This document shows positions 1 to 64,000 of a stretch of 64,000 nucleotides of DNA, one piece after another. Position 1 is the stretch's first letter, and every line of letters starts with the position of its first letter. The position numbers were made by a program, and so were the translations under genes. A model generated the notes under the pieces. It had not been told where the DNA came from, ran no database searches, and was given only the letters and a program-made list of their open reading frames with translations. This DNA comes from an uncultured Methanosarcinaceae archaeon (GTDB lineage: Archaea > Halobacteriota > Methanosarcinia > Methanosarcinales > Methanosarcinaceae): positions 192,001-256,000 of the forward strand of contig CAVSHT010000011.1 of NCBI GenBank assembly GCA_963727895.1, in the 5' to 3' direction.

Positions 1-2
1 GA

Positions 3-806
3 GAACATGGAGAATATCTTGAAAAGCTTTCTGAGATTTTAGGGCTTCCCATGGAAAAAACGTTACCGCTTCAAAATTCTATTGTTCAGAATTCGATTTT
101 TATAGAAAAGCGCTCTGAAACAGGTAAAATTCAGGTTATACGCAAGCTTTCAGGCGTCTTTCCCGGAGAAAATATTCTTGTAAATGGAATCGTGATTGGA
201 AAAGCCCTTTCTTCCAAAGTAAGAATAGTTTCCGAAAACGGTTTTATTGTCGCAATCGAAGGTGGAGAAATAAAAGAGCATGGACTCGAAAAACTTCACA
301 ATTATGAAAAAAGAGATCAAGTAGACCTTGCAAAAGCCTGGGTGAAAAGTGGAGACATTAGGAGAAGCAATTTCTTACCCCTGAAAGCCCGAAAACCTAA
401 CGTGCATGGTAGAAATGCGGGTTTTTCTTTCAAACCAGTTGGAAGAAGAATTGTACTTATAGACCATGTTGCAGAAGATACCTTTGAACTGGCAGCAGGT
501 GCTGAACTTGCAGTTACAGTGGAAGATGATACAACATCTATAGCAGGCGACATTCTCTCCAGACTCGGGATTCCTATAATTGGAATTACGGGCGGAGATT
601 GCGATGGGATATCTTGCAGGACTGAAGTCTTTCCGGGTTCTGTCGTGCTCAGACTGGCGTCTGGAAATGACGATATTCTGGGTAAAAAACTAAAACAGGA
701 ATTTTTCAGGGGAAAAAATTCTGCGGTTTTAGGGGACATAAGCGCTTTTAAAGAAAATGTGCTGAAACTTGCAGAGCCCTTGATTGAAGCTGTTTTTGAA
801 TACTGA
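3..806 (+). CDS. DUF2117-like methanogen protein, 5'-truncated by the window edge
   Basis: Frame is open from the window start; motifs PGENILVNGIVIG, IDHVAE, VTVEDDTTSIAGDILSRLGIPIIGITGGD. Confidence 0.65.
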   Translation, partial: EHGEYLEKLSEILGLPMEKTLPLQNSIVQNSIFIEKRSETGKIQVIRKLSGVFPGENILVNGIVIGKALSSKVRIVSENGFIVAIEGGEIKEHGLEKLHNYEKRDQVDLAKAWVKSGDIRRSNFLPLKARKPNVHGRNAGFSFKPVGRRIVLIDHVAEDTFELAAGAELAVTVEDDTTSIAGDILSRLGIPIIGITGGDCDGISCRTEVFPGSVVLRLASGNDDILGKKLKQEFFRGKNSAVLGDISAFKENVLKLAEPLIEAVFEY

Positions 807-1025
807 TATTAAAGTAGCATACGGTTCAAAATCCTAATTTCTGACCTTTACAACGTCATTTGCAACGTCATTCGTCATACTATGTCGTTTTTGTCACAAG
901 AGATTAAGCAGAAAATTTTGGCATTAACCCGTTGAAGAAGCAAAAAAGTTGGGAGTAAAGCATAGAAGTATATTATGAGAATTAAAAGAGATATAACAAA
1001 AGATGTGTAACTTGATTTTCTTGAT

Positions 1026-1251
1026 TTATATTCCCTTATTCCCTTTCTTAAATAAGAAAATATAAAGAATAGGTAAAATACCAGCTGTATTCAAGATTAG
1101 TAGAGCGATAAACCAGTATTTCTGAGATTCTCGTGCTGACTTCCATAGAGCTGCTATACCTTTCCAGAAAAAGCTCCCACAGCATTAGAATTAAAATCAG
1201 AGCTGAAAATTGTGGATTTGTTTGAAGCAATGAGAAAGAAGTGTTTATCAT
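1026..1251 (-). pseudogene. Small membrane protein (DUF5652-like), frameshifted
   Basis: Removing one base from the run at 1168-1172 gives ...LWELFWKGIAALWKSARESQKYWFIALLILNTAGILPILYIFLFKKGNKGI*. Confidence 0.65.
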
Positions 1252-1285
1252 ATCTCTCTTTGGAATAAATGTTATTTAAATTTAA

Positions 1286-2025
1286 GGCTTTGATAATTAA
1301 CTATAGTTATATACTATTAGAAAGTATATTTCTTCATTAACTGCCCCAGATGCAATAGTTCTAATCACAAAAAGAATGGTATAGTTGGCGGGCGTCAACG
1401 GTACAAATGCTCTGATTGTGGCTATAACTATACGGTAGAGCTAAAATCAACTGCTTTTTCCACTTATGTCAAAAGACAGGCTTTACAACTCTATCTTGAA
1501 GGATTGGGCTTTCGCTCAATAGGAAGAGTTTTAGGGGTAAGTCATGTTTCTGTCCAAAAATGGATCAAGAAATTTGGTCAAGAGTTAGAGAACCTAAAAA
1601 GTGAAAGTGAGATATCTATTGTTGAAATGGATGAGATGCACACTTACATCGGTAACAAAAAAAATATTGCTGGATCTGGATTGCTGTTGATAGAGTTGGG
1701 AAAAAGTTCATCAACTGCTCTTTTGGCAGCAGAGGAACAGAAACTGGAAAACTACTCTGGGAAAAAGTGAAGAAAAAAGACATTGGAGAAGTAATGACAG
1801 ATCACTGGAGGGAATATGCAGAGTTTCTTCCAGAAAAGAGTCATACTCAATCCAAAGCAGAAACATTTACAGTTGAGGGATATAACAGCATATTGAGGCA
1901 CTTTTTAGCAAGGTTGAGAAGAAAGACAAAGTGTTATACGAAGAGTCTTGAAATGCTAAAGTACTCGGTTATTCTATTGATGAAATACAGAAATAAAGAG
2001 TTAACTATGTTTAGATAACAATGCC
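1286..2025 (+). mobile_element. IS1-family element, copy 1 (740 bp)
   Basis: Imperfect terminal IRs GGCTTTGATA.../...TAACAATGCC; perfect 8-bp TSD AAATTTAA (1278-1285, 2026-2033); insA Zn-ribbon/HTH and insB DDE joined by an A8 slip site (1657-1664); start codon is ATT (1336). Confidence 0.95.
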
Positions 2026-2411
2026 AAATTTAAATAATTTTGCACTTACTGACATTACAACAAAGCAAGACATAAGAATTTTGAGTACTAAGTGGAATCT
2101 TCTAAATTTAAAGTCTTCAAGAATACCAGTCCCGTTGTCCGAGAATATTTAAACAAAATCTGTAATGTTCTTCAATCTCTTTCCGGATACTTATATTGGA
2201 TCCATAAATATCTACACACTTTTCATAAGATGAGGATTGAAACGCTAGATTGAAACGCCATCGAGTATACATTTATATATATTGTCACTTTTATTCTTTC
2301 AGGTATATTTAAGGAAATCACATTATGTACATTATTTTCTAGATTGAGTAATAGTATAAAACAAAAAATGATATAAATAGATAAGAGAGTAAAAATTAGT
2401 AGGAGAAATAA

Positions 2412-3050
2412 GTGATAACCGAAAATCTCGGATTTTTAATCCACTTTTTCACAATTATCTTCGTTGTTGTCAACCCTCTTAGCGGAGTAGTTACTTTCAT
2501 CTCTTTGACCAGCAAGATGAGAAATGAAGAAAAAAACGAAATCGCAAAAAAGTCAGTTATACTTGCATGTGTAATTGCCCTATTTTTTGCAATTGCAGGA
2601 AATATTATACTTAACCTGTTCAACATTAGCGTAGATTCGTTGCGGGTTGCAGGAGGAATTCTGCTTTTCAGCATTGCTTTTGATATGATGCATGCTAAAA
2701 TCTCAAAGGGAAGGATTACTGAAGAAGAGATTTCTCATTCTCAGGAACGAGAAGACATCTGGATCTTCCCGATAAGCCTTCCTCTTCTGACAGGTCCCGG
2801 TACGATCAGTACAGTTATTGTTTTGATGGGAGGAACAGCATCAATTGTTCAAAAAATGATAATTCTCATATCAATCATATTGACGTTCATTATCTGCTAT
2901 TATATCTTCCACTTCTCAAGAGGGATTCACAAGATGATAGGATATAATGGGATGCTGGTTTTTACAAGGCTGATGGGGCTTTTGCTTGCTGCTCTTGCAG
3001 TGGATTTAACTTTTAAAGGTATAATAAATATATACCAGTTAGCAATGTGA
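2412..3050 (+). CDS. MarC family membrane protein
   Basis: Six TM segments; VVNPL, SLRVAGGILLF, FPISLPLLTGPGTI, TRLMGLLLAALAV. Confidence 0.9.
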   Translation: MITENLGFLIHFFTIIFVVVNPLSGVVTFISLTSKMRNEEKNEIAKKSVILACVIALFFAIAGNIILNLFNISVDSLRVAGGILLFSIAFDMMHAKISKGRITEEEISHSQEREDIWIFPISLPLLTGPGTISTVIVLMGGTASIVQKMIILISIILTFIICYYIFHFSRGIHKMIGYNGMLVFTRLMGLLLAALAVDLTFKGIINIYQLAM

Positions 3051-3067
3051 GACAGTACATTTTAAAA

Positions 3068-3181
3068 GCTGTCTCAAAACCCAACCTATTTTCTAAATCT
3101 CTTAATGCTCTATAATTACTCGTTTATAGAAAATTTTGTATAAATGGACTTATCTCTGTAAATTTTCTTTTTTTGGATACT
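3068..3181. mobile_element. Putative MITE (TCYCAAAA...TTTTGRGA-type ends)
   Basis: Non-coding; imperfect terminal IR GCTGTCTCAAAA / TTTTGGATAC; shares CAAAAC...TTTTCTRAATC with the elements at 6445 and 54492. Confidence 0.4.
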
Positions 3182-3252
3182 AAATAGTAAAATTTATTTC
3201 GCTAGCTCTTAGTATCAAAAAATAGTATTAAAGAATAATAATTCAACAACTG

Positions 3253-4264
3253 ATGATGAATATGGTAAATTTGAATGTGAAATATCAATTTGTCCCTGCG
3301 TATACTTTTGGTAAGCCAAATCAATCAGTAGTGCTTGCAGAACAAGAAGCATCTATTAAAGACATCAATGAATATGTAATAGACGGAAATGCAAAAGTTT
3401 GTCTTGATCTGTTACCAAATCCTAGTATTAATGTATATTTTTCCGGCAAAAAACTCGACACTACTAAAGTATCACTAAGAAAGTTACATGGAGAATATAT
3501 AGATCAAAAACAATTTGAATTTACATTTAAAAAATATATAAATTGGTCTGAAGGATATATACTACAAGCCAACTTTTTAAATATTAATGGACCTTCACTA
3601 GTTTTTTTCCCGCGTTTTGATCCAATGATTGTAGTTGGAGACGATGACACACAGATACAATATGTTGTTTTCCATTTATTCAATTTCGTGAATTTTCTTG
3701 GAACAAGTACAAGTATAGAGGAATTTGTAACCTCTCATTCCTATGGAGGTTACCTAATTCAGCATGTCCATTTCAAAACAGATGATTGGGCTGTAGAGCT
3801 ACGATCTTTATCAGAATCAAAAACTAATTTTAAAATATTGGATGAAAGGGCGGATATGGGATTACACACATAGGGAAATTTGAAAACGTGGACAATACTA
3901 AATTTTCAGATAAGGAAGCTAAAGATCAGCTAAATGCTCTACACTCATTTTTCTCTTTTGTGAAGGGATTTTCTTGTAGACCCATTTGTGCTGTAGGCTA
4001 TGATTCTTCAGGGAATCCTATATGGGAAGGGTGGTCTGCACCAACTGAGTCTACTTTTTCATCATCATTTTCTTCAATTTCGTGGTTTGATAGAATGCAT
4101 TCTGATCAAATGGAAAAACTGTTCTTGGGTTTTATGAAATGCTGGTTTAAGGAAAGATGGAATGATACTTTTCAAAAAGTAATTTATTGGTATTATAATG
4201 CTAATACCTCTAAAAAAGATGCAGGAATTATACTTGCTCAAACTGCTCTTGAAAGATTATTTTA
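3253..4264 (+). pseudogene. Uncharacterised accessory protein (resembles YopA-central/ApeA-associated proteins), frameshifted and truncated by an IS
   Basis: ORFs 3253-3873 and 3888-4265 join by a 1-nt shift near 3845 (...GGYGITHIGKFENVDN...); the frame ends exactly at the IS IR at 4265. Confidence 0.5.
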
Positions 4265-5617
4265 GAGTCTTTTTAATTTTTTCTGGTTTTTCTGCGATTC
4301 TATAATAACAATGGAATTCTATCCAAATTCATTAAACTCATTTCCTCATTTTGGAAAAGTTGATCCACTTATTTTTAACTTTTTTATACATATTTCTGAT
4401 TTTTTTCAAAATCATTCGATAGCTACCGCTGTAAAGTTGCATGTTTATAGTGGAAGTTTCCATTCACCCTTTATTATCCATACTGGAATCTCGCCCTCAT
4501 CAAGGGCGAAAATCCTGCCCATTTTCCAGTGCGGAAACACCTTTTGTTGAAATAAGCAAACAAATTGTAGCAAAAATTAGTTAGACCACTATCAGTTTTG
4601 AATGATCTTGTCTTGTCTACGATGTCTCCTATCAAAGAAAATATCTGTTCCATTGTATTATCCGTCTCAGGTGTAAATCCTTTTTTCAAAAAGTTTATGT
4701 TCTTCATGAAAATTTCTTTTGCATAAGAAATCGCTTTTTGAGATGCTTTTGAAAGTTCAAGATTAGATGCCAGGTTTAGGATATTTTGAAAACACACGAC
4801 AGAATTAATGACCGTATCAGACTGTATTAATTGACAGATTTCATTGTACACAAGTTTATCATTGTCTGGAATACTTTTTACAGATCCAAAATCATCACTA
4901 TACGTAAACGGATTGATATCGCATCTTTTTCCATTCTTTTAATGTAATCTCTCGTCCTATCAGAGTCTCAAACTTCTTTTTCCATCCTTTCTTGACCCGA
5001 TCTCCATCAATATACAAAGTTCCATCAAAATCAGGATTTTGGTCTAAAAGTTCTTGCTTAGAAAATGCAGATTGTTTTTGCTCATGCAACCATAATGAAG
5101 AGGCACAAGGAGCTCTGCCGCATATATCAGTCAAACCTTCTGTATATGTTTCGCCTACCCTACAGGAATTGTGAAGACTGCATCTGCTATCGTATCTGAC
5201 AAGCATTTGTTCGTCATAGAACTCATCACTGTAATTTGCGGATCCAGAAACACCAACGATCTGATCATGAAAATGCTTTTTACAAGTAGGACAAATCCAG
5301 TATGTAGTATTGCAAGTTATGGTGCCATAACTTGTGAGAATTGAACGAGTATAGTGAGAGTTCACATTTAATTTAGCGCCACAAAAATCACAATGAGTAG
5401 GAGATATTAAAGAGAACAGAGAATGAAAGCGATTTTCAACTAGCAATTTCGGCAAAGGAATTAATACATTGCCTTCAAATATCGTTTTTATCATTGAATT
5501 CTCGATTGATTTATTTCCTCTTCCCATTAAAACGAATTTATCTCAATGAAATTAAAATTTTATTGTTTTGCACGATTGAGAAAAAAAGAGGTAGACCAGA
5601 AAATAATAAAAAGTCTC
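4265..5617 (-). mobile_element. ISNCY-like insertion sequence, internally deleted (Zn-finger/DDE transposase fragments 4474-4851 and 4898-5527)
   Basis: 23-bp IRs GAGWCTTTTTAWTWTTTTCTGGT at 4265-4287 and 5595-5617 (3 mismatches); CxxC...CxxC motifs, LYIDG, C-terminal GKWAGFSPL; no TSD. Confidence 0.75.
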
Positions 5618-6017
5618 AGAATTTAACAGAGAAAAAGCAGAAGCTCAGCCAAAACAAAAAGACATCTCCATCAACTGTTTCTCCTGCGGACTAGCTATCT
5701 AATTCCTATCAGACACAACCTGCAAAGCCTCTGGGTCTGTACCCGCTGCCTTCCTAAACTGATTCACGGTTAACCCTTCTTTCAACTCTTTTTTGCTCAA
5801 TAAATCTGCTTGAGCACAAATGTCAGTCACAACTATTGCACTTGATGACCATATCGTATCTACCTGTCTTGAGGGCAAGCTTATTAAAAGCGGCTTTTTA
5901 ACAGATTTGCAGGGTTCTGCAAAATTTGTGGGATTCTGTAAGGTCTTAGGAATAGATAAATAATATGCAGTATATTAATATTAAATATTAAATATACTGT
6001 AATTGGGGGTTAATTAA

Positions 6018-6380
6018 ATGAGAGGGCATCAAGAACTTGAGCACAAAGAGTTACTTGAAAGTATGAGTGAGAAGCTGGGTTTTACCCCGCATATTCTTGA
6101 AATTCTTGGAGACCTTGACGAGGAATCTCTTAAAAAATACAACAGGTGTAATAACAAATTACTGTCAGATGGCGCTCTGCCTGCAAAAGTGAAAATCCTG
6201 ATAGCACTTGCTGTAGTTGCATCCAAGCAATGTGAAAGATGTACAGTTGTACAGATGCAGAGTGCACTTAAAAATGGTGCCACCAAAGAAGAAATAATGG
6301 AAGTTATGGATGTCATATTCATAACATCAGGAGCACCTGCAGTCGCAGCTTGTAGGGATGCATTAAAGCTGTTAAAGTAA
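6018..6380 (+). CDS. Carboxymuconolactone decarboxylase/AhpD-family protein
   Basis: [19 protein letters not shown] motif, [11 protein letters not shown]. Confidence 0.9.
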
Positions 6381-6444
6381 AATTTTACTTAATTTATTTT
6401 TTAAAAATTGAAAAAGGGAACCCTCATCGACTTTGGTTTATATT

Positions 6445-6576
6445 GAGCTTCTCCAAAACTCAAAATTAGTTTTCTGAATCTCGAATTTTGAACAATCAAT
6501 CGAGTTTCTTTTTATAAAATAGACTTTTTGAAACTTTTGTTGATTTAAGAAGAAATAAAGTTTTTAGGATGAGCTC
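6445..6576. mobile_element. Putative MITE, 132 bp
   Basis: Terminal IR GAGCTTCTCCAAAACT / AGTTTTTAGGATGAGCTC; AT-rich non-coding interior. Confidence 0.55.
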
Positions 6577-6821
6577 TCTACAAAAAGCAATATCATTATG
6601 AATTCATCACTCTATCTTAATAGAGTATATTCTATCGTGAGAATGAGTAATGTTACAGAAACAGTTACAGAAACGCTGGCGGAAAGAGCGTCTTAGTTGA
6701 CGACCGCCGGCAGATTCCTCAGCAATTGCTGAGTAGTTAGAAAATATTATGAAACAATGAATGAAAAGAGGGTTTCAAGACCGGGTACAGAGAATTTCTG
6801 TAGCCTGTCTCTTTTCTCGTT

Positions 6822-8436
<1,615 letters not shown>

Positions 8437-8786
8437 TTATAATTCTCCTGTAATACTTGATGAGTTTCATCGTATTCAAATATTTACTATATATTAACAT
8501 AAGAGACGGGTCCCAATATTGATTTACTAGCTTGTACATATTCTATTTTATCAATATTGTCAGTTTTCCCTTTCCGGGCTCCTTCTCGAACCGCAACTCT
8601 ATAAATTTCCAGTGGTCTGGACTGCTTTCCCCAATATAGGCATATCTTGTTTTAAAGCTTTCCGATTGGCCATATCCCCGAACCGATAGGGATTCTCTTC
8701 CCTTCCAGATCAGTCGGGTACTTTTTTGTCCTGCCTGAGGAGACAGGTATAACCTTAAAAATATTAAGGGTAAGCGAAAAATTCGC

Positions 8787-10980
8787 TTACATTGAAAGGA
8801 AGTCTGCAGCTTTGGGCAGTTCCTTCTTCAGACCCTTCCTTTCTCTGATCTTACCCACAATCTCGTTCTGGATGCTGGTAGGCACAACGTCAAAGCCGCC
8901 GAATTCAGTGCTCCACATAGCACGTCCTTCGGTTGCAGACCTGATCTCGCCTGCAAATCCAAACATCTCAGCTACAGGCACTCTTGCCTCAATAATTGCC
9001 AGGTCTCCTTCCGTGGTCATGTTAAGAATAACTCCACGGCGACCCTGCAGTTCCTTTGTTGCACCACCCATTAAAAGCTGGGGCACCTGGATAAAGACCT
9101 TCTGATAAGGCTCAAGCAGGGTGTCATCTGCCATAAGCATACCTGCCTGAATGGCCTGCCTTGAAGCAGGAATAACCTGTGCCGGACCTCTGTGGATTGC
9201 GTCTTCGTGAAGCTTGGCATCTACGAGCACACATTTCACATTTGCTACAGGTTCCCTAGTAAGTGGGCCTGCACGCATGACTTCCTCAAACCCATCAAGT
9301 ATGAGTTCCATTGTCTCATTCAGGTACTGGATACCTTTGGTCATATCGATGAAAATATTGGAATTAAAGATGCCGACAATACCTTTTGCTTCTTCTTTCT
9401 CCATGCCAAGATCAATCAGCTTCTGCCTGCGCTCAAGTTCAGGCAGGTTCATGTTGATATCACCGGATTTGATAGCACTGACGATCTCAAGGTCAAGGGG
9501 TTCCACATGGATATAGAACCTGTTGTGCCTGTTTGGAGACTTTCCTTCAACAGCTTCAATCTTCTTCTTAATGGTTTCCCTGTAAACGACAATTGGCTTG
9601 CTTGTGGTGATTTCCACATTCTTGTCCCTTTCAATCCTGTGGGCAATAACCTCAAGGTGAAGTTCTCCCATACCTGCCATAAGGTGTTCCCCGGTTTCCT
9701 CATCAAGAGTTATCTGAAGAGTTGGGTCTTCCTTTGCAACCTGTCTGAGTACCTCAATTAGTTTGGGCAAGTCTTTGGTGTGTTTTGCTTCAACAGCTAC
9801 AGTCACCACAGGTTCACTCACGTGCCTTATGCTTTCAAAAGGAGCCATGCCATCAAGAGTAGTCACAGTAGATCCGACGATTGCATCTTTCAGGCCGGTA
9901 ACTGCAGCAATGTTTCCTGCAGGAATCTTGTCCACTTCAAGCCTTTCAGGCCCCATGAAGATACTAACCTGCTGGACTCTGCTCTTCTTTGCAGTTCCTG
10001 AAGTAAAGACCTCCATACCACGGGTAAAAGAACCACTAAACAGCCTTCCTGTTGCAACTTCTCCTGCGTGGGGGTCAATTGAAATGTCAGTTACCATGAA
10101 TGCAAGATCTCCGTCTGCATTTGCATGGATCATTGAAGTTCCGATATCAGAGTCCTCATCCCCATGCCAGATGACCTTTACTCTATCCTTCTGAGCTTCA
10201 AGAGGATTTGGCAAGAAGTTAATGACCATATCAAGAACAGCTTCGTGCAGAGGACATTTTTGTGCCAGAGACTTCATATCTCCAACTTTACAGAACTCAT
10301 ATACGTCGTTAAAAGAGACCCCGGTTTTCTTCATCATGGGTACACTGATTGCCCAGTTGTAAAGAGCGGACCCAAAAGCAACAGTTCCGGCTGCAGCATC
10401 GACTCTCCAGCCTGCCTTGTATTTTTCAGGGTTCATATTCTTGATGAGCTTGTTCACGTGATCAATAACTTTTCCAAGACGAACCTGCATTTCCTGGGAA
10501 TCAACTTGTAACTCATTGATCAGCCTGTCAACCTTGTTAACGAAAAGTACAGGTCTAACATGTTCCCTTAAAGCCTGTCTCAGCACGGTTTCAGTCTGAG
10601 GCATAGTACCTTCGACTGCATCCACAACAACAACTGCACCGTCCACGGCTCTCATAGCACGAGTAACGTCCCCACCGAAGTCAACGTGTCCAGGAGTATC
10701 GATCAAGTTAATCAGGTAGTCTTCATTATCGTAATTGTGAACCATGGAAACGTTCGAGGCGTCAATTGTGATACCTCTTGCCTGTTCCTCTTCGTCGGAA
10801 TCCATGAATAATTGTCTGCCCGCAAGTTCCTTGGAAATCATGCCGGCGCCAGCTAACAGGTTATCCGATAATGTAGTCTTTCCGTGGTCAATGTGCGCAA
10901 CGATTCCAATGTTTCTGATCTTTGTTGGTTCATTCATGAGCGTCGTTACGCGCTCGACCATCTTTCTTCCTTCGTCCCAT
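8787..10980 (-). CDS. fusA: Translation elongation factor EF-2; 1-nt frameshift after codon 6, in-frame ATG at 10961
   Basis: [18 protein letters not shown], diphthamide loop [14 protein letters not shown] start at 10980 is one base out of frame. Confidence 0.98.
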
Positions 10981-11049
10981 AATAATACCTTGTAAATAAA
11001 TATGTCCAGATTATATTGACTTTTTAATCGGGGAAACCCGCATAAGTAA

Positions 11050-12055
<1,006 letters not shown>

Positions 12056-12142
12056 TTAAAAATTGATCTCAGTTTTTAGAGGCATACCGGATGCCAGAGT
12101 ATTCTTCAACGCCGGATTAGTAGATCAATGTAATAAGATAAA

Positions 12143-12568
12143 TTACTGCAGGATCACATCTTCGAAATCATGATGACGACGGGCAAGTATCTTTACCTTT
12201 TCAATATTCTTCCCGTTACGGCCTATGGCAAGACCCTTCTCTTTATTGGGTACCTCTACATAAGCTAATCGCTTGCCATTTTTACTTATAATGTTTACCG
12301 AGCTCACGGACACTGGTCCGAAGGCATTCTTCAGGAAGGTTACAGGGTCATCTGAATATTCCACAAGTTCTATAGGTTTGTCCAGAACCTTTTTAACACG
12401 GTTTATGTTCTCCCCATTTTTGCCTATGGCAAGTCCCATATCACCATGTTTTACGACATATACAAGCCTTTCCTCTTCAGCGATACAGTCTAGAATTTTG
12501 GCCCGTGTCATATTTTCAAATAACGCAATATGCTGGATACTTTCTGCAGTAAGTCTTATTTCACCCAA
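12143..12568 (-). CDS. nusA: Archaeal NusA (two KH domains)
   Basis: Two GLAIG[KR]NG KH motifs; canonical position between rpl30e and rps12. Confidence 0.96.
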   Translation of the reverse strand: MGEIRLTAESIQHIALFENMTRAKILDCIAEEERLVYVVKHGDMGLAIGKNGENINRVKKVLDKPIELVEYSDDPVTFLKNAFGPVSVSSVNIISKNGKRLAYVEVPNKEKGLAIGRNGKNIEKVKILARRHHDFEDVILQ

Positions 12569-12588
12569 GACGTTGCCAACTCCTTCTA

Positions 12589-12885
12589 TTAAACTGTAGC
12601 TGCCAGAATATCAGATTCTCCTACATCGAGAATTGCCATGGCTGCAATCGTAAAAGGCTTACCGCATATAGGTCCAAGTTCTACACTTGTGCCTTCATAT
12701 TCCAGAACAGGTACATTTGTTGCCTGAACTTTATTTTTGATATCTTCTGGGCAGTTTGATGCCAGTACCACCATTTTTGCAGTGCCTTCTGTAGCTACAT
12801 CAACGGTCCTATTGGCTCCAATGATTACTTTTCCTGTTTTCACAGCCTTGATAAGAGATTTATCAACATTGATCTTCATTTTCAT
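12589..12885 (-). CDS. rpl30e: 50S ribosomal protein L30e
   Basis: [24 protein letters not shown]; exact start uncertain (12879-12888). Confidence 0.96.
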
Positions 12886-13139
12886 CAACTCTGTCTCAAA
12901 TGAGCTCGTTTACTCGATCTCTTTCTTAATAACGATTTTCCAAGCTCGGTGAATATATGGTACTCTAAATACCTGATGCCTTATATTTATTTACTGGTTA
13001 TGAGCTTAGCGGGCTCAAGGTTTTGCAGCAGGACTTTCTGAGTTTCATAAAGGTAATGTATACCTGATTTGGACTGGTCTTCTATCAGGTTACACATTTA
13101 AATAATTATAGGTTAAGGTTCAGGTTTTTACCCTGAAAA

Positions 13140-14324
13140 TCACTCTTCTTCGACTTTAATTTCGTCTCTTTTTTTAGTTATCAGGTGAACGTCTCCAGTA
13201 CCCATGCGAATTGGCTGTCCAACAATAATATTTTCCGTGACCCCCTGAAGATGATCCACATCCCCGCGCATCCCTGCATCCAGAAGGTGATTTACTGTAA
13301 CTTCGAAAGCTGCACGAGCAAATACACTTGCCTTTTCGCCTGAAATCCCATGTCTTCCGATCTGTTTTACTTCTCCATCACAGGTCATGAGATCGGCCAC
13401 AAGCATAATATGACGGATATCAACAGTTAGACCCTGTTCACGCAGGGTATCTGTAGCTTCCTTAATAATTGCATTTCTCGCAGCTTCAACCCCAAGAACT
13501 TCATAAATTTCATTAATATTATTAGTACTTGTCCTTGTTTTGTCTACGCCTTCAAACTGCAGTACTTCACGCAGGGCAGAACCTTCAGTATAAAGAGTAT
13601 ATTCCTCCCCTTCTTTTCGAACCACTACACGCTTGATTCCTTCTATCCCTTTAAGAGTGACATTGTGGATACTTTTCGCAAGCTGCAAAAGCTCCCTGTA
13701 AGAAGGCTCTCCTGGGACAATAACAATTTGATTATCTATATCTGGAGAAATACTAACCAGCACGTTCAGCTCTTCGGTGAACTTTTCCTTTACCTGATCT
13801 ATAGTAATGTTCCGGCCTTCCATTGCTTTTTCATGAAGGTCAATTATTAACTTCATCTGAGAAAGATCAGTGGTCACATCAGCAATGTGGTCGATTTTCG
13901 TTGCTTCAATTTCCCAAGCAAGGGCTCTTGTCTTTTCCCTGTCGTAAGCATAATCTTCAGGATTCTCTTTAGAAAGAGCAATTGTCATCATAGGAGTGCT
14001 CGGAATTTTCCGAGCATCCACAATTTCGATAAGACGAGGCAGACCTAGCGTAACGTTAATCTCAGCCACACCAGCGTAGTGGAAAGTACGCATCGTCATC
14101 TGAGTACCAGGTTCCCCTATAGACTGAGCCGCAACCACACCAGCAGCATCACAGGGCTCGATACATGAGACCTCATATTCTTCCATTGCCTTTTCTATTA
14201 TCTCTTCCATTTCTTTTTTGCTTACTCCGGCTTTGATGACATCTTCCTTGATAGTGTTGATAATATTCGAAGGAAAAGGAAGATCTTTCAGCATGCTATC
14301 AATTGTAGTTTCACTGATACTCAT
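13140..14324 (-). CDS. rpoA2: RNA polymerase subunit A'' (Rpo1C)
   Basis: AQSIGEPGTQMTMRTFH, TLGLPRLIEI, DIRHIMLVAD. Confidence 0.99.
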   Translation of the reverse strand: MSISETTIDSMLKDLPFPSNIINTIKEDVIKAGVSKKEMEEIIEKAMEEYEVSCIEPCDAAGVVAAQSIGEPGTQMTMRTFHYAGVAEINVTLGLPRLIEIVDARKIPSTPMMTIALSKENPEDYAYDREKTRALAWEIEATKIDHIADVTTDLSQMKLIIDLHEKAMEGRNITIDQVKEKFTEELNVLVSISPDIDNQIVIVPGEPSYRELLQLAKSIHNVTLKGIEGIKRVVVRKEGEEYTLYTEGSALREVLQFEGVDKTRTSTNNINEIYEVLGVEAARNAIIKEATDTLREQGLTVDIRHIMLVADLMTCDGEVKQIGRHGISGEKASVFARAAFEVTVNHLLDAGMRGDVDHLQGVTENIIVGQPIRMGTGDVHLITKKRDEIKVEEE

Positions 14325-16966
14325 CAGGCCACCTCCTTGTTAACAACCGAACGGACAATTCTATGGATAGTATCAGGCTTGCTGAAATCGCTCTTTGTAG
14401 GATTGATCCCATCTTCCCCATACTTGAACTGTACGAGCACGCCTCTGGTATCCCTGACAGTAAGGTCATACTGAACTTCGAGATCCTGAAGAGCATTGAC
14501 AAGTCTCCTCTGCAGGTACCCTGACTGCGATGTTCTGACTGCAGTGTCCACAAGACCTTCTCTACCACCAATTGCGTGGAAGAAATATTCGGTTGGGTTT
14601 AACCCGCTCTTGTAACTAGCCTTCACGAATCCATGAGCATCCGAACCAAGGTCTCCCTTTTCGAAATGAGGCAATGTTCTGCCTGCATATCCTCTGCGGA
14701 TACGTTCACCACGTACCGCCTGTTGACCAACGCAGGCTGCCATTTGAGTAAGGTTCAGGATAGAACCTCTGGCACCTGAGCGGGCCATGATAACTGCTGA
14801 ATTTTCAAGTCCCATGTGACTGTCTGCAATGTTACCGGTCTCGTCTCTGGCCTTTCCGAGCTTCTGCATAATGCTCATTTCAATTGTCTCATCAAGGGTT
14901 CTTCCAGGAAGGGGTTCAAGCTCTTTATTTTGATAAGATATAATAAGGTTCTGAACAGCATCTTCAGCTTTGCCTAGGACCTCGTTGATCTGGATCCTTG
15001 CTTCTTTTGGAATATCTTCATCAGCTATTCCGAAACTCAAACCTGTCCGCATGATAGCCCGAATCGCAAGCATTGTCATATTATCTATGAACTTGGACCC
15101 AGCTTCGGGACCTATCTCCTTGATAATTCGATCCTGGATCTTTCCTTTAAATGCTCCGATCGCCGCCTCGTCTATCGTGCCCATGATGAGCTGTCCATCT
15201 CGGATTACCACATAGGCATCATTCGGACACTCTTCTTTCTTACAGGTGTCACAGTGCGAGCAAACCTGGGCTGAAAACTGTGTATTCAGGTTTTTGGGCA
15301 GGATCTGGCTGAAAATCTGTTTTCCTGTCCAGTAAGGCTTCCCCTCTGGATCATACCCTGCAGGTGCAGGCAAATCTCGAGCGCTGCTCTTTCGGAGCAT
15401 ATCGTAAGCATCGTAGCTGGAAATATGATTTTCGAAACGTGTCAGCAAAAAAAGTCCTGAAATGTGGTCGTGGATTCCACCTATAATAGGACCGCCAAAA
15501 CGCGGAGAAAGAATATTTTCCTGAACCTGCATCAGGATCTTTGCCTCAGCCCTGGACTCTTCGGTCTGAAGGGCATGCATGTTCATCTCGTCCCCATCAA
15601 AGTCAGCGTTATATGGAGGACATACAGCAGGATTCAGCCTGAAAGTCTTATTCGGAAATACCTTCACAGAATGAGCCATAATACTCATCTTGTGTAGGGA
15701 CGGCTGCCTGTTAAAGAGTACAATATCTCCATCCTTTAACTGGCGTTCAACTGTCCATCCAAACTCCAGCTTTTCGGCAAGATCATCTTTGTTTACATTG
15801 GTAACTTTTATACGTCTTTCATCACGACGCAGTACGTAGTTTGCTCCGGGATGTACATCTCCCCCATTGCGCACGTAAATTTTGAGCTGTTCTATATTCC
15901 TTGGCGTTACCACCTCGGGCATTGTTAGAGTCCGTGCAATGGGCATAGGAACCCCTACTTCATTAATACTCAGGTTTGGATCAGGCGAGATTACTGTACG
16001 GGCTGAGAAATTAACACGCTTACCCGACAAACTTCCTCTGAAACGACCTTCTTTACCCTTTAAACGCTGAGAAAGGGTTTTTAAAGGTCTGCCTGACCTG
16101 TGCCTTGCAGGAGGAATTCCTGAAACGGAGTTATCAAAGAACGTTGTTACGTGATACTGAAGGAGTTCCCAGAGATCCTCAATAATGAGCTGAGGAGCAC
16201 CAGCTTCCCTGTTTTCCTGGAAACGCTGGTTAATTCTGATAATATCTACCAGTTTGTGGGTCAGGTCATCTTCACTGCGCTGCCCGGATTCAAGAGTAAT
16301 TGAAGGACGAACTGTAACAGGAGGCACGGGAAGAACCGTAAGGATCATCCATTCAGGCCTTGCATTTTTCGGGTCCATCCCAATAACTTTGATGTCTTCG
16401 TCAGGAATATTCTCAAAGCGGTCCCTTATTTCGGTAGGGGTTAATTTTTCTCCGTTTTCGAGATATTCAGTAGGCTTTTCGAATTTAATTTCCAGCTGTT
16501 CCTCATTACAGTAAGGACAGACCTTTACTTTGCTGGCTTCCTTATAAGCCTCGTTAATCACGTCATCAGGCATATGTCCGATTTCTTCAATGCCTGTAAG
16601 CTGGTCCAGATAATGCTGTTTCTGTGCAGGTTCAAGCAGGATCTTGCTGCATTTCCGGCAGGTTGCTCTGAGAAGTTTTCGGATTACCTTGTTGAAACCA
16701 ACATGTACTACCGGAGAAACAAGTTCAATGTGTCCGAAGTGTCCCGGACACTCACCAGCCCGCCCTGAACATGTCTTGCAGCGAAGGCCTGGATCAATAA
16801 CTCCGAGCCTAGTGTCCATAAGCCCCATGTCAATTGGAAATCCGTCATCATCGTAAGTGTCGGCTGTGATAACAGGCGTTGAACTCATTTTACGGATTTC
16901 TTTAGGAGACATTAAGCCGAATTTAATAGAAGAAATTCTTTTCGGAATTGGAGGTACGTTTGCCAT
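14324..16966 (-). CDS. rpoA1: RNA polymerase subunit A' (Rpo1N)
   Basis: Catalytic YNADFDGDEMN, CPGHFGH, bridge helix REGLVDTAVRTSQSGY. Confidence 0.99.
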   Translation of the reverse strand: MANVPPIPKRISSIKFGLMSPKEIRKMSSTPVITADTYDDDGFPIDMGLMDTRLGVIDPGLRCKTCSGRAGECPGHFGHIELVSPVVHVGFNKVIRKLLRATCRKCSKILLEPAQKQHYLDQLTGIEEIGHMPDDVINEAYKEASKVKVCPYCNEEQLEIKFEKPTEYLENGEKLTPTEIRDRFENIPDEDIKVIGMDPKNARPEWMILTVLPVPPVTVRPSITLESGQRSEDDLTHKLVDIIRINQRFQENREAGAPQLIIEDLWELLQYHVTTFFDNSVSGIPPARHRSGRPLKTLSQRLKGKEGRFRGSLSGKRVNFSARTVISPDPNLSINEVGVPMPIARTLTMPEVVTPRNIEQLKIYVRNGGDVHPGANYVLRRDERRIKVTNVNKDDLAEKLEFGWTVERQLKDGDIVLFNRQPSLHKMSIMAHSVKVFPNKTFRLNPAVCPPYNADFDGDEMNMHALQTEESRAEAKILMQVQENILSPRFGGPIIGGIHDHISGLFLLTRFENHISSYDAYDMLRKSSARDLPAPAGYDPEGKPYWTGKQIFSQILPKNLNTQFSAQVCSHCDTCKKEECPNDAYVVIRDGQLIMGTIDEAAIGAFKGKIQDRIIKEIGPEAGSKFIDNMTMLAIRAIMRTGLSFGIADEDIPKEARIQINEVLGKAEDAVQNLIISYQNKELEPLPGRTLDETIEMSIMQKLGKARDETGNIADSHMGLENSAVIMARSGARGSILNLTQMAACVGQQAVRGERIRRGYAGRTLPHFEKGDLGSDAHGFVKASYKSGLNPTEYFFHAIGGREGLVDTAVRTSQSGYLQRRLVNALQDLEVQYDLTVRDTRGVLVQFKYGEDGINPTKSDFSKPDTIHRIVRSVVNKEVA

Positions 16967-16978
16967 ATCTACCTCACC

Positions 16979-18793
16979 TCATACCGCATCTTCAAGGTTA
17001 AGCCTGGGAGCAACTCCCAGAGATTTGATTTCGTCTAGCAGCAACTTGAATGCATAGCTCATTTCAACAGGATATATATCCGTATCAGCTCCACATGTTG
17101 AGCAGAAAGAGACGTTACGCTGCTTATCATACGTTGCAATCATTCCACAGTGAGAGCAGACAAGTTCTACAACCTTGTCAGACTCGTCAAGCAACCTTTC
17201 TTTTAATGACATGGCAGCGCCGTGCCCTACCAGCACATCACGTTCCATTTCTCCGAACCTGAGACCACCTTCTCTGGCTCGACCTTCTGTTGGCTGGCGG
17301 GTAAGCACCTGTACAGGTCCACGTGAACGTGCATGCATTTTTGAAGTAACCATGTGGTGTAGTTTCTGGTAGAGAATTACTCCAACAAAAACATCTGCAG
17401 GGATCATCTTGCCGGTTGCACCATCATAAAAAATCTCTTTTCCGGTATGTGCAAAACCATGTTTTTTCAGAGCGTCTCTGAGATCTTCTTCGTTTTCCCC
17501 TGAGAAAGCTGTTGCATTAATTCTTCGGCCTTCCATTGAACCTACTTTTCCACCAATCATTTCCAGAACGTGTCCCACAGTCATACGAGAAGGAATTGCA
17601 TGCGGGTTAATCATAAGGTCTGGAGTTAAGCCAGATTCCGTAAACGGCATATCTGCAATCGGAACTTTCAGACCGATAACTCCTTTCTGCCCGTGCCTTG
17701 AAGCGAACTTGTCTCCAATATCAGGAATTCGTTCATCTCTGACCTTTACCTTGGAAAGCCTGGTTCCGTTAATGGATTCGGTCAGGATAACCGTATCAAC
17801 AATTCCAGTTTCATTTGACCGCATGGTAATCGAGCTTTCTCTTCTCTGCTCTACTGCAATCCCGAAGTCCGATGGTTCTTCAAGGAACCTTGGAGGACTG
17901 GTTTTTCCGATAAGCACGTCATTAGGGCCAACAGGAGTCTCAGGATTTACAAGTCCATCAGTATCCAGGTTCGCATATGCTTCTGCACTTCTAGATCCAC
18001 GGTACTCTGAATCCGGAATTTCGAATTTGTCTTCCTGCCCACCAGGATATCTTCTTTCTTCTCCTTCAAAAGTTCTGAGGAAGTGACTTCTTCCAAGACC
18101 CCTATCAATTGAGCCTTTATTGAAAATCAGAGCGTCTTCAATGTTATATCCTTCATAAGACAGAATTGCGACCACGAAGTTCTGACCTGCAGGTCTGTCA
18201 TCAAAACCTATTGCTTCACAGGTTCTGGTTCTGGTCATTGCCCTCTGAGGATAGTGAAGAACATGGGCACGAGTATCAGGTCTGAGTTTCTGGTTTGCCG
18301 TAGAGACTCCAATACACTGTTTAATCATAGCTGCACCCATGGTATTACGCGGAGATGCATTATGTTCAGGATAAGGAACCATCCCCGTACAAATTCCAAG
18401 CATAAGTTCTGGATCAATTTCCATGTGAGTATGCCTTGGAGTTAGGTCAGCCTCGTAAAGAGCAATGTATGCATTTTCTTCTTCTTCAGCATCAAGATAC
18501 TCTACACAGCCTTCTTTTACCAGGTCGTCAAAACTGATTTCTTTGTTTTTCAGTTTCTGTACGTGTTCTTCGGTTACCAAAGGAGCCCCATTTTCTACAA
18601 CTAAAAGGGGCCTTCTTGCTCTGCCCATATCGGAGCTTATAATTACTTCCCTTGTACTGTTGTTAAGGGATACATTGACTTGTCTGGATATGAAACCCTG
18701 ACGTCTCATATTTCTAAGCTCATCTACAAGCTCCAAAGGGTTATCATGGGTTCCAACAAGTTCCCCATTTATGAATACTTTTGCTTTAGTCAT
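16979..18793 (-). CDS. rpoB1: RNA polymerase subunit B' (Rpo2C)
   Basis: [32 protein letters not shown]. Confidence 0.99.
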
Positions 18794-18807
18794 CTGGCAT
18801 CGACCCC

Positions 18808-20454
18808 TTACTCATCAAACATTGATCCGCCATCATCCGTATCTGAGTAATCGTAAAAATCATTATCTTTGAATTTGCTTTCGGTTTCAGAAGACTCTTC
18901 TATTTCTTCCACAATCTCTTCTCCAAACTCATCAAGTAAGGTTTCTTTCATCTTAGCTGGGAGTTCCGGAACCTTTACAACCACACGCTCAACGTTCAGA
19001 TCATAGAGAATTTTCTTTATTCCTTCTGTTTCTTCAATACCTGTGGAAAGTTCAACCATCTCTGCAAAATTTTTCACCAGACCACAGTTCGGACCTTCAG
19101 GAGTTTCCGAAGGGCAGAGCCTTCCCCACTGAGTGGCATGCAGGTCTCTAGCTTCAAAATGAGGTTGAGCACGGGAAAGAGGAGAAATAACACGGCGCAG
19201 ATGAGAAAGAGTCGAAATATAGTCATTTCTATCAAGGAGTTGGGAGACACCTGTTCTTCCTCCGACCCAGTTTCCTGTTGCCAGGGGGTGTTGCAGACGG
19301 TCAGTCAAGACATCTGCCCTGACAATTGTGGCAACGTTCAGTTCCCTATTTCTCATATTTGCGCGTTCAAGCTGGTATTTTATGTCTCTTGCAAGCCTGT
19401 TGAAAGATACTCTAAAAAGGTCTTCCATCAGGTCTCCTGCGAGTTTCAGCCTTTTGTTTGCATAGTGGTCTTTATCATCTTCTGAACGCTTAAAAAGAGC
19501 CAGCTCAAAACAGGACTCCGCCATTCTTGCCAGGAAATGAGCTTTTGCGACCCTGTCTTTCATATCGTTTCCAAGATGCGGGAAAAGATACCTGTCAATA
19601 ACGTAGTTTGCCCTTTTTATCTGGTATTCCTTGGCTTGCCCAGCGGCGACCCTAGCCCCAATTTTTTCGATTGCTTCTTCCTGGGTTTCAACTTCGGCTT
19701 CTTCGAGATTTTCCAGCATGAATTTGATAATTTCGGGATCACTTGAAACTGCATTTACAATATCTTCATCAGTTACAATCCCAAGAGCTCTCATGAGAGT
19801 AATAAAGAAGACTCTGCCTGAAATCGAAGGGAAAGAAACCTCAAGCAAGGATTTTCGTCCTCTTTCTACAATTACGAGTGCCCTATATCCACGTTTCTGG
19901 GAGAATACTTTTGCAACTTCTATAGTATCGCCATATCTCTCGCCATATTCCACAAGAATTTTGTTGGGGGCAAGGTCTTCAAGAGTCATAACCACTCTTT
20001 CGGTACCGCCGATAATGAAATATCCCCCCGGATCAAGGGGGTCTTCTCCATAGCGGACTTTTTCAGTCTCGCTAAGCCCGAGAAGATTACAGATCTTGGA
20101 TTTGATCATGACAGGAAGCTGTCCTATTTTTGCTTCCATAACTTCAGACTCAATCCCCTCTTTTACTACGCTCATTTCAAGGTAGAGAGGACCTGAGTAT
20201 GAAAGGTTCCTGAGTCTTGCTTCGTTTGGATAAAGTTTTTCTATTGCCCCATCTGCTTCTTTTACCACAGGATGTTCTACCCGTATCTTTCCAAGTTTAA
20301 GGTAGGTATCCTCGATATCGGTTTCTATTATTCGCTGTTCATCTATGATTTTTTGCAGCCCGTAATCTATAAACTTGTTAAATGAGTCTATATGGTGCTG
20401 CACTATCTTGTCCTGTGTAAAATAAGCCTGCGACAGTATACTTGTTTCTAACGT
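18808..20454 (-). CDS. rpoB2: RNA polymerase subunit B'' (Rpo2N); start uncertain, possibly non-AUG
   Basis: [38 protein letters not shown] is followed by ATC ATC ACG. Confidence 0.97.
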
Positions 20455-20615
20455 GATGATAGCACCCTCTTTGCTTATTAAAATGAAAATAAAGAATATG
20501 AGTGAGCTTTGAATCGGCATGTAGTTATTGAATTTTTCCGTACGGTGGTGCATGGAATTCAAAAAGACATTTCCTGAAGAAAACATGATAATGCAAGCGA
20601 TTTACTCCCCTTCGC

Positions 20616-20852
20616 TTACTCTATCACAAGTCTGTAATACTCTGCATCCCCTGCAGTTTGACTCTTTCTTGTGATTTTCACTACATCTCCGACAACAGCC
20701 CCTATCTCTTTACTAACAGGATCCTGCACTTTGAGCTTAGGAAGTTGTTCCTTTTCAATAGAATATTTGCTTAAAACAGACTTTAACTCGCCCTCATACA
20801 TAATTTCATGTTTAGGGACCGACTCATGGTCGAGCAGGCTGAATTTTGTCAA
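20616..20852 (-). CDS. rpoH: RNA polymerase subunit H (Rpo5)
   Basis: HESVPKHEI, QLPKL, GDVVKITRKS; TTG start after GGAGG. Confidence 0.97.
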   Translation of the reverse strand: MTKFSLLDHESVPKHEIMYEGELKSVLSKYSIEKEQLPKLKVQDPVSKEIGAVVGDVVKITRKSQTAGDAEYYRLVIE

Positions 20853-20936
20853 ATCCTTTCCTCCAAAAATAAAGTATTCAAAAAACTTGGTCAAATTTCC
20901 CGCGAATGGCCTTTCCGCCGGGTATAATAAAGAATA

Positions 20937-21013
20937 TGGCGGGCCCGTAGGGATTTGAACCCTAGGCCGACTGGTTAAAAGCCAGTCGCTCTGCCTGACT
21001 GAGCTACGGGCCC
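20937..21013 (-). tRNA. tRNA-Lys(TTT), intronless, encoded CCA
   Basis: GGGCCCGTAGCTCAG...CTGG-CT-TTT-AA-CCAG...GGTTCAAATCC...CGGGCCCGCCA cloverleaf. Confidence 0.97.
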
Positions 21014-21120
21014 ATATTACTTATTCACTTATTTCATCCTGGAGTATTTCATACCACTCTGCAGCCCCGCTGCCTCAGAGGGCACCTCCTACACCAGTGC
21101 AACCCTCTAATTCTGGGTAT

Positions 21121-21136
21121 TCTATAAATAGTTTAT
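21121..21136 (-). promoter_or_regulatory. BRE/TATA promoter for the tRNA-Lys/rpo transcript
   Basis: ATAAACTA-TTTATA-GA on the minus strand about 110 bp upstream of the tRNA. Confidence 0.5.
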
Positions 21137-21504
21137 GGTCAACGGGGGTTGTCTTTCGTTATTATTTTAAAAATACAGTAATTTTATTATATATGTGAAG
21201 GATTTTTTCAGAAATATTCCAGATTTTGCTGGAAAGCTATATTTACGAGAATTTTCACTTTTTAAACTGTAAAGCTAAGAATTAATATGTTCCTCCATAA
21301 TTCTGGCTTCTGGTAAATAGAGAATGTCGCCCCGATATTAAATAACGTCCCAATTTCCTTCAATCCTCCTTTCCAAAAGATATTAACTAAAATTGTTTAA
21401 TTGCCTACTTGACAAGAATAATAAAGTTAAAAACCATATGGAAACTTAAATTTCGTGTGGAAGTCGTTATTAAATCACTATTATTTTTTTCATTACTGTA
21501 AGTT

Positions 21505-23625
21505 TTAACAAATCTTCTTATAATCTTCTGTTACTGTAAACTTAATGACAAACTCAGTCCCGCACGCCCGATTCAACTCAAATTCACCGTCTAACTGTTC
21601 TATCAGAATAGTTACCAATTGCATTCCAAGCGTATCAGAATCTTCCAAACTAATACTTTCAGGTATACCAATTCCATTATCCGAAACAGTCAGGATATAG
21701 TCTATACTTTTGCATTCTTTGTTTTTGATTTCGAATTTGCCGTTTTCACTTTCTAAGTTGAAGTTTTCATTGAAGTTTTCACTTTCTAAATTACAGTTTT
21801 CAGAAATTTCATTCGTGTCTTTAGATAGCGTAATCTGAATTTTTCCATTTTTTCCATCAGAAAATGCATGCTTAAGAGAATTTGAAACAAGCTCGTTAAC
21901 AATCATGCCTAATGGGACTGCAGTATCCATATCAAAAAAAATATTTTCCTCGATTTCTAGAAGCATATCAATTTCTGAAACGCCAACGTTGTAACACTTA
22001 AACAGTTCCTCTGTCAGCTTGCTCAAATACACCGCAAAATTAAGAGTATTGACATCTTTTGATCCATATAGTTCTTCATGTATAAGAGCCATAGAAATAA
22101 CCCTATTCTGGCTGTCTCTAAAAGCTGCAAGAATCTTTGAAGTGTCGCAGACCTCGTCTTGAGTGAACTTTTCCGCCTGTAAATCGAGAAGAGAAGAAAT
22201 TACCTGCAAATTATTTTTAATTCTGTGATGGATTTCTTTTTTACGAGCTTCTTCTATTTTTTTCCGGAAACTTTCAGCTTCTTTCCTCTCTGTGATGTCC
22301 TTCATTATCCCAAGAACTTTATTTGTAAGATAATTTCCCTTTTGAAGATAGACTCCGTGATCTTCAATATGAATGTATTTCCCATCTCTCTTTCTAAAAC
22401 AATATTCCAGCTTGAAGTTTCTCTTATTTTCAGAACATTTTACATTCTGATCGCAGTTTTTTATCTTTTGATCCCATAAATTTTTCTGGTCTTCAGGATG
22501 GACATTGTTTATCCAGAGATTAAGTCCAGCGTTCTGTAATTCTTCATGAGTATATCCTGTAACCTTTTCTATGGCTCCTGCCCAGTAAATTTTATTTTCT
22601 TCAGGATCATACTCGTACACAATCTGACCAGTCTGTTCTGTTACAATCCGATACCTTTCCTCACTTTTCTGAAGCTTTTCTTCAGCTTTTTTACTTTCTG
22701 TTATATCTCTGGCAATAACCGAAATAGCCATAAGCTCTCCAGACATATCAAAAACCGGAGAGGCTCCTGCCCAGTAAATTTTATTTTCTTCAGGATCATA
22801 CTCGTACACAATCTGACCAGTCTGTTCTGTTACAATCCGATACCTTTCCTCACTTTTCTGAAGCTTTTCTTCAGCTTTTTTACTTTCTGTTATATCTCTG
22901 GCAATAACCGAAATAGCCATAAGCTCTCCAGACATATCAAAAACCGGAGAAAAAGTTATTGAGACATCGATAATCTTACCGTCTTTTCTTAACCTTGAAG
23001 TCTTATACTGGTGAATTTTTTCGCCCTGTTTTACCATCTCAGTTAGATTCTGTGTTTCATTTTCCAGTGTACATGGTATTAAGATTGCTGCAGACTTCCC
23101 TAAAATTTCTTCAGCTGAATACCCATAGATATGCTCTGCCCCCAAATTCCAGCTGGTAATGAAACCGTCAAGAGAACGTGTCACAATAGCATCATTTGAC
23201 GATTCCACTATATTAGCTAAGTTCTGAGCTCTCTCTTCTGTTTTTTTACGCTCAATAGAATACTGGATAGAACGTCTTAATAACCTGCCATCTACTTGCC
23301 CTTTAACAATATAGTCCTGAGCGCCTTTCTTTACAGCATCGATCCCTATTTTCTCATTACTCATCCCAGTCAGAATTATAATGGGAATTCGTGAGTTCCT
23401 TGCATGAATTTCAAGAAAAGTATCAATACCATCGCTATCTGGCAACCCTAAATCAGATAATATTATATCAAACGGATTCTCTCGGAGAAGAATCAGACCT
23501 TCATTCAAAGTCTCAACAACTTTAAGCTCATATTGAAAATCGGCAAACTCTTCGAGCATTTCTTCAATTAAGCATGCGTCTCCTAGATTATCCTCAAAAA
23601 GTAAAATTTCAATTTTGTTCTCCAT
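21505..23625 (-). CDS. Hybrid receiver-PAS-PAS-HisKA_2 sensor histidine kinase
   Basis: REC (LFED, DLGLPD, DYIVK), PAS repeats, KEIHHRIKNNLQ, NELVSNSLKH, DNGIG. Confidence 0.95.
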   Translation of the reverse strand: MENKIEILLFEDNLGDACLIEEMLEEFADFQYELKVVETLNEGLILLRENPFDIILSDLGLPDSDGIDTFLEIHARNSRIPIIILTGMSNEKIGIDAVKKGAQDYIVKGQVDGRLLRRSIQYSIERKKTEERAQNLANIVESSNDAIVTRSLDGFITSWNLGAEHIYGYSAEEILGKSAAILIPCTLENETQNLTEMVKQGEKIHQYKTSRLRKDGKIIDVSITFSPVFDMSGELMAISVIARDITESKKAEEKLQKSEERYRIVTEQTGQIVYEYDPEENKIYWAGASPVFDMSGELMAISVIARDITESKKAEEKLQKSEERYRIVTEQTGQIVYEYDPEENKIYWAGAIEKVTGYTHEELQNAGLNLWINNVHPEDQKNLWDQKIKNCDQNVKCSENKRNFKLEYCFRKRDGKYIHIEDHGVYLQKGNYLTNKVLGIMKDITERKEAESFRKKIEEARKKEIHHRIKNNLQVISSLLDLQAEKFTQDEVCDTSKILAAFRDSQNRVISMALIHEELYGSKDVNTLNFAVYLSKLTEELFKCYNVGVSEIDMLLEIEENIFFDMDTAVPLGMIVNELVSNSLKHAFSDGKNGKIQITLSKDTNEISENCNLESENFNENFNLESENGKFEIKNKECKSIDYILTVSDNGIGIPESISLEDSDTLGMQLVTILIEQLDGEFELNRACGTEFVIKFTVTEDYKKIC
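22573..22950. repeat. Perfect 189-bp tandem duplication inside the kinase gene
   Basis: Units start at 22573 and 22762; the 63-aa block SPVFDMSG...KIYWAGA appears twice. Confidence 0.97.
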
Positions 23626-23656
23626 ATCCAGACCGTCCTATCCGATAATTCTGGCC

Positions 23657-24103
23657 TTACCTCGATGGCAACTTTACAATTTCAAGCCAGAAATTTTCGA
23701 TGGACTTAACCACGTTTAGAAACTGATCAAAGTCAACAGGCTTAGTAATATATGCATTGGCATGAAGATTGTAAGATCGCATTATGTCATCTTCAGCTCT
23801 GGAAGTCGTTAAAACCACAACTGGTATATTCTTAAGTTCATCATCTCCTTTAACTTCCTCGAGAACTTCACGTCCGTCTTTTTTTGGTAAATTTAAATCA
23901 AGAAGTATGATGTCTGGTCGTGGAGCCCCTGAAAACTGATCTTTAGCGCGTAAAAAAGAGATTGCTTCTTCTCCATCTTCTGCAATATGAAGAATATTAA
24001 CACTTTTTGCGTCCTCAAAAATTTCTTCAATTAATCCTATGTCTCCTTTGCTGTCCTCTACTAAGAGAATGTCTATAGGTTTAGATGTGATGTGGGTTTC
24101 CAT
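23657..24103 (-). CDS. Single-domain response regulator (Rcp1-like)
   Basis: LLVED, DLNLPKKDG, VLTTS, YITKP, FWLEIVKLP. Confidence 0.95.
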   Translation of the reverse strand: METHITSKPIDILLVEDSKGDIGLIEEIFEDAKSVNILHIAEDGEEAISFLRAKDQFSGAPRPDIILLDLNLPKKDGREVLEEVKGDDELKNIPVVVLTTSRAEDDIMRSYNLHANAYITKPVDFDQFLNVVKSIENFWLEIVKLPSR

Positions 24104-24227
24104 TTATATGACCTTCCTGGGTTGTAAGTCAAGACGGGGTTAGAATTAAAATAAAATATTGAAATTTCCGAAATCGATTATTGAACATGAACCAAATTCT
24201 GGAAAATCAAATTTATGCGACAAAATA

Positions 24228-27128
24228 TCATTCATGAAATTTTTGGATTATTGGCAAAGTGAAATAAAAGGTTGAACCAATTTCAGGTTCAGATTCTACC
24301 CAAATATGTCCTCCATGTCTTTCAATAATTTTCTTACATATTGAAAGCCCTATACCTGTTCCTGGGTATTCATCCCTTTTATTGAGTCTTTTAAAAACCT
24401 CAAAGATTCTCTCAGAGAATTTTGGATCTATTCCAATTCCGTTATCCTGTACTGAAAAGAGCCATTGATTGTTTTTTTTCTTTGCAGAGATTTTAATTTT
24501 GGGGGTATTCTCGCTGCGAAATTTTATTGCATTGCTGATAAGGTTCTGGAATACTTGAGCAAGTTGACTAGAATCCGCCATTACTACAGGTAAAGAATCA
24601 TAAGATACATCAGCTTCGTTTTCTTTTATAGAAACCTCCAGATCAAACACTACCTGTTTCAAAATAGAGTTGCAATTTGTAGGTTCAAATTCTCTGGCTT
24701 TTGTAGTAACTCTGGAGAATTCCAGAAGGTCATTAATCAGGTTTTGCATACGGGAAGCCCCGTCTACAGCAAAATAGATGTATTTGTCAGCCTTATCGTC
24801 AAGCTTTCCCTGATATTTTCTTTGTAAAAGTTGTAAATAACTCGCTATCATTCTTAAAGGTTCTTGTAAATCGTGGGATGATACGTAAGCAAACTGTTCT
24901 AATTCAGCATTTGAGCGAGCAAGTTCTTTTAATTTTAATTTTAACATTGATTCTGCATTTTTTAGTTCAGTAATGTCACGTGCAGCTGCAAAAACTCCAA
25001 TAACTTCCCCATCTTCGTTTCTGTAAACCGATGCGTTATATAAAACCGGTGTCACATATCCGTCTTTGTGCTGAATTTCAAGCTCATAGTCCAGCACCAA
25101 TCCTTCCCTGAAAACCTGCTGGTAACTTTCCCTAGCTTTGTCAGGCTCAGTGAAATAATCTGAAAAATCAGTTCCTATTAATTCACATCTGGAAAAACCG
25201 GTAACCAGTTCCGTAGCTTTATTCACATCAGTAATTTTACCATCAGGACCAATAGTTACAAGGGGATCTATGCTTGCCTCAATAAGACTGCGATTGTATT
25301 CATTAGCTAGCTTTAACGCCTTTTCAGTCTTTTTATGTTCAGTAATATCCTGAACTGTCCCTCTCATCCGGACAGGAATATTTTTTTCATTAAAAATAAC
25401 CTCGGCCTGTTCGTGTACCACACGTTCTTCTCCACTGACTAAGATTATCCGGTGATTGATGTTGTAGTTTTTTCCGTTTAAAGCTTCTTTAACAGCCCTG
25501 TTTACATAATCTCGGTCTTCTTGATGTACATATTTAAGAAATTCATCATAAGTTGTCCAGACTTCTTGAGGGCTACATCCGAAGATGCGATATACTTCAT
25601 CGGACCAGTATAACTCATTAGTTACAATATTCCAGTCCCAGTTTCCAAGATGCGCCATTTTCTGTGCTTCAGAAAGACTTCTTTCACTTTCCTTCAAAGA
25701 ATAATAGGCTTTTTCAACTTCTGATGTCCTTTCTTCAACTAACGTTTCTAAATTATCAAGTGTCTCTTTTAACCTGAATTCAGCTTTTTTTATATCTTTA
25801 ATATCACGGGAAACAGCAAGGACAGATGTTACTTTTCCATTAACAGACTCAGGTACTATTCTTGTATTAAAATAGTATTCTTTTCCTTGAGGCGATATAT
25901 ACTGGAATTCCATTGTTCTGGGTTCTCCAGTAGCAAATACGCTCTGATAATTTTGTTCCCATAATTTTATTTGTTCAGGACCTTTGCCAAGTTCTTGATT
26001 GTTTTTCCCAATAATTTCGTTCTGAGAATAACCATATACTTCAGCAGCAGCAGGATTGACATAAATGTGGCGATTTTGCCTATCAAAACGTGCTATTACG
26101 TCAGGAGAATTTTCAGCCAGCGCACGGAATTCAGTTTCACTTCTTAACAGAGCTTCTTCAGCGTTTTTACGTTCATTGATGTCATGGGCAACATGAACGC
26201 TTCCAATAATATTTCCTTCAGAGTCATAAAGCGGCGAGACACTCACTATGAAATAACCACCAAGGCAATCCTCACAAATCTCAACAGTATGTTCAAGTCC
26301 GTCGTCAAGCAGTCGCCTGTGAGGACAAAAATAAGGAGGCTCATCTATTCCATGCATAACCCGATAACAATTTAAGCCGTTACACTTTTCTGGAGATAAA
26401 CCCAATCTTGCCGCCATAGCTCGATTTGCACGGACAATCCGGTATTCTTTGTCAAGGATAGCTATCAGGTCCGGAATACTATCAAAGGTAGATTTCCAAT
26501 ACTGTGTGGATTGAAAAACACTCTCTTTTTCCCTTTTACGCCTGAAACTCTCAATTTGCGTCCATTTCTCTTCTTTTTTAATCAGGGAAAACTGATGGTT
26601 AATGACTACATCGGCAATCTCGGTTGCACTGCACTTATCAAGGAAATAGGTACACAGAGCTATCATGGAGTAATTGCCAATGATACTGTCAATTTCCCCT
26701 TCATAATTAACAAAACTATTCCAGTCTTTTTTTTCCAGCCAAAGAATGTTTCCACTCAACCTCAAACCATCGTAACCATCAGCCAGAGCTCTATTGAGTT
26801 TTTCAATCCAGCCGTTAATCACTTTTTGCGAATCGAAAATTCCCTCTTTGAAATACCAGTGAGTGAAAGGAAGAATCTCAATTTGTTCTTTTTCCAGGTA
26901 AACATCAATTTCTGGAACAGCTTCTCTAAGAGCTTTTTTTGCATCTTCTATTTCCAGGGGTTCTGATGTGATCCACATACAAAATTCGTTATTTTCCAGC
27001 CCTGCTTTGAAGTAGGGAACCAGTATGTCAATCAAATCCTGTTTTGTCTGGTAAAATTGACAGAAGTGCGTTCCCCAGGGCACCTCACCAATAATGTCAA
27101 TTCCAGATTTTCTTAAACTTTTTTTCAT
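24228..27128 (-). CDS. MEDS-multi-PAS histidine kinase
   Basis: N-terminal MEDS (WGTHFCQFY), about four PAS domains, SHDLQEPLR H-box, NLISNAIKF, GTGIGL. Confidence 0.95.
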   Translation of the reverse strand: MKKSLRKSGIDIIGEVPWGTHFCQFYQTKQDLIDILVPYFKAGLENNEFCMWITSEPLEIEDAKKALREAVPEIDVYLEKEQIEILPFTHWYFKEGIFDSQKVINGWIEKLNRALADGYDGLRLSGNILWLEKKDWNSFVNYEGEIDSIIGNYSMIALCTYFLDKCSATEIADVVINHQFSLIKKEEKWTQIESFRRKREKESVFQSTQYWKSTFDSIPDLIAILDKEYRIVRANRAMAARLGLSPEKCNGLNCYRVMHGIDEPPYFCPHRRLLDDGLEHTVEICEDCLGGYFIVSVSPLYDSEGNIIGSVHVAHDINERKNAEEALLRSETEFRALAENSPDVIARFDRQNRHIYVNPAAAEVYGYSQNEIIGKNNQELGKGPEQIKLWEQNYQSVFATGEPRTMEFQYISPQGKEYYFNTRIVPESVNGKVTSVLAVSRDIKDIKKAEFRLKETLDNLETLVEERTSEVEKAYYSLKESERSLSEAQKMAHLGNWDWNIVTNELYWSDEVYRIFGCSPQEVWTTYDEFLKYVHQEDRDYVNRAVKEALNGKNYNINHRIILVSGEERVVHEQAEVIFNEKNIPVRMRGTVQDITEHKKTEKALKLANEYNRSLIEASIDPLVTIGPDGKITDVNKATELVTGFSRCELIGTDFSDYFTEPDKARESYQQVFREGLVLDYELEIQHKDGYVTPVLYNASVYRNEDGEVIGVFAAARDITELKNAESMLKLKLKELARSNAELEQFAYVSSHDLQEPLRMIASYLQLLQRKYQGKLDDKADKYIYFAVDGASRMQNLINDLLEFSRVTTKAREFEPTNCNSILKQVVFDLEVSIKENEADVSYDSLPVVMADSSQLAQVFQNLISNAIKFRSENTPKIKISAKKKNNQWLFSVQDNGIGIDPKFSERIFEVFKRLNKRDEYPGTGIGLSICKKIIERHGGHIWVESEPEIGSTFYFTLPIIQKFHE

Positions 27129-27451
27129 TACAACCCTTTCCAAATGCAATTCTAGTTTAAAAATTAATGTTGATAAGCTGTGAATTAATATAAATTTAAA
27201 ACTGTTTTGTAAAATAATAAATATACTATTTATTGAAATATTTTTGTAAAATCAATTATTTATTATTCGTGCTCTTTGATTTTTTTGAGTTATAAGATTG
27301 CCTATAATAAAAATAAAACATTTGAATATGGAATAGAAAATTAGTAAAAAGAGTTACTTTGTACATTAGAGAGATACAATAAATATTAGGAAGTACAAAA
27401 AATATTATAAGACATAGAAGTGTTTTTACTTTTCAAAAAGAAAAATAAAGC

Positions 27452-30400
27452 TCACTTTTTTGTTTCTGTTTCTATTTTTGAACGTATCATCTTAGCACGC
27501 TTAGAGATTTTTGTAGCTTCTCGATTCCTTTTTATGTAATTCAACAAGGATGGATAATGCTCTAAGAGACTAGCAAGCTCAAGAATATTTTCCCCTTTGG
27601 TTTTTTCCATAACTTTAATTGCTCGCTCAAAATAAGGTGTGGATTTGAGATACTTTTTTTGTTTGTATAAACAAATTGCTAAATTTTGAAGGCGATTACA
27701 CATATCTGGATGTTCAGGGCCAAGTGCTTTTTCTGTGATTTTCAAGGCACGAGTATACAGAGACTCGTCTTCAGAATATCTGCCTATATCAATATAAACT
27801 CCGGCTAAATTATTAAGGCACGTACTTATATTTGGATGTTCAAAGCCAAGCACTTTTTCTGTGATTTTCAAGGCACGAGTATACAGAGGTTCAGCTTCAG
27901 AATACCTGCCCAAATCAATATAAACTGTGGCTAAATTATTAAGGCAATTACCCATATCTGGATGTTCAGGACCAAACACTTTTTCAGTGATATTCAATGC
28001 TCGGATTCGTAGTGATTCGGCTTCTGAATACCTACCCAAATCTCTGCAAACTCCAGCTAAGTTGTCGAGGCTCTCTGCTATAGCTGGATCATCTGAATTT
28101 AAAATAGTTTCTCGGATTTTTAATGCACGTACACTTAGCGGTTCCGCTTTAGAATACTTACCTAAATATCTGTAAAGTTCCGCTAAATTGTTAAGACTCT
28201 CTGCTATAGCTGAATTATCTGAATTTAAAGTATTTTCTCGAATATCAAGTGCATGCAAATATAGTGGTTCTGCTTCAGAGTACCTACCTAAATCGTAATA
28301 CATCCTCCCTAAATTATTGAAACTTTCAGAAATATCAAAATGTTCAGGTTCCAGAATATTCTTTCTGATTTCCAATGAACTTTTTAAAAGTACCTCACTT
28401 TCCTTAAAACGTGCACTTTTATGCAGGTAACTACAGGTTGCGTTTAACAATTTTGCGGACTCTTCAGTTTCGAGGTCCCACAACCCAATACTTATTCTGC
28501 ACAGGTATGAGCATGTGGAAGAAGTTTCTCGCAAAGTTCCCAATTTTTATACTCAACCTCAGGAAATGCACGGTTTACAGCTTTAACAACACTTTCAGCC
28601 CAGAGTTTCTGTTCATTTATTTCCATTCCGTCTTTAAGAACAGCCTGTACAAGATGGTGGATATCATAAGTATGGGAACCAGCATCACGATTAATTAAAG
28701 AGTATTGCCAAAGTGGATTAAGAATTTCATCAAAAACTAGTGGATCTATATCAGCTTCAGCAAATGCGGCAGAAATTAACGGTCCTAACTCATTCGCCCC
28801 TTTATAAAAAATATCAGATGGTATTTCGTTTGGATTGAGAAAAGCACTGACATATACAAAATCTGCTGATACCTTTGAATTTTTCGTTACTTTTTCAAAA
28901 TTCATTAACCAAGTGGCGGCTATCGATTCTGGGTATTTATTAGTATTGATTGGAGATTTTTCTAATAACTTCAAACCACGTTTATTGTAGCTGACCAAAT
29001 AATCTTTGAAACTGGAGTTGTTTGCATAAATATAGGCTCCTGCTTGTTCTAAAGCCAATGGGAGATAACCAAGTTCATGTACAAGCTTTTCAAGGGCTTC
29101 AATCTCGGATTGATCCAGATTATTACGCAGCGTGCGTTTCAAAAGGAAACTTTTAGCTTCGTCAGGAGTCATTGCCTCCATATCAACAAGTTTTGTAATG
29201 TCCAATTTATCAAAAACTCTTAACCTTGAGGTTAGGAGAATATGCCCTTTGGGATCTGGGAGGAGATAACGCTTTACAAAAGAAATGTCATCTGCATTGT
29301 CAAAAACAAGTAACCATTTTTCGTGGGTTCTAAACCAGTTTAATACAGATGAAACAATATTATTCTGGTCGGAGTCGTTTTTAACCGGTAAATTCAATAA
29401 TTTTGCAATATCGACGTAGCTGGAAATTATTTAATCTTCAGAATAAGCTTTTACCCAGAATATAAATTCATATTCAGCACGATAACGATAAGTATATTCA
29501 ATCGCAGTTTGTGTTTTCCCAATACCTCCAAGTCCACACACAGCAACAGGTTGAGATACAACAACCGTATTCTCTGAAAGAAGAGCTTCACGTATTTGTT
29601 TTAACTTGTCTTTACGTCCTGTAAAACGAAGATTTCTTGAATAAGGAATGTTTGATATTGCGGTTTTTGTTTCTTGCTCAGTCTCAGAAGATGTCAGTTT
29701 TTTTAGATTTCCAACATATGAGTTTTCACTATTTTGTTTAGTTAGAAATTGAAAAGAAGAATCACCCGTTTGCTGCATTTGTTCATTTAAAACAGCAATT
29801 ATCTCCGAAGGAAATTTTGGGGCATGATCATACTCCACTACAGCAGAATTATTTGATATTGTAATTGGAATTCCATACTTGACCAGAACATCCATAACAG
29901 GTTGAGTTTTAATTTTAAATTTGTTAATGAACTCTTCATGGATGAAAGAATTATACGGTCCAAAGTCTTCAGAGCGAAGCCTGATTGTTATAAGAATCTC
30001 GCCAGAATCATTGAAAACGACCTTTGTGTTGTTATGCACCCACCAGAAAACACTATTATGGACATCAAGTGAAAAATTCAGAACGGTTTTAATCGAAACT
30101 CTATTGCTGTCAATATCAAGCTCATCTGCAAAACGTAAAAGCGCCGCCACCATTCTTTTACGCTCATGAGGATCAAAGATTAAACCTTCTGAACATTTAG
30201 TAAGAAATAATTTGGAATGGTATTTACAAATATCCATTAAATCATTAACTAAATCATCAGGCACACTTTTAATGGCACTATGTAATTCAGATGTGTTATT
30301 TCCGTATGCATCGTCAATCCATGCAGCAGTTAAATATTGATGATTTTTACGAATCTGTCTTTGATCATCTACAGAATACGTGCTAGACTTCTTTGAATTA

Positions 30401-30735
30401 AATTCACCGTCAAATTCTGCACCTAAATTTTCAGCTTTAGCCTTAAGTTGGGGAAACTTAACGATATCACATTGCATTCCTATATCATGTAGATAAATGC
30501 CTGCAAATAGCAGGTATATTTCTTGTTCTGAAAAATCCTTGTCTAATTTCGCCTGAAGTAACTTATCCACAAAATGAGCAAGCCTTTCACTATGTTTAAC
30601 ACCATGATCAGTATAATCCTGTACTATTCTAGGAGCATCACTTGCCCAGATCTCTTCCATTGCCCCACGAATAGAATTAAGGCTATCGAGCAAACGGCGA
30701 TCAGAAATGTATTCAGTTATACTTTTAGTTTCCAC
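27452..30735 (-). pseudogene. HD phosphohydrolase-STAND/NB-ARC ATPase-TPR protein (NLR-like), one in-frame stop and one frameshift
   Basis: HD motifs DHGVKH, YLHDIG, RFADELD; Walker A GLGGIGKT; Walker B LLVFDN; GYLPLAL; IHHLVQ; 42-aa TPR repeats; TAA at 29431-29433 is in frame with the next ORF; frameshift near 28490. Confidence 0.85.
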
Positions 30736-31123
30736 TTTAGTAAATGTCTCCGTTGAAATGTCACTTCGTTTTGTTGAAGCATCCGAATTCTGAATGACAA
30801 GCGAAATTTTTGATGTAAATAATTTTATAAATTATTATTTAAGCTTTGTTAAATTTTTGTGTGTTTTTAAGTTATCATTCGAAATTAACGAAAATGGATG
30901 ATATTAACGTAGTTTTGGGAAAAACAAAGTAAACATTTGAACCCAATTTCAAGACAAAAAGCTAATACTTCTTGGGTCAAAACAACTAAAAATAGTTAAA
31001 AGCTACGAAAAATCAGGTGCAGTAAAGACGATCAATTCCCGAAAATGGAAAATAACCGGCATTTACTGCGTTTTAAATTATGATTTGTAGAGTGCTGGAA
31101 ATATTTCTCAGCTTTTTTTAAAA

Positions 31124-32359
31124 TTATGTTCCGCATTCCCAGTCGTTCATGTAGCATTCCTGTGTCGACGTGAGTTCATCGATACTTACGCCCATTGATT
31201 CAAGCTTCATTTTTGCTACAAAAGTATCAAGCTCAAGAGGAACTTTGTGAACTCCATTTGGAAGCTTATTTTCGGCGATATAGCGTACACAAAGAGCCTG
31301 GTTTGCAAAACTCATATCCATAACCTCGGCAGGATGGCCGTCGCCAGCAGCAAGGTTAACCAGTCTTCCTTCAGCTATAACATTAATGCGCCTGTCGCCG
31401 AGATCATATTCCTTTATATTGTGTCTTACTGTTCTGCTGGATTTCGCAAGTGAAGCAAGGGCTTCCATATCGATTTCTACATTGAAGTGCCCGGAATTTG
31501 CAAGGATCGCTCCGTCAGGCATGGACTTGAAATGTTCGGCTGTAAGGATATCCCGATTTCCTGTGGTGGTCACAAAGATTTCACCTACTTTTGCGGCATC
31601 TGCCATTTTCATAACCCTGTACCCGTCCATCCTTGCTTCAAGAGCTCTTATAGGATCGACTTCGGTAACGATTACATTTGCCCCAAGTCCTGAAGCTCGC
31701 ATGGCAACTCCGCGCCCGCACCAGCCGTAGCCTGCAACAACAACATTTTTGCCTGCAACCAGAAGATTTGTGGTCCTATTAATTCCGTCCCATGCTGACT
31801 GACCTGTTCCATAACGGTTGTCAAACAGATATTTAGTCATGGCATCGTTTACTGCGATTACCGGCATTTTCAAGGCTCCATCCTTGTCCATTGAATGAAG
31901 TCTATGAACGCCAGTTGTTGTTTCTTCACAGCCGCCAAGGATATTCGGGAGCAGATCGGTTCTTTCTGTATGTAACTTAAATATAAGATCTGCTCCGTCA
32001 TCTATGGTGATATCAGGCTTAATGTCCAGTACCTTATCGATTGCGTCGTAATATTCCTGGTTTCCTACACCGTATCTTGCAAAGCAGCTAATATTCTTGC
32101 GAGTATCAAGAGCAAGAGACACATCATCCTGTGTACTTAGAGGATTGCAGCCGGTAATTGAAACCTCTGCACCGCCTGCAGCAAGAGTCTCTACAAGGAC
32201 TGCGGTTTTTGCCTCTACATGCAGGGCCATTCCTACCTTCAACCCTTTGAGGGGTTTATCCTCCTCAAATTTTTTCCTGACGATGGCAAGTACGGGCATA
32301 TGGTTTCTTGCCCATTCCATCTTCATGTTTCCGGATTCTATGAGTTCTTTTTCTGTCAT
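31124..32359 (-). CDS. ahcY: Adenosylhomocysteinase (SAH/SIH hydrolase)
   Basis: CNPLSTQD, EETTTGV, KYLFDNRYGTGQS, GYGWCGRG, EGRLVNL. Confidence 0.98.
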   Translation of the reverse strand: MTEKELIESGNMKMEWARNHMPVLAIVRKKFEEDKPLKGLKVGMALHVEAKTAVLVETLAAGGAEVSITGCNPLSTQDDVSLALDTRKNISCFARYGVGNQEYYDAIDKVLDIKPDITIDDGADLIFKLHTERTDLLPNILGGCEETTTGVHRLHSMDKDGALKMPVIAVNDAMTKYLFDNRYGTGQSAWDGINRTTNLLVAGKNVVVAGYGWCGRGVAMRASGLGANVIVTEVDPIRALEARMDGYRVMKMADAAKVGEIFVTTTGNRDILTAEHFKSMPDGAILANSGHFNVEIDMEALASLAKSSRTVRHNIKEYDLGDRRINVIAEGRLVNLAAGDGHPAEVMDMSFANQALCVRYIAENKLPNGVHKVPLELDTFVAKMKLESMGVSIDELTSTQECYMNDWECGT

Positions 32360-32492
32360 GTTGATCCCGTAATATAAATATAAAATTGAATTAGATCTTT
32401 ATTCAAGCTTCAAACATAAGTGTTTGCCTTTAAGTCATTCTGGTTCCACAGAGGAACACTTGATATAAATGATTTTATCATAGGAGAGAGTT

Positions 32493-33791
32493 TCAGGCAT
32501 TTACCCTTGAGACAAGCTCTTCTGCAGCTTTTTGAGCTTCTTCCATTACTTTCTGCTCGTCCATAGCCAGCACTCTATAGTCGTCCATAAGGACTTTACC
32601 ATTTACAATTGTTGTCCTGACATCGCTTCCTTTTGCAGAGTATACAAGGTGGGAAGGAACATCAAAGCAGGGGGTAAGGTGCGGTTTTTTCATATCTACC
32701 AGTATAAGGTCCGCTTTCATTCCAACCTTCAACATGCCGGCATCTGTGCCAAGGGCTTTTGCACCATTTACCGTACCCATTTGAAGTACCTGTCGTGCGG
32801 GAAGGACAGTGGGGCTGAAAGTATTGACCTTATGTAGAAGGGCAGCTGTTTTCATTTCTTCAAAAATGTCAAGATTATTGTTTGAGGCACAACCATCTGT
32901 GCCAAGGCTCACATTCACGCCTTTTTCAAGCATCTTGTGTACAGGCGCAATTCCTGAAGCAAGCTTCATGTTACTTATGACATTATGAGAAACATTCACT
33001 CCTCTTTTCGCAAGAATTTCTATATCGCCGTCCGAAAGCCAGACGCAGTGAGCAGCAAGCACATCAGGTCCAAAAAATCCTATATCTTCAAGAAGGTGTA
33101 CCGAACATTTTCCGTACCGTTCTTTCATAGCCAGAAGTTCGGCTTCTGTTTCAAGGAGATGAATATGGATTCCGGCTCCATCCTTGTTGGCTTCTTCTCT
33201 CACCTTTGCAAGAAATTCATCAGAACAGGTATTTGGAGCATGGGGACCGTACATTGTTTTAATTCTTCCGTCAGCTGCTCCCTGCCAGGCATGAACAAAA
33301 CGCTTTCCTTCCTGAAGGTCGTTTGCTCCTTTTTCTTCGTTCCAGAGCTCTATAAGCCCGTGACAAAGTGAAGCCCGAAGCCCTGATGCCTCAACAGCTT
33401 TTGCAGTTTCGTCCATATAGAAATACATATCTGCAAAAGAGGTAGTACCTGACTTGATCATCTCAAGACAGGCAAGCAAGCTCCCTTTATAGACGTCTTC
33501 TGCAGTCAGTTTTGCCTCAGCAGGCCAGATATGCCCTTCAAGCCAATCTGCAAGCTGCAAATCGTCGGCATAACCCCGAAAAAGCGTCATTGCAGCATGA
33601 TTATGCGTATTTACAAGACCGGGCATTACTACCGACTTATTTGCATCGATCACAGTCTCGGCACTTTCTTCAGTCTTTTTCCCGATCTCCGTAATCTTTC
33701 CGTCTTCAATGACAACGGTACCATTTTTAAGGTCTCCCACTTCAGGGTCCATCGTCAGAACATAAGCATTTTTTATAATTATATCAGCCAT
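32493..33791 (-). CDS. MTA/SAH/5'-deoxyadenosine deaminase (amidohydrolase)
   Basis: PGLVNTHNH, HIHLLET, AAHCV, SNMKLASG, GTDG; adjacent to ahcY. Confidence 0.9.
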   Translation of the reverse strand: MADIIIKNAYVLTMDPEVGDLKNGTVVIEDGKITEIGKKTEESAETVIDANKSVVMPGLVNTHNHAAMTLFRGYADDLQLADWLEGHIWPAEAKLTAEDVYKGSLLACLEMIKSGTTSFADMYFYMDETAKAVEASGLRASLCHGLIELWNEEKGANDLQEGKRFVHAWQGAADGRIKTMYGPHAPNTCSDEFLAKVREEANKDGAGIHIHLLETEAELLAMKERYGKCSVHLLEDIGFFGPDVLAAHCVWLSDGDIEILAKRGVNVSHNVISNMKLASGIAPVHKMLEKGVNVSLGTDGCASNNNLDIFEEMKTAALLHKVNTFSPTVLPARQVLQMGTVNGAKALGTDAGMLKVGMKADLILVDMKKPHLTPCFDVPSHLVYSAKGSDVRTTIVNGKVLMDDYRVLAMDEQKVMEEAQKAAEELVSRVNA

Positions 33792-34055
33792 ATAATCAAA
33801 TCCGTCAGGTAATGAACTGAAGTTAGATTAATTTAGGTTTAAGAGATTCTATATGAGTTTGAAAAATACTTAATTTAATGGGAAATTGAAATTTAGGTAA
33901 CTGGAATAAGAAGTTATCCTAAAAAAAGTTGTCCTGAAAATGATACTAAATTTTAAAGGTTGACAAATTGAGTATATTTATGCGTAGAGCGTTTTTCCAC
34001 AGCTATATATAAAATCATGCGGATATGTTGTATTATAAAAGGAGAACACCATAGA

Positions 34056-34274
34056 ATGAGAGAGTTTACTGTTGTCATCGAAAAGGATGAGGATGGAATT
34101 TACATAGCTTCTGTTCCGGAACTCCCTGGATGCCATACCCAGGCTGAAACTCTTGATGAGTTAAGCAGAAGGGTAAAAGAGGCAATTGAACTCTATTTTG
34201 AAGTTGAAGCCGAGAAAGGAAGAGAAAAGCATCTTGATTTCATTGGAATACAACAAGTTAAAGTTGAGGTCTGA
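34056..34274 (+). CDS. hicB: HicB-family antitoxin (short, no DNA-binding domain)
   Basis: VVIEKDEDG, VPELPGCHTQAET, KEAIELY. Confidence 0.9.
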   Translation: MREFTVVIEKDEDGIYIASVPELPGCHTQAETLDELSRRVKEAIELYFEVEAEKGREKHLDFIGIQQVKVEV

Positions 34275-34516
34275 TGAATAAAATATTACCTATTCCGGCA
34301 AAAAAAGTTGTGAAAGCACTTGAAAATATAGGGTTCGAGCAGATAAGGCAAAAGGACAGTCACTTATTTTTACGACATCCAGATGGAAGAACAACAATAG
34401 TCCCAATGCATCCTACTGAAAAGATAGGAAGAGGAATGATTAACAAAATAATAAAAGACGCAAAAATTACGCGGGAAGAATGGATTGAATTAATAAAAAG
34501 CCTTGTTCTTTTCTGA
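34274..34516 (+). CDS. hicA: HicA-family toxin
   Basis: VKALENIGF, RQKDSH, HPDGRTTIVPMH; TGATG translational coupling with hicB. Confidence 0.9.
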   Translation: MNKILPIPAKKVVKALENIGFEQIRQKDSHLFLRHPDGRTTIVPMHPTEKIGRGMINKIIKDAKITREEWIELIKSLVLF

Positions 34517-35101
34517 TGAAGCCTGATGATATTTAAGCAAGTGCTATTGATAAAATAAAACAAAGTTACTGGAAATCAGTTACGGATGAATCGTGTCCTA
34601 CGTTGGTGCTTTCAGTCTAACCTCTGTGTTTCTTAAGCTTTTTTACCTTTGATGTGTGGAGTTATCGAAGGAAACAAGTGTATTCCTACATATTTTGGAA
34701 TGATTGAGAAAACAAACACATAGGCATTTGTAGAAATTCTGTCCCGAAAGGGCAATTTCTTTATAATAAACAAGCGATAACATAGAAATCATGCTTTACG
34801 TGCCACGCTTTTCGCCAAAATTATGTTGATTCTACATACTTGAGGTAATTTGTAATTTTTCCGATATTTGCAATTTTACAGAAAATTAGGTACACTGCCC
34901 GGGATTCTTAACACCATACGCTACTTTCGAAACGAATCAGGGCATCCGAGTGGAAATAAGATAGAATAGGGATCAATGCTATGCTAATCTTCTTATCTTT
35001 ATTCAATACTGTAAAAAAGCATATCAGTTAATTGATGAGTTCTAAACTTTTACTAAACTCCCAATTGACCAATGGTTCTCATACTGCCATATACCCTAAT
35101 T

Positions 35102-35135
35102 AATGCATAGGTTTTATTGTAAACCTGTGCATTTC
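35102..35135. repeat. Palindromic ~34-bp motif, copy A
   Basis: AATGCATAGGTTTTATTGTAAACCTGTGCATTTC. Confidence 0.7.
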
Positions 35136-35187
35136 AATTATTTTTTGTCTAAATTTCAAGATAAAATTAGGCTAAAAAAACCATAAA

Positions 35188-36610
35188 ATGATAGTGATAA
35201 AAGAAATAAAAGATACCAATGAAGTGAGATTGCAGTTTGTAAATATTGGTTTTAAATATGGATTGGCCACATCAAACCCAAATAATAAAAGTGTTATTTT
35301 TAAACCATATGATAGAATAATTGAAAGAGGAAAAGAAACAGGATACATTTCATATTTATTTTTAAACACTCATACAGAAAGCTCAACTTTCTATGAAAAT
35401 GAAGTTAATAATGTTGATAATATTTTACATTCTGAAGAATTTCTGTCTAAAATCTCTGCAGAATATATAAAAACTCTTGGTTGCATTTGCTATACCAAAG
35501 GTAAGCAAATATTGTTTTATCCAGCATATACTTCAAACTTTTTTAAAGTTTTCACAGATAGAGATAAACCTTTAAAGCACGAAAAAAACATATGGCATTG
35601 GTACTCAAAAATAGATATATATGCTTATAACATATATTTCTTCATGAACTGCCCCAGATGCAATAGTTCCAGTCACAATAAGAATGGTATAGTTGGCGGG
35701 CGTCAACGGTACAAATGCTCTGATTGTGGATATAACTATACAGTAGAGCTAAAATCAACTGCTTTTTCCGCCTCTGTCAAAAAACAGGCTTTACAACTCT
35801 ATCTTGAAGGATTGGGCTTTCGTTCAATAGGAAAATTTTTAGGGGTGAGTCATGTTTCTGTCCAAAGATGGATCAAGAAATTTGGTCAGGAGTTAGAGAA
35901 CCTAAAAAGTGAAAATGAGATATCTATTGTTGAAATGGATGAGATGCACACTTACATCGGTAACAACAAAAATATTGCTGGATCTGGATTGCTGTTGATA
36001 GAGTTGGGAAAAAGTTCATCAACTGCTCTTTTGGCAGCAGAGGAACGGAAACTGGAAAACTACTCTGGGAAAAATTGAAGAAAAAAGAGATTGGAGAAGT
36101 GATGACAGATCACTGGAGGGCATATGCAGAGTTTATTCCAGAAAAGATCCATACTCAATCCAAAGCAGAAACGTATACTGTTGAAGGATATAACAGCATA
36201 TTGAGGCACTTTTTGGCAAGGTTGAGAAGAAAGACAAAGTGTTATACGAAGAGTCTTGAAATGCTAAAGTACTAGGTTATTCTATTGATGAAATAAAGAA
36301 AGAAAGAACTAGATATAGTTAAGTAACAATACCAAAATATTTAATTACTGCACCAATTATTGATAATAGTAGTAATAAAGATTCATTTTATCACTTTGAA
36401 TTTTACGTCCAAGTTGATTCATCTATTTCATCAAAAAAACCAGGTATAATTGCCCTGCCTAATCAAGAAAATCTTCAAATACCAATATCTGGAAAAATAA
36501 TGTATACTGATTATGAAATAGATATTCCTAATTGTAAAGGGAAGTTGATAATAGTTGCAACAAAAGTAGCTGGAATACTTAAAGACGAGACTCTTATTAG
36601 ATTCTCTTAA
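35188..36610 (+). pseudogene. Hypothetical gene interrupted by IS1 copy 2
   Basis: 135 codons before the IS (35188-35593); a 91-codon open frame KYLITAP...LIRFS* after it (36335-36610). Confidence 0.6.
35594..36333 (+). mobile_element. IS1-family element, copy 2 (740 bp)
   Basis: IRs GGCATTGGTA.../...TAACAATACC; insA ATG at 35644; slip site altered to AACAAAAA; premature TAG at 36273; no clean TSD. Confidence 0.95.
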
Positions 36611-36736
36611 AAGCAGTCTTAATGGGGTCACTTTACGAATGAAATAAAATAACAGAAGAAGAAAGAAAAGAGGAATTAGAGTGAGCTATCTTGAAAGTAT
36701 TCACTCAACATGTAACGACGAATAAATAGTGGATAT

Positions 36737-36774
36737 AGGGTATCATCCCGATTTTAGCTTAGGTGTACGCTAAG
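36737..36774 (+). mobile_element. Solo Tn3-family-like 38-bp terminal inverted repeat
   Basis: AGGGTATCATCCCGATTTTAGCTTAGGTGTACGCTAAG: exactly 38 bp with GGGTA...ACGCTAAG. Confidence 0.6.
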
Positions 36775-36962
36775 AAACAATTACTAATTTTGGGTACGCA
36801 AAATCGATAAGAAGAACCATGTTAGGGGTACCGATTATACAGGCGCATTAATTGTCCTCATTTTCTTTTAGAAAATCTTCCGATTTTAAGTTATATCAAA
36901 TCTATGAAAGATATGACATTTTTTCACCTACAGCCTAACCTAGAGATTGTCTCTCCCTCGTA

Positions 36963-36976
36963 CACTTGACAGTACC
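36963..36976 (+). mobile_element. Isolated IS6-like right end
   Basis: CACTTGACAGTACC, reverse complement GGTACTGTCAAGTG; no transposase remains. Confidence 0.35.
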
Positions 36977-37014
36977 TTTATAAGATAAAATCTGTATATT
37001 TTTGCTATTTATTC

Positions 37015-37049
37015 AATGCACGGGTTTTATTGTAAAACCTGTGAATTTC
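37015..37049. repeat. Palindromic ~34-bp motif, copy B
   Basis: AATGCACGGGTTTTATTGTAAAACCTGTGAATTTC, a direct repeat of 35102-35135. Confidence 0.7.
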
Positions 37050-37139
37050 CCTAAAACGCACATGCTTTTCTTCGAATAACAAGCACAACTAATGAAAGTA
37101 CTCTCCGTTCTTTTTTTTGACTATTAAGCCCTCATTACC

Positions 37140-37273
37140 TTGGGCAGTAAGGTTGTCTCGATTTTGGTTTTTCAAAACCGTCCTAAAACTAATCAGTGAA
37201 TTGCCATCGAAGGCTCAAGTGTGACTTTGATCACGGATGCTAAATTGGCCTTTTAGGCAATTCCACTGCCCAA
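37140..37273 (+). ncRNA. Candidate bridge/seek RNA of the IS110 element
   Basis: Closing stem TTGGGCAGT/ACTGCCCAA enclosing two stem-internal loop-stem arms whose loop segments match the target flank and the element's right end. Confidence 0.7.
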
Positions 37274-37292
37274 ATAAATTTGGCGATCTAAT

Positions 37293-38557
37293 TTGATTTA
37301 AGTCATAAACAAAGCTTGTGGTTTAGACATTCACAAACTCTTTTTCATTGCTACAATTCTCAGTATATCTGGTGAAAAACAACAGCAACGTTTCAACAGA
37401 GATGATGAAGGAATTTTAGCCCTTAAAAATTGGGTAATATCAGAAAAATGTGATGTTGTTGCATGTGAATCAACCAGCGAATTTTAGGTTCCGATTCATG
37501 ATTCATTGGTAAAGCATCTAACTGTGATAGTTGGAAATGCGCGAGATATGAAGGTATTTACCCATACAAAAACAGATAAGATTGACTCAGAAGTCATTGC
37601 ACAACTTGCACTTAATAATATGATTCAGCCATCAAGAGTTTTTCCAAAGGATCATAGATATTTTAGATCATATGTTCTACTTCGGTTAACACTTGTACAA
37701 AAAAGAACAGATTTAAAAAATAAAGCTCACTCAATTCTTGCATCTGAAATTCAATTTTTGCATCTGAAATGCTACACCTGAATAATGTGCTGACAGACGT
37801 TTTTGGCAAGAATGACAGAATGATCTTATTAGGAATCTCTTCAGGTAAGAGTGTTGATCAGATTATTGCAAGCCTCTCTCCAAATGTTCGGAAAAAAGCT
37901 GCTCAGATAAGAGAAATTCTTGATCGAGAAATTTCTCAAAGTGCTGCATTTAGACTTCAGATCTGTCTGAAACTCATAAAAAGTCTTGATGATGAACTCG
38001 AAGCTTTAGAAACAGAAATTTTCAATTATGCTTCTCGAAATCATAAGCGAGAAATGGAGATTTTAATGTCAGTTCCAGGTATAGGGGAACTTGGTGCGGC
38101 AATTTTACTTGCTGAAATAGGCAACTTTAAGGATTTTTCTTCTGGAAATAAGCTTGCTTCTTGGCTTGGTCTAGTTCCTAATGTGTATCAATCTGCAGAT
38201 AAATACTATAACGGCAGAATCACAAAGAGGGGATCAAAAGTAGCAAGGTGGATTCTGACACAGATTGCTCAAGCAGCAGCAAGAAAGAAGAATAGCAGGT
38301 TAAAAGAGTTTTTTAACAGAAAAAAGAAGTTGATTGGACATGCAAAAGCAATTATTGCCTTAGCAAGGAAAATTGCAACGATAATATGGCATCTTATTAC
38401 AAATGATGAGATGGACGAAGATGAAACCGGATATCAAAAGGGAGAAATCCAAAAGAGAAAGATTATTGAAACTGAGATTTTTTCGGTTGATGAACGGATT
38501 AAAATAATTAGTGAAATATTTGCGATTATGGGGAAAAAGGATCAGGAGAGCACGTGA
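37293..38557 (+). pseudogene. IS110 DEDD recombinase/transposase
   Basis: CGLDIHK, VACEST, KTDKIDS, SVPGIG, LGLVPNVYQS, ALARK; TAA at 37299, W>TAG near 37485, 20-bp duplication frameshift at about 37731-37770. Confidence 0.92.
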
Positions 38558-38585
38558 GGATAATCTCCTCATGTACTTTCATGCT

Positions 38586-38830
38586 AAATCGTCCTATTGA
38601 GCGAAAGCCCAATCCTTCAAGATAGAGTTGTAAAGCCTGTCTTTTTACAGAGGCGGAAAAAGCAGTTGATTTTAGCTCTACTGTATAGTTATATCCACAA
38701 TCAGAGCATTTGTACCGTTGACGCCCGCCAACTATACCATTCTTTTTGTGATTAGAACTATTGCATCTGGGGCAGTTCATGCAGAAATATATGTTATAAG
38801 CATATATATCTATTTTTGATTACCAATGCT
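38586..38830 (-). mobile_element. IS1-family element, copy 3 (5' fragment only)
   Basis: Left IR AGCATTGGTAATCAAAAATAG; MNCPRC...GFRSIGRF stops at the IS110 right end. Confidence 0.93.
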
Positions 38831-38875
38831 AAAATAATTTGTAATTATCATTGCATTTTATAATTTTGCTTTAAC

Positions 38876-40713
38876 TTATCTAAACAGAATATCAGAAACA
38901 AGCTTTTCTGAACTCTTTTCTGAAATAACCATTGCAATATCATTATATTCAAGTTTCAAGTTGCTATGTGCAATGAGTGATTCACTTCCACGTTGTATCA
39001 TAACCATGAGGCTATTTTCTGGAAAATTAATTTCCTTTATAGCTTTTCCCACAACTTTTGGATTGGTAACCTTGACTTCCATAATACTGCCTTTATCTCC
39101 AACTTCACACATCGAAAAAAGACTATTCCTTCCAATCATATTGTCCATGACTTCAGCCGTTGTTATTGTAGGGCTCATTGCTCGAATTCCTAGATCCCAG
39201 AATGCCTGAAGATTTTCCACATTGTTTACCCTGGAAACTAATTGTTCTCCTGTAAATCCAAACTTTGCCTTTGCAATCTGGCAAAAAAGTAGATTCGTAT
39301 CGTCCTTCTTTGTGGTTATAACTACATACTTTGCATTTTTAATTCCTGCTTTTTTCAGAACACCTATATCTGCTGCATTACCCTGGAAAGTCCTGATTCC
39401 TAAATCTCTACATTGTTGACATTCTTCTTCATAAATGTCTATAACTGACACATTTTCTCCTCGTGTATCAAATCTTTCTGCAAGGATTCTACCTACTGTT
39501 CCTCTTCCAATAATCAAAATTTCCATAGGAATAACCTCCAGTATCTGAGCTACTTTTTTTGACATGCTACCTGTCAAGAAAACAGTAATAATGACTGTCA
39601 GGAAAACCAGTCCTACTATAGTTTTGCCTCCTGGAATTCCCATTTCATCCAGTTTGAGTGCAAAATAAGTTGCAATAGAAGTAGGTACGACTCCTCTAGG
39701 TCCTACAAACAATATGAACATTTTTTCCTTGGTACTTATGTTTGAATTCTGCATCGAGATAAAAACAGATACAGGAAGGACAAACAATGCTATAAGCAAA
39801 ACTAAAATAATTCCGTTTAATCCCATTTCCATGATATACCAGAATTTAAGCATTGCCGCAAGCAAGATGAAAATGAGAGCAATCATTAAAGTCGCAAGAT
39901 TGCTATTAAATTCTTCTACCATTTTCTTTTGGGGAAATTCAGAAGACCCCATAATAATCCCAAAGATAGCCAATACAAGAATTCCAGATTCATTTCCCAT
40001 AGTTTCTGACAGTACATAACAGGCAAATATGAAAATAAGAGTAAGCAGTCTGACGGGCTGTTTTCCAATTGATAGTCCTCTGGTAAAAAACCATCTAAGA
40101 ATAAGCCCACTTAAGCTTCCTATAATTAACCCTATCCCAAGCCTCTGTAGAATAAAAATCATTGCACCTGTTCTGGAAAGCTCGGCTGTAATCCATTCAA
40201 ACACCATTGCAGTTAGAATTACACTTGCTGCATCGTTTAAGACACTCTCAAGCTCCAAAATCTTGGAAACTTTATGACTGATCTTGATATGCCTGATTAT
40301 TGGGCCAACAACACTTGGACCGGTTGCCGTAACCAGAGCTTTAAAAAGGGCAGCAATCTGGAGAGGGATATCTATGAGAAGGTTTGTAAGTATGGTTATC
40401 CCGAGAAAAGTGATAAAAACTCCGACTGTACTTAATTTTAAAACACTTTCTTTAACTCCTCTCAGGTGCTTCAAGTAGATCATAAATCCACCGTCAAAGA
40501 CAATCACAGAAACGCAGATTGAAACGATAGCGCTTAACGCATCGGAATAAAGAGCTGGATTTAATAAGTTTAGAACTTCAGGCCCTACTATTATTCCTTC
40601 AATAAACAGAAGATGATAAAAGGAATCTGAAATTAGTGGCTAAGAGCCTGGGCCAGTAGGGACATAACAAGCAAATCAATAACTATTTCCATTAAAAATA
40701 TAGGATCAATCAT
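38876..40713 (-). pseudogene. CPA1 cation:proton antiporter with TrkA-N/TrkA-C (RCK) domains, 5' end broken
   Basis: TGPSVV, LESVLND, GPRGVV, RCK domains; ATG at 40713 is followed by an in-frame TAA and a frameshift near 40610. Confidence 0.85.
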
Positions 40714-40825
40714 GAAATTTCCTGTAATAACATCTGTCTTACTTAATATATTTAGTTTATTCTGGGTTGTCAAATAAATGATAAATTTACGAATAGTATC
40801 TTAAGATCCCATATTTGTGTGGAAA

Positions 40826-40932
40826 GACACGTCTCAAAATCTTCATAATGTTTATAAATTAATATATTTAATTTATAAAGTTGCTCGGACTTTCATCAGA
40901 CAACTTAAAAATCCAGAATCTTTTTGAGATTC
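40826..40932. mobile_element. Putative degenerate MITE
   Basis: GTCTCAAAA...TTTTGAGAT ends like the 3068 element. Confidence 0.35.
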
Positions 40933-40959
40933 AACATATTTTCTCACTCATTCTTAGTC

Positions 40960-42731
40960 TCATTCTGAATCCCGGATTTTTTCAACGACTTTCTTGTTGT
41001 ATGAGTTTACAATGTCACTTCGGGTGATAAGACCAAGAAGCCTGGTTTTATCTTCTCTATCAACAATGGGTAATCTACCGATTTGCTTTGAAGCAAAACG
41101 TTTGAGGACAGCATCCAGGGTTTCGTCTGGATAAGCAACTTCCAGATTTTTGGTCGCAATATCTCCTATTTTTTTATCGGTTTCTCCTGCCTTTACTTTG
41201 CTTCGAAGATCTGAGAGAGTTACTATACCTGAGAGTTTGCCTTTGGGATCAAGAACCGGAAATCCTACATGTCGGCTTGCCTGCATAAGAACATTAAGGG
41301 CTTCGATACTTTATTCCTCAGAAACCGTTTGAACATGCATAACCATGGCATCTTTTACATACATGGAGCTCATGATATCAGCCTCTCTCCCTTTTCGGAT
41401 TTTAAATCCTTTTCTTCGGAGGCTTTCCGTGAAAATGGATTCAGGATACAGAGCATTTGACATTATATTGCTAAGAACGCAGGCAAACATGAGAGGAAGA
41501 ATCATACTGTAATCTCTTGTAAGCTCAAAAAGGATCAGAATAGCAGTCAAAGGGGCTCTTGCAGTTCCAGCAAAGACTGCACCCATACCAACAAAAGCAT
41601 AAGCTCCAGATTCTGCAACAAATTCAGGGAAAAAAAGTTTGCAATTGTTCCGAAGGCCCCTCCAAGCATTGGGCCTACAAAAAGAGAAGGAACAATTGAT
41701 CCACCTGACCCACCTGATCCAAGGCTCAGGGAAAAGGCGAGAATTTTGAGGAAAAGCAGGATTAGTAAAAGCTTGAAAGTAAACTGATTGCTAATAGCAT
41801 CCGTAATTACACCATATCCCATTCCAAGAACTCGTGGATAATAAAGGCCGATCATGCCTACTATCAATCCTCCCAGAGCAGGTTTAAAGATTGGATGGAC
41901 GGGTATTTCCGAAAACAGATCTTTTGTATAGTAAAGGGCGCGGATAAATAATGTTGAAACTATACCTGCAAGAAGCCCCAAAACAAGGTAAAGCCCTAAC
42001 TCTCTATATGGACTTACAAGTGAGTAAGAAGGAATCTTTAGAGTTTCTACTTTAATGATTGAATTTGATACAACTGTTGCAAAAACTGAAGAAATAACTA
42101 TCGGAATAAAGGTACTTGTTTCAAGTTCTCCATAAATCACTTCAACGACAAAAACCGCACCTGCAAGTGGAGCATTAAATGCTGCAGCTATTCCACCAGC
42201 TGCTCCACAACCAAGAAGAATTTGACGCTGCCGGTCTGAACTCTTTAGAATTCGTCCTAAAATAGCTCCTGTCCAGGCTCCACCTACGATTCCAGGAGCC
42301 TCTTTTCCAAGGGAACCTCCTGAACTAATTGATATTATTGACGTAAAAACTTCAAGAAAAAAATCTGTAAGATTCAGGCGAGCCCCTCGAAGAGCTACTG
42401 TTTCTATAAGACCATCGACTCCATAGCGTTTTTTAATACATAAATACGAAATAACACCAACAATCAGCCCTCCAAGAGCGGGCATGAATATTACATAATA
42501 ATGAGGAAACTCGTGTAAAGAAAATCCGCGTTGCATTCCAAAAAAGGTATTGAAATATTCTAAGGCGCGTTCATATAAGCCTATTACCAGACCTGTGAGA
42601 AGACCAATTATGATTGCAATTGAATTGATCTTTGAGGATTCGGTATCAAGGCTTTGAGTAATATGTAATTTTATATGAGAATATTCACGTAAACCATGTA
42701 ATCTAATTTTGTGTTTTTCGTTAATTTCCAA
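40960..42731 (-). pseudogene. ClC chloride channel/antiporter with CBS pair, two frameshifts
   Basis: GSLGKEAP, AAFNAPLAG, GGSIVP, ARAPLT, CBS domains; breaks near 41630-41636 (A-run) and 41311. Confidence 0.9.
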
Positions 42732-43434
42732 ATACTAACGCCTCTGTGAGCCTTTTTTCAGAATTTGCTTTAAAGTTTAGATTTTTATTTATTTTTTGAC
42801 CAAACGCGGATACTTTATTTGTTTTCGTTTGTCTTGAATTTTAAATCAAAAACGATTAACATTGAGGCGCGAATTAGATCTTTTTCTCTTGTTCAAGATT
42901 TCCTTTTATAATTTAACTTTTTTCATAGCTTTAACTTACATTTTTCATCACATACTCTTTTACCATCATGAAATTTTTCTGGTTAACGAGGAATGTATAT
43001 TTAAAAGGCAAGCTGTAGGGCTTATGATAACAGGTCATGATTTTGAGCAGTTTTTTGACTATACCTGTAAACTTTGTAACAGGTAATTAATATGCTACAT
43101 GCAATCAGTCTGTGTTATCAATAAATTTTAAGTTTATAAACATTAAAAATGTTTTCACAACTATAAAATTTATTGAATATGTGGTTTCGCTTACTTTTTT
43201 ATAAGGCATTTTATAACTTTAAAGTAGGTAAACAAGGATCTTCTAGTTATTATGAAAACAGAATCCTAAATATCTAAAGTTAATTTCAGAATCATGGGCA
43301 CGGAATATAAATTGAGCTATCTATATGAAAATAATTATAAAATTTTTATATCAAAAATAATTTAACTTATTATTAATTAGTAAAAAGTATCTAAAAAAGG
43401 ACGAAAAAAGTAGATTGGCCTTTCCATTTCTTAT

Positions 43435-45729
43435 TTATGTGTAAAAAGGACTCTCTATTTCTTTCGACTGCCTTTTTCTCAGGCCACCCTGTATAGCCTG
43501 GTAGTATTTCATGGTATCAGGCGTAACAGAAGGGCCAGTTTCAGCAATTGCTTGAATGAAATGTTTGTGCTTTACCTCTTTAGCGTGAAGGTTTTCACGA
43601 AGTGCGTCTCTTCCTGCTTTTTTGCATACCGCTGCAATGTCTGCACCGGTATACTGATCTGTAAGAGTAACAAGTTTGTCAATATCAACATTCTCTGAAA
43701 GCACCATTTTTTCGGTATGAACTTTAAATATTTCCTTTCGAGCTCCGGCGTCTGGAACGGGAACAAGAATTAACTCGTCAAAACGTCCAGGCCTTAGAAG
43801 AGCTGGATCTATAATATCAGGACGGTTTGTTGCTCCTATTACTACTACAGATCTGAGTTCTTCCAGACCATCCATCTCGGAAAGAAGCTGATTCAGGATT
43901 CTAGCCGTAACCTGTGGCTCTCCTACAGAAGCTCCGCGAATAGGTGCAAGAGAATCCAGTTCGTCCAGGAAGATAATAGACGGAGCAACTTGTCTTGCCC
44001 GTGTAAAAACTTCAGCAATCCTTTTTTCAGATTCTCCATACCATTTGGAGAGTAAATCGCTTCCCTTGGCTGTGATAAAGTTTGCCTCTGATTCATGAGC
44101 TATTGCCTTTGCAAGTAAAGTCTTTCCAGTACCTGGAGGACCATATAGAAGAACACCTTTAGGAGCTTCAACCCCTATATCTCTATAAGACTCTGGATTT
44201 TTAAGAGGCCATTCGACGGCTTCTTTCAGAAGTTGTTTTACTTCCTCCAGGCCACCTACATCTTCCCAACTTACATTAGGAACCTCGATAAGAATCTCTC
44301 TTATCGCTGAGGGCTGGACATCTTTCATGGCATTTTCAAAATCTTCCCTTGTGACCCTAAGTGTATCAAGAATCTCACTTGGAATTTCAGGTTCATTAAG
44401 GTTAATTTTTGGAAGAATCTTTCTCAAAGAACTCATTGCTGCTTCCCTGCAAAGCGCAGCAATATCCGCTCCCACAAATCCATGAGTTATTTGAGCAAAA
44501 TCCATGAGATTTACATTTTCAGCAAGCGGCATACCTCTTGTGTGAATCTGGAAAATCTCCAGCCTTCCTTCAGTATCTGGAGCTCTTAACTCAATTTCTC
44601 TGTCAAATCTACCAGGGCGGCGAAGTGCCATATCAATTGCTTCAGGACGGTTAGTTGATCCTATCACAATTACATTTTTGCGGGTTTTAAGTCCGTCCAT
44701 TAATGAAAGAAGCTGAGCAACTACTCTTCGTTCTACTTCTCCGGTAACCTCAGCTCTCTTAGGAGCTATTGAATCTATTTCGTCAAGGAAAATAATTGCA
44801 GGAGCATTTTTCTCTGCTTCTTCGAAAATATCTCTGATCCCTTTTTCTGACTCTCCATAGTATTTGGACATGACCTCCGGACCATTAATTGAAATAAAAT
44901 GGGCATCGGACTCGTTTGCAACTGCTTTGGCAAGCATGGTTTTGCCTGTTCCTGGAGGTCCATAAAGTAGTACTCCTTTTGGAGCATCAATACCGAGTCG
45001 GTCAAAAAGTTCAGGATGCTTTAAGGGCAACTCTATCATTTCTCTTATTTTGGTGATAGCGTCTTTAATTCCACCCAGATCCTCATACATGACGGTAGGA
45101 ATATTTTGTTCTGGAGTTATTTCTGCAGCTTCAGGTAAGAGTTCAACTTCTGTTGTATCTGTAATCTTCACTATCCCCGACGGGGAAGTGGAAATAACCT
45201 GTAATTTTATTTCTCCTAATCCAAAAGACTGACCTATACCTGGACTAAAAAAATCCTGAAAAAAATCTTCAAACATGATTCCTTTTCCGAAAGTTTCCCT
45301 TTCTCTAGATTGTCTCAGGCTTGTGGTTGAAATAAAATCTCCCTTTGAAACCGTACGATTCATAAATATAGCTTTGAGAGTTTCACTTGGAGCATAGATT
45401 TGCATACCCTTGGCTACAGGAGCAAGAATTATACTCTTTGCTTCTTTCCAGGTGGCTTTGCGAATCTCGATATACTCTCCTATACTGGTTTTTGCATTGG
45501 TACGGATAAGCCCGTCCATTCGGATAATATCCAGGCCGGAATCACTGGGATATGAGCGTCCTATCAAAGCTGAAGTAGATTTCCCTCCTATGATTTCCAC
45601 AACGTCAAAAGGTTTGAGGCCCAATCTTTCCCTGAAATTGTCATCTACCCGGACGATCCCTTTTCCGACATCTCTTTGATCAGATTCTGCAACTTTTAAT
45701 TTTGCATTTATTTTTTCCCTGTCAGTCAA
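43435..45729 (-). CDS. cdc48: CDC48/VAT AAA+ ATPase
   Basis: Double-psi barrel N domain, two [11 protein letters not shown] modules, RPGRFD twice. Confidence 0.97.
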
Positions 45730-45916
45730 GCAATATCCCCCATCTTTCCACTCTCCATTTTGTATTATATTGATAGCTATATAAAAAGAAATCAGCTGAA
45801 ATGTTTACCAGCAGATGAGTTGCTTATGAGTTGCTTACCACAATAACTCTATTTTTTATTAGTAAATTTATCTCAAACAAAAAAAGTACTACTCATGGTT
45901 GTCAGGAATCTAAAAA

Positions 45917-46564
45917 TCATATGATGTTTAATGAATTCAATCCCATTTTAACAAAAGCCAGGCCAAATACGATCTGTATAATTCCTAAGATGTGAATTAT
46001 CAAAAAATAATATTTACTACTGATAAACGATTTTGATCTCTCTACTATTAGTGTTATAATTACTTTAGATCCTACAAGGAAGATATAGAATCCCAATATG
46101 AATAAAATTGCATTTGAGACATGAGTGCTCAGGGATTTAAAAATTATAGGACCTCCTATGGAGATCCAGAAGATATATGGATGTGGATTTCCAAAGTTTA
46201 CAATAATTCCTTTTTTAAGAGCATTATTTTTTTCTAATTTTAGTTCTACAATGCTTGAGTTAATTTTTAGGGATTTAATTCCTGAATAAATGAGATAAGA
46301 TGCACCAAAAAATGCAATAATTCCGATAATGGAATTGTAGTTTGTCAAATGTGAGAGAAGAAACAAGATAGCTAGGATTATTGGCAGATCTGTAATTAGA
46401 GGAGACATTGCAACTTTTATTCCTTCCCATTTGCCGTGCTTCAGAGTCTCAGAAATAGTTACAGCCAGTAATGGGCCTGGAGATGTTCCTGAAGCAAGGC
46501 CGAGAAATGATCCAAGAACTAAAAACTCAAAAAAATCCGACATCTTCAATGCCTCATTTTTCAT
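45917..46564 (-). CDS. LysE-family transporter
   Basis: SPGPL, NFGNPHPYIFW, six TM segments. Confidence 0.88.
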   Translation of the reverse strand: MKNEALKMSDFFEFLVLGSFLGLASGTSPGPLLAVTISETLKHGKWEGIKVAMSPLITDLPIILAILFLLSHLTNYNSIIGIIAFFGASYLIYSGIKSLKINSSIVELKLEKNNALKKGIIVNFGNPHPYIFWISIGGPIIFKSLSTHVSNAILFILGFYIFLVGSKVIITLIVERSKSFISSKYYFLIIHILGIIQIVFGLAFVKMGLNSLNII

Positions 46565-46766
46565 ACATCAAATCAGAGAATTTACCTTCAGTGGTTACCA
46601 GACGTGAGTTCCGAATTCAGTTAATTAAATGTCTATTAAATATATAATCTGAAAGTATATTACAGTACACTATTGGTATAACATATACGTTAATGTTGTA
46701 TATAATATTTTTATTTTATCTAAAGTTTGGGGCTTGAAACCTTTGTACTTTAGAAAAAAGAGGTTT

Positions 46767-47519
46767 TTATGCCTCTATTTTTGAAAACAGAATTGCTCCA
46801 ATCATACAGACAAGAATTGAGAGCGAACCTATTATTGCCAAATCGCCATGTATGCCAAATACGCTCATTCCAGCAATGGCACCTCTTAAGCCATCCACTC
46901 CATAAGTAAGTGGATCAATTCTGCTTATAAAATAGATCGCAGATGGCAGGTTGTCAAGGGGGAATAGGGCGCCAGATAGGAAGAATATTGGCATAATCAG
47001 GAAGTTCATAATAAGCTGAAAGCCATGCATATCTGTCATTTTTGCGGCTATGGCAAGTCCAATACCTGTAAAGAAGATAGCTATCAGGAACATAAAAATC
47101 AGTCCTAGTACAAGGCCTGCAATGCTTGGGATTCTGAATCCAAGTAGATAGGTCAGGCTTAGCACGATCAAACCCTGGATCATAGCTATGGATGCGCCTC
47201 CAAGAGTTTTTCCGATCATTATATCTGTCCTTGATATAGGAGCTACCATAGTTTCTTTAAGAAACCCGAATTGTCTGTCCCATATGACCTCAAGTCCAGA
47301 AAATATAGCAGTAAAGAGAATTGACATGGCAACAATACCCGGTGCAAGAAAATCCAGATAGTTTCCCCCTCCACTTGCTTTGGTATACATAGGACCAAAT
47401 CCGAACCCAAATGTCACCAGAAAGAGAATGGGCTGCCCGAGAGAACCCAGCAGCCTGGATTTGGAGCGCCAATAGTGTTTTAGCTGCCTAAGCCAGAGAA
47501 TATAGATTACTTCTATCAA
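46767..47519 (-). CDS. ABC-2 exporter permease
   Basis: DRQFGFLKE, FFLSGALFP, DPLTYGVDGLR. Confidence 0.93.
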   Translation of the reverse strand: MIEVIYILWLRQLKHYWRSKSRLLGSLGQPILFLVTFGFGFGPMYTKASGGGNYLDFLAPGIVAMSILFTAIFSGLEVIWDRQFGFLKETMVAPISRTDIMIGKTLGGASIAMIQGLIVLSLTYLLGFRIPSIAGLVLGLIFMFLIAIFFTGIGLAIAAKMTDMHGFQLIMNFLIMPIFFLSGALFPLDNLPSAIYFISRIDPLTYGVDGLRGAIAGMSVFGIHGDLAIIGSLSILVCMIGAILFSKIEA

Positions 47520-48316
47520 TGCCTGATCCTCCTTCTCATTCCTTTAATCGGTCTCACGTGATTTCCAGACACGTTATCGTCTCTTATGTCTTTACCTGTT
47601 AATTTTAGAAAAGCTTCTTCTAAGGATTCTGTTTCTGTCCGCTTCTTTATTTCTTCTACAGTGCCTGATTCGATAATTTTTCCATGATCAATGATTGCGA
47701 TCTGGTCTGCAACTGCTTCAGCTTCTTCCATGTAATGCGTGGTCAGAAAAATTGTCATACCTTTCTCTTTGTTGAGGTCTTTTATGTGGTCCCATATAGA
47801 GTTTCGAGTCTGAGGATCAAGGCCTACCGTAGGTTCATCAAGAAATAGTATCTTTGGGTAATGAACAAGTGAACGCGCAATCTCAAGCCTGCGCTTCATA
47901 CCACCTGAAAAATTTTTAACATAGTCTTCTCGCCTGTCCCAGAGCCCGACAATTTCTAGAGCTTTCTGAATTCTTTCTTCTCTTTCTGTTTTAGGCACTT
48001 TGTAGATGACTGCATGATAAACGATGTTTTCGTAAGCTGTCAGCTCGTCATCAAGGCTGTGGTCCTGAAAGACTATCCCAAAAGATGCACGAGCTTTATC
48101 CTGTTCTTTGAGTGCATTGAAACCGTTAATGCTTATTTCCCCTGATGTTGGTTTCAGGACTGTTGTAAGCATTTTGATGGTTGTGGATTTGCCTGCTCCA
48201 TTTGGACCAAGAAAAGCAAAGATCGAGCCTGTTTCAACGTTAAAGCTGATATTTTTTACAGCCGTAAAATCATCAAATTTCTTTGTTAGAGATTGAACTG
48301 AGAGTATATTCTGCAT
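47516..48316 (-). CDS. ABC exporter ATP-binding subunit (DrrA-like)
   Basis: GPNGAGKST, FSGGM, LDEPT, TTHYM. Confidence 0.95.
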   Translation of the reverse strand: MQNILSVQSLTKKFDDFTAVKNISFNVETGSIFAFLGPNGAGKSTTIKMLTTVLKPTSGEISINGFNALKEQDKARASFGIVFQDHSLDDELTAYENIVYHAVIYKVPKTEREERIQKALEIVGLWDRREDYVKNFSGGMKRRLEIARSLVHYPKILFLDEPTVGLDPQTRNSIWDHIKDLNKEKGMTIFLTTHYMEEAEAVADQIAIIDHGKIIESGTVEEIKKRTETESLEEAFLKLTGKDIRDDNVSGNHVRPIKGMRRRIRH

Positions 48317-48576
48317 GGGTAAACCTTAAACGCTTTTTTTTCAATAAGAAAAGGCTGAATTGTAGAATTTCTTTTGCCAAATCTCTTTTATTAGAACTTT
48401 TCCGGTTCAGTCTGGCTTTGGAGAAATTCTCTGAAATTTTTGCAGGAAAGAAGTATTTGTGTTTTATTGTTTTGCGGATTCCGTTATGATTTTTTATTGT
48501 TCTGAGAGGAACAAAGTATACAAATTCATCATAAACCTATATTATAAAATTTATAATAACATTTGTTATTCTGTTC

Positions 48577-48636
48577 TTCAACATTTATCAATTCAACATT
48601 TATCAATTCAACATCTATCAATCCAACATTTATAAA
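48577..48636. repeat. 15-bp tandem repeat x4
   Basis: TTCAACATTTATCAA with variants. Confidence 0.85.
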
Positions 48637-49220
48637 TTTCATTGTACAAATGATCTAATTCTTTCTATATAATCAGTATTTTTTGCTTGAATTTATTGCT
48701 CATATAAATTACATTTCTTTTATAAATCCTCTGCTATATATTTTCTCTTTTTATATGTGCGGTTTGCACCAGAATCTTTTGTAATTCATTGGGACTTTGT
48801 TTCTATTCTATCTGTAAAACTTAGCTTATTATTCATATGTCTAAATTCAGTCTTTATATAGAATCTTATCTTTTTTAAGAGGGAAAGAACTTTAATCTTT
48901 GAGGAAATATTTTAGCGGATATATAACTAGATTGATTTGTTATTCTTGAAATAATGGCTATGTTATATCTTGTATTCTTTATCCACATATCACTAAAATT
49001 TTCGGTTTAATATGTATTTGACCTGTGGTGTTAACCTGTAAGTTCTTTTAATCTGATCGATTTCTATTTAATATATGTTTATTATTATCAGTTAAGACAG
49101 GTTTAATTATAATTTAACTCCAATTTAATATTTTTATTAAACGCATTTACCTTCAATAAATAAAACTATAATCAAAAAATCATAATTCAATATCTTAATC
49201 ATACCCAGGAGCATTAATCA

Positions 49221-50105
49221 ATGAAACGAAAGTGGGAAAGAGATCTGGGACTTCAAGGAAGAATGATTTTCACAATGTTTCTTCTGGCAGCAGTTTATAT
49301 TTTTTTCTTGGTGTTTCTTTCGTACAATGGAACACCACCTGTAGTCATGATGCTTTTTGTAGGCTTTTTCATGGCTATCCAGTATTTTTACTCGGATAAA
49401 CTGGTACTCTGGTCAACTGGAGCACACGTTGTCTCTGAAAGCGAAGCCTCACAACTTCATGGAATGATTACCAGGCTATGTGCAATAGCTGATCTTCCAA
49501 AGCCAAAAGTTGCGATTGTCAGAACCGAGGTTCCAAACGCTTTTGCAACAGGCAGAAACCAGAACAATGCTGTTGTTGCAGTTACAACAGGAATTATGGA
49601 CAAACTCTCTGCAGCCGAGCTCGAGGCAGTTCTTGCTCATGAACTTACTCATATCAAGAATAGGGACATGGCTGTCTTAACAATTGCCAGTTTTATCTCA
49701 ACTCTGGCTTTTTACTTTGTCCGTAACATCCTTTTCTTTGGAAACATGGGAAATGACCGAAAGAAAGAAGGAGGAGGCATTTTACTTGTCTGGTTAGTTT
49801 CAATGGCGGTCTGGGTTATCAGTTTTATACTGATTCGAGCCCTTTCTCGTTACAGGGAATATGCTGCAGATAGAGGTTCAGCTATTATTACCGGACAGCC
49901 ATCTGACCTTGCATCTGCCCTTATGAAAATAAGTGGACTTATGTCCAGGGTTCCGAATGAAGATCTCAGAAAAGTAGAAGGAATGAATGCCTTTTTCATT
50001 ATTCCTGCAATCTCAGGTTCTTCTATAATGAATCTTTTTTCCACTCATCCATCTGTGGAAAAAAGAATAGCCAAACTTGAAAAAATGCAGCAGGAAATGG
50101 CTTAA
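49221..50105 (+). CDS. htpX: Membrane zinc metalloprotease HtpX
   Basis: PNAFATG, HELTH, SRYREYAAD, FSTHP. Confidence 0.96.
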   Translation: MKRKWERDLGLQGRMIFTMFLLAAVYIFFLVFLSYNGTPPVVMMLFVGFFMAIQYFYSDKLVLWSTGAHVVSESEASQLHGMITRLCAIADLPKPKVAIVRTEVPNAFATGRNQNNAVVAVTTGIMDKLSAAELEAVLAHELTHIKNRDMAVLTIASFISTLAFYFVRNILFFGNMGNDRKKEGGGILLVWLVSMAVWVISFILIRALSRYREYAADRGSAIITGQPSDLASALMKISGLMSRVPNEDLRKVEGMNAFFIIPAISGSSIMNLFSTHPSVEKRIAKLEKMQQEMA

Positions 50106-50146
50106 GCGGAAAAAGTTAACAGTATGTAATTAAGAGGAAAAACTAA

Positions 50147-50746
50147 ATGGGTCTTCGGGATTTGATGAATGCAGTCCTCGGGAGTAGCAAGCTTCCGAAG
50201 GCAAAAACTGAAAAGCTCTTTGCAATGTCCACAGCTAGTATAACTCTAGAAAGTGCTCTTGACCTAAAACCGTCAGGAGCTGCAGGAATTTGCTTTAAAC
50301 CAATAAGTGCTTCATCGTACGAATCTGCACGAAAAGAGATTCAGGAGCTTCTGGAATATAGTTCTAAGGAAACAAATACTGAATTCAGGCTTGAAAAAGA
50401 CGAGTTTAACTTCCTGTGGGCTATTTTTAAAGATCCGGATTTCGAAGACCTTATTGCAAATATTCACCTTGTAAGTGAAACCCTTGAAGAACATAGTTTT
50501 GGCGAACAGCTTCTCTGTGCTATTTACAGGTTTGACCGTGAATCCGAAGCCGGAAACTCTGGCACTGGAAAATCTGTTTACTGGATCTACAATTTTAAGC
50601 AGGGAACATATTATCCTTTTGTCCCGCTTTCCGGCAAGCAAAGAGATAACCCTTTCGAATTCAGGTTAAGAGCAGAAATGGAAAAGGAAATGCCAATAGA
50701 AAAAAATGTAGAAAAATGGTATCCTCTATGGGGAATTCCTTTCTAA
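50147..50746 (+). CDS. PspAB-family protein
   Basis: KLFAMSTA, FGEQLLCA, YWIYNFKQGTYYPF, WYPLW; directly downstream of htpX. Confidence 0.8.
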   Translation: MGLRDLMNAVLGSSKLPKAKTEKLFAMSTASITLESALDLKPSGAAGICFKPISASSYESARKEIQELLEYSSKETNTEFRLEKDEFNFLWAIFKDPDFEDLIANIHLVSETLEEHSFGEQLLCAIYRFDRESEAGNSGTGKSVYWIYNFKQGTYYPFVPLSGKQRDNPFEFRLRAEMEKEMPIEKNVEKWYPLWGIPF

Positions 50747-50750
50747 AAAA

Positions 50751-50990
50751 CTTTTATTCTTAACTTTTTATTCTCTTAACCTTTTATTCTCTTAACCTTT
50801 TATTCTCTTAACTTTTATTCTCTTAACCTTTTATTCTCTTAACCTTTTATTCTCTTAACCTTTTATTCTCTTAACCTTTTATTCTCTTAACCTTTTATTC
50901 TCTTAACCTTTTATTCTCTTAAACTGCGCTATTATCTTAACCTTTTATTATCTTAAACTGCGCTATTATCTTAAACTGCGCTATTATCTT
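50751..50990. repeat. Compound tandem repeat: ~16-bp CCTTTTATTCTCTTAA x12 with 18-bp ACTGCGCTATTATCTTAA x3
   Basis: Counted directly; lies between convergent genes. Confidence 0.97.
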
Positions 50991-50998
50991 TACTTTTT

Positions 50999-51968
50999 TC
51001 AATCAAGTTTCAAGTTTAATCCTTTGCTTTTAAGCTCTTCAATCAGCTCTTTTGAGTATTCGGGCACAGATCCAGGTTTTGACGCAATATGAGTCCCAAG
51101 AATACAGGCAATTGAAGCTGCTTTTGAAACGCCATGCCCTGAAAGATAGGTATAAAGAAAACCTGCTGAAAAAGCGTCTCCAGCTCCAACGGTATCTGCA
51201 ACCTCAACAGGAGTAGTTTCTATTTCTTCATAAATTCCTTTATGGTAAACAGCCGCTCCTTTTGGTCCTTTTGTTATGCAAATTACCGAAATTTCAGGAT
51301 ATTTCTCAGAAACAAGGCTGCAAAACGCTTTATAAGTGGAAAGAGATTTGCAAACATCTACTGTACTATAAAGCAGGTCGCAAATAGTTGCAGCCTCCTC
51401 TTCGTTCATTTTTAGAATTGTTGCACGTTTGAGCGAAGAAAGTATCCATTCTTTTTTGTAGTAACCTGTTCTCAGGTTTACATCGTAGAAGAAATGTTTT
51501 GCTTTTATTTCCGAAAATAGCCTTTCGAGGGTTTTTCTGTTTTCTTCAGTTCTCTGGGCAAGGGTTCCAAAGCAGAAACACGTCCCATTCCTCCTCTGAA
51601 AGATCTCTGAACTTCTTTTCATCCGGTGTTATTGCATCCCAGGCAACATCTTCATTAATCGTAAAAACAGGAATTCCTTCAGCCTGTAGTTCGACAGTAA
51701 CAGTACCTGTAGGTCTTTTTTCATCAATTAGTATATAAGAAGTATCAATTCCCATTGCTTCAGCCTTAGCGAGCAGGATTTTTCCGAGATCATCGTTTCC
51801 GACTGCCGTAAGTACAGACGGTCTTGCTCCCAATTTTGCAAGATGAGCTGCAAGATTTAGCGGAGCTCCTCCAAGATGCGCTGAACCCCTGATAATATCA
51901 AAAAGAGCCTCTCCAAAAGTGAGCACTTTAATTTGCTTAATGCGGTCTGAATGAGGATTTTCGTTCAT
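50999..51968 (-). pseudogene. PfkB-family carbohydrate kinase, frameshifted
   Basis: GGAPLN, FGTLAQR, DVNLR, DTVGAGDAF; 1-nt shift near 51575. Confidence 0.9.
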
Positions 51969-52453
51969 TATATGGTATATTGATTCCTGAATGATAATAA
52001 TTTGACTTGCGAATACCAAAGAAGAATTTGAACAAGTTAATAATGAATATTGATAAGTGTATGTTTATTAAACTTGTTTTTCTAGTTATATGAAGAAATA
52101 ATTGCACTCAACCTGTTTTTTTGTTTTTTCTTTATCACAGAATTTAAATATATTGAAAGCGCAGAAGATGCTTCCCACAATTATTCTTTTAACAAAACGA
52201 AATGAAGATTTAAATTAATAAAAAAAGAAAGGTTTTAAGTTAAAAAACTAATTTGAAAGCTTCATAAAAAAATAACTATAAAAAAGTAGATTTTATATAA
52301 TAAAAAACGTTGATGCTTTTTTAATAAATATATGTTTATCAAATAATAATTATTGTTGTGATTTAACTCTTCAGATGATAAGTTTTATAGAGATTCATTC
52401 ACATTTACTTGGAGTTTCATTAATAGGAAGTTTCATTAATAGGACTTGAGATT

Positions 52454-53713
52454 ATGAAAAACAAAATAATTGCATTTGATTTCTTGAGAGCTTTAGCAAT
52501 AGCAATGATTATTCCGGCTCACTTAAGTAACTTTTTGTTTTTTACTCCACTTAAATTAGCACTTTATGCCGTTGACCCTTATGTTGCAAATATGGGATTA
52601 GGGCTTTTTATTTTTATGAGTGGATATTTGTTATATTATAACAATAACTCAATAAAATCATTCCAGAATGTTTTGTCTTTCTACAAAAAAAGGCTCCTCA
52701 GAATTTACCCTCTTTACTGGGCAGCTTTAGCCGCTTTTACACTTGTATTCTACATATTCGCTCCAAATTTGCACTCAGGCTTTTTATTTCCTAACGCTGA
52801 ACATGTATTTACGTTTAGTAATCTAATCATACATGTACTGGGACTACAGATCTTCCTTGCCCCTGCGTATGCATCTCCAATGCTAACACTATATTTTGTA
52901 GGGTTAATTGTTGCCTTTTATGCGATTTACCCGTTCATCATTATGCTTTCAAATAATTCAAAACAGCTTCTACTTTACCCTGCTGTTGTATATCTAGGGT
53001 TTTTGTTAATTTCAAAAGTTTTCAATATTATTGATAATCGCTTTTTTATGTTTTTCCCGACATTTATTTTTGGGATTCTTACCTGTAAAGAAAGTCTATT
53101 TGAAAAGTCAATAACAACGATCATGAAGATTCCTGTTGTTCAGGTACTTCTGGCAGTTTTTCCTGCTATATTTGTAATATTTATTGTTATAGGCTCAAGA
53201 ACAACTCTCCTCCTAAGTCCAGGGGCTTCATTTGTCATTGAGTCTGCAAGTGGGGGAGCTATAGAATCTCACATGGTTGTATCGATGCTAACAAGTGTAG
53301 CTCATTTGATGGGCATGGGTTACGATAACTTAGAATTCATCATTGATTCTGTGATTCTTCTCAATATATTTGTGATAATGTTCTGTGTCCTGGAATATAA
53401 ATTCGCAATGAAATTTATAAATAATAAATTTTCAGATTCTTGGAGTTTTGCCTTTACGTATATAGCCACTGCTTCATATTGTGTTTATCTGTTTCACAGA
53501 CCATTCCTGGCTCTCTGGAACTCCTTAACACACTTTATAGGTAGTCCAATCCTGCATGATGTTATCCTACTAGTTGTAGCCTTGCCTATCCTGCTTATTA
53601 TAGCGTATCGCCTTCAAATCTTTGAATTAAGTGTAAAAAAGTCTATTTCACAGAAAAAAAATTCTCATAATGGACCTTCTGTTAAATGCTCTACAAATGG
53701 TTTCAACAAGTGA
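52454..53713 (+). CDS. Acyltransferase-3 (OafA-like) membrane protein
   Basis: FDFLRALAI..H, FIFMSGY, KKRLLRIYP, SYCVYLFH. Confidence 0.9.
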   Translation: MKNKIIAFDFLRALAIAMIIPAHLSNFLFFTPLKLALYAVDPYVANMGLGLFIFMSGYLLYYNNNSIKSFQNVLSFYKKRLLRIYPLYWAALAAFTLVFYIFAPNLHSGFLFPNAEHVFTFSNLIIHVLGLQIFLAPAYASPMLTLYFVGLIVAFYAIYPFIIMLSNNSKQLLLYPAVVYLGFLLISKVFNIIDNRFFMFFPTFIFGILTCKESLFEKSITTIMKIPVVQVLLAVFPAIFVIFIVIGSRTTLLLSPGASFVIESASGGAIESHMVVSMLTSVAHLMGMGYDNLEFIIDSVILLNIFVIMFCVLEYKFAMKFINNKFSDSWSFAFTYIATASYCVYLFHRPFLALWNSLTHFIGSPILHDVILLVVALPILLIIAYRLQIFELSVKKSISQKKNSHNGPSVKCSTNGFNK

Positions 53714-54000
53714 ACTCGTACTCTTGAAAATACTGTGAAATTTTAAGTTTTAAGGTTAGGACTGCAAATCTCTAAAACAGTGTCAGAGTTTTCAGTTCCA
53801 TAATTTTATTATTGCGTCACTGTTGAGTCTTTTGGTGGTTAGACAAATTTCTCGAAATTCTGTTATGAAAAAGGTTCAAATGAAAATTGCAACTCTGAAA
53901 TCTAAAGAATTACTTTGGGTTTTGAATTAGCTTATTTTTTAATACACAATTTGAAACTCATGAACTTTAGTCAAAATTAGTCAAAAAATCAGAATAAATA

Positions 54001-54134
54001 AAGGATAGAAAGCAATAAGGATAGAAAGCAATAAGGATAGAAAGCAATAAGGATAGAAAGCAATAAGGATAGAAAGCAATAAGGATAGAAAGCAATAAGG
54101 ATAGAAAGCAATAAGGATAGAAAGCAATAAGGAT
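54001..54134. repeat. Perfect 16-bp tandem repeat AAGGATAGAAAGCAAT x8.4
   Basis: Counted directly. Confidence 0.98.
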
Positions 54135-54201
54135 GAACGCAATTTTGGATTCTGAAACTCGAAAATAAAGTGGATTACCAGGATTAACTCTTTATTAAGT
54201 T

Positions 54202-54369
54202 TTAATCCAGAACGCAAATGACTTCGCAAACATGACCGTATAATTCTTTCCAGAGAACAGATTGACTATCAAGAAGCTTTAATCTTTCTTCATAGGCCTT
54301 CCCTTCTTTTTTATTTTCTATCTCGTTGAGCTCATTCACAAGCCTTGTGACTTCTGTTAGGTCACTCAT
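54202..54369 (-). CDS. Small 55-aa protein absent from the ORF track
   Basis: MSDLTEVTRLVNELNEIENKKEGKAYEERLKLLDSQSVLWKELYGHVCEVICVLD*; GAGAAGGA SD-like motif and an upstream TATA-like box. Confidence 0.55.
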   Translation of the reverse strand: MSDLTEVTRLVNELNEIENKKEGKAYEERLKLLDSQSVLWKELYGHVCEVICVLD

Positions 54370-54603
54370 AAGTGATCAGTCCTTCTCAATATTTCATTTT
54401 GTAATTAACTCTTATGTGATATACAATATATTGCAAACAAACTATTTAAAAATAATTAGGAAATGCTTCTTGGAAACTTCAACTTAAAAATATCCCAAAA
54501 CCTTTTTTTCTAAATCATCAGAGTTTTTAGGATCATTTACTCTGATCATATATTCTATGTTCTAATCTCAAACCTTAAACTGGATATTTTGAACTTGAAT
54601 TTT

Positions 54604-57277
54604 TTACTTCAGGACTTCTACAAAGCCTCTCGTGCCATCAACACGGACATACTGACCGTCTTTTAAGATTTTAGTAGCATTTTCTATGCCGACAACAGCC
54701 GGAATACCATATTCCCTTGCAATTACAGAGCCGTGCGTCATCATGCAACCTACCTCCACCACTAGAGCTTCAACGGAATAAAACAGAGGAGTCCAGCCAG
54801 GATCAGTAAAAGGCGCTACTAAAACATCTCCTTTGTTCAACTTTGCTGCTTCGGGTTTGAGTATAACCTTTACGTACCCTTCTGCGACCCCGGCAGAAAC
54901 AGGAGTCCCGATTAAAGCGTTTTTTGGAGCTTCAACATCGCTCCTCACACCCGTAATGACTTCTCCTTCACTGGTCATAACTCTTGGAGGAGTCATCTTT
55001 TGGTACTGTTCGTAGACTTTTTTACGTGAGTTTATAAGCTGTTTCAGGTCTTCATTAAAACGATTTTCTAACAATTCAACCAGTTCCTCTAGATACAAAT
55101 AAAACACATCTTCCTCTCTTTCCAGAACCCCTCGTTGATGTAAATCCCGTGCTTCTACCAGGACAGCCTGTCGATATATCAAAAAATCGAACAACACAAT
55201 ACTTAGGAAATTCACGTAAGCCTGTAGAATTTCGATAAATGAAAAGAAGTCTGGACATAATTTTTGCTTTTAAGTTTCCTACATGAGTAGCGCTAATGCG
55301 TTCCAGAATTTTTTGTATGGCTTCTTGAGCTTCCTTTCTGCCTTGTTTGAACCGGTTTCGATGCTTACCAGTTTCATTGCTTTTTAGATGGCTTATAATG
55401 GATGGAACAAGAAGAGTTGGAGCTTCCCACCATCGAATATTTGAAATGTCGATTTCACCGGGACAGCGCATACCATATAATTCCATGAACCTTTCCAGGT
55501 CGGCACTGAATATATCTCCACCTTTTACTTTACTGAGCCCTTTATAGAAAGTACGGTCTTCTGCTCTTTCCAGATAATCTACCACTTCAGGATATTTTCG
55601 TGCTGTATCAGCCAGATACCCAATCATTAATCCCATATCACCTGTCACATTTCCAGGAGGAGATTTGTTTAACGTGTCAACATCAAGTTCTTTATTCAAC
55701 CATATTTTTGTCAAATGGCTTGCTATGGGAAGAACAATGAATGATAAAGGTATGTACATCATGCTTCTGTTCAGTTCTTGTAGCAAATTCCCCATACTTT
55801 CCTGAACTCTTTTTATTCGCTCTGTTCCTGATGTTTGCATGATACTACGTCTATACTTATCGATAACCTGTTCCATAGGGGATGTGGCTCGCTCAATTAT
55901 GCTTGAGGGATCGAGAAACAGTAAATTGTTAACAATTAACGGGATACCCTTTAGATAGAGCAGGAACATTGGTTTGAGTAATTTGAAAACCTGTTTTGCT
56001 GTACCTTTGTTTGTGTTTGCTTCCTGTTGAAATATTTCACTTGATACTATCTTTTGCCAGAGCATTTCCCATTAATTCATCCAGAATAGTGATTTTCTAG
56101 GTCAAATATCGCCGAAAAAACTTACTGTACAAAAAAGAGGTGACATCGAAAAAAAGTATGCCTCCGGCTTCTACAATTGCTGGGCTGGAACCGGATATAG
56201 AAGTCCTTCCTAAAGGGAAATATGCCTTTAAAAATAGAAATTCCCATAGGTTTCATGGCATCTGTCATCGTCTGCATGTATGCCAGAGAAAAAAATACGT
56301 GAAGTTTACTGTCATATAGTTTAGGAATTGGATAAAGAGTAGTGATAGGTCGGCTTTGTAAGATATAGAACCTGTCCCCTGCCAGGCACCACTCAATATC
56401 CTGTTCCGAGCAGTAGTGCTTTTCTATTTTTTGACCTAGTTGAGCCAGCTTTAAAATCTTATCATCAGAGAGAACTTGCTGTGTTTTGAAGTTCAGGAAC
56501 AAGTTCCTTAGTCACTGTTCCCCCCTCTGTGACTGGATAAATAGCTTTCTTCTTTTCTGCGATTTTCTTTTTGACAATCTGACCCTCGCGGACCTGATAA
56601 GAGTCAGCTGAAACAATTCCTAAAACCAGAGCCTCACCCAATCCAAAGCTGGCATCAATGGAAATAGTATTCCTGTGTCCGGTGACGGGATCCACGGTAA
56701 ACATAAGCCCGGAAACTTCCGGAAATACCATTTGCTGCACTACTACAGACAAATAGACTGAACGGTGATCAAATCCGTTTTTTATACGGTAGAGAATTGC
56801 CCTGTCGGTAAATAGTGAACTCCAGCATTTTTGCACAGCTTGAAGGAGTTGATCTGATCCTTTTACGTTCAAATAAGTTTCTTGCTGACCTGCAAAAGAA
56901 GCAGTAGGCAAGTCTTCGGCTGTAGCACTTGACCGAACGGCATAAGCCTGTTCTTCCCCCACTATTTTCCATGCATCAAGGATAAAAAGTTTAATTGCTT
57001 GAGGTATGAGAACAGTTAATAGATGGTTCTGAATCAGTTTTCCTAGCTTACTAATTTCCTCAGTTTTATCTGGTTTTAACTGGTCAAGCAAATCAAAAAA
57101 TCTGTATATCTCAGAGCTTTCTGCAATAAAATCACGGTAAGCTGATGTTATGATACAAAATCCAGACGGGATAAGAAATCCAGCCTTTCTTATTTCTCCC
57201 AGATTAGCGCCTTTTCCCCCAACTTCAGGCAAATTTGTCCTATCGACTTCATTAAAGTGCATTACATAAACACTCAT
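54604..57277 (-). pseudogene. Rifamycin phosphotransferase-like PEP-synthase-family protein, multiple frameshifts
   Basis: ATP-grasp (VGGKGANL, AVRSSATAED, ILQSRPITT), central SPPGNVT/YGMRCPGEID domain, C-terminal swivel TDPGWTPLF..THGSVIAREYGIP; at least three breaks. Confidence 0.88.
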
Positions 57278-57327
57278 GTTAAATACACCTCAAAAATGAA
57301 ATCTTGATTTTATATTATACGCTTTTA

Positions 57328-58067
57328 GGCATTGATACTTAAACATAGTTATATACTATTAGAAAATATATTTCTTCATGAACTGCCCCAGATGCAATAG
57401 TTCCAGTCACAAAAAGAACGGTATAGTTGGTGGGCGTCAACGCTACAAATGCCATGATTGTGGATATAACTATATAGTAGAGCTAAAATCAACTGCTTTT
57501 TCCGCCTCTGTTAAAAAACAGGCTTTACAACTTTATCTTGAAGGATTGGGCTTTCGTTCAATAGGAAGAGTTTTAGGGGTGAGTCATGTTTCTGTCCAAA
57601 GATGGATCAAGAAATTTGGTCAGGAGTTAGAGAACCTAAAAAGTGAAAATGAGATATCTATTGTTGAAATGGATGAGATGCACACTTACATCGGTAACAA
57701 CAAAAATATTGCTGGATCTGGATTGCTGTTGATAGAGTTGGGAAAAAGTTCATCAACTGCTCTTTTGGTAGCAGAGGAACGGAAACTGGAAAACTACTCT
57801 AGGAATAAATGAAGAAAAAAGAGATTGGAGAAGTGATGACCGATCACTGGAGGGCATATGCAGAGTTTATTCCAGAAAAGATCCATACTCAATCAAAAGC
57901 AGAAACGTATACTGTTGAAGGATATAACAGCATATTGAGGCACTTTCTGGCAAGATTGAGAAGAAAGACAAAGTGTTATACGAAGAGTCTTGAAATGCTA
58001 AAGTACTCGGTTATTCTATTGATGAAATAAAGAAATAAAGAACTAGATATATTTAGTTAACAATACC
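57328..58067 (+). mobile_element. IS1-family element, copy 4 (740 bp)
   Basis: IRs GGCATTGATA.../...TAACAATACC; TSD CGCTTTTA/CGTTTTTA (1 mismatch); insB-frame stops TAG 57800 and TAA 57806. Confidence 0.95.
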
Positions 58068-58225
58068 CGTTTTTATAGTATAGGACTGACGCGGTTGTCT
58101 CTTGGCTAGTACGAAATCGCGACTTAACTAATTTTTTATAATACGATAAAATTAGAAATGTGTTTATGAATCTTATGCAAACAGAAGGCATATAACATAT
58201 CCAATTTGTGTGGTGAGATCTAAAA

Positions 58226-60442
58226 ATGGATACTGAAGTTAAATCCATTGGAGTTCAGGAGTTTGTTCGCAGATTTAAAGATCTAATAGAAAACAAAAAT
58301 GCAAAGCTCTGCTTCTTTTTGGGTGCAGGATGCTCGGTATCCTCAGGTATTCCAACTGCAGCAACCCTTGTAGAGAATTTATGGCTTCCAAAGCTCAAAG
58401 AATTAAAAACAAAAAATCAAGAAGACTTTAACAAGTGGTTCAAAATAAGATTTCCAGAATACGACAAAAACAATGCAGCCCAATTCTATAGAGACATAAT
58501 GGAAGAACTATTTCTAACTCCAAAACAGAGGCAGCAGGAAATCGAAAGGCTGGTTGCAAAAAAAGATCCTGGATTCGGGTATGCTATTTTAGCTCAGTTA
58601 CTGGCAGAAAAATGTGGAGAACACTGCAATATAATCCTCACCACAAACTTTGATGATATGGTTGCAGATGCTCTTTATCTTTATACAAACAAAAAACCCA
58701 TCGTCATCTTCCATGAGTCTCTAGCTGGGTTTGTAAAAATTAGTGGTACACGCCCTATGGTAATAAAACTTTATGTAGATTCAAAACTGTCTCCTATGAA
58801 TACAAAAAAAGAAACTAAGGAATTAAATGATAAAGTTAAGAAAGTAATTAAAAACTTGCTTTCTGAAGCTGGCTTGATTTTCATCGGATACGGTGGTAAT
58901 GATAATAGTATAACTGAGATTCTTAAAAAAGTTCCAGAAGACGAAGGCTCTTTTCAATGGGGAATCTATTGGATAGGACAAAGTATACCAAATAACGATA
59001 TGGGAGCGTTTCTAAAAAACAGAAATGCAGTATGGGTAAATCATAGGGATTTTGATGAACTGATGCTTCTCATAAAGGAAGAATTTGGACTTAAATCTCC
59101 ATCAAACGATAGATTTGAAAAATTGTTTAAAGTGTATTTTGATACACTTCAAAATTTGAATGAAAAAATTAATTTAAAGCCAGACTCTGGGGAGAAGAAA
59201 ATTCTTGAAAATGCCGTTGAGAAAACATCAAAAGAATTTAAATCCTGGCGGTCAATAGAGTTAGAAGCATCAAAATATCAGAAGGCAGATCTTAAAAAGG
59301 CGGACCAGATTTGCCAAAAAGGTATAAGTCAATTTCCAAATAGTCATGAACTTATTAAAAACTATGCAATTTTCTTGCATAATATTCGTAAGGACTATGA
59401 TAAAGCAGGAAAGCTGTTCAAGAAAGCTCTCTAAATTGAACCAGAGAATACTAGAAATCTTGGAAACTATGCGGTTTTTCTAAAGAATATTCATAAGGAC
59501 TACGATAAAGCAGAAGAGCTGTTCAAGAAAGCTCTTGAAATTGAACCAGATAATGCTAATAACCTTGGAAGCTATGCGATTTTTTTGAATGACATTCGTA
59601 AGGACCACGATAAAGCAGAAAATTTTTACAAGAAAGCTCTCAAAATTGAGCCCGAGCACGCAAATAACCTTGAAAACTATGCGTATTTCTTGGAAGACAT
59701 TCGTAAGGACCACGATAAAGCAGAAGATTTTTACAAGAAAGCTCTCTAAATTGAACCAGATAATGCTGACAACCTTGGAAACTATGCAATTTTTCTGAAT
59801 GATATTCGTAAGGACTACGATAAAGCAGAAGAGTTTTACACGAAAGCTCTCAAAATTGAACCCGCGAATGCTAATAACCTTGAAAACTATGCGTATTTCT
59901 TGGAAGACATTCGTAAGGACTACGATAGAGCAGAAGATTTTTACAAGAAAGCTCTAAAGATTGAACCAAAGAATGCTAAATACCTTGGAATCTATGCAAA
60001 TTTTCTGAAGAATATTCGTAAAGACTACGATAAAGCGGAAGTGTTTTACAAGAAAGTTCTCGATATTGAACCCGAGAATGCTAGATACCTTGGAAACTAT
60101 CCAGGATTTCTGCTATCTATGGGAAAGGAAGAAGATGGATTTAGTCTATTAAAAAAGGTACTTTTTTCAACTGATAAACAAAATTTATTACTAGAATGCT
60201 GGTTCTATTGTTATGCCCATACAAAAGATAAAAAATCTAGAAATCAGAGCCTCTGTAAAATAAAAGATTTGATCAAATCTGGAGTCAGATCTCCGTATTG
60301 GAATCTAGAAGAAAATATGAAAACCGCCGTAGAAAGTGGTCATCCCGAATCAGAGTTCTTAGAAAAGCTTTCAAAAGTTATATCTGATGAAGTAAATGCA
60401 AAAGAACTGGATGATTTTGATGTCTGGTTGCAGTGTTCCTAA
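58226..60442 (+). pseudogene. SIR2-like NADase-TPR protein with two in-frame TAA stops
   Basis: FFLGAGCS, TTNFD, KLYVD (normally KLHG), FIGYGGND; seven 105-bp TPR units; one 738-codon frame with TAA at 59432 and 59747. Confidence 0.85.
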
Positions 60443-60817
60443 ACTACATCAGTAATTTCTATTTTGATTTGATTTCATTGGTCATCGGTTAAGGAATTTT
60501 CTTGCCTGAAAGCTATCGATTTTGCACTAGAAACCTGCCTTAAATCTTAGCTTATCTACATGAAATCGATATCTTGTTCCAGCTCATAATCTATTAACAT
60601 ATTTAACAAATGTTGTGGAAATGAAAGCAATTTGTCACGATTCCTCACTTAACTGAAGACGCATGGATTTGATTTAGAAATTAAGAATAAATATTTACGA
60701 CCAATGCTAGAAACTTAAAACAGAACAAAAAAGTTAAGGTAAAGGTAGTAAAGTTGTTAATTAACTAGCTACCTTTAATCTTGACTATTTTTGAAAATCG
60801 TATTTCAAATAATCAAA

Positions 60818-61171
60818 TTATGAATTATTACTTGAGTTTTCTGCTGGAGGCATGGTGCCATTACCTGACATGTTGCCTGGAGCTCCTCCAGGAGGCATGG
60901 TAGAGTTGTTAGACATGTTGCCTGGAGCTCCTCCAGGAGGCATGGTAGAGTTGTTAGACATGTTGCCTGGAGCTCCTCCAGGAGGCATGGTAGAGTTGTT
61001 AGACATGTTACCTGGAGCTCCTCCAGGAGGCATGGTAGCGTTACTGGACACATTGCTTGCGTTATCTGCTGAAGAAGTAGTAGTGTCGGATGTTTTACTG
61101 CTAGTACATCCTGACATTGCTACTACTGACATAAGCAGCAAGCCAATTACTAAAAAGCTTATTTTTTTCAT
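60818..61171 (-). CDS. Putative lipoprotein with PPGGAPGNMSNNSTM repeats
   Basis: MKK-hydrophobic-SGC lipobox-like signal; 45-bp repeats at about 60846-61037. Confidence 0.75.
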   Translation of the reverse strand: MKKISFLVIGLLLMSVVAMSGCTSSKTSDTTTSSADNASNVSSNATMPPGGAPGNMSNNSTMPPGGAPGNMSNNSTMPPGGAPGNMSNNSTMPPGGAPGNMSGNGTMPPAENSSNNS

Positions 61172-61577
61172 TATAGTACCTCAAAAATATTGTTTAATTG
61201 TAACTCCAATTTAGAGGGAATCTAAAGGATGTGTTTAAATATACAAGACAGTAAGATTTCAGATTGTCTTGGTTTTTCGAAAAGAAAAGAACTCAAACAC
61301 TAAAAAACCTTTGCATATTTTCCTATATTCATGCGCTTATTGAATCTTTTTTCTGCTCAATATTCCTTGTTTGAAATATTTGATTCAACTTATTTGATTC
61401 AACTTCCAATTTTTCGTTCTAATACATAATGGATTTAGACAAACTGGATTGGATCTGGGCACAGATAAAAATAAAGAACAAATTAAAAAATCGAAAACTA
61501 AGTAGAAAATCTGAAAACAAAAACAGCAGCAAAAAACAGGAACAATATAGAAAAGGTATAAAGCCAAAAATCACAGT

Positions 61578-62225
61578 TCAAATAATCTCTTCAATTTTAT
61601 TTTCAGAAGCTTTTAACACTTCTCTCGCCTGTGCTTCATTAAGCCCTGCTCCAATTGCGATTTTCAGGGCTGTTTCATCAGTGATCAGATTTTCAGGAGC
61701 ATGTGTATCGGTATTTACCAGAAGTGTTGCGCCTACTTCAAGAGCAATCCGGGCGACATGTCCATTAGTTCGGTTGTGCCCATTTCGGGCAGTGATTTCC
61801 AGGCAAACATTGTTCTCTTTAGCCTTTTCGGCATCTTCTTTCGAGATCAGGCCTGGATGAGCTAAGATGTCCACAAATTCACAGGCAGCTACTGCTGCAT
61901 TTGTTCCAGGGGCAACCGGCTCGGAGGTGGTTTCCCCATGCACGACTACAATTTCTGCACCCAGATCTTTTGCTTTCTTTGCAAGAGGAGCTATTTTCCG
62001 TGGTGGGACATGTGTTAATTCAACGCCAGCTAGAACGCGAATATCCCATTCACTTTCAAGATATTTTGCTTTCTGTCCGGCTTCTATAAGTTGTTCGAGA
62101 TTTGTGTAATCAGCATGGTCGGTAAGGGCAATAGCCTTATAGCCGTGAATAACCGCCCGCCGGACAAGTTCACTGGGGATAAGTTCCCCATCACTGAAAA
62201 TCGTGTGAGTGTGAAGATCAATCAA
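61578..62225 (-). CDS. PHP-family phosphoesterase
   Basis: DLHTHT, TDH, GVELTH, LAHPG, NTDTH. Confidence 0.9.
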   Translation of the reverse strand: MIDLHTHTIFSDGELIPSELVRRAVIHGYKAIALTDHADYTNLEQLIEAGQKAKYLESEWDIRVLAGVELTHVPPRKIAPLAKKAKDLGAEIVVVHGETTSEPVAPGTNAAVAACEFVDILAHPGLISKEDAEKAKENNVCLEITARNGHNRTNGHVARIALEVGATLLVNTDTHAPENLITDETALKIAIGAGLNEAQAREVLKASENKIEEII

Positions 62226-62413
62226 CCAGATCACCGTGTTTGGAAGTAGTTTTTAACATTGAGTAAACTCTTATTAAGTAAACTCTTATTAATTCTGTTT
62301 ACTACTTTTTTAATTAACAACTATATTTAATTTCAATTTATAGTTTCAGCTGTTAAATTATATATATTTTTGCTAACTACTATAGTTTATATTAGCTGAA
62401 GCTCCTGATTTAA

Positions 62414-63205
62414 TTACTCAGATTTCTCGGTTTTTCCAAGCCTTTCTGCCACATCGGCAAAAGCGAAGTTTGGTTTGACATCTGCTATTTTTATCCTGAC
62501 TTTTTCTCCAACCTCGACTTCTTTTACAAAGACGACAAATTCTTCAATGAGTACAGCTCCGTCCCCACTTGAACCCAGCTTCTCAATATCTACGATAAAC
62601 TCATCCCCTTTACGGAGAGGCGCTGTAAGAAATTTCTTTCCAATAACGTAGATTTCCGCACTCTGTGACCGCGAAGCTTTCGGGGAGTAAGCCATTGTCC
62701 TGACAAAGTTTTCCCTGACTTTCTGCATGTAATCATTAAACATGTCTCCCTGGAAAACCTTTACAACAAAATTTCCTTTAGGTTTGAGAATTTTTTTTGC
62801 ACATTCCAGGGCTGATGTTGAAAGTTCTATTGATCTTGCATGGTCATAAGACCAGTTTCCGGAAAGGTTAGGAGCTGCGTCACACAGTACCACATCAGTT
62901 CCTTTTGTTCCAACAATTTTAATAATTTTCTTTATTGTCGATTCCGCGTTTATATCTCCCTGAATGGTCTCGACGCCTTCAATAGGTACGATTCTCTGGA
63001 GGTCTACACCAAGTACCTTACCTCCAGATAGCTCCTTTGCAACCTGCAGCCATCCGCCTGGGGCTGCGCCCAGATCAACAACTGAGTCTCCCTTATTGAT
63101 AACACGATGTCTTTCATTAATCTGCTTGAGTTTGAAGGAAGCCCTGGACCGGTATCCTTCCTCTTTTGCCTGATGATAATAATAGTCTCTTCTGTCTCTT
63201 GCCAT
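62414..63205 (-). CDS. rlmE: 23S rRNA U2552 2'-O-methyltransferase with C-terminal TRAM domain
   Basis: YRSRASFKL, DLGAAPGGW, KVFQG, PKASR..SAEIY. Confidence 0.96.
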   Translation of the reverse strand: MARDRRDYYYHQAKEEGYRSRASFKLKQINERHRVINKGDSVVDLGAAPGGWLQVAKELSGGKVLGVDLQRIVPIEGVETIQGDINAESTIKKIIKIVGTKGTDVVLCDAAPNLSGNWSYDHARSIELSTSALECAKKILKPKGNFVVKVFQGDMFNDYMQKVRENFVRTMAYSPKASRSQSAEIYVIGKKFLTAPLRKGDEFIVDIEKLGSSGDGAVLIEEFVVFVKEVEVGEKVRIKIADVKPNFAFADVAERLGKTEKSE

Positions 63206-63288
63206 TACTTACCTTCCCTGCACTGAAAGATGATATAGATTGCGCAAAAGTCGTTCATTCATCAATCTTCAATTTAATCCACTGAATC

Positions 63289-63993
63289 TCATATTTCAAT
63301 ACAAGTACTTTTGTTCTTAAGCTCACTATTAAACAAAATAACAGAGCATATCAACACGATAACAGCTATCCACACTGCTTTAACTCCAATAAATGATGTA
63401 AGCAACGCGCCCAAAATAGCTCCTGCTAAAAAAGAAAGATTTATTGTAGAGTATCGAATGGCTCTGCGAGCTGATTCATAGTCTCTTTTTGTGAAAGCGA
63501 TATAAGCTTCCTGTGTAGCTGAACGTAGGTTTCCCGTAACCATTGTTGTGCTATACGTAGAGCCAACGAGTTTGCGAAATGAGGATATCTGTACCGAAGA
63601 AACGAATGAAATAACAACTGTTACAATGATATTTGGACTTGTGTAAGGTATAAAGCCTACAATAAAAAGGACTACAGTTTCAAGAATTAAAACTGCCCTT
63701 TCGGATTCCGGTATGGACAGGCGCATTGAATGCTTTTTAATTATTTCAGCTACTACTACTCCTACCATAAATGCCAGAATAGGAACCGCGTGAAGCACTG
63801 CCTGCCCCCATTCTCCTGTTGCGGCTTCTATACCCATTAGCACGATATTTCCTGTCTGAGCATTGGCAAAAACCCCTCCTCTACCTACAAATGTATAGGC
63901 ATCAAGAAATCCCCCTACAATTGCAAGAAGTATACCAAGCTCTACTGATTCGGAGGTAAAATTACATAAACGTATTTTTCTTTTGTTTTTCAA
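63289..63993 (-). CDS. YoaK/DUF1275 membrane protein
   Basis: GGFLDAYTF, FANAQTGN, TTMVTGNLR. Confidence 0.9.
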   Translation of the reverse strand: MKNKRKIRLCNFTSESVELGILLAIVGGFLDAYTFVGRGGVFANAQTGNIVLMGIEAATGEWGQAVLHAVPILAFMVGVVVAEIIKKHSMRLSIPESERAVLILETVVLFIVGFIPYTSPNIIVTVVISFVSSVQISSFRKLVGSTYSTTMVTGNLRSATQEAYIAFTKRDYESARRAIRYSTINLSFLAGAILGALLTSFIGVKAVWIAVIVLICSVILFNSELKNKSTCIEI

Positions 63994-64000
63994 TGTTAAC

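Follow-up and report, generated by a model that had tools for sequence, protein, structure and literature searches.

A broken HD-CE/NB-ARC/TPR gene in a Methanosarcinaceae archaeon: probable dead copy of a single-gene NLR-like sensor with an exchangeable effector head

Much is known of STAND/NLR receptors in bacteria, plants, and animals, but our searches found almost nothing on archaeal ones. What, then, is the interrupted gene at positions 27452..30735, minus strand, of the 64,000-nucleotide stretch analyzed here (the window), and what would its product have done? A sequence-only reading had proposed a candidate archaeal immune receptor, now broken. In our best explanation, to which we give a probability of roughly 0.7, the locus is a defunct copy of an NLR-like sensor that is encoded by a single gene in Methanosarcina-type archaea and has an HD phosphohydrolase as its output domain. 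The parts of this explanation that were directly observed are the architecture, lesions, intact orthologues, synteny, cassette exchange, and HD fold.

Three collinear minus-strand ORFs span 30735-27452 and together rebuild a protein of about 1093 aa: ORF1 (30735..29431, 434 aa) and ORF2 (29397..28492, 301 aa) share one frame with a single TAA between them, and ORF3 (28543..27452, 363 aa) is offset by +2. An intact homologue of 1076 aa (P0002) matched all three in order by tblastn, its residues 1-746 aligning to 30735-28495 in one frame with 83% identity and its residues 744-1076 to 28501-27503 in a different frame with 62% identity; across residues 1-747, identity to both P0002 and a second homologue (P0003) was 83%. 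The ORF list and the tblastn alignment thus agree on the single protein of about 1090 aa that had been pieced together earlier, and profile matches to HD-CE, NB-ARC, and TPR bear out its tripartite build, with a DUF7779 region between the NTPase and the repeats. The HD, Walker A/B, and GxPL motifs named in the sequence-only reading are all present and are conserved in alignments.

The NTPase domain (residues 375-572; 29020..29613) contains the TAA and matched the NB-ARC profile PF00931 when that codon was read through as X (E 1.7e-10, 41 bits against a cut-off of 23.5), a cut-off that the separate ORF pieces did not reach. Its Walker A motif GLGGIGKT (residues 401-408; 29512..29535) is invariant in the homologue alignment. 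In the Walker B motif LLVFDNADD (residues 475-483; 29287..29313), L475, L476, D479, N480, A481, D482, and D483 are invariant and V477 and F478 are variable, and in the GxP motif GYLPLAL (residues 556-562; 29050..29070), L558, P559, L560, and A561 are invariant. By sequence, the NTPase is assigned to the NB-ARC (AP-ATPase) clade of STANDs. The winged-helix region that follows, DUF7779 (28615..28887), matched PF25000 with E 3.6e-10 in the pieces and 1.8e-9 on read-through (38.1 bits against a cut-off of 27). The putative sensor region (27455..28414) consists of KLC/NPHP3-type TPRs (TPR_12, E 7.6e-91; TPR_10, E 2.4e-72; TPR_NPHP3, E 9.1e-57), and tandem units of 126 nt at 27678-28293 agree with these profiles on the 42-aa repeats noted before. 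Pfam scans of the pieces and of the read-through detected no DNA-binding or other nucleic-acid-binding domain.

The HD-CE effector module occupies residues 1-325 (29761..30735), with the PF24391 match covering residues 39-258 (29962-30621; E 7.3e-32 and 111.5 bits against a cut-off of 27 in the ORF pieces, 110.1 bits on read-through). A conserved alpha/beta extension at residues ~237-325 is part of the module, and HD-CE homologues align out to residues ~318-326. The HD superfamily is defined by conserved H...HD...D metal ligands, and an H...HD...H...H...D pattern is known from binuclear HD phosphodiesterases and nucleases. Here H44/H48, H83-D84, H132, H173, and D204-E-L-D207 are present, and H48, H83, D84, H132, H173, D204, and D207 are invariant across 18 aligned sequences. 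The sequence-only reading depended on an N-terminal HD fold, and the structure model of the module (pLDDT 85.2, pTM 0.87) reads as one, being predicted as an all-helical HD/PDE fold. Its best VIA-align neighbor was GppA (6pbz; Z 12.0, rmsd 4.2, 182 aligned), followed by PPX (3rf0; Z 11.7); the top rows, with GppA/PPX, YhaM, PDEs, HD-GYP, and Rel hydrolase, run from Z 12.0 to 8.8, and Z 8-12 is a range where helical proteins may match by common arrangement. Nearly all of the best 50 rows, judged by their titles, are HD-superfamily or PDE-fold proteins. A Foldseek search of the model against the PDB returned nothing at E <= 0.001 (best E 0.031), and comparison of the HD region with PDB chains by sequence gave a single chance-level match (3qkb, E 0.14).

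Is there a living family behind this broken copy? Uninterrupted full-length matches occurred in 2 of 24 congeners (G016, 83% identity with a 1250-aa open frame; G008, 67% and 1024 aa), a patchy presence. Intact fused homologues, without which the earlier reading would have lost its footing, thus exist at up to 83% identity, and the family is real, since relatives keep the gene intact. Among 120 clusters listed, at least 13 combine HD-CE with NB-ARC/DUF7779 and TPRs in proteins of >=950 aa, and at least 21 join HD-CE to NB-ARC and/or DUF7779; the sources name them “tetratricopeptide repeat protein” or “FxSxx-COOH system TPR protein.” The combination had not been recognized as characterized from the sequence, but it is already catalogued in databases, and the pseudogene is a new member of that catalogued family. 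Literature searches found no paper using the names “HD-CE” or “PRTase-CE” in a STAND or conflict context, no paper on this architecture under STAND with HD domain and phage or under Methanosarcina with STAND/NB-ARC, and no experimental work on any family member.

The N-terminal head is the part of this architecture that varies. Sister genes with the same NB-ARC-TPR chassis bear metallophosphoesterase, PNP, TIR, or PRTase-CE heads. Two of them, in genomes G007 (Metallophos head) and G014 (PNP_UDP_1 head), match the window at 77-83% nucleotide identity from 29673/29689 through the 3' end but have no nucleotide homology upstream of those positions; the similarity begins abruptly at the linker. 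In the NB-ARC tree, the window falls in a 14-row clade with 100% SH-aLRT (10 HD, 3 MPE, and 1 PNP); the PNP row is sister to two HD rows (support 98), and starred branches force at least six changes of the HD label. The effector swaps on one STAND-TPR scaffold that had been suggested as something to look for are thus seen in both the nucleotide alignments and the tree, by which the head is judged to be a cassette that, within a tight NTPase clade, has changed places at the linker with heads of the metallophosphoesterase and PNP types. The sister heads matched candidate-defense effector models in PADLOC (PDC-S60, 4e-42; PDC-M60C, 6e-25; a “PN-superfamily” effector, 4.5e-18).

HD-CE itself also travels with other partners. 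Of the 147 nearest cluster representatives, 72 were sampled: NACHT/NA-iREase1 accompanied it in 10 of these, TPRs alone in 7, and no second Pfam family in 40. Its fusions elsewhere include NACHT/NA-iREase1, nSTAND1, KAP, TIR, EAD2/EAD7, FGE-sulfatase, and PIN-TPR-GreABC, partners of a kind described as conflict-system modules in the available portions of PMC8195603 and PMC7159879. The idea that HD-CE domains are usually linked to Hsp90-like modules did not hold up: HATPase_c occurred in 2 of the 72, one of them an ordinary HisKA kinase, and no basis for the link was found in the literature.

In intact orthologues, the HD-CE metal-dependent phosphohydrolase would act as effector, the NB-ARC and DUF7779 winged-helix regions as switch, and the TPRs as sensor. 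The immune role, trigger, oligomerization, and substrate of the best explanation are proposed from the example of characterized STAND receptors. On that analogy, the TPR array would bind a foreign, probably viral, protein; binding would release autoinhibition, and the NB-ARC domain would swap its nucleotide and oligomerize; the clustered HD-CE heads would then become active and hydrolyze a phosphoester substrate, with growth arrest or abortive infection as the result. An antiviral role for the family with nucleotide hydrolysis as output is plausible. Free nucleotides or nucleotide-derived metabolites seem a little better than an even bet as substrate over nucleic acid, because the exchanged heads are of nucleotide/NAD-processing classes (PNP, metallophosphoesterase, TIR, and PRTase-CE, in the available text of PMC7159879 and PMC8195603) and the structural neighbors include GppA/PPX, PDE, HD-GYP, and Rel.

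A doubtful though serious alternative is that the family is immune but its HD-CE head cuts DNA or RNA, as the HD nuclease domains of Cas3 and Cas10 do. Here the H...HD...H...H...D ligand pattern is invariant, nucleic-acid enzymes occur among the structural neighbors (YhaM exoribonuclease, Z 10.1; the type I-D Cas10d HD, Z 8.1), the PADLOC model CARF_HD was matched with E 3.4e-4, and PADLOC labels the sister Metallophos head “Effector, Endonuclease.” Yet the top structural neighbors are nucleotide/polyphosphate hydrolases and cyclic-nucleotide PDEs, the Pfam scans detected no nucleic-acid-binding domain, and the swapped PNP, TIR, and PRTase-CE heads work on small nucleotides, as far as the accessible parts of PMC7159879 and PMC8195603 describe them.

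The copy in the window, whatever its substrate would have been, is interrupted twice. The first break is an in-frame TAA nonsense codon inside NB-ARC (29431..29433, minus strand; TCA>TAA) at a site that is Ser or Ala in 8/8 intact homologues aligned and that reads TCA in near-identical environmental contigs (X1, 2; X2, 1; X4, 1; three of the four runs compared). The second is a 2-bp insertion (28491..28492) that shifts the frame by +2 and creates a TAA at 28494-28492, before the TPRs; the X1 and X2 contigs omit 2 bases at 28491, and homologues read AEYIGLW over the site. Two breaks do lie between the three ORFs, as the ORF list had implied, but the first is a nonsense codon and not a frameshift. 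Both are absent from relatives, in agreement with the earlier view that the gene is broken. Beside the two breaks, the ancestral start has also changed, ATG>ACG: in the DNA alignment, the window has ACG at 30751..30753, where G016, G008, and the Methanosarcina sp. Mfa9 locus have ATG. At base 30752, the X1 and X2 contigs carry the ATG base and the X3 contigs (100% identical) keep that of the window. The first in-frame start of the present ORF is a GTG (30733..30735), at which orthologues have a Val codon (GTA/GTC); since P0002 also starts at this Val, a GTG start may be tolerated. We consider it probable that the gene is unable to make the full protein in this genome and that the copy was recently inactivated. 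Programmed recoding was rejected, as relatives show a sense codon and no extra bases; the first stop, being TAA and not TAG, is also not a pyrrolysine codon.

That the gene is instead intact in the organism, with the TAA and the 2-bp insertion as assembly or sequencing errors, is improbable. The independent contigs of 100% identity cover neither break (X3 spans only 30055-30800), assembly completeness is just 84% despite 19 contigs, and another gene of the window, for a PfkB kinase (50999-52019), is likewise split into two ORFs, which together leave such errors a small share of the probability; lesions aside, moreover, the sequence is well conserved, with all catalytic and NTPase motifs intact. 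Against this, the lesions differ in kind (a substitution and a 2-bp insertion) and fall with the start-codon change within one 3.3-kb gene, neither break sits in a homopolymer run, and the nearby amidohydrolase, SAH-hydrolase, and RNA polymerase ORFs compared are open. The start-codon difference is seen again in contigs of X3 that are 100% identical, but X3 is possibly the sample from which the assembly came. A paralogue on contig C18 has decayed independently, having lost the HD catalytic half, with 5' truncation, stops, and a frameshift.

The surroundings of the pseudogene bear on what the family does. The order amidohydrolase, SAH hydrolase, STAND gene, PAS kinase is common to the window, G016, and a further locus (L034), a conserved chromosomal position in three genomes that is less typical of mobile defense cargo. 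Across all 9 loci compared, the STAND gene is the sole common ORF, with no conserved partner gene. Its neighbors in the Pfam scan are housekeeping genes and PAS sensor kinases, and the earlier description of AT-rich DNA between housekeeping loci is accurate: GC is 0.31-0.36 over 27-31 kb, whereas the flanking SAH-hydrolase/amidohydrolase genes have 0.41-0.44 and the RNA polymerase operon 0.42-0.46. Similarly AT-rich DNA occurs elsewhere within the window. At this one locus, PADLOC models matched just one of 10 ORFs scanned over 21.5-45.7 kb, a CDC48-type AAA ATPase that hit generic AAA models only; with no defense gene among these 10, the pseudogene lies outside any defense island. A search for mobile-element borders around the gene found no inverted repeats and direct repeats of chance size only, and the nearest tRNA is at 20937-21013. 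A scan with sigma-70-type promoter models, which like the terminator models carry no meaning in archaeal DNA, gave fewer promoter-like sites than shuffles.

It is quite unlikely that the family is non-immune, a housekeeping signal-transduction STAND similar to MalT/AfsR-type regulators, with an HD domain that would turn over a signaling nucleotide when an endogenous ligand is sensed. The position conserved in three genomes, next to the SAH hydrolase and PAS sensor kinases, the lack of defense neighbors at the locus, weak NCBIfam matches to a SARP/AfsR regulator model over the NB-ARC and TPR parts, and the HD-GYP, PDE, and Rel hydrolase neighbors of the HD-CE model would all fit such a regulator. 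But a full-length orthologue is found in only 2 of 24 congeners, both gene copies are dispensable in this genome, and no DNA-binding domain was detected. The head, furthermore, is repeatedly replaced by unrelated enzymes on a near-identical chassis, the sister heads match defense-candidate effector models, and HD-CE is fused elsewhere to NACHT, TIR, and EAD modules.

We keep to the NLR-like sensor, and tentatively, at less than even odds, go further: HD-CE may be a class of NLR-activated phosphohydrolase effector, in Methanosarcina one of several cassettes that attack nucleotides (HD-CE, PNP, metallophosphoesterase) and are recombined at a fixed linker onto a single NB-ARC-TPR virus sensor at a conserved site beside the SAH-hydrolase gene, and the loss of both HD-bearing copies here may reflect an autoimmunity cost. 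Being dead, the window copy has little value of its own, but it points to intact close Methanosarcina orthologues and to a natural head-swap series (HD-CE, PNP, metallophosphoesterase) on one chassis. That series offers a clean system for the HD-CE substrate, the targets of archaeal KLC-type TPRs, and the mode of cassette exchange. If the cassette and virus-sensor reading is true, these intact genes would provide the first archaeal receptors of NLR type that are tractable.

How does the gene compare with known systems? With the NB-ARC (PF00931) of Apaf-1 and plant R proteins it shares a profile match above cut-off, Walker A, Walker B, and GxP; it differs in being prokaryotic, in having an enzymatic head and not CARD, CC, or TIR, and in sensing by TPR and not WD40 or LRR. 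The Avs/AVAST definition covers Avs1-5. The window gene resembles these in its N-terminal effector, STAND NTPase, and C-terminal TPR-like sensor in a single polypeptide, and differs in its NB-ARC/AP-ATPase NTPase, its regular 42-aa KLC/NPHP3-type TPRs, and its lack of defense-island context. When searched against the Avs/AVAST and other STAND defense models of PADLOC-DB 2.0, the three pieces gave no Avs match at E <= 0.1, nor did the intact orthologues P0002, P0003, and P0009 at E <= 0.01, and none of the other STAND defense models was matched either. Of the Avs/NLR architecture claimed at the outset, the effector-STAND-TPR order in one polypeptide stands, but the missing Avs match and the NB-ARC clade speak against Avs proper. 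The available part of a 2026 Nature survey (PMC13581612) describes heads as interchangeable on one sensor in antiviral STANDs; six of its supplementary files contain no HDc, pfam01966, cd00077, “HD domain,” Metallophos, or PNP_UDP, although effector names there may differ.

The head itself finds its nearest kin in HD-CE-NACHT (NA-iREase1) proteins with pentapeptide, WD40, or TPR repeats, such as P0082, which its source lists as a NACHT-domain protein from Candidatus Argoarchaeum ethanivorans. These carry the same N-terminal HD-CE head (55-58% identity) with a STAND NTPase and repeats, and differ in a NACHT-clade NTPase with an NA-iREase1 insert and in their other repeats. With HD immune effectors (SAMHD1, dGTPase, the Cas3/Cas10 HD, RT_UG24) the head shares the HD-superfamily metal-dependent phosphohydrolase, and it matched the C-terminus of the PADLOC DRT RT_UG24 model (positions 663-901) with E 4e-6 to 5e-8. 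In SAMHD1 and bacterial dGTPase, dNTP depletion is the immune output of an HD domain; the window HD-CE has no specific likeness to dNTP triphosphohydrolases, with EF1143-type 2o6i (Z 7.6) and 2hek (Z 7.9) well under the top rows.

The chassis, in turn, is that of the TIR/SEFIR-NB-ARC-TPR proteins of archaea and bacteria (“FxSxx-COOH system tetratricopeptide repeat protein,” NF040586), which have the same NB-ARC, DUF7779, and TPR_10/TPR_12 parts, 45-54% identity over the STAND part, and a place in the same NB-ARC tree. The three separate pieces matched NF040586 with E 2.8e-22, 2.3e-47, and 1.7e-36 (79, 162, and 126.1 bits), fragment scores that are each below a cut-off of 300 bits set for the whole protein; one relative (P0015) was named by its source after the FxSxx-COOH family. 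An FxSxx-COOH system has an FxSxx-COOH peptide and radical-SAM maturase genes as neighbors, and none of either type was present among the Pfam-scanned neighbors here. Relative to TIR-NB-ARC-TPR proteins, the window gene carries an HD-CE head in place of TIR. Closest of all in the STAND part are the Metallophos/PNP-headed NB-ARC-TPR genes of Methanosarcina (P0021-P0024, G007, and G014), one of which, the G014 copy, lies ~9 kb from a SAH-hydrolase gene amid PAS kinases. They share 70-81% protein identity with the window gene over that part and differ from it by an unrelated N-terminal enzyme, PF00149 or PF01048.

The broken minus-strand gene at 30735-27452 is best read as a pseudogenised member of the HD-CE-headed NB-ARC-TPR putative receptors of Methanosarcina-type archaea, a family already catalogued in databases. 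Three minus-strand ORFs of 434, 301, and 363 aa were listed between these positions: ORF1 and ORF2 share one frame and are split only by a single TAA at 29433-29431, while ORF3 lies in the +2 frame relative to both and overlaps ORF2 by 52 nt. As the sequence-only reading had proposed, the three rebuild one protein: tblastn with an intact homologue (P0002, 1076 aa) was collinear across all of them, with residues 1-746 mapping to 30735-28495 (83% identity) and residues 744-1076 to 28501-27503 (62%). Pfam identified HD-CE (PF24391, E 7.3e-32), DUF7779 (PF25000, E 3.6e-10), TPR_12 (E 7.6e-91), and TPR_10 (E 2.4e-72) in the ORF pieces, and NB-ARC (PF00931; 41 bits versus a cut-off of 23.5) when the TAA was read as X. 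The TPR-coding DNA consists of tandem 126-nt units of 42 aa each, and the HD and ATPase motifs named earlier were all present and invariant among homologues. In the homologue alignment, unit number varies between orthologues by whole-unit gaps or insertions (extra units in, e.g., P0003 and P0007; fewer in P0010 and P0015), as would be expected for a fast-changing sensor.

A nonsense codon, not a frameshift, causes the first break; at its position the 8 intact homologues in the alignment all encode Ser or Ala. At the second, which AEYIGLW spans in the same 8 homologues, a 2-base insertion at 28492-28491 in the window gives rise to a TAA. Four public sequencing runs (X1-X4) were compared with the gene through their Logan contigs: those of X1, X2, and X4 (~90-99% identical) carry the base at 29432 that gives TCA, and the two bases at 28491 are absent from X1 and X2. 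A third difference is the ACG at 30753-30751 (minus strand), which is ATG in the congeners G016 and G008, the Methanosarcina sp. Mfa9 locus, and the X1 and X2 contigs; X3 contigs (100% identical; covering only 30055-30800) match the window base. This change is ambiguous because a GTG six codons downstream, the position at which P0002 begins, may serve as the start. Assembly error could have produced the TAA and the 2-base insertion alike, given that no 100%-identical independent contig from X1-X4 spans either frame-breaking lesion, that the assembly has 84% completeness in 19 contigs, and that the window contains another split gene, encoding a PfkB kinase. However, the lesions differ in kind, neither lies inside a homopolymer, and the compared conserved neighbor genes are all open; for these reasons we favor real lesions and regard assembly error as unlikely. 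The earlier claim that the gene is now broken is supported by two lesions absent from intact homologues, tempered by that small chance of error. For the PfkB-family carbohydrate kinase (50999-52019, minus; two overlapping ORFs at profile positions 30-115 and 146-295), the split stems from either a pseudogenising frameshift or an error of assembly, which bears on trust in the main-gene breaks. Overlapping minus-strand ORFs at 54604-56065, one of 203 aa (PEP-utilizers mobile domain) and one of 329 aa (no Pfam match at 1e-5), may be another split gene.

The same genome encodes a minus-strand HD-CE/NB-ARC/TPR paralogue on contig C18 (208-3458 of locus L002). This paralogue retains an open 737-aa NB-ARC-TPR frame, with DUF7779 and TPR by Pfam. 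Its HD part has lost the first ~116 residues, starting at a position equivalent to residue ~117, and with them the H and HD ligands; what remains carries an in-frame stop and is out of frame with the remainder of the gene. Since this HD part is truncated, stop-containing, and out of frame, both HD-bearing copies are predicted to be inactivated, and a search with the main-gene query found no intact close paralogue in this genome.

Intact fused homologues exist elsewhere. Two of 24 congeners have full-length uninterrupted matches (G016, 83%, 1250-aa open frame; G008, 67%, 1024 aa), and G022 has one distant match (41% over residues 6-584). A word-indexed protein search (8000 candidates scored) returned 1030 matches at E ≤ 0.001; among the 120 listed, 21 combine HD-CE with NB-ARC and/or DUF7779 by precomputed Pfam annotation, 13 of them at least 950 aa long with TPR families, and the named sources are Methanosarcina sp., Methanosarcina sp. 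MTP4, Methanosarcina sp. Mfa9, and a Euryarchaeota MAG. In a one-genome-per-species collection, HD-CE relatives occurred at 77 loci in archaea (Methanosarcina, Methanothrix, ANME-2, Methanocella, and others) and bacteria (Chloroflexota, Planctomycetota, Bacteroidota, Desulfobacterota-type MAGs, and Firmicutes). An NB-ARC of the main-gene type follows HD-CE at 8 of the best 47 of these (five close Methanosarcina-type, one M. barkeri MAG, and two deltaproteobacterial MAGs). Two of the best 47, the pair L055 and L060 (a Pirellulaceae MAG and a Methanosarcinaceae MAG), have interrupted HD-CE matches with open frames of 59 and 3 codons at mid-match, which could reflect either additional pseudogenes or errors of assembly. 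The order amidohydrolase, SAH hydrolase, main gene, PAS kinase is common to the window, G016, and locus L034, and the STAND gene, as the sole ORF common to all 9 loci compared, is therefore a single-gene unit. A low-GC stretch (0.31-0.36) at 34000-38600 contains an HTH_23 ORF (35188-36078) and an IS110-family transposase ORF (37769-38557; Transposase_20), placing mobile DNA ~3 kb beyond the amidohydrolase gene.

Effector swaps on this NB-ARC-TPR scaffold, which had been suggested as something to look for, are both real and recent. From 29673/29689 to the 3' end, genes in congeners G007 and G014 are 77-83% identical to the window at the DNA level, and their upstream DNA is unrelated to it; the boundary falls at residue ~350, in the linker directly before NB-ARC. 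The exchanged heads are Metallophos (PF00149) in G007, where the gene is located away from the SAH-hydrolase gene, and PNP_UDP_1 (PF01048) in G014, where it lies ~9 kb from that gene among PAS kinases. Beside the SAH-hydrolase gene, this G014 locus (C1:1156000-1175999) carries two large PAS kinases (1130 and 1376 aa), followed by the PNP-headed NB-ARC-TPR gene and then a MEDS-PAS kinase; the region is apparently a hot spot of STAND head variants and of PAS-kinase expansion. A 75-row tree of the NB-ARC-DUF7779 region, with heads labeled from precomputed Pfam annotation of the listed matches, was built from 82 chosen sequences (P0001 plus 81 of 120 listed), omitting fragments (P0014, P0017, P0025, P0026, P0037, and P0044), the window's own P0012, NACHT proteins P0080 and P0082, and most rows after P0088; rows covering <330 model positions were removed (P0011, P0013, P0028, P0029, P0068, P0097, and P0101). 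The window fell in a 14-row clade (SH-aLRT 100) of mixed heads (HD 10, MPE 3, PNP 1), with the PNP row sister to two HD rows (support 98). The starred branches require the HD label to change at least 6 times, and all head labels need 19 changes versus a shuffled mean of 32.8. Outer rows carry TIR/SEFIR (39) or PRTase-CE (3) heads on the same chassis.

For the HD-CE head itself, an exhaustive HMMER search yielded 1040 cluster representatives at E ≤ 0.001, of which 198 reached E ≤ 1e-30, the match being nearly always N-terminal and extending past the Pfam model to residues ~318-326. An AlphaFold model (18-sequence alignment; pLDDT 85.2, pTM 0.87) gave only weak Foldseek matches, to PPX, HD-GYP, and PDEs (best E 0.031). 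VIA-align against 48,161 chains returned 35 at Z ≥ 8, and the 50 rows listed were, with few exceptions, HD-superfamily/PDE-fold proteins by title: GppA (6pbz, Z 12.0), PPX (3rf0, 11.7), YhaM (10.1), PDE3A/4B (~10), Rel (9.2), HD-GYP (8.8), and Cas10d (8.1). These neighbors, together with H/HD/H/H/D ligands invariant in the homologue alignment, support the HD fold proposed earlier for the modeled N-terminal domain. Beyond the Pfam model, residues ~237-325 (29761-30025) form a conserved extension of β-hairpin, long helix, strand, and helix, a high-confidence part of the model that aligns in nearly all 150 listed homologues and is possibly an adaptor or oligomerisation element. Pfam partners (E ≤ 1e-6) were scanned in 72 of the best 147 representatives (every second, within a size limit): NACHT and/or NA-iREase1 in 10, TPR only in 7, TPR with PIN-TPR-GreABC in 1, TIR in 2, EAD2 or EAD7 in 2, HATPase_c in 2 (one with HisKA), and NB-ARC, nSTAND1, KAP, LRR, FGE-sulfatase, pentapeptide, HEAT, and PA-IL in 1 each. 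The expectation that HD-CE is usually linked to Hsp90-like modules thus did not hold in this sample, HATPase_c occurring in 2/72, although undetected modules are possible in the 40/72 with no second Pfam family.

By analogy, and from the company the HD-CE head keeps, a sensor trigger would most likely oligomerise the receptor and so switch on an HD phosphohydrolase that attacks nucleotides. The value of the system lies in its intact orthologues and natural head-swap series rather than in the window's dead copy. Against an immune role, the chromosomal site is conserved, no defense genes were found among scanned neighbors, and no experiment on the family was found in the literature searched; the Avs-type assignment also failed its PADLOC check, no Avs model matching the window pieces or intact orthologues. 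In its favor are the tripartite STAND architecture, patchy occurrence among congeners, sister heads matching PADLOC candidate effectors (PDC-S60, 4e-42; PDC-M60C, 6e-25; PN-superfamily effector, 4.5e-18), and a match of the HD-CE part to the C-terminus of the DRT RT_UG24 model. In Aravind-group papers (PMC8195603, PMC7159879), HD-CE fusion partners are treated as parts of conflict systems, and a 2026 prokaryotic STAND survey (PMC13581612) mentions AP-ATPase clades and counts 198 of 589 clades as defense-associated.

Follow-up and report, generated by a model that had tools for sequence, protein, structure and literature searches.

A candidate bridge RNA with guides fitting IS1 in an IS110-family element of methanogenic archaea

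The element and its surroundings

The 64-kb window, by which we mean the whole stretch of DNA analysed, carries at ~37055-38587 one of ~24 copies in this genome of a mobile element, as delimited by BLAST. Judged by its protein sequence, the element belongs to the IS110 family, the assignment made in the original prediction. A near-intact copy in the genome matches Pfam PF01548 (DEDD_Tnp_IS110, E 2.5e-17) and PF02371 (E 3.6e-26), and the recombinase of the element scores 261 bits against NCBIfam NF033542, "IS110 family RNA-guided transposase" (cut-off 140). The copy in the window retains PF02371 (Transposase_20), which matches the C-terminal piece of the recombinase. Its start had been placed at 37085, but the boundaries of the ~24 copies move it to ~37055-37057. 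The junctions ...CTAAAA/CGCAC on the left and CATGCT/AAA(A)T on the right (the slash marks the junction) recur in these copies and in relatives, the A-run being the sum of target and donor. Across the same set, insertion is site-specific, without terminal inverted repeats and with a short core at both junctions. The non-coding ends measure ~240 nt on the left and ~30 nt on the right. The features of the locus and the other IS1 copies of the window are as follows.

37049-37056 (+): left flank half-site CCCTAAAA, the left target plus the AA core; it fits the 3' strand of arm 1 at 8 of 9 positions, and the sequence farther left is not IS1
37055-37135 (+): left terminal segment ahead of the RNA, made up of ~36 nt of conserved end sequence (ACGCACATG...), the inner inverted-repeat copy, a T-run and a TATTAA stretch
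37092-37101 (+): inner inverted-repeat copy, ATGAAAGTAC
37111-37128: T-run and TATTAA stretch, which may be a promoter
37140-37273 (+): candidate bridge RNA, with a closing stem, a target-binding arm 1 (37151-37194) and a donor-binding arm 2 (37198-37263), from fold and covariance model
37156-37165 (+): 5' strand of arm 1, UCUCGAUUUU, a guide to the top strand, complementary across the core and right target (AAAATCG)
37180-37189 (+): 3' strand of arm 1, GUCCUAAAAC, a guide in the sense of the left target and core that pairs with the bottom strand
37236-37246 (+): 3' strand of arm 2, GAUGCUAAAUU, a guide in the sense of the right end and core (ATGCT-AA)
37293-38557 (+): recombinase pseudogene that starts with TTG and is damaged by a TAA at the third codon (37299-37301), a TAG where TGG is conserved (37485-37487) and a frameshifting 20-nt duplication (~37729-37749)
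38573-38587 (+): right end, comprising the outer inverted-repeat copy GTACTTTCAT (38573-38582), the 3-nt extension GCT (38583-38585) and the AA core
38586-38829 (-): IS1-family fragment (IS1 positions 255 to 12), 95.9% identical over 244 nt and cut in the helix-turn-helix part of the first reading frame; AAATCGTCC begins at 38586
35584-36343 (+): intact reference IS1 copy of 760 bp, with the site CCCCTAAAAATTTTCC in the orientation of the element
1283-2028 and 57328-58067: two further intact IS1 copies, with the site CCCCTAAAACTCTTCC

As read from its sequence, the window copy is unable to make its recombinase and is probably non-autonomous. The 20-nt duplication is common to 17 of the 21 full-length copies, and the best copy stops early at a TAG. 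Intact copies of 416 aa, several to a genome, occur in cultured Methanosarcina. Read-through of TAG codons by pyrrolysine is not claimed; pylS is present only as two pieces in different frames. The IS1 elements were identified by NF033558 (120.6 bits in the reference copy, cut-off 100), PF03400 (E 3.5e-10) and HTH_23 (residues 51-86), and have a frame with an InsA-like zinc ribbon and helix-turn-helix followed by a DDE_Tnp_IS1 frame.

The left-end RNA and its guide strands

The original prediction described a fold at 37140-37273 in which a 9-bp closing stem surrounds two arms. The minimum-energy fold of 37130-37285 reproduces it, pairing 37140-37148 with 37265-37273 and leaving a 10-nt strand on each side of the internal loop of arm 1; its z-score is -2.74, and 1 of 200 shuffles was as stable. 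A covariance model of the RNA (R1) has its sole match in the window at 37134-37285 (172.6 bits) and 24 RNA matches genome-wide, and RNAalifold on 23 sequences yields the closing stem and both arms. Among 61 distinct sequences, 26 of the 31 pairs show changes on both sides. In the same alignment, which was fitted to the structure of the model and is thus biased towards pairing, the proportion of paired cells is 95.9%, compared with 84.3% after shuffling (0/500) and 30-41% with slid partners. Near-invariant G-U pairs are compatible with the sense strand only. At 56 of 64 loci (80 minus 16 that hold gene fragments only) R1 finds the RNA adjoining the recombinase gene, upstream of it in 55 of the 56, and it also finds an RNA in 10 of 13 distant loci. 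A scan of 36000-40000 against Rfam (E up to 10) gave no match in the RNA region and five chance-level matches elsewhere. Contigs from RNA libraries of relatives span the region, e.g., a 179-nt contig over 37132-37287 in run X15, and give a weak hint of expression; the matching runs carry small shares (0.06-0.11) of the sampled words, and such contigs cannot show starts, ends or strand. We infer that the RNA is produced and is bound by the recombinase.

Arm 1 carries CGATTTT (37159-37165) and CCTAAAA (37182-37188), and arm 2 carries ATGCTAA (37237-37243), which is repeated at 38581-38587; all three strings lie where the original prediction put them. Its caveat that the matches are short and A-rich was justified: across the window, 22 occurrences of CCTAAAA stand against 18.2 expected and 20 of CGATTTT against 14.7 expected, so that within the window alone the guide matches do not stand out from chance. 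Being short and A/U-rich, the guides give matches that each carry little information. The matches rise above chance through comparison with relatives, in which junctions were fixed independently by the end motifs for 47 distinct insertions of 17 guide classes. Left matches numbered 312 versus 240 +/- 14 in permutations and right matches 366 versus 319 +/- 11; none of 20,000 permutations reached either value, and the result was the same with one insertion per class. Loops and flanks vary together, elements with the same loops sitting at the same target motif and those with other loops at other motifs, an outcome in favour of the original prediction. The left flank is matched by the 3' strand of arm 1 at 6.64 of 8 positions and by the 5' strand at 2.15. 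The two guide strands correspond to opposite DNA strands, one for each half of the target, and each varies in step with its half, the 5' strand with right flanks and the 3' strand with left flanks. In named relatives, own guides fit at least 8 of 9 positions at 65% of left sites (34/52) and 46% of right sites (21/46), where foreign guides do so at 2.2% and 12%, respectively. Two GC-rich cases (L145 and L147) fit 9 of 9 on both sides, and the rule is unchanged in Methanoperedens and Methanomicrobiales elements with recombinases 38-46% identical. The last base or bases of the 3' strand equal the first of the left end of the element, as in a handshake guide.

In arm 2, the 3' strand follows the final 3 nt of the right end through 11 variants (GCT, GCC, GCA, GTT, GAC, GTA, GGT, AGG, GGG, GCG and ACC), in agreement with the proposal that AUGCUAA is the match of the right junction. 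The original prediction had found no second donor guide, and this still stands: mutual information between every RNA column and windows at the left and right ends (44 and 20 elements) revealed none, the top scores being phylogenetic noise. A second donor guide seems to be missing, since neither this search nor inspection of the arm-2 5' strand by eye found an RNA strand that covaries with the left end. One candidate in that strand, AUGUG/AUGCG, was rejected as a left-end guide; its bases covary with their stem partner and not with the left end. The ends share a covarying inverted repeat of 8-13 bp, whose right copy lies 1-7 nt (mostly 3) off the junction and whose left copy lies ~28-37 nt inside the element in 17 of 18 loci and 69 nt inside in L074. 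Because the stems are kept by compensatory changes and the loop strands change together with the flanks and the right end, the comparative evidence supports the proposed identity of the left-end RNA as a genuine bridge (seek) RNA.

Insertion into IS1 and the history of the window copy

Aligned flanks support IS1 as the main target in this genome, as had been proposed. Sixteen of 231 IS1 copies are occupied, all at a single position and in a single orientation, and 10 element copies are flanked by IS1 left and right. Of the site variants, the one pairing with the 5' guide is found in 13 of the 16 occupied copies versus 59 of the 215 others (Fisher p = 2.7e-5); the other 3 occupied copies have the poorly pairing variant CTCT, and 43 empty copies have the perfectly pairing one. 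The original prediction had reconstructed the pre-insertion site with the aid of a neighbouring copy said to read GGA CGA TTT TTA GGG. This string is absent from all three intact IS1 copies of the window, which read GGAAGAGTTTTAGGGG (two copies) and GGAAAATTTTTAGGGG (one). The reconstructed site is accordingly to be read as a composite that is absent from the window, but it exists elsewhere in the genome, in the 43 unoccupied copies. Likewise, the claim that only the interrupted copy has the fitting variant holds inside the window but not genome-wide, where the 43 empty copies share it. In other genomes, where the guides differ, the element occupies other sites and not IS1.

The association with IS1 could have arisen without direction by guides, through one insertion into one IS1 and spread of the composite by IS1 transposition or segmental duplication. 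An IS1 that bears the insert has both its ends intact and might be mobilised in trans by the ~215 other copies, and two of the host IS1 copies are 98.1% alike. There is also a parallel in Caballeronia sp. SBC2, where four copies of a related gene lie in one IS3-family unit with flanks identical up to the end of the unit. Pairs of host IS1 copies are, however, 94.4% alike, compared with 94.3% for random IS1 pairs, while the inserts are ~98% alike, and the nearest relative is an empty IS1 for 7 of 10 host copies, with an eighth tied. The hosts being as diverse as random copies, the insertions were mostly independent. The junction variants of the occupied copies also differ (ATCG, ATCA, ATCT and CTCT), and four element copies at non-IS1 sites still have (C/T)CTAAAA...AAAT/C; we regard spread as a composite as very improbable. 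It is scarcely credible that the folded left end is a mere 5' leader controlling expression of the recombinase, with the protein picking the target and the loop-flank matches as a by-product. The RNA does end ~20 nt before a ribosome-binding-like motif (GGCGAT/GGTGAT) and the TTG start, and earlier studies of the family had suggested that the ends act in regulation (PMC11208160). Yet the loop bases of a leader would have no reason to track DNA outside the element, and such tracking was seen for three strands, in 17 guide classes and among recombinases as little as 38% identical; the guide mechanism of the family has, moreover, been shown experimentally in bacteria (PMC11208160, PMC11187229).

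The window copy itself is not a clean insertion into IS1, since IS1 forms its right flank but not its left. It is most likely a recombinant whose mixed flanks result from recombination between copies. An inverted partner copy ~34 kb away on the same contig (G000:C11:264732) has the reciprocal flanks, IS1 on the left and non-IS1 on the right, as predicted by an inversion between two copies. The IS1 target-site duplications compared for this inversion are AT-rich 8-9-mers, and a search of the whole genome for uninterrupted copies of the non-IS1 flanks returned short repeat matches only and no empty site. The mixed flanks might instead go back to a "half-match" event driven by the guides or to a rearrangement mediated by IS1: the left flank retains CCCTAAAA, which is compatible with the left guide, half-match recombination by bridge recombinases is described in a 2026 preprint (10.64898/2026.08.31.748434), and many IS1 copies lie in the neighbourhood. 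The reciprocal flanks of the inverted copy speak against such an origin, as does the existence of chimeric elements such as L043, whose guides fit neither its own right end nor its own right flank, and we consider it rather unlikely.

We therefore assign a probability of roughly 85% to the reading that ~37055-38587 holds a non-autonomous copy, recombinant in origin, of an IS110-family element from methanogenic archaea, whose left end encodes a ~135-nt bridge (seek) RNA with guides that fit IS1. If the element works as IS621 and ISEc11 do, its ends would meet in the excised circle as ...CATGCT-AA-ACGCAC..., and the RNA, bound by the DEDD recombinase, would hold two DNAs simultaneously. In this genome the guides of arm 1 match CCTAAAA(A)TCG, which lies around nt 254 of the resident IS1, within the transposase gene and in antisense orientation, and they would overlap on the A-run core. 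Strand exchange at the AA core would then insert the element and leave AA on both sides. It is by this fit that the element has inserted time and again into IS1 copies, disrupting them. The circular intermediate, the chemistry and the mobilisation of broken copies in trans are steps that we infer.

Relation to known elements and implications

Several features of the present element are shared with IS621 and the IS110 group, as described in three reports (PMC11208160, PMC11208158, PMC13626964). These are a DEDD recombinase with PF01548 and PF02371 and a long non-coding stretch at the left end, ahead of the gene, encoding an RNA with two internal loops. As in IS621, each guide strand runs towards a 2-nt core, an extra 1-2 nt past the 3' strands match the partner DNA in a manner resembling handshake guides, and the target loop is variable while the donor loop is conserved. 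Unlike in IS621, the left-half sense lies in the 3' strand; it lies in the 5' strand of each loop in IS621, by the sequences in Supplementary Table 1 and the text of these reports. Furthermore, the core is AA instead of CT, both arms are closed by a common stem, and only one donor strand was found. The protein is very distant, with a PDB match to the IS621 and ISCro4 transposases (E 3.6e-9) in its C-terminal part only. The strand order of the IS110 group, in which the bottom-strand match lies 5' of the top-strand match, is thus reversed here. As a control of polarity, ISEc21 gave the IS110 order in the same k-mer scan, a same-sense right-end match (395-402) preceding an antisense left-end match (419-426).

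A complement of the top strand 5' of the bottom-strand match, the order found here, is described for the IS1111 seekRNA elements ISEc11, ISKpn4, ISPa11 and ISPst6 (PMC11187229), and the comparison uses this published statement; an E. coli plasmid element examined as a control had no clear ends. The same source describes for IS1111 elements a subterminal inverted repeat with a 3-bp right extension, comparable to the right copy 3 nt from the end here, as well as natural reprogramming among relatives. IS1111 elements have the RNA downstream of the recombinase gene, the present element upstream. Its left repeat copy is ~30-37 nt inside instead of 6-7 nt from the end, and the repeat measures 8-13 bp instead of 11-13 bp. 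Also mentioned are rare relatives of IS1111 whose non-coding region lies upstream (ISMtsp17), and the consulted parts of that paper state no strand order for elements of this kind (PMC11187229). Further archaeal IS110-family elements carry the ISfinder names ISMac14, ISMba7, ISMba20, ISMma5, ISH18, ISHvo9 and ISHvo10, and appear side by side at the deep end of the identity matrix of Siddiquee (PMC11187229). The cluster representative in the Durrant supplement resembles the N-terminal and C-terminal motifs of our protein as judged by eye only; the consulted parts of the Durrant and Siddiquee papers contain no statement on RNAs of these elements. The nearest plasmid relatives, from Caballeronia, are 33% identical and lie within an IS3-family unit that moved as a whole, and their own ends are not definable, so that they carry no information on polarity.

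Targeting of one insertion sequence by another of the IS110 family has bacterial precedents. ISEc21, of the IS110 group of E. coli, lies inside the transposase gene of an insertion sequence annotated as IS3-family, but differs from the present element in being bacterial and in having the IS110 strand order, as seen in the single copy examined. Partridge and Hall reportedly described in 2003 that IS4321/IS5075, bacterial elements of IS1111 type, target the terminal repeats of Tn21-family transposons. The element is a variant of a known mechanism, and the known principle is unchanged.

To our knowledge, experimental demonstrations of bridge and seek RNAs have so far come from bacterial elements alone, and the comparative evidence extends the bridge-RNA mechanism to a clade of archaeal elements. 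The relatives provide a natural series of reprogramming, with at least 17 guide pairs in one genus and more across orders. The mixed layout, an upstream RNA with IS1111 strand order, bears on the relation of the two known groups, and the question of how much of the donor the RNA must read is raised by the seeming absence of one donor guide and the presence of the covarying inverted repeat. One broader possibility, to which we give even odds, is that methanogenic archaea (Methanosarcinales, Methanomicrobiales and Methanocellales) carry a third architectural class, with the RNA upstream, IS1111 polarity, one recognisable donor strand and a long-range covarying inverted repeat that may replace the missing guide. 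In one Methanosarcina lineage, by the same reading, a few base changes in the target loop would have redirected the element onto the IS1 transposase gene and made it a parasite of a transposon, with at least 16 IS1 copies disabled. The IS1 case offers a clean example of one transposon policing another, through insertions at a single site and in a single orientation into the transposase gene of a 230-copy element.

The element and its RNA

Within 37049-38600 the strings quoted in the original prediction are all found where it placed them. It had set the start of the element at 37085; BLAST of the region against its own genome (3.67 Mb, 19 contigs) defines instead a repeat unit of ~1,535 bp that starts at ~37055-37057 and ends at ~38585-38588.

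Features discussed in the text (window coordinates)
~37055-38587: window copy of the IS110-family element
37092-37101 and 38573-38582: inverted repeat, ATGAAAGTAC / GTACTTTCAT
37140-37273: candidate bridge RNA, upstream of the recombinase gene
37156-37165 and 37180-37189: 5´ and 3´ strands of arm 1 (target-binding)
37236-37246: 3´ strand of arm 2 (donor-binding)
1283-2028, 35584-36343, 38586-38829 and 57328-58067: IS1 copies

The genome holds ~24 copies of the unit (BLAST, 92-100% alike). A covariance model of the RNA has 24 matches there, each within a unit copy and exactly one in the window. The recombinase gene of the window copy is broken in three places, by a TAA as codon 3, a TAG replacing a conserved TGG, and a frame-shifting 20-nt duplication common to 17 of the 21 full-length copies. 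The best copy (L001, on G000:C4) has a 390-aa frame with PF01548 and PF02371 (NF033542, 261 bits) that ends at a TAG ~26 codons short of the end in relatives, whose frames are intact at 416 aa. In-frame TAG occurs in several copies, and the state of pylS is relevant to possible read-through. The pyrrolysyl-tRNA synthetase C-terminal domain at G000:C12:42192-42909 is split into two segments that differ in frame, one of them containing a TGA; pylS is broken there, or the assembly is wrong.

At 37130-37285, the fold of lowest energy (z-score -2.74) agrees with the prediction: a 9-bp closing stem, a first arm whose internal loop is 10 x 10, and a second arm. RNAalifold recovers closing stem and arms from 23 relatives, with exchanges between G-C and A-U and many G-U pairs that are possible on the sense strand only. 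The stems covary: among 90 model-aligned sequences (61 distinct), 26 of 31 pairs have changes on both sides, and 95.9% of cells are paired compared to 84.3% after shuffling (0/500 as high) and 30-41% with slid partners, in an alignment that is fitted to the model and thus biased toward pairing. The helices of a separate MAFFT alignment of the 23 relatives agree with it. In Methanosarcina sp. KYL-1 (L015/L078), the inner hairpin of arm 1 has ~88 nt inserted in its apical loop, with stems and guide strands kept; this loop can apparently accommodate cargo.

Contigs from four RNA libraries, placed at 80% likeness and representing homologues rather than the source organism, cover the whole element. 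In X15, the transcriptome of a cultured organism, one contig of 179 nt over 37132-37287 has a word depth of 7,664, with contigs over the open reading frame at ~1,830-3,890 among the pieces listed. In X1, a sediment metatranscriptome, a 151-nt contig is identical to 37049-37174 and has a different left flank. These contigs, which show no ends, strand or level and come from libraries that may contain DNA, hint that the RNA is expressed.

Guide strands and insertion sites

Alignment of 16 homologues with their left and right ends reveals stems that are conserved and loop strands that vary. In arm 1, the 3´ strand (N4-5 AAAC) repeats the 4-5 bases left of the element, the A-run, and the element's first base; the 5´ strand, when reverse-complemented, gives the bases to the right of the element. 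With junctions placed by conserved end motifs, independently of the guides, we obtained 47 distinct insertions in 17 guide classes, omitting L001 (a duplicate of L002), L014 (misplaced anchor), L043 (end pattern not fitted) and rows lacking either flank. The covariation of loops and flanks that the original prediction called for is evident on both sides: none of 20,000 permutations of guide classes scored as high, and the result is unchanged with one insertion per class.

Guide-flank matches, observed and after permutation of guide classes
Left side: observed 312; permuted 240 +/- 14, maximum 299
Right side: observed 366; permuted 319 +/- 11, maximum 360

One guide pair, UACUUAUUUU / UGAUAAAAC, accounts for 16 insertions in one genome with the consensus target (G)ATAAAA-TAAGT. 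A second set comprised records named as Methanosarcina species, Methanosarcinaceae, Methanomicrobiaceae, Methanogenium cariaci, Methanoregulaceae, Methanolinea, Methanocellaceae, Methanotrichaceae and Candidatus Methanoperedens; 64 of its 80 loci were given to the model, the remaining 16 being gene fragments only. A few contigs of 1.5-2 kb with bacterial binning also came up and are taken to be mis-binned. The model gave 56 RNA matches, and in 55 of these the RNA immediately precedes the gene. In an unanchored scan of this set, the element's own left guide matched at least 8/9 bases at 34/52 sites (foreign guides, 2.2%) and its own right guide at 21/46 (foreign guides, 12%). GC-rich guides follow the same rule: in L147 the RNA has UAGUGAAAC where the left junction reads TAGTGAAAC, and the complement of the 5´ strand, AAACGGCGG, corresponds to the right junction AAACGGCGG; L145 matches 9/9 left and right. 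The rule also holds for 10 distant loci with recombinases 38-46% identical.

Eight loci (L073, L077, L079, L098, L102, L130, L142 and L151) are contigs of 1.5-3.2 kb that carry the element and are assigned to bacterial bins (Cloacimonadales, Bacteroidales, Clostridiales and others), most likely through mis-binning of a repeat. On the 2,081-nt contig of L142 the RNA match (1457-1608) lies downstream of the gene; the element may be present here in circular or tandem form.

IS1 as the target

The IS1 load of the genome is unusually heavy, with >230 copies of one 760-bp element (NF033558, 120.6 bits; PF03400) that are ~94% alike pairwise and make up ~5% of the DNA. The IS1 copy at 35584 lies within a longer open frame, 35188-36078. 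The target site is at ~nt 254 of IS1, in the helix-turn-helix part of the first frame (HTH_23 residues 51-86), and the IS110 copies are antisense relative to IS1. In line with the predicted IS1 enrichment, 16 of the 231 IS1 copies with a readable site are occupied.

Flanks of 23 IS110 copies
IS1 on both sides: 10
IS1 on the right only: 6 (window copy included)
IS1 on the left only: 3
IS1 on neither side: 4

Flanks outside IS1 still have the motifs (C/T/A)CTAAAA (left) and AAAT/C (right). The IS1 copies that host the element do not form a clone: in pairwise comparison they are 94.4% identical versus 94.3% for random IS1 pairs, and the nearest relative is an empty IS1 for 7 of 10 hosts, with one further host tied and one host pair 98.1% alike. 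Sites with the A-run and TC variants, which pair with the 5´ guide, are found in 13/16 occupied and 59/215 empty copies (odds ratio 11.5, p = 2.7e-5), and the exact TCGT variant in 7/16 and 43/215 (p = 0.052), p values that overstate because the copies are not all independent. The proposal that only the third IS1 copy has the fitting variant is true inside the window and fails genome-wide, where 43 empty copies have a fully pairing site; their presence fits an element now mostly dead. Relatives with other guides are not in IS1, and neither shared loops in unrelated targets nor a lack of covariation was encountered. Copies in Methanosarcina spelaei have 15 distinct right flanks sharing only AAATAAG-like starts, and two more repeat the flank of another contig. 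In this genome the element specialises on IS1.

At the window copy, the predicted IS1 target stands on the right, where the flank is IS1 positions 255 to 12 (95.9% identity), and does not extend to the left, which is non-IS1 beyond CCCTAAAA. Outside the window, ~34 kb off along this contig, an inverted copy is flanked by IS1 on the left and by unrelated DNA beginning AAAATC on the right. Inversion through recombination of the two copies would produce exactly this pattern, and both parental sites so reconstructed match the guides. A half-site event driven by the guides is a viable alternative explanation for the flanks of the window copy. A short repeat of ~50-65 nt occurs at three places: to the left of the window copy (36983-37040), to the right of the copy at 275978 on G000:C3, and at G000:C8:189765-189832; in the window it is preceded by AAAATCTG, which resembles a right half-site.

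Donor arm, strand order and precedents

As predicted, the 3´ strand of arm 2 (in the window copy, AUGCUAAAUU) is same-sense with the core and the final bases of the right end, and its variable triplet tracks that of the right end across relatives (GCT, GCC, GCA, GTT, GAC, GTA, GGT, AGG, GGG, GCG and ACC). One exception is L015, where RNA GCU meets DNA GCC and a G-U pair is still possible. In L043 (G000:C4:52540-54056) and L044 (G195), donor-loop triplet and 5´ target guide misfit the right end and right flank; we read these as chimeras from recombination between subfamilies. Comparison of RNA columns with end sequences across relatives found no strand tracking the left end; bases that looked promising are part of the inner stem, where they covary with the base they pair with.

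Compared to IS621 (order from PMC11208160 and PMC13626964; element, ends, donor, target and RNA in Supplementary Table 1, whose donor and target labels are swapped), and with the left junction taken as left target followed by the left end of the element, strand order is reversed in both arms. The left flank matches the 5´ strand of arm 1 at 2.15/8 and the 3´ strand at 6.64/8. An identical k-mer scan of ISEc21 from E. coli (L152, located by coordinates in PMC11187229) returned the IS110 order, a same-sense right-end match (395-402) preceding an antisense left-end match (419-426). With the RNA upstream and the order reversed, the methanogen clade combines an IS110-type RNA position with an IS1111-type strand order. 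Rare IS1111 relatives with an upstream non-coding region include ISMtsp17 (PMC11187229).

The inverted repeat connects the right end with an internal part of the left end and covaries, with 8-13 bp in relatives (L072-L148) and ~18 bp by eye in one Methanoperedens subgroup; over 18 loci its mean length is 9.8, versus 5.6 with shuffled right ends. Its right copy, ~3 nt from the junction, is reminiscent of IS1111, whereas the left copy lies ~28-37 nt inside the left end (17/18 loci) rather than 6-7 nt. It may serve as a protein site, or else pair over a long range, as RNA or DNA, around the donor junction.

Natural reprogramming and the targeting of repeats or other mobile elements are established in bacteria, and archaeal IS110 recombinases have been catalogued. 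RNA-guided choice of target and donor is established for bacterial IS110 and IS1111 elements (PMC11208160 and PMC11187229). ISEc21, another IS110-family element aimed at an IS, is inserted in the part of an IS3-family transposase gene that encodes the conserved catalytic motif. The closest plasmid-borne relative (L153-L156, Caballeronia sp. SBC2 plasmids; 33% identity) is inside an IS3-family unit, between the unit end and the transposase gene; its four copies have the whole composite in common, and element and unit seem to move jointly. Our searches found no literature joining Methanosarcina with bridge RNA, and work on Methanosarcina and IS110 was, among the matches listed, unrelated by title. 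The principle is already known; new are a methanogen clade with a mixed layout, its rich natural series of guides, and the specialisation on IS1 in this genome.
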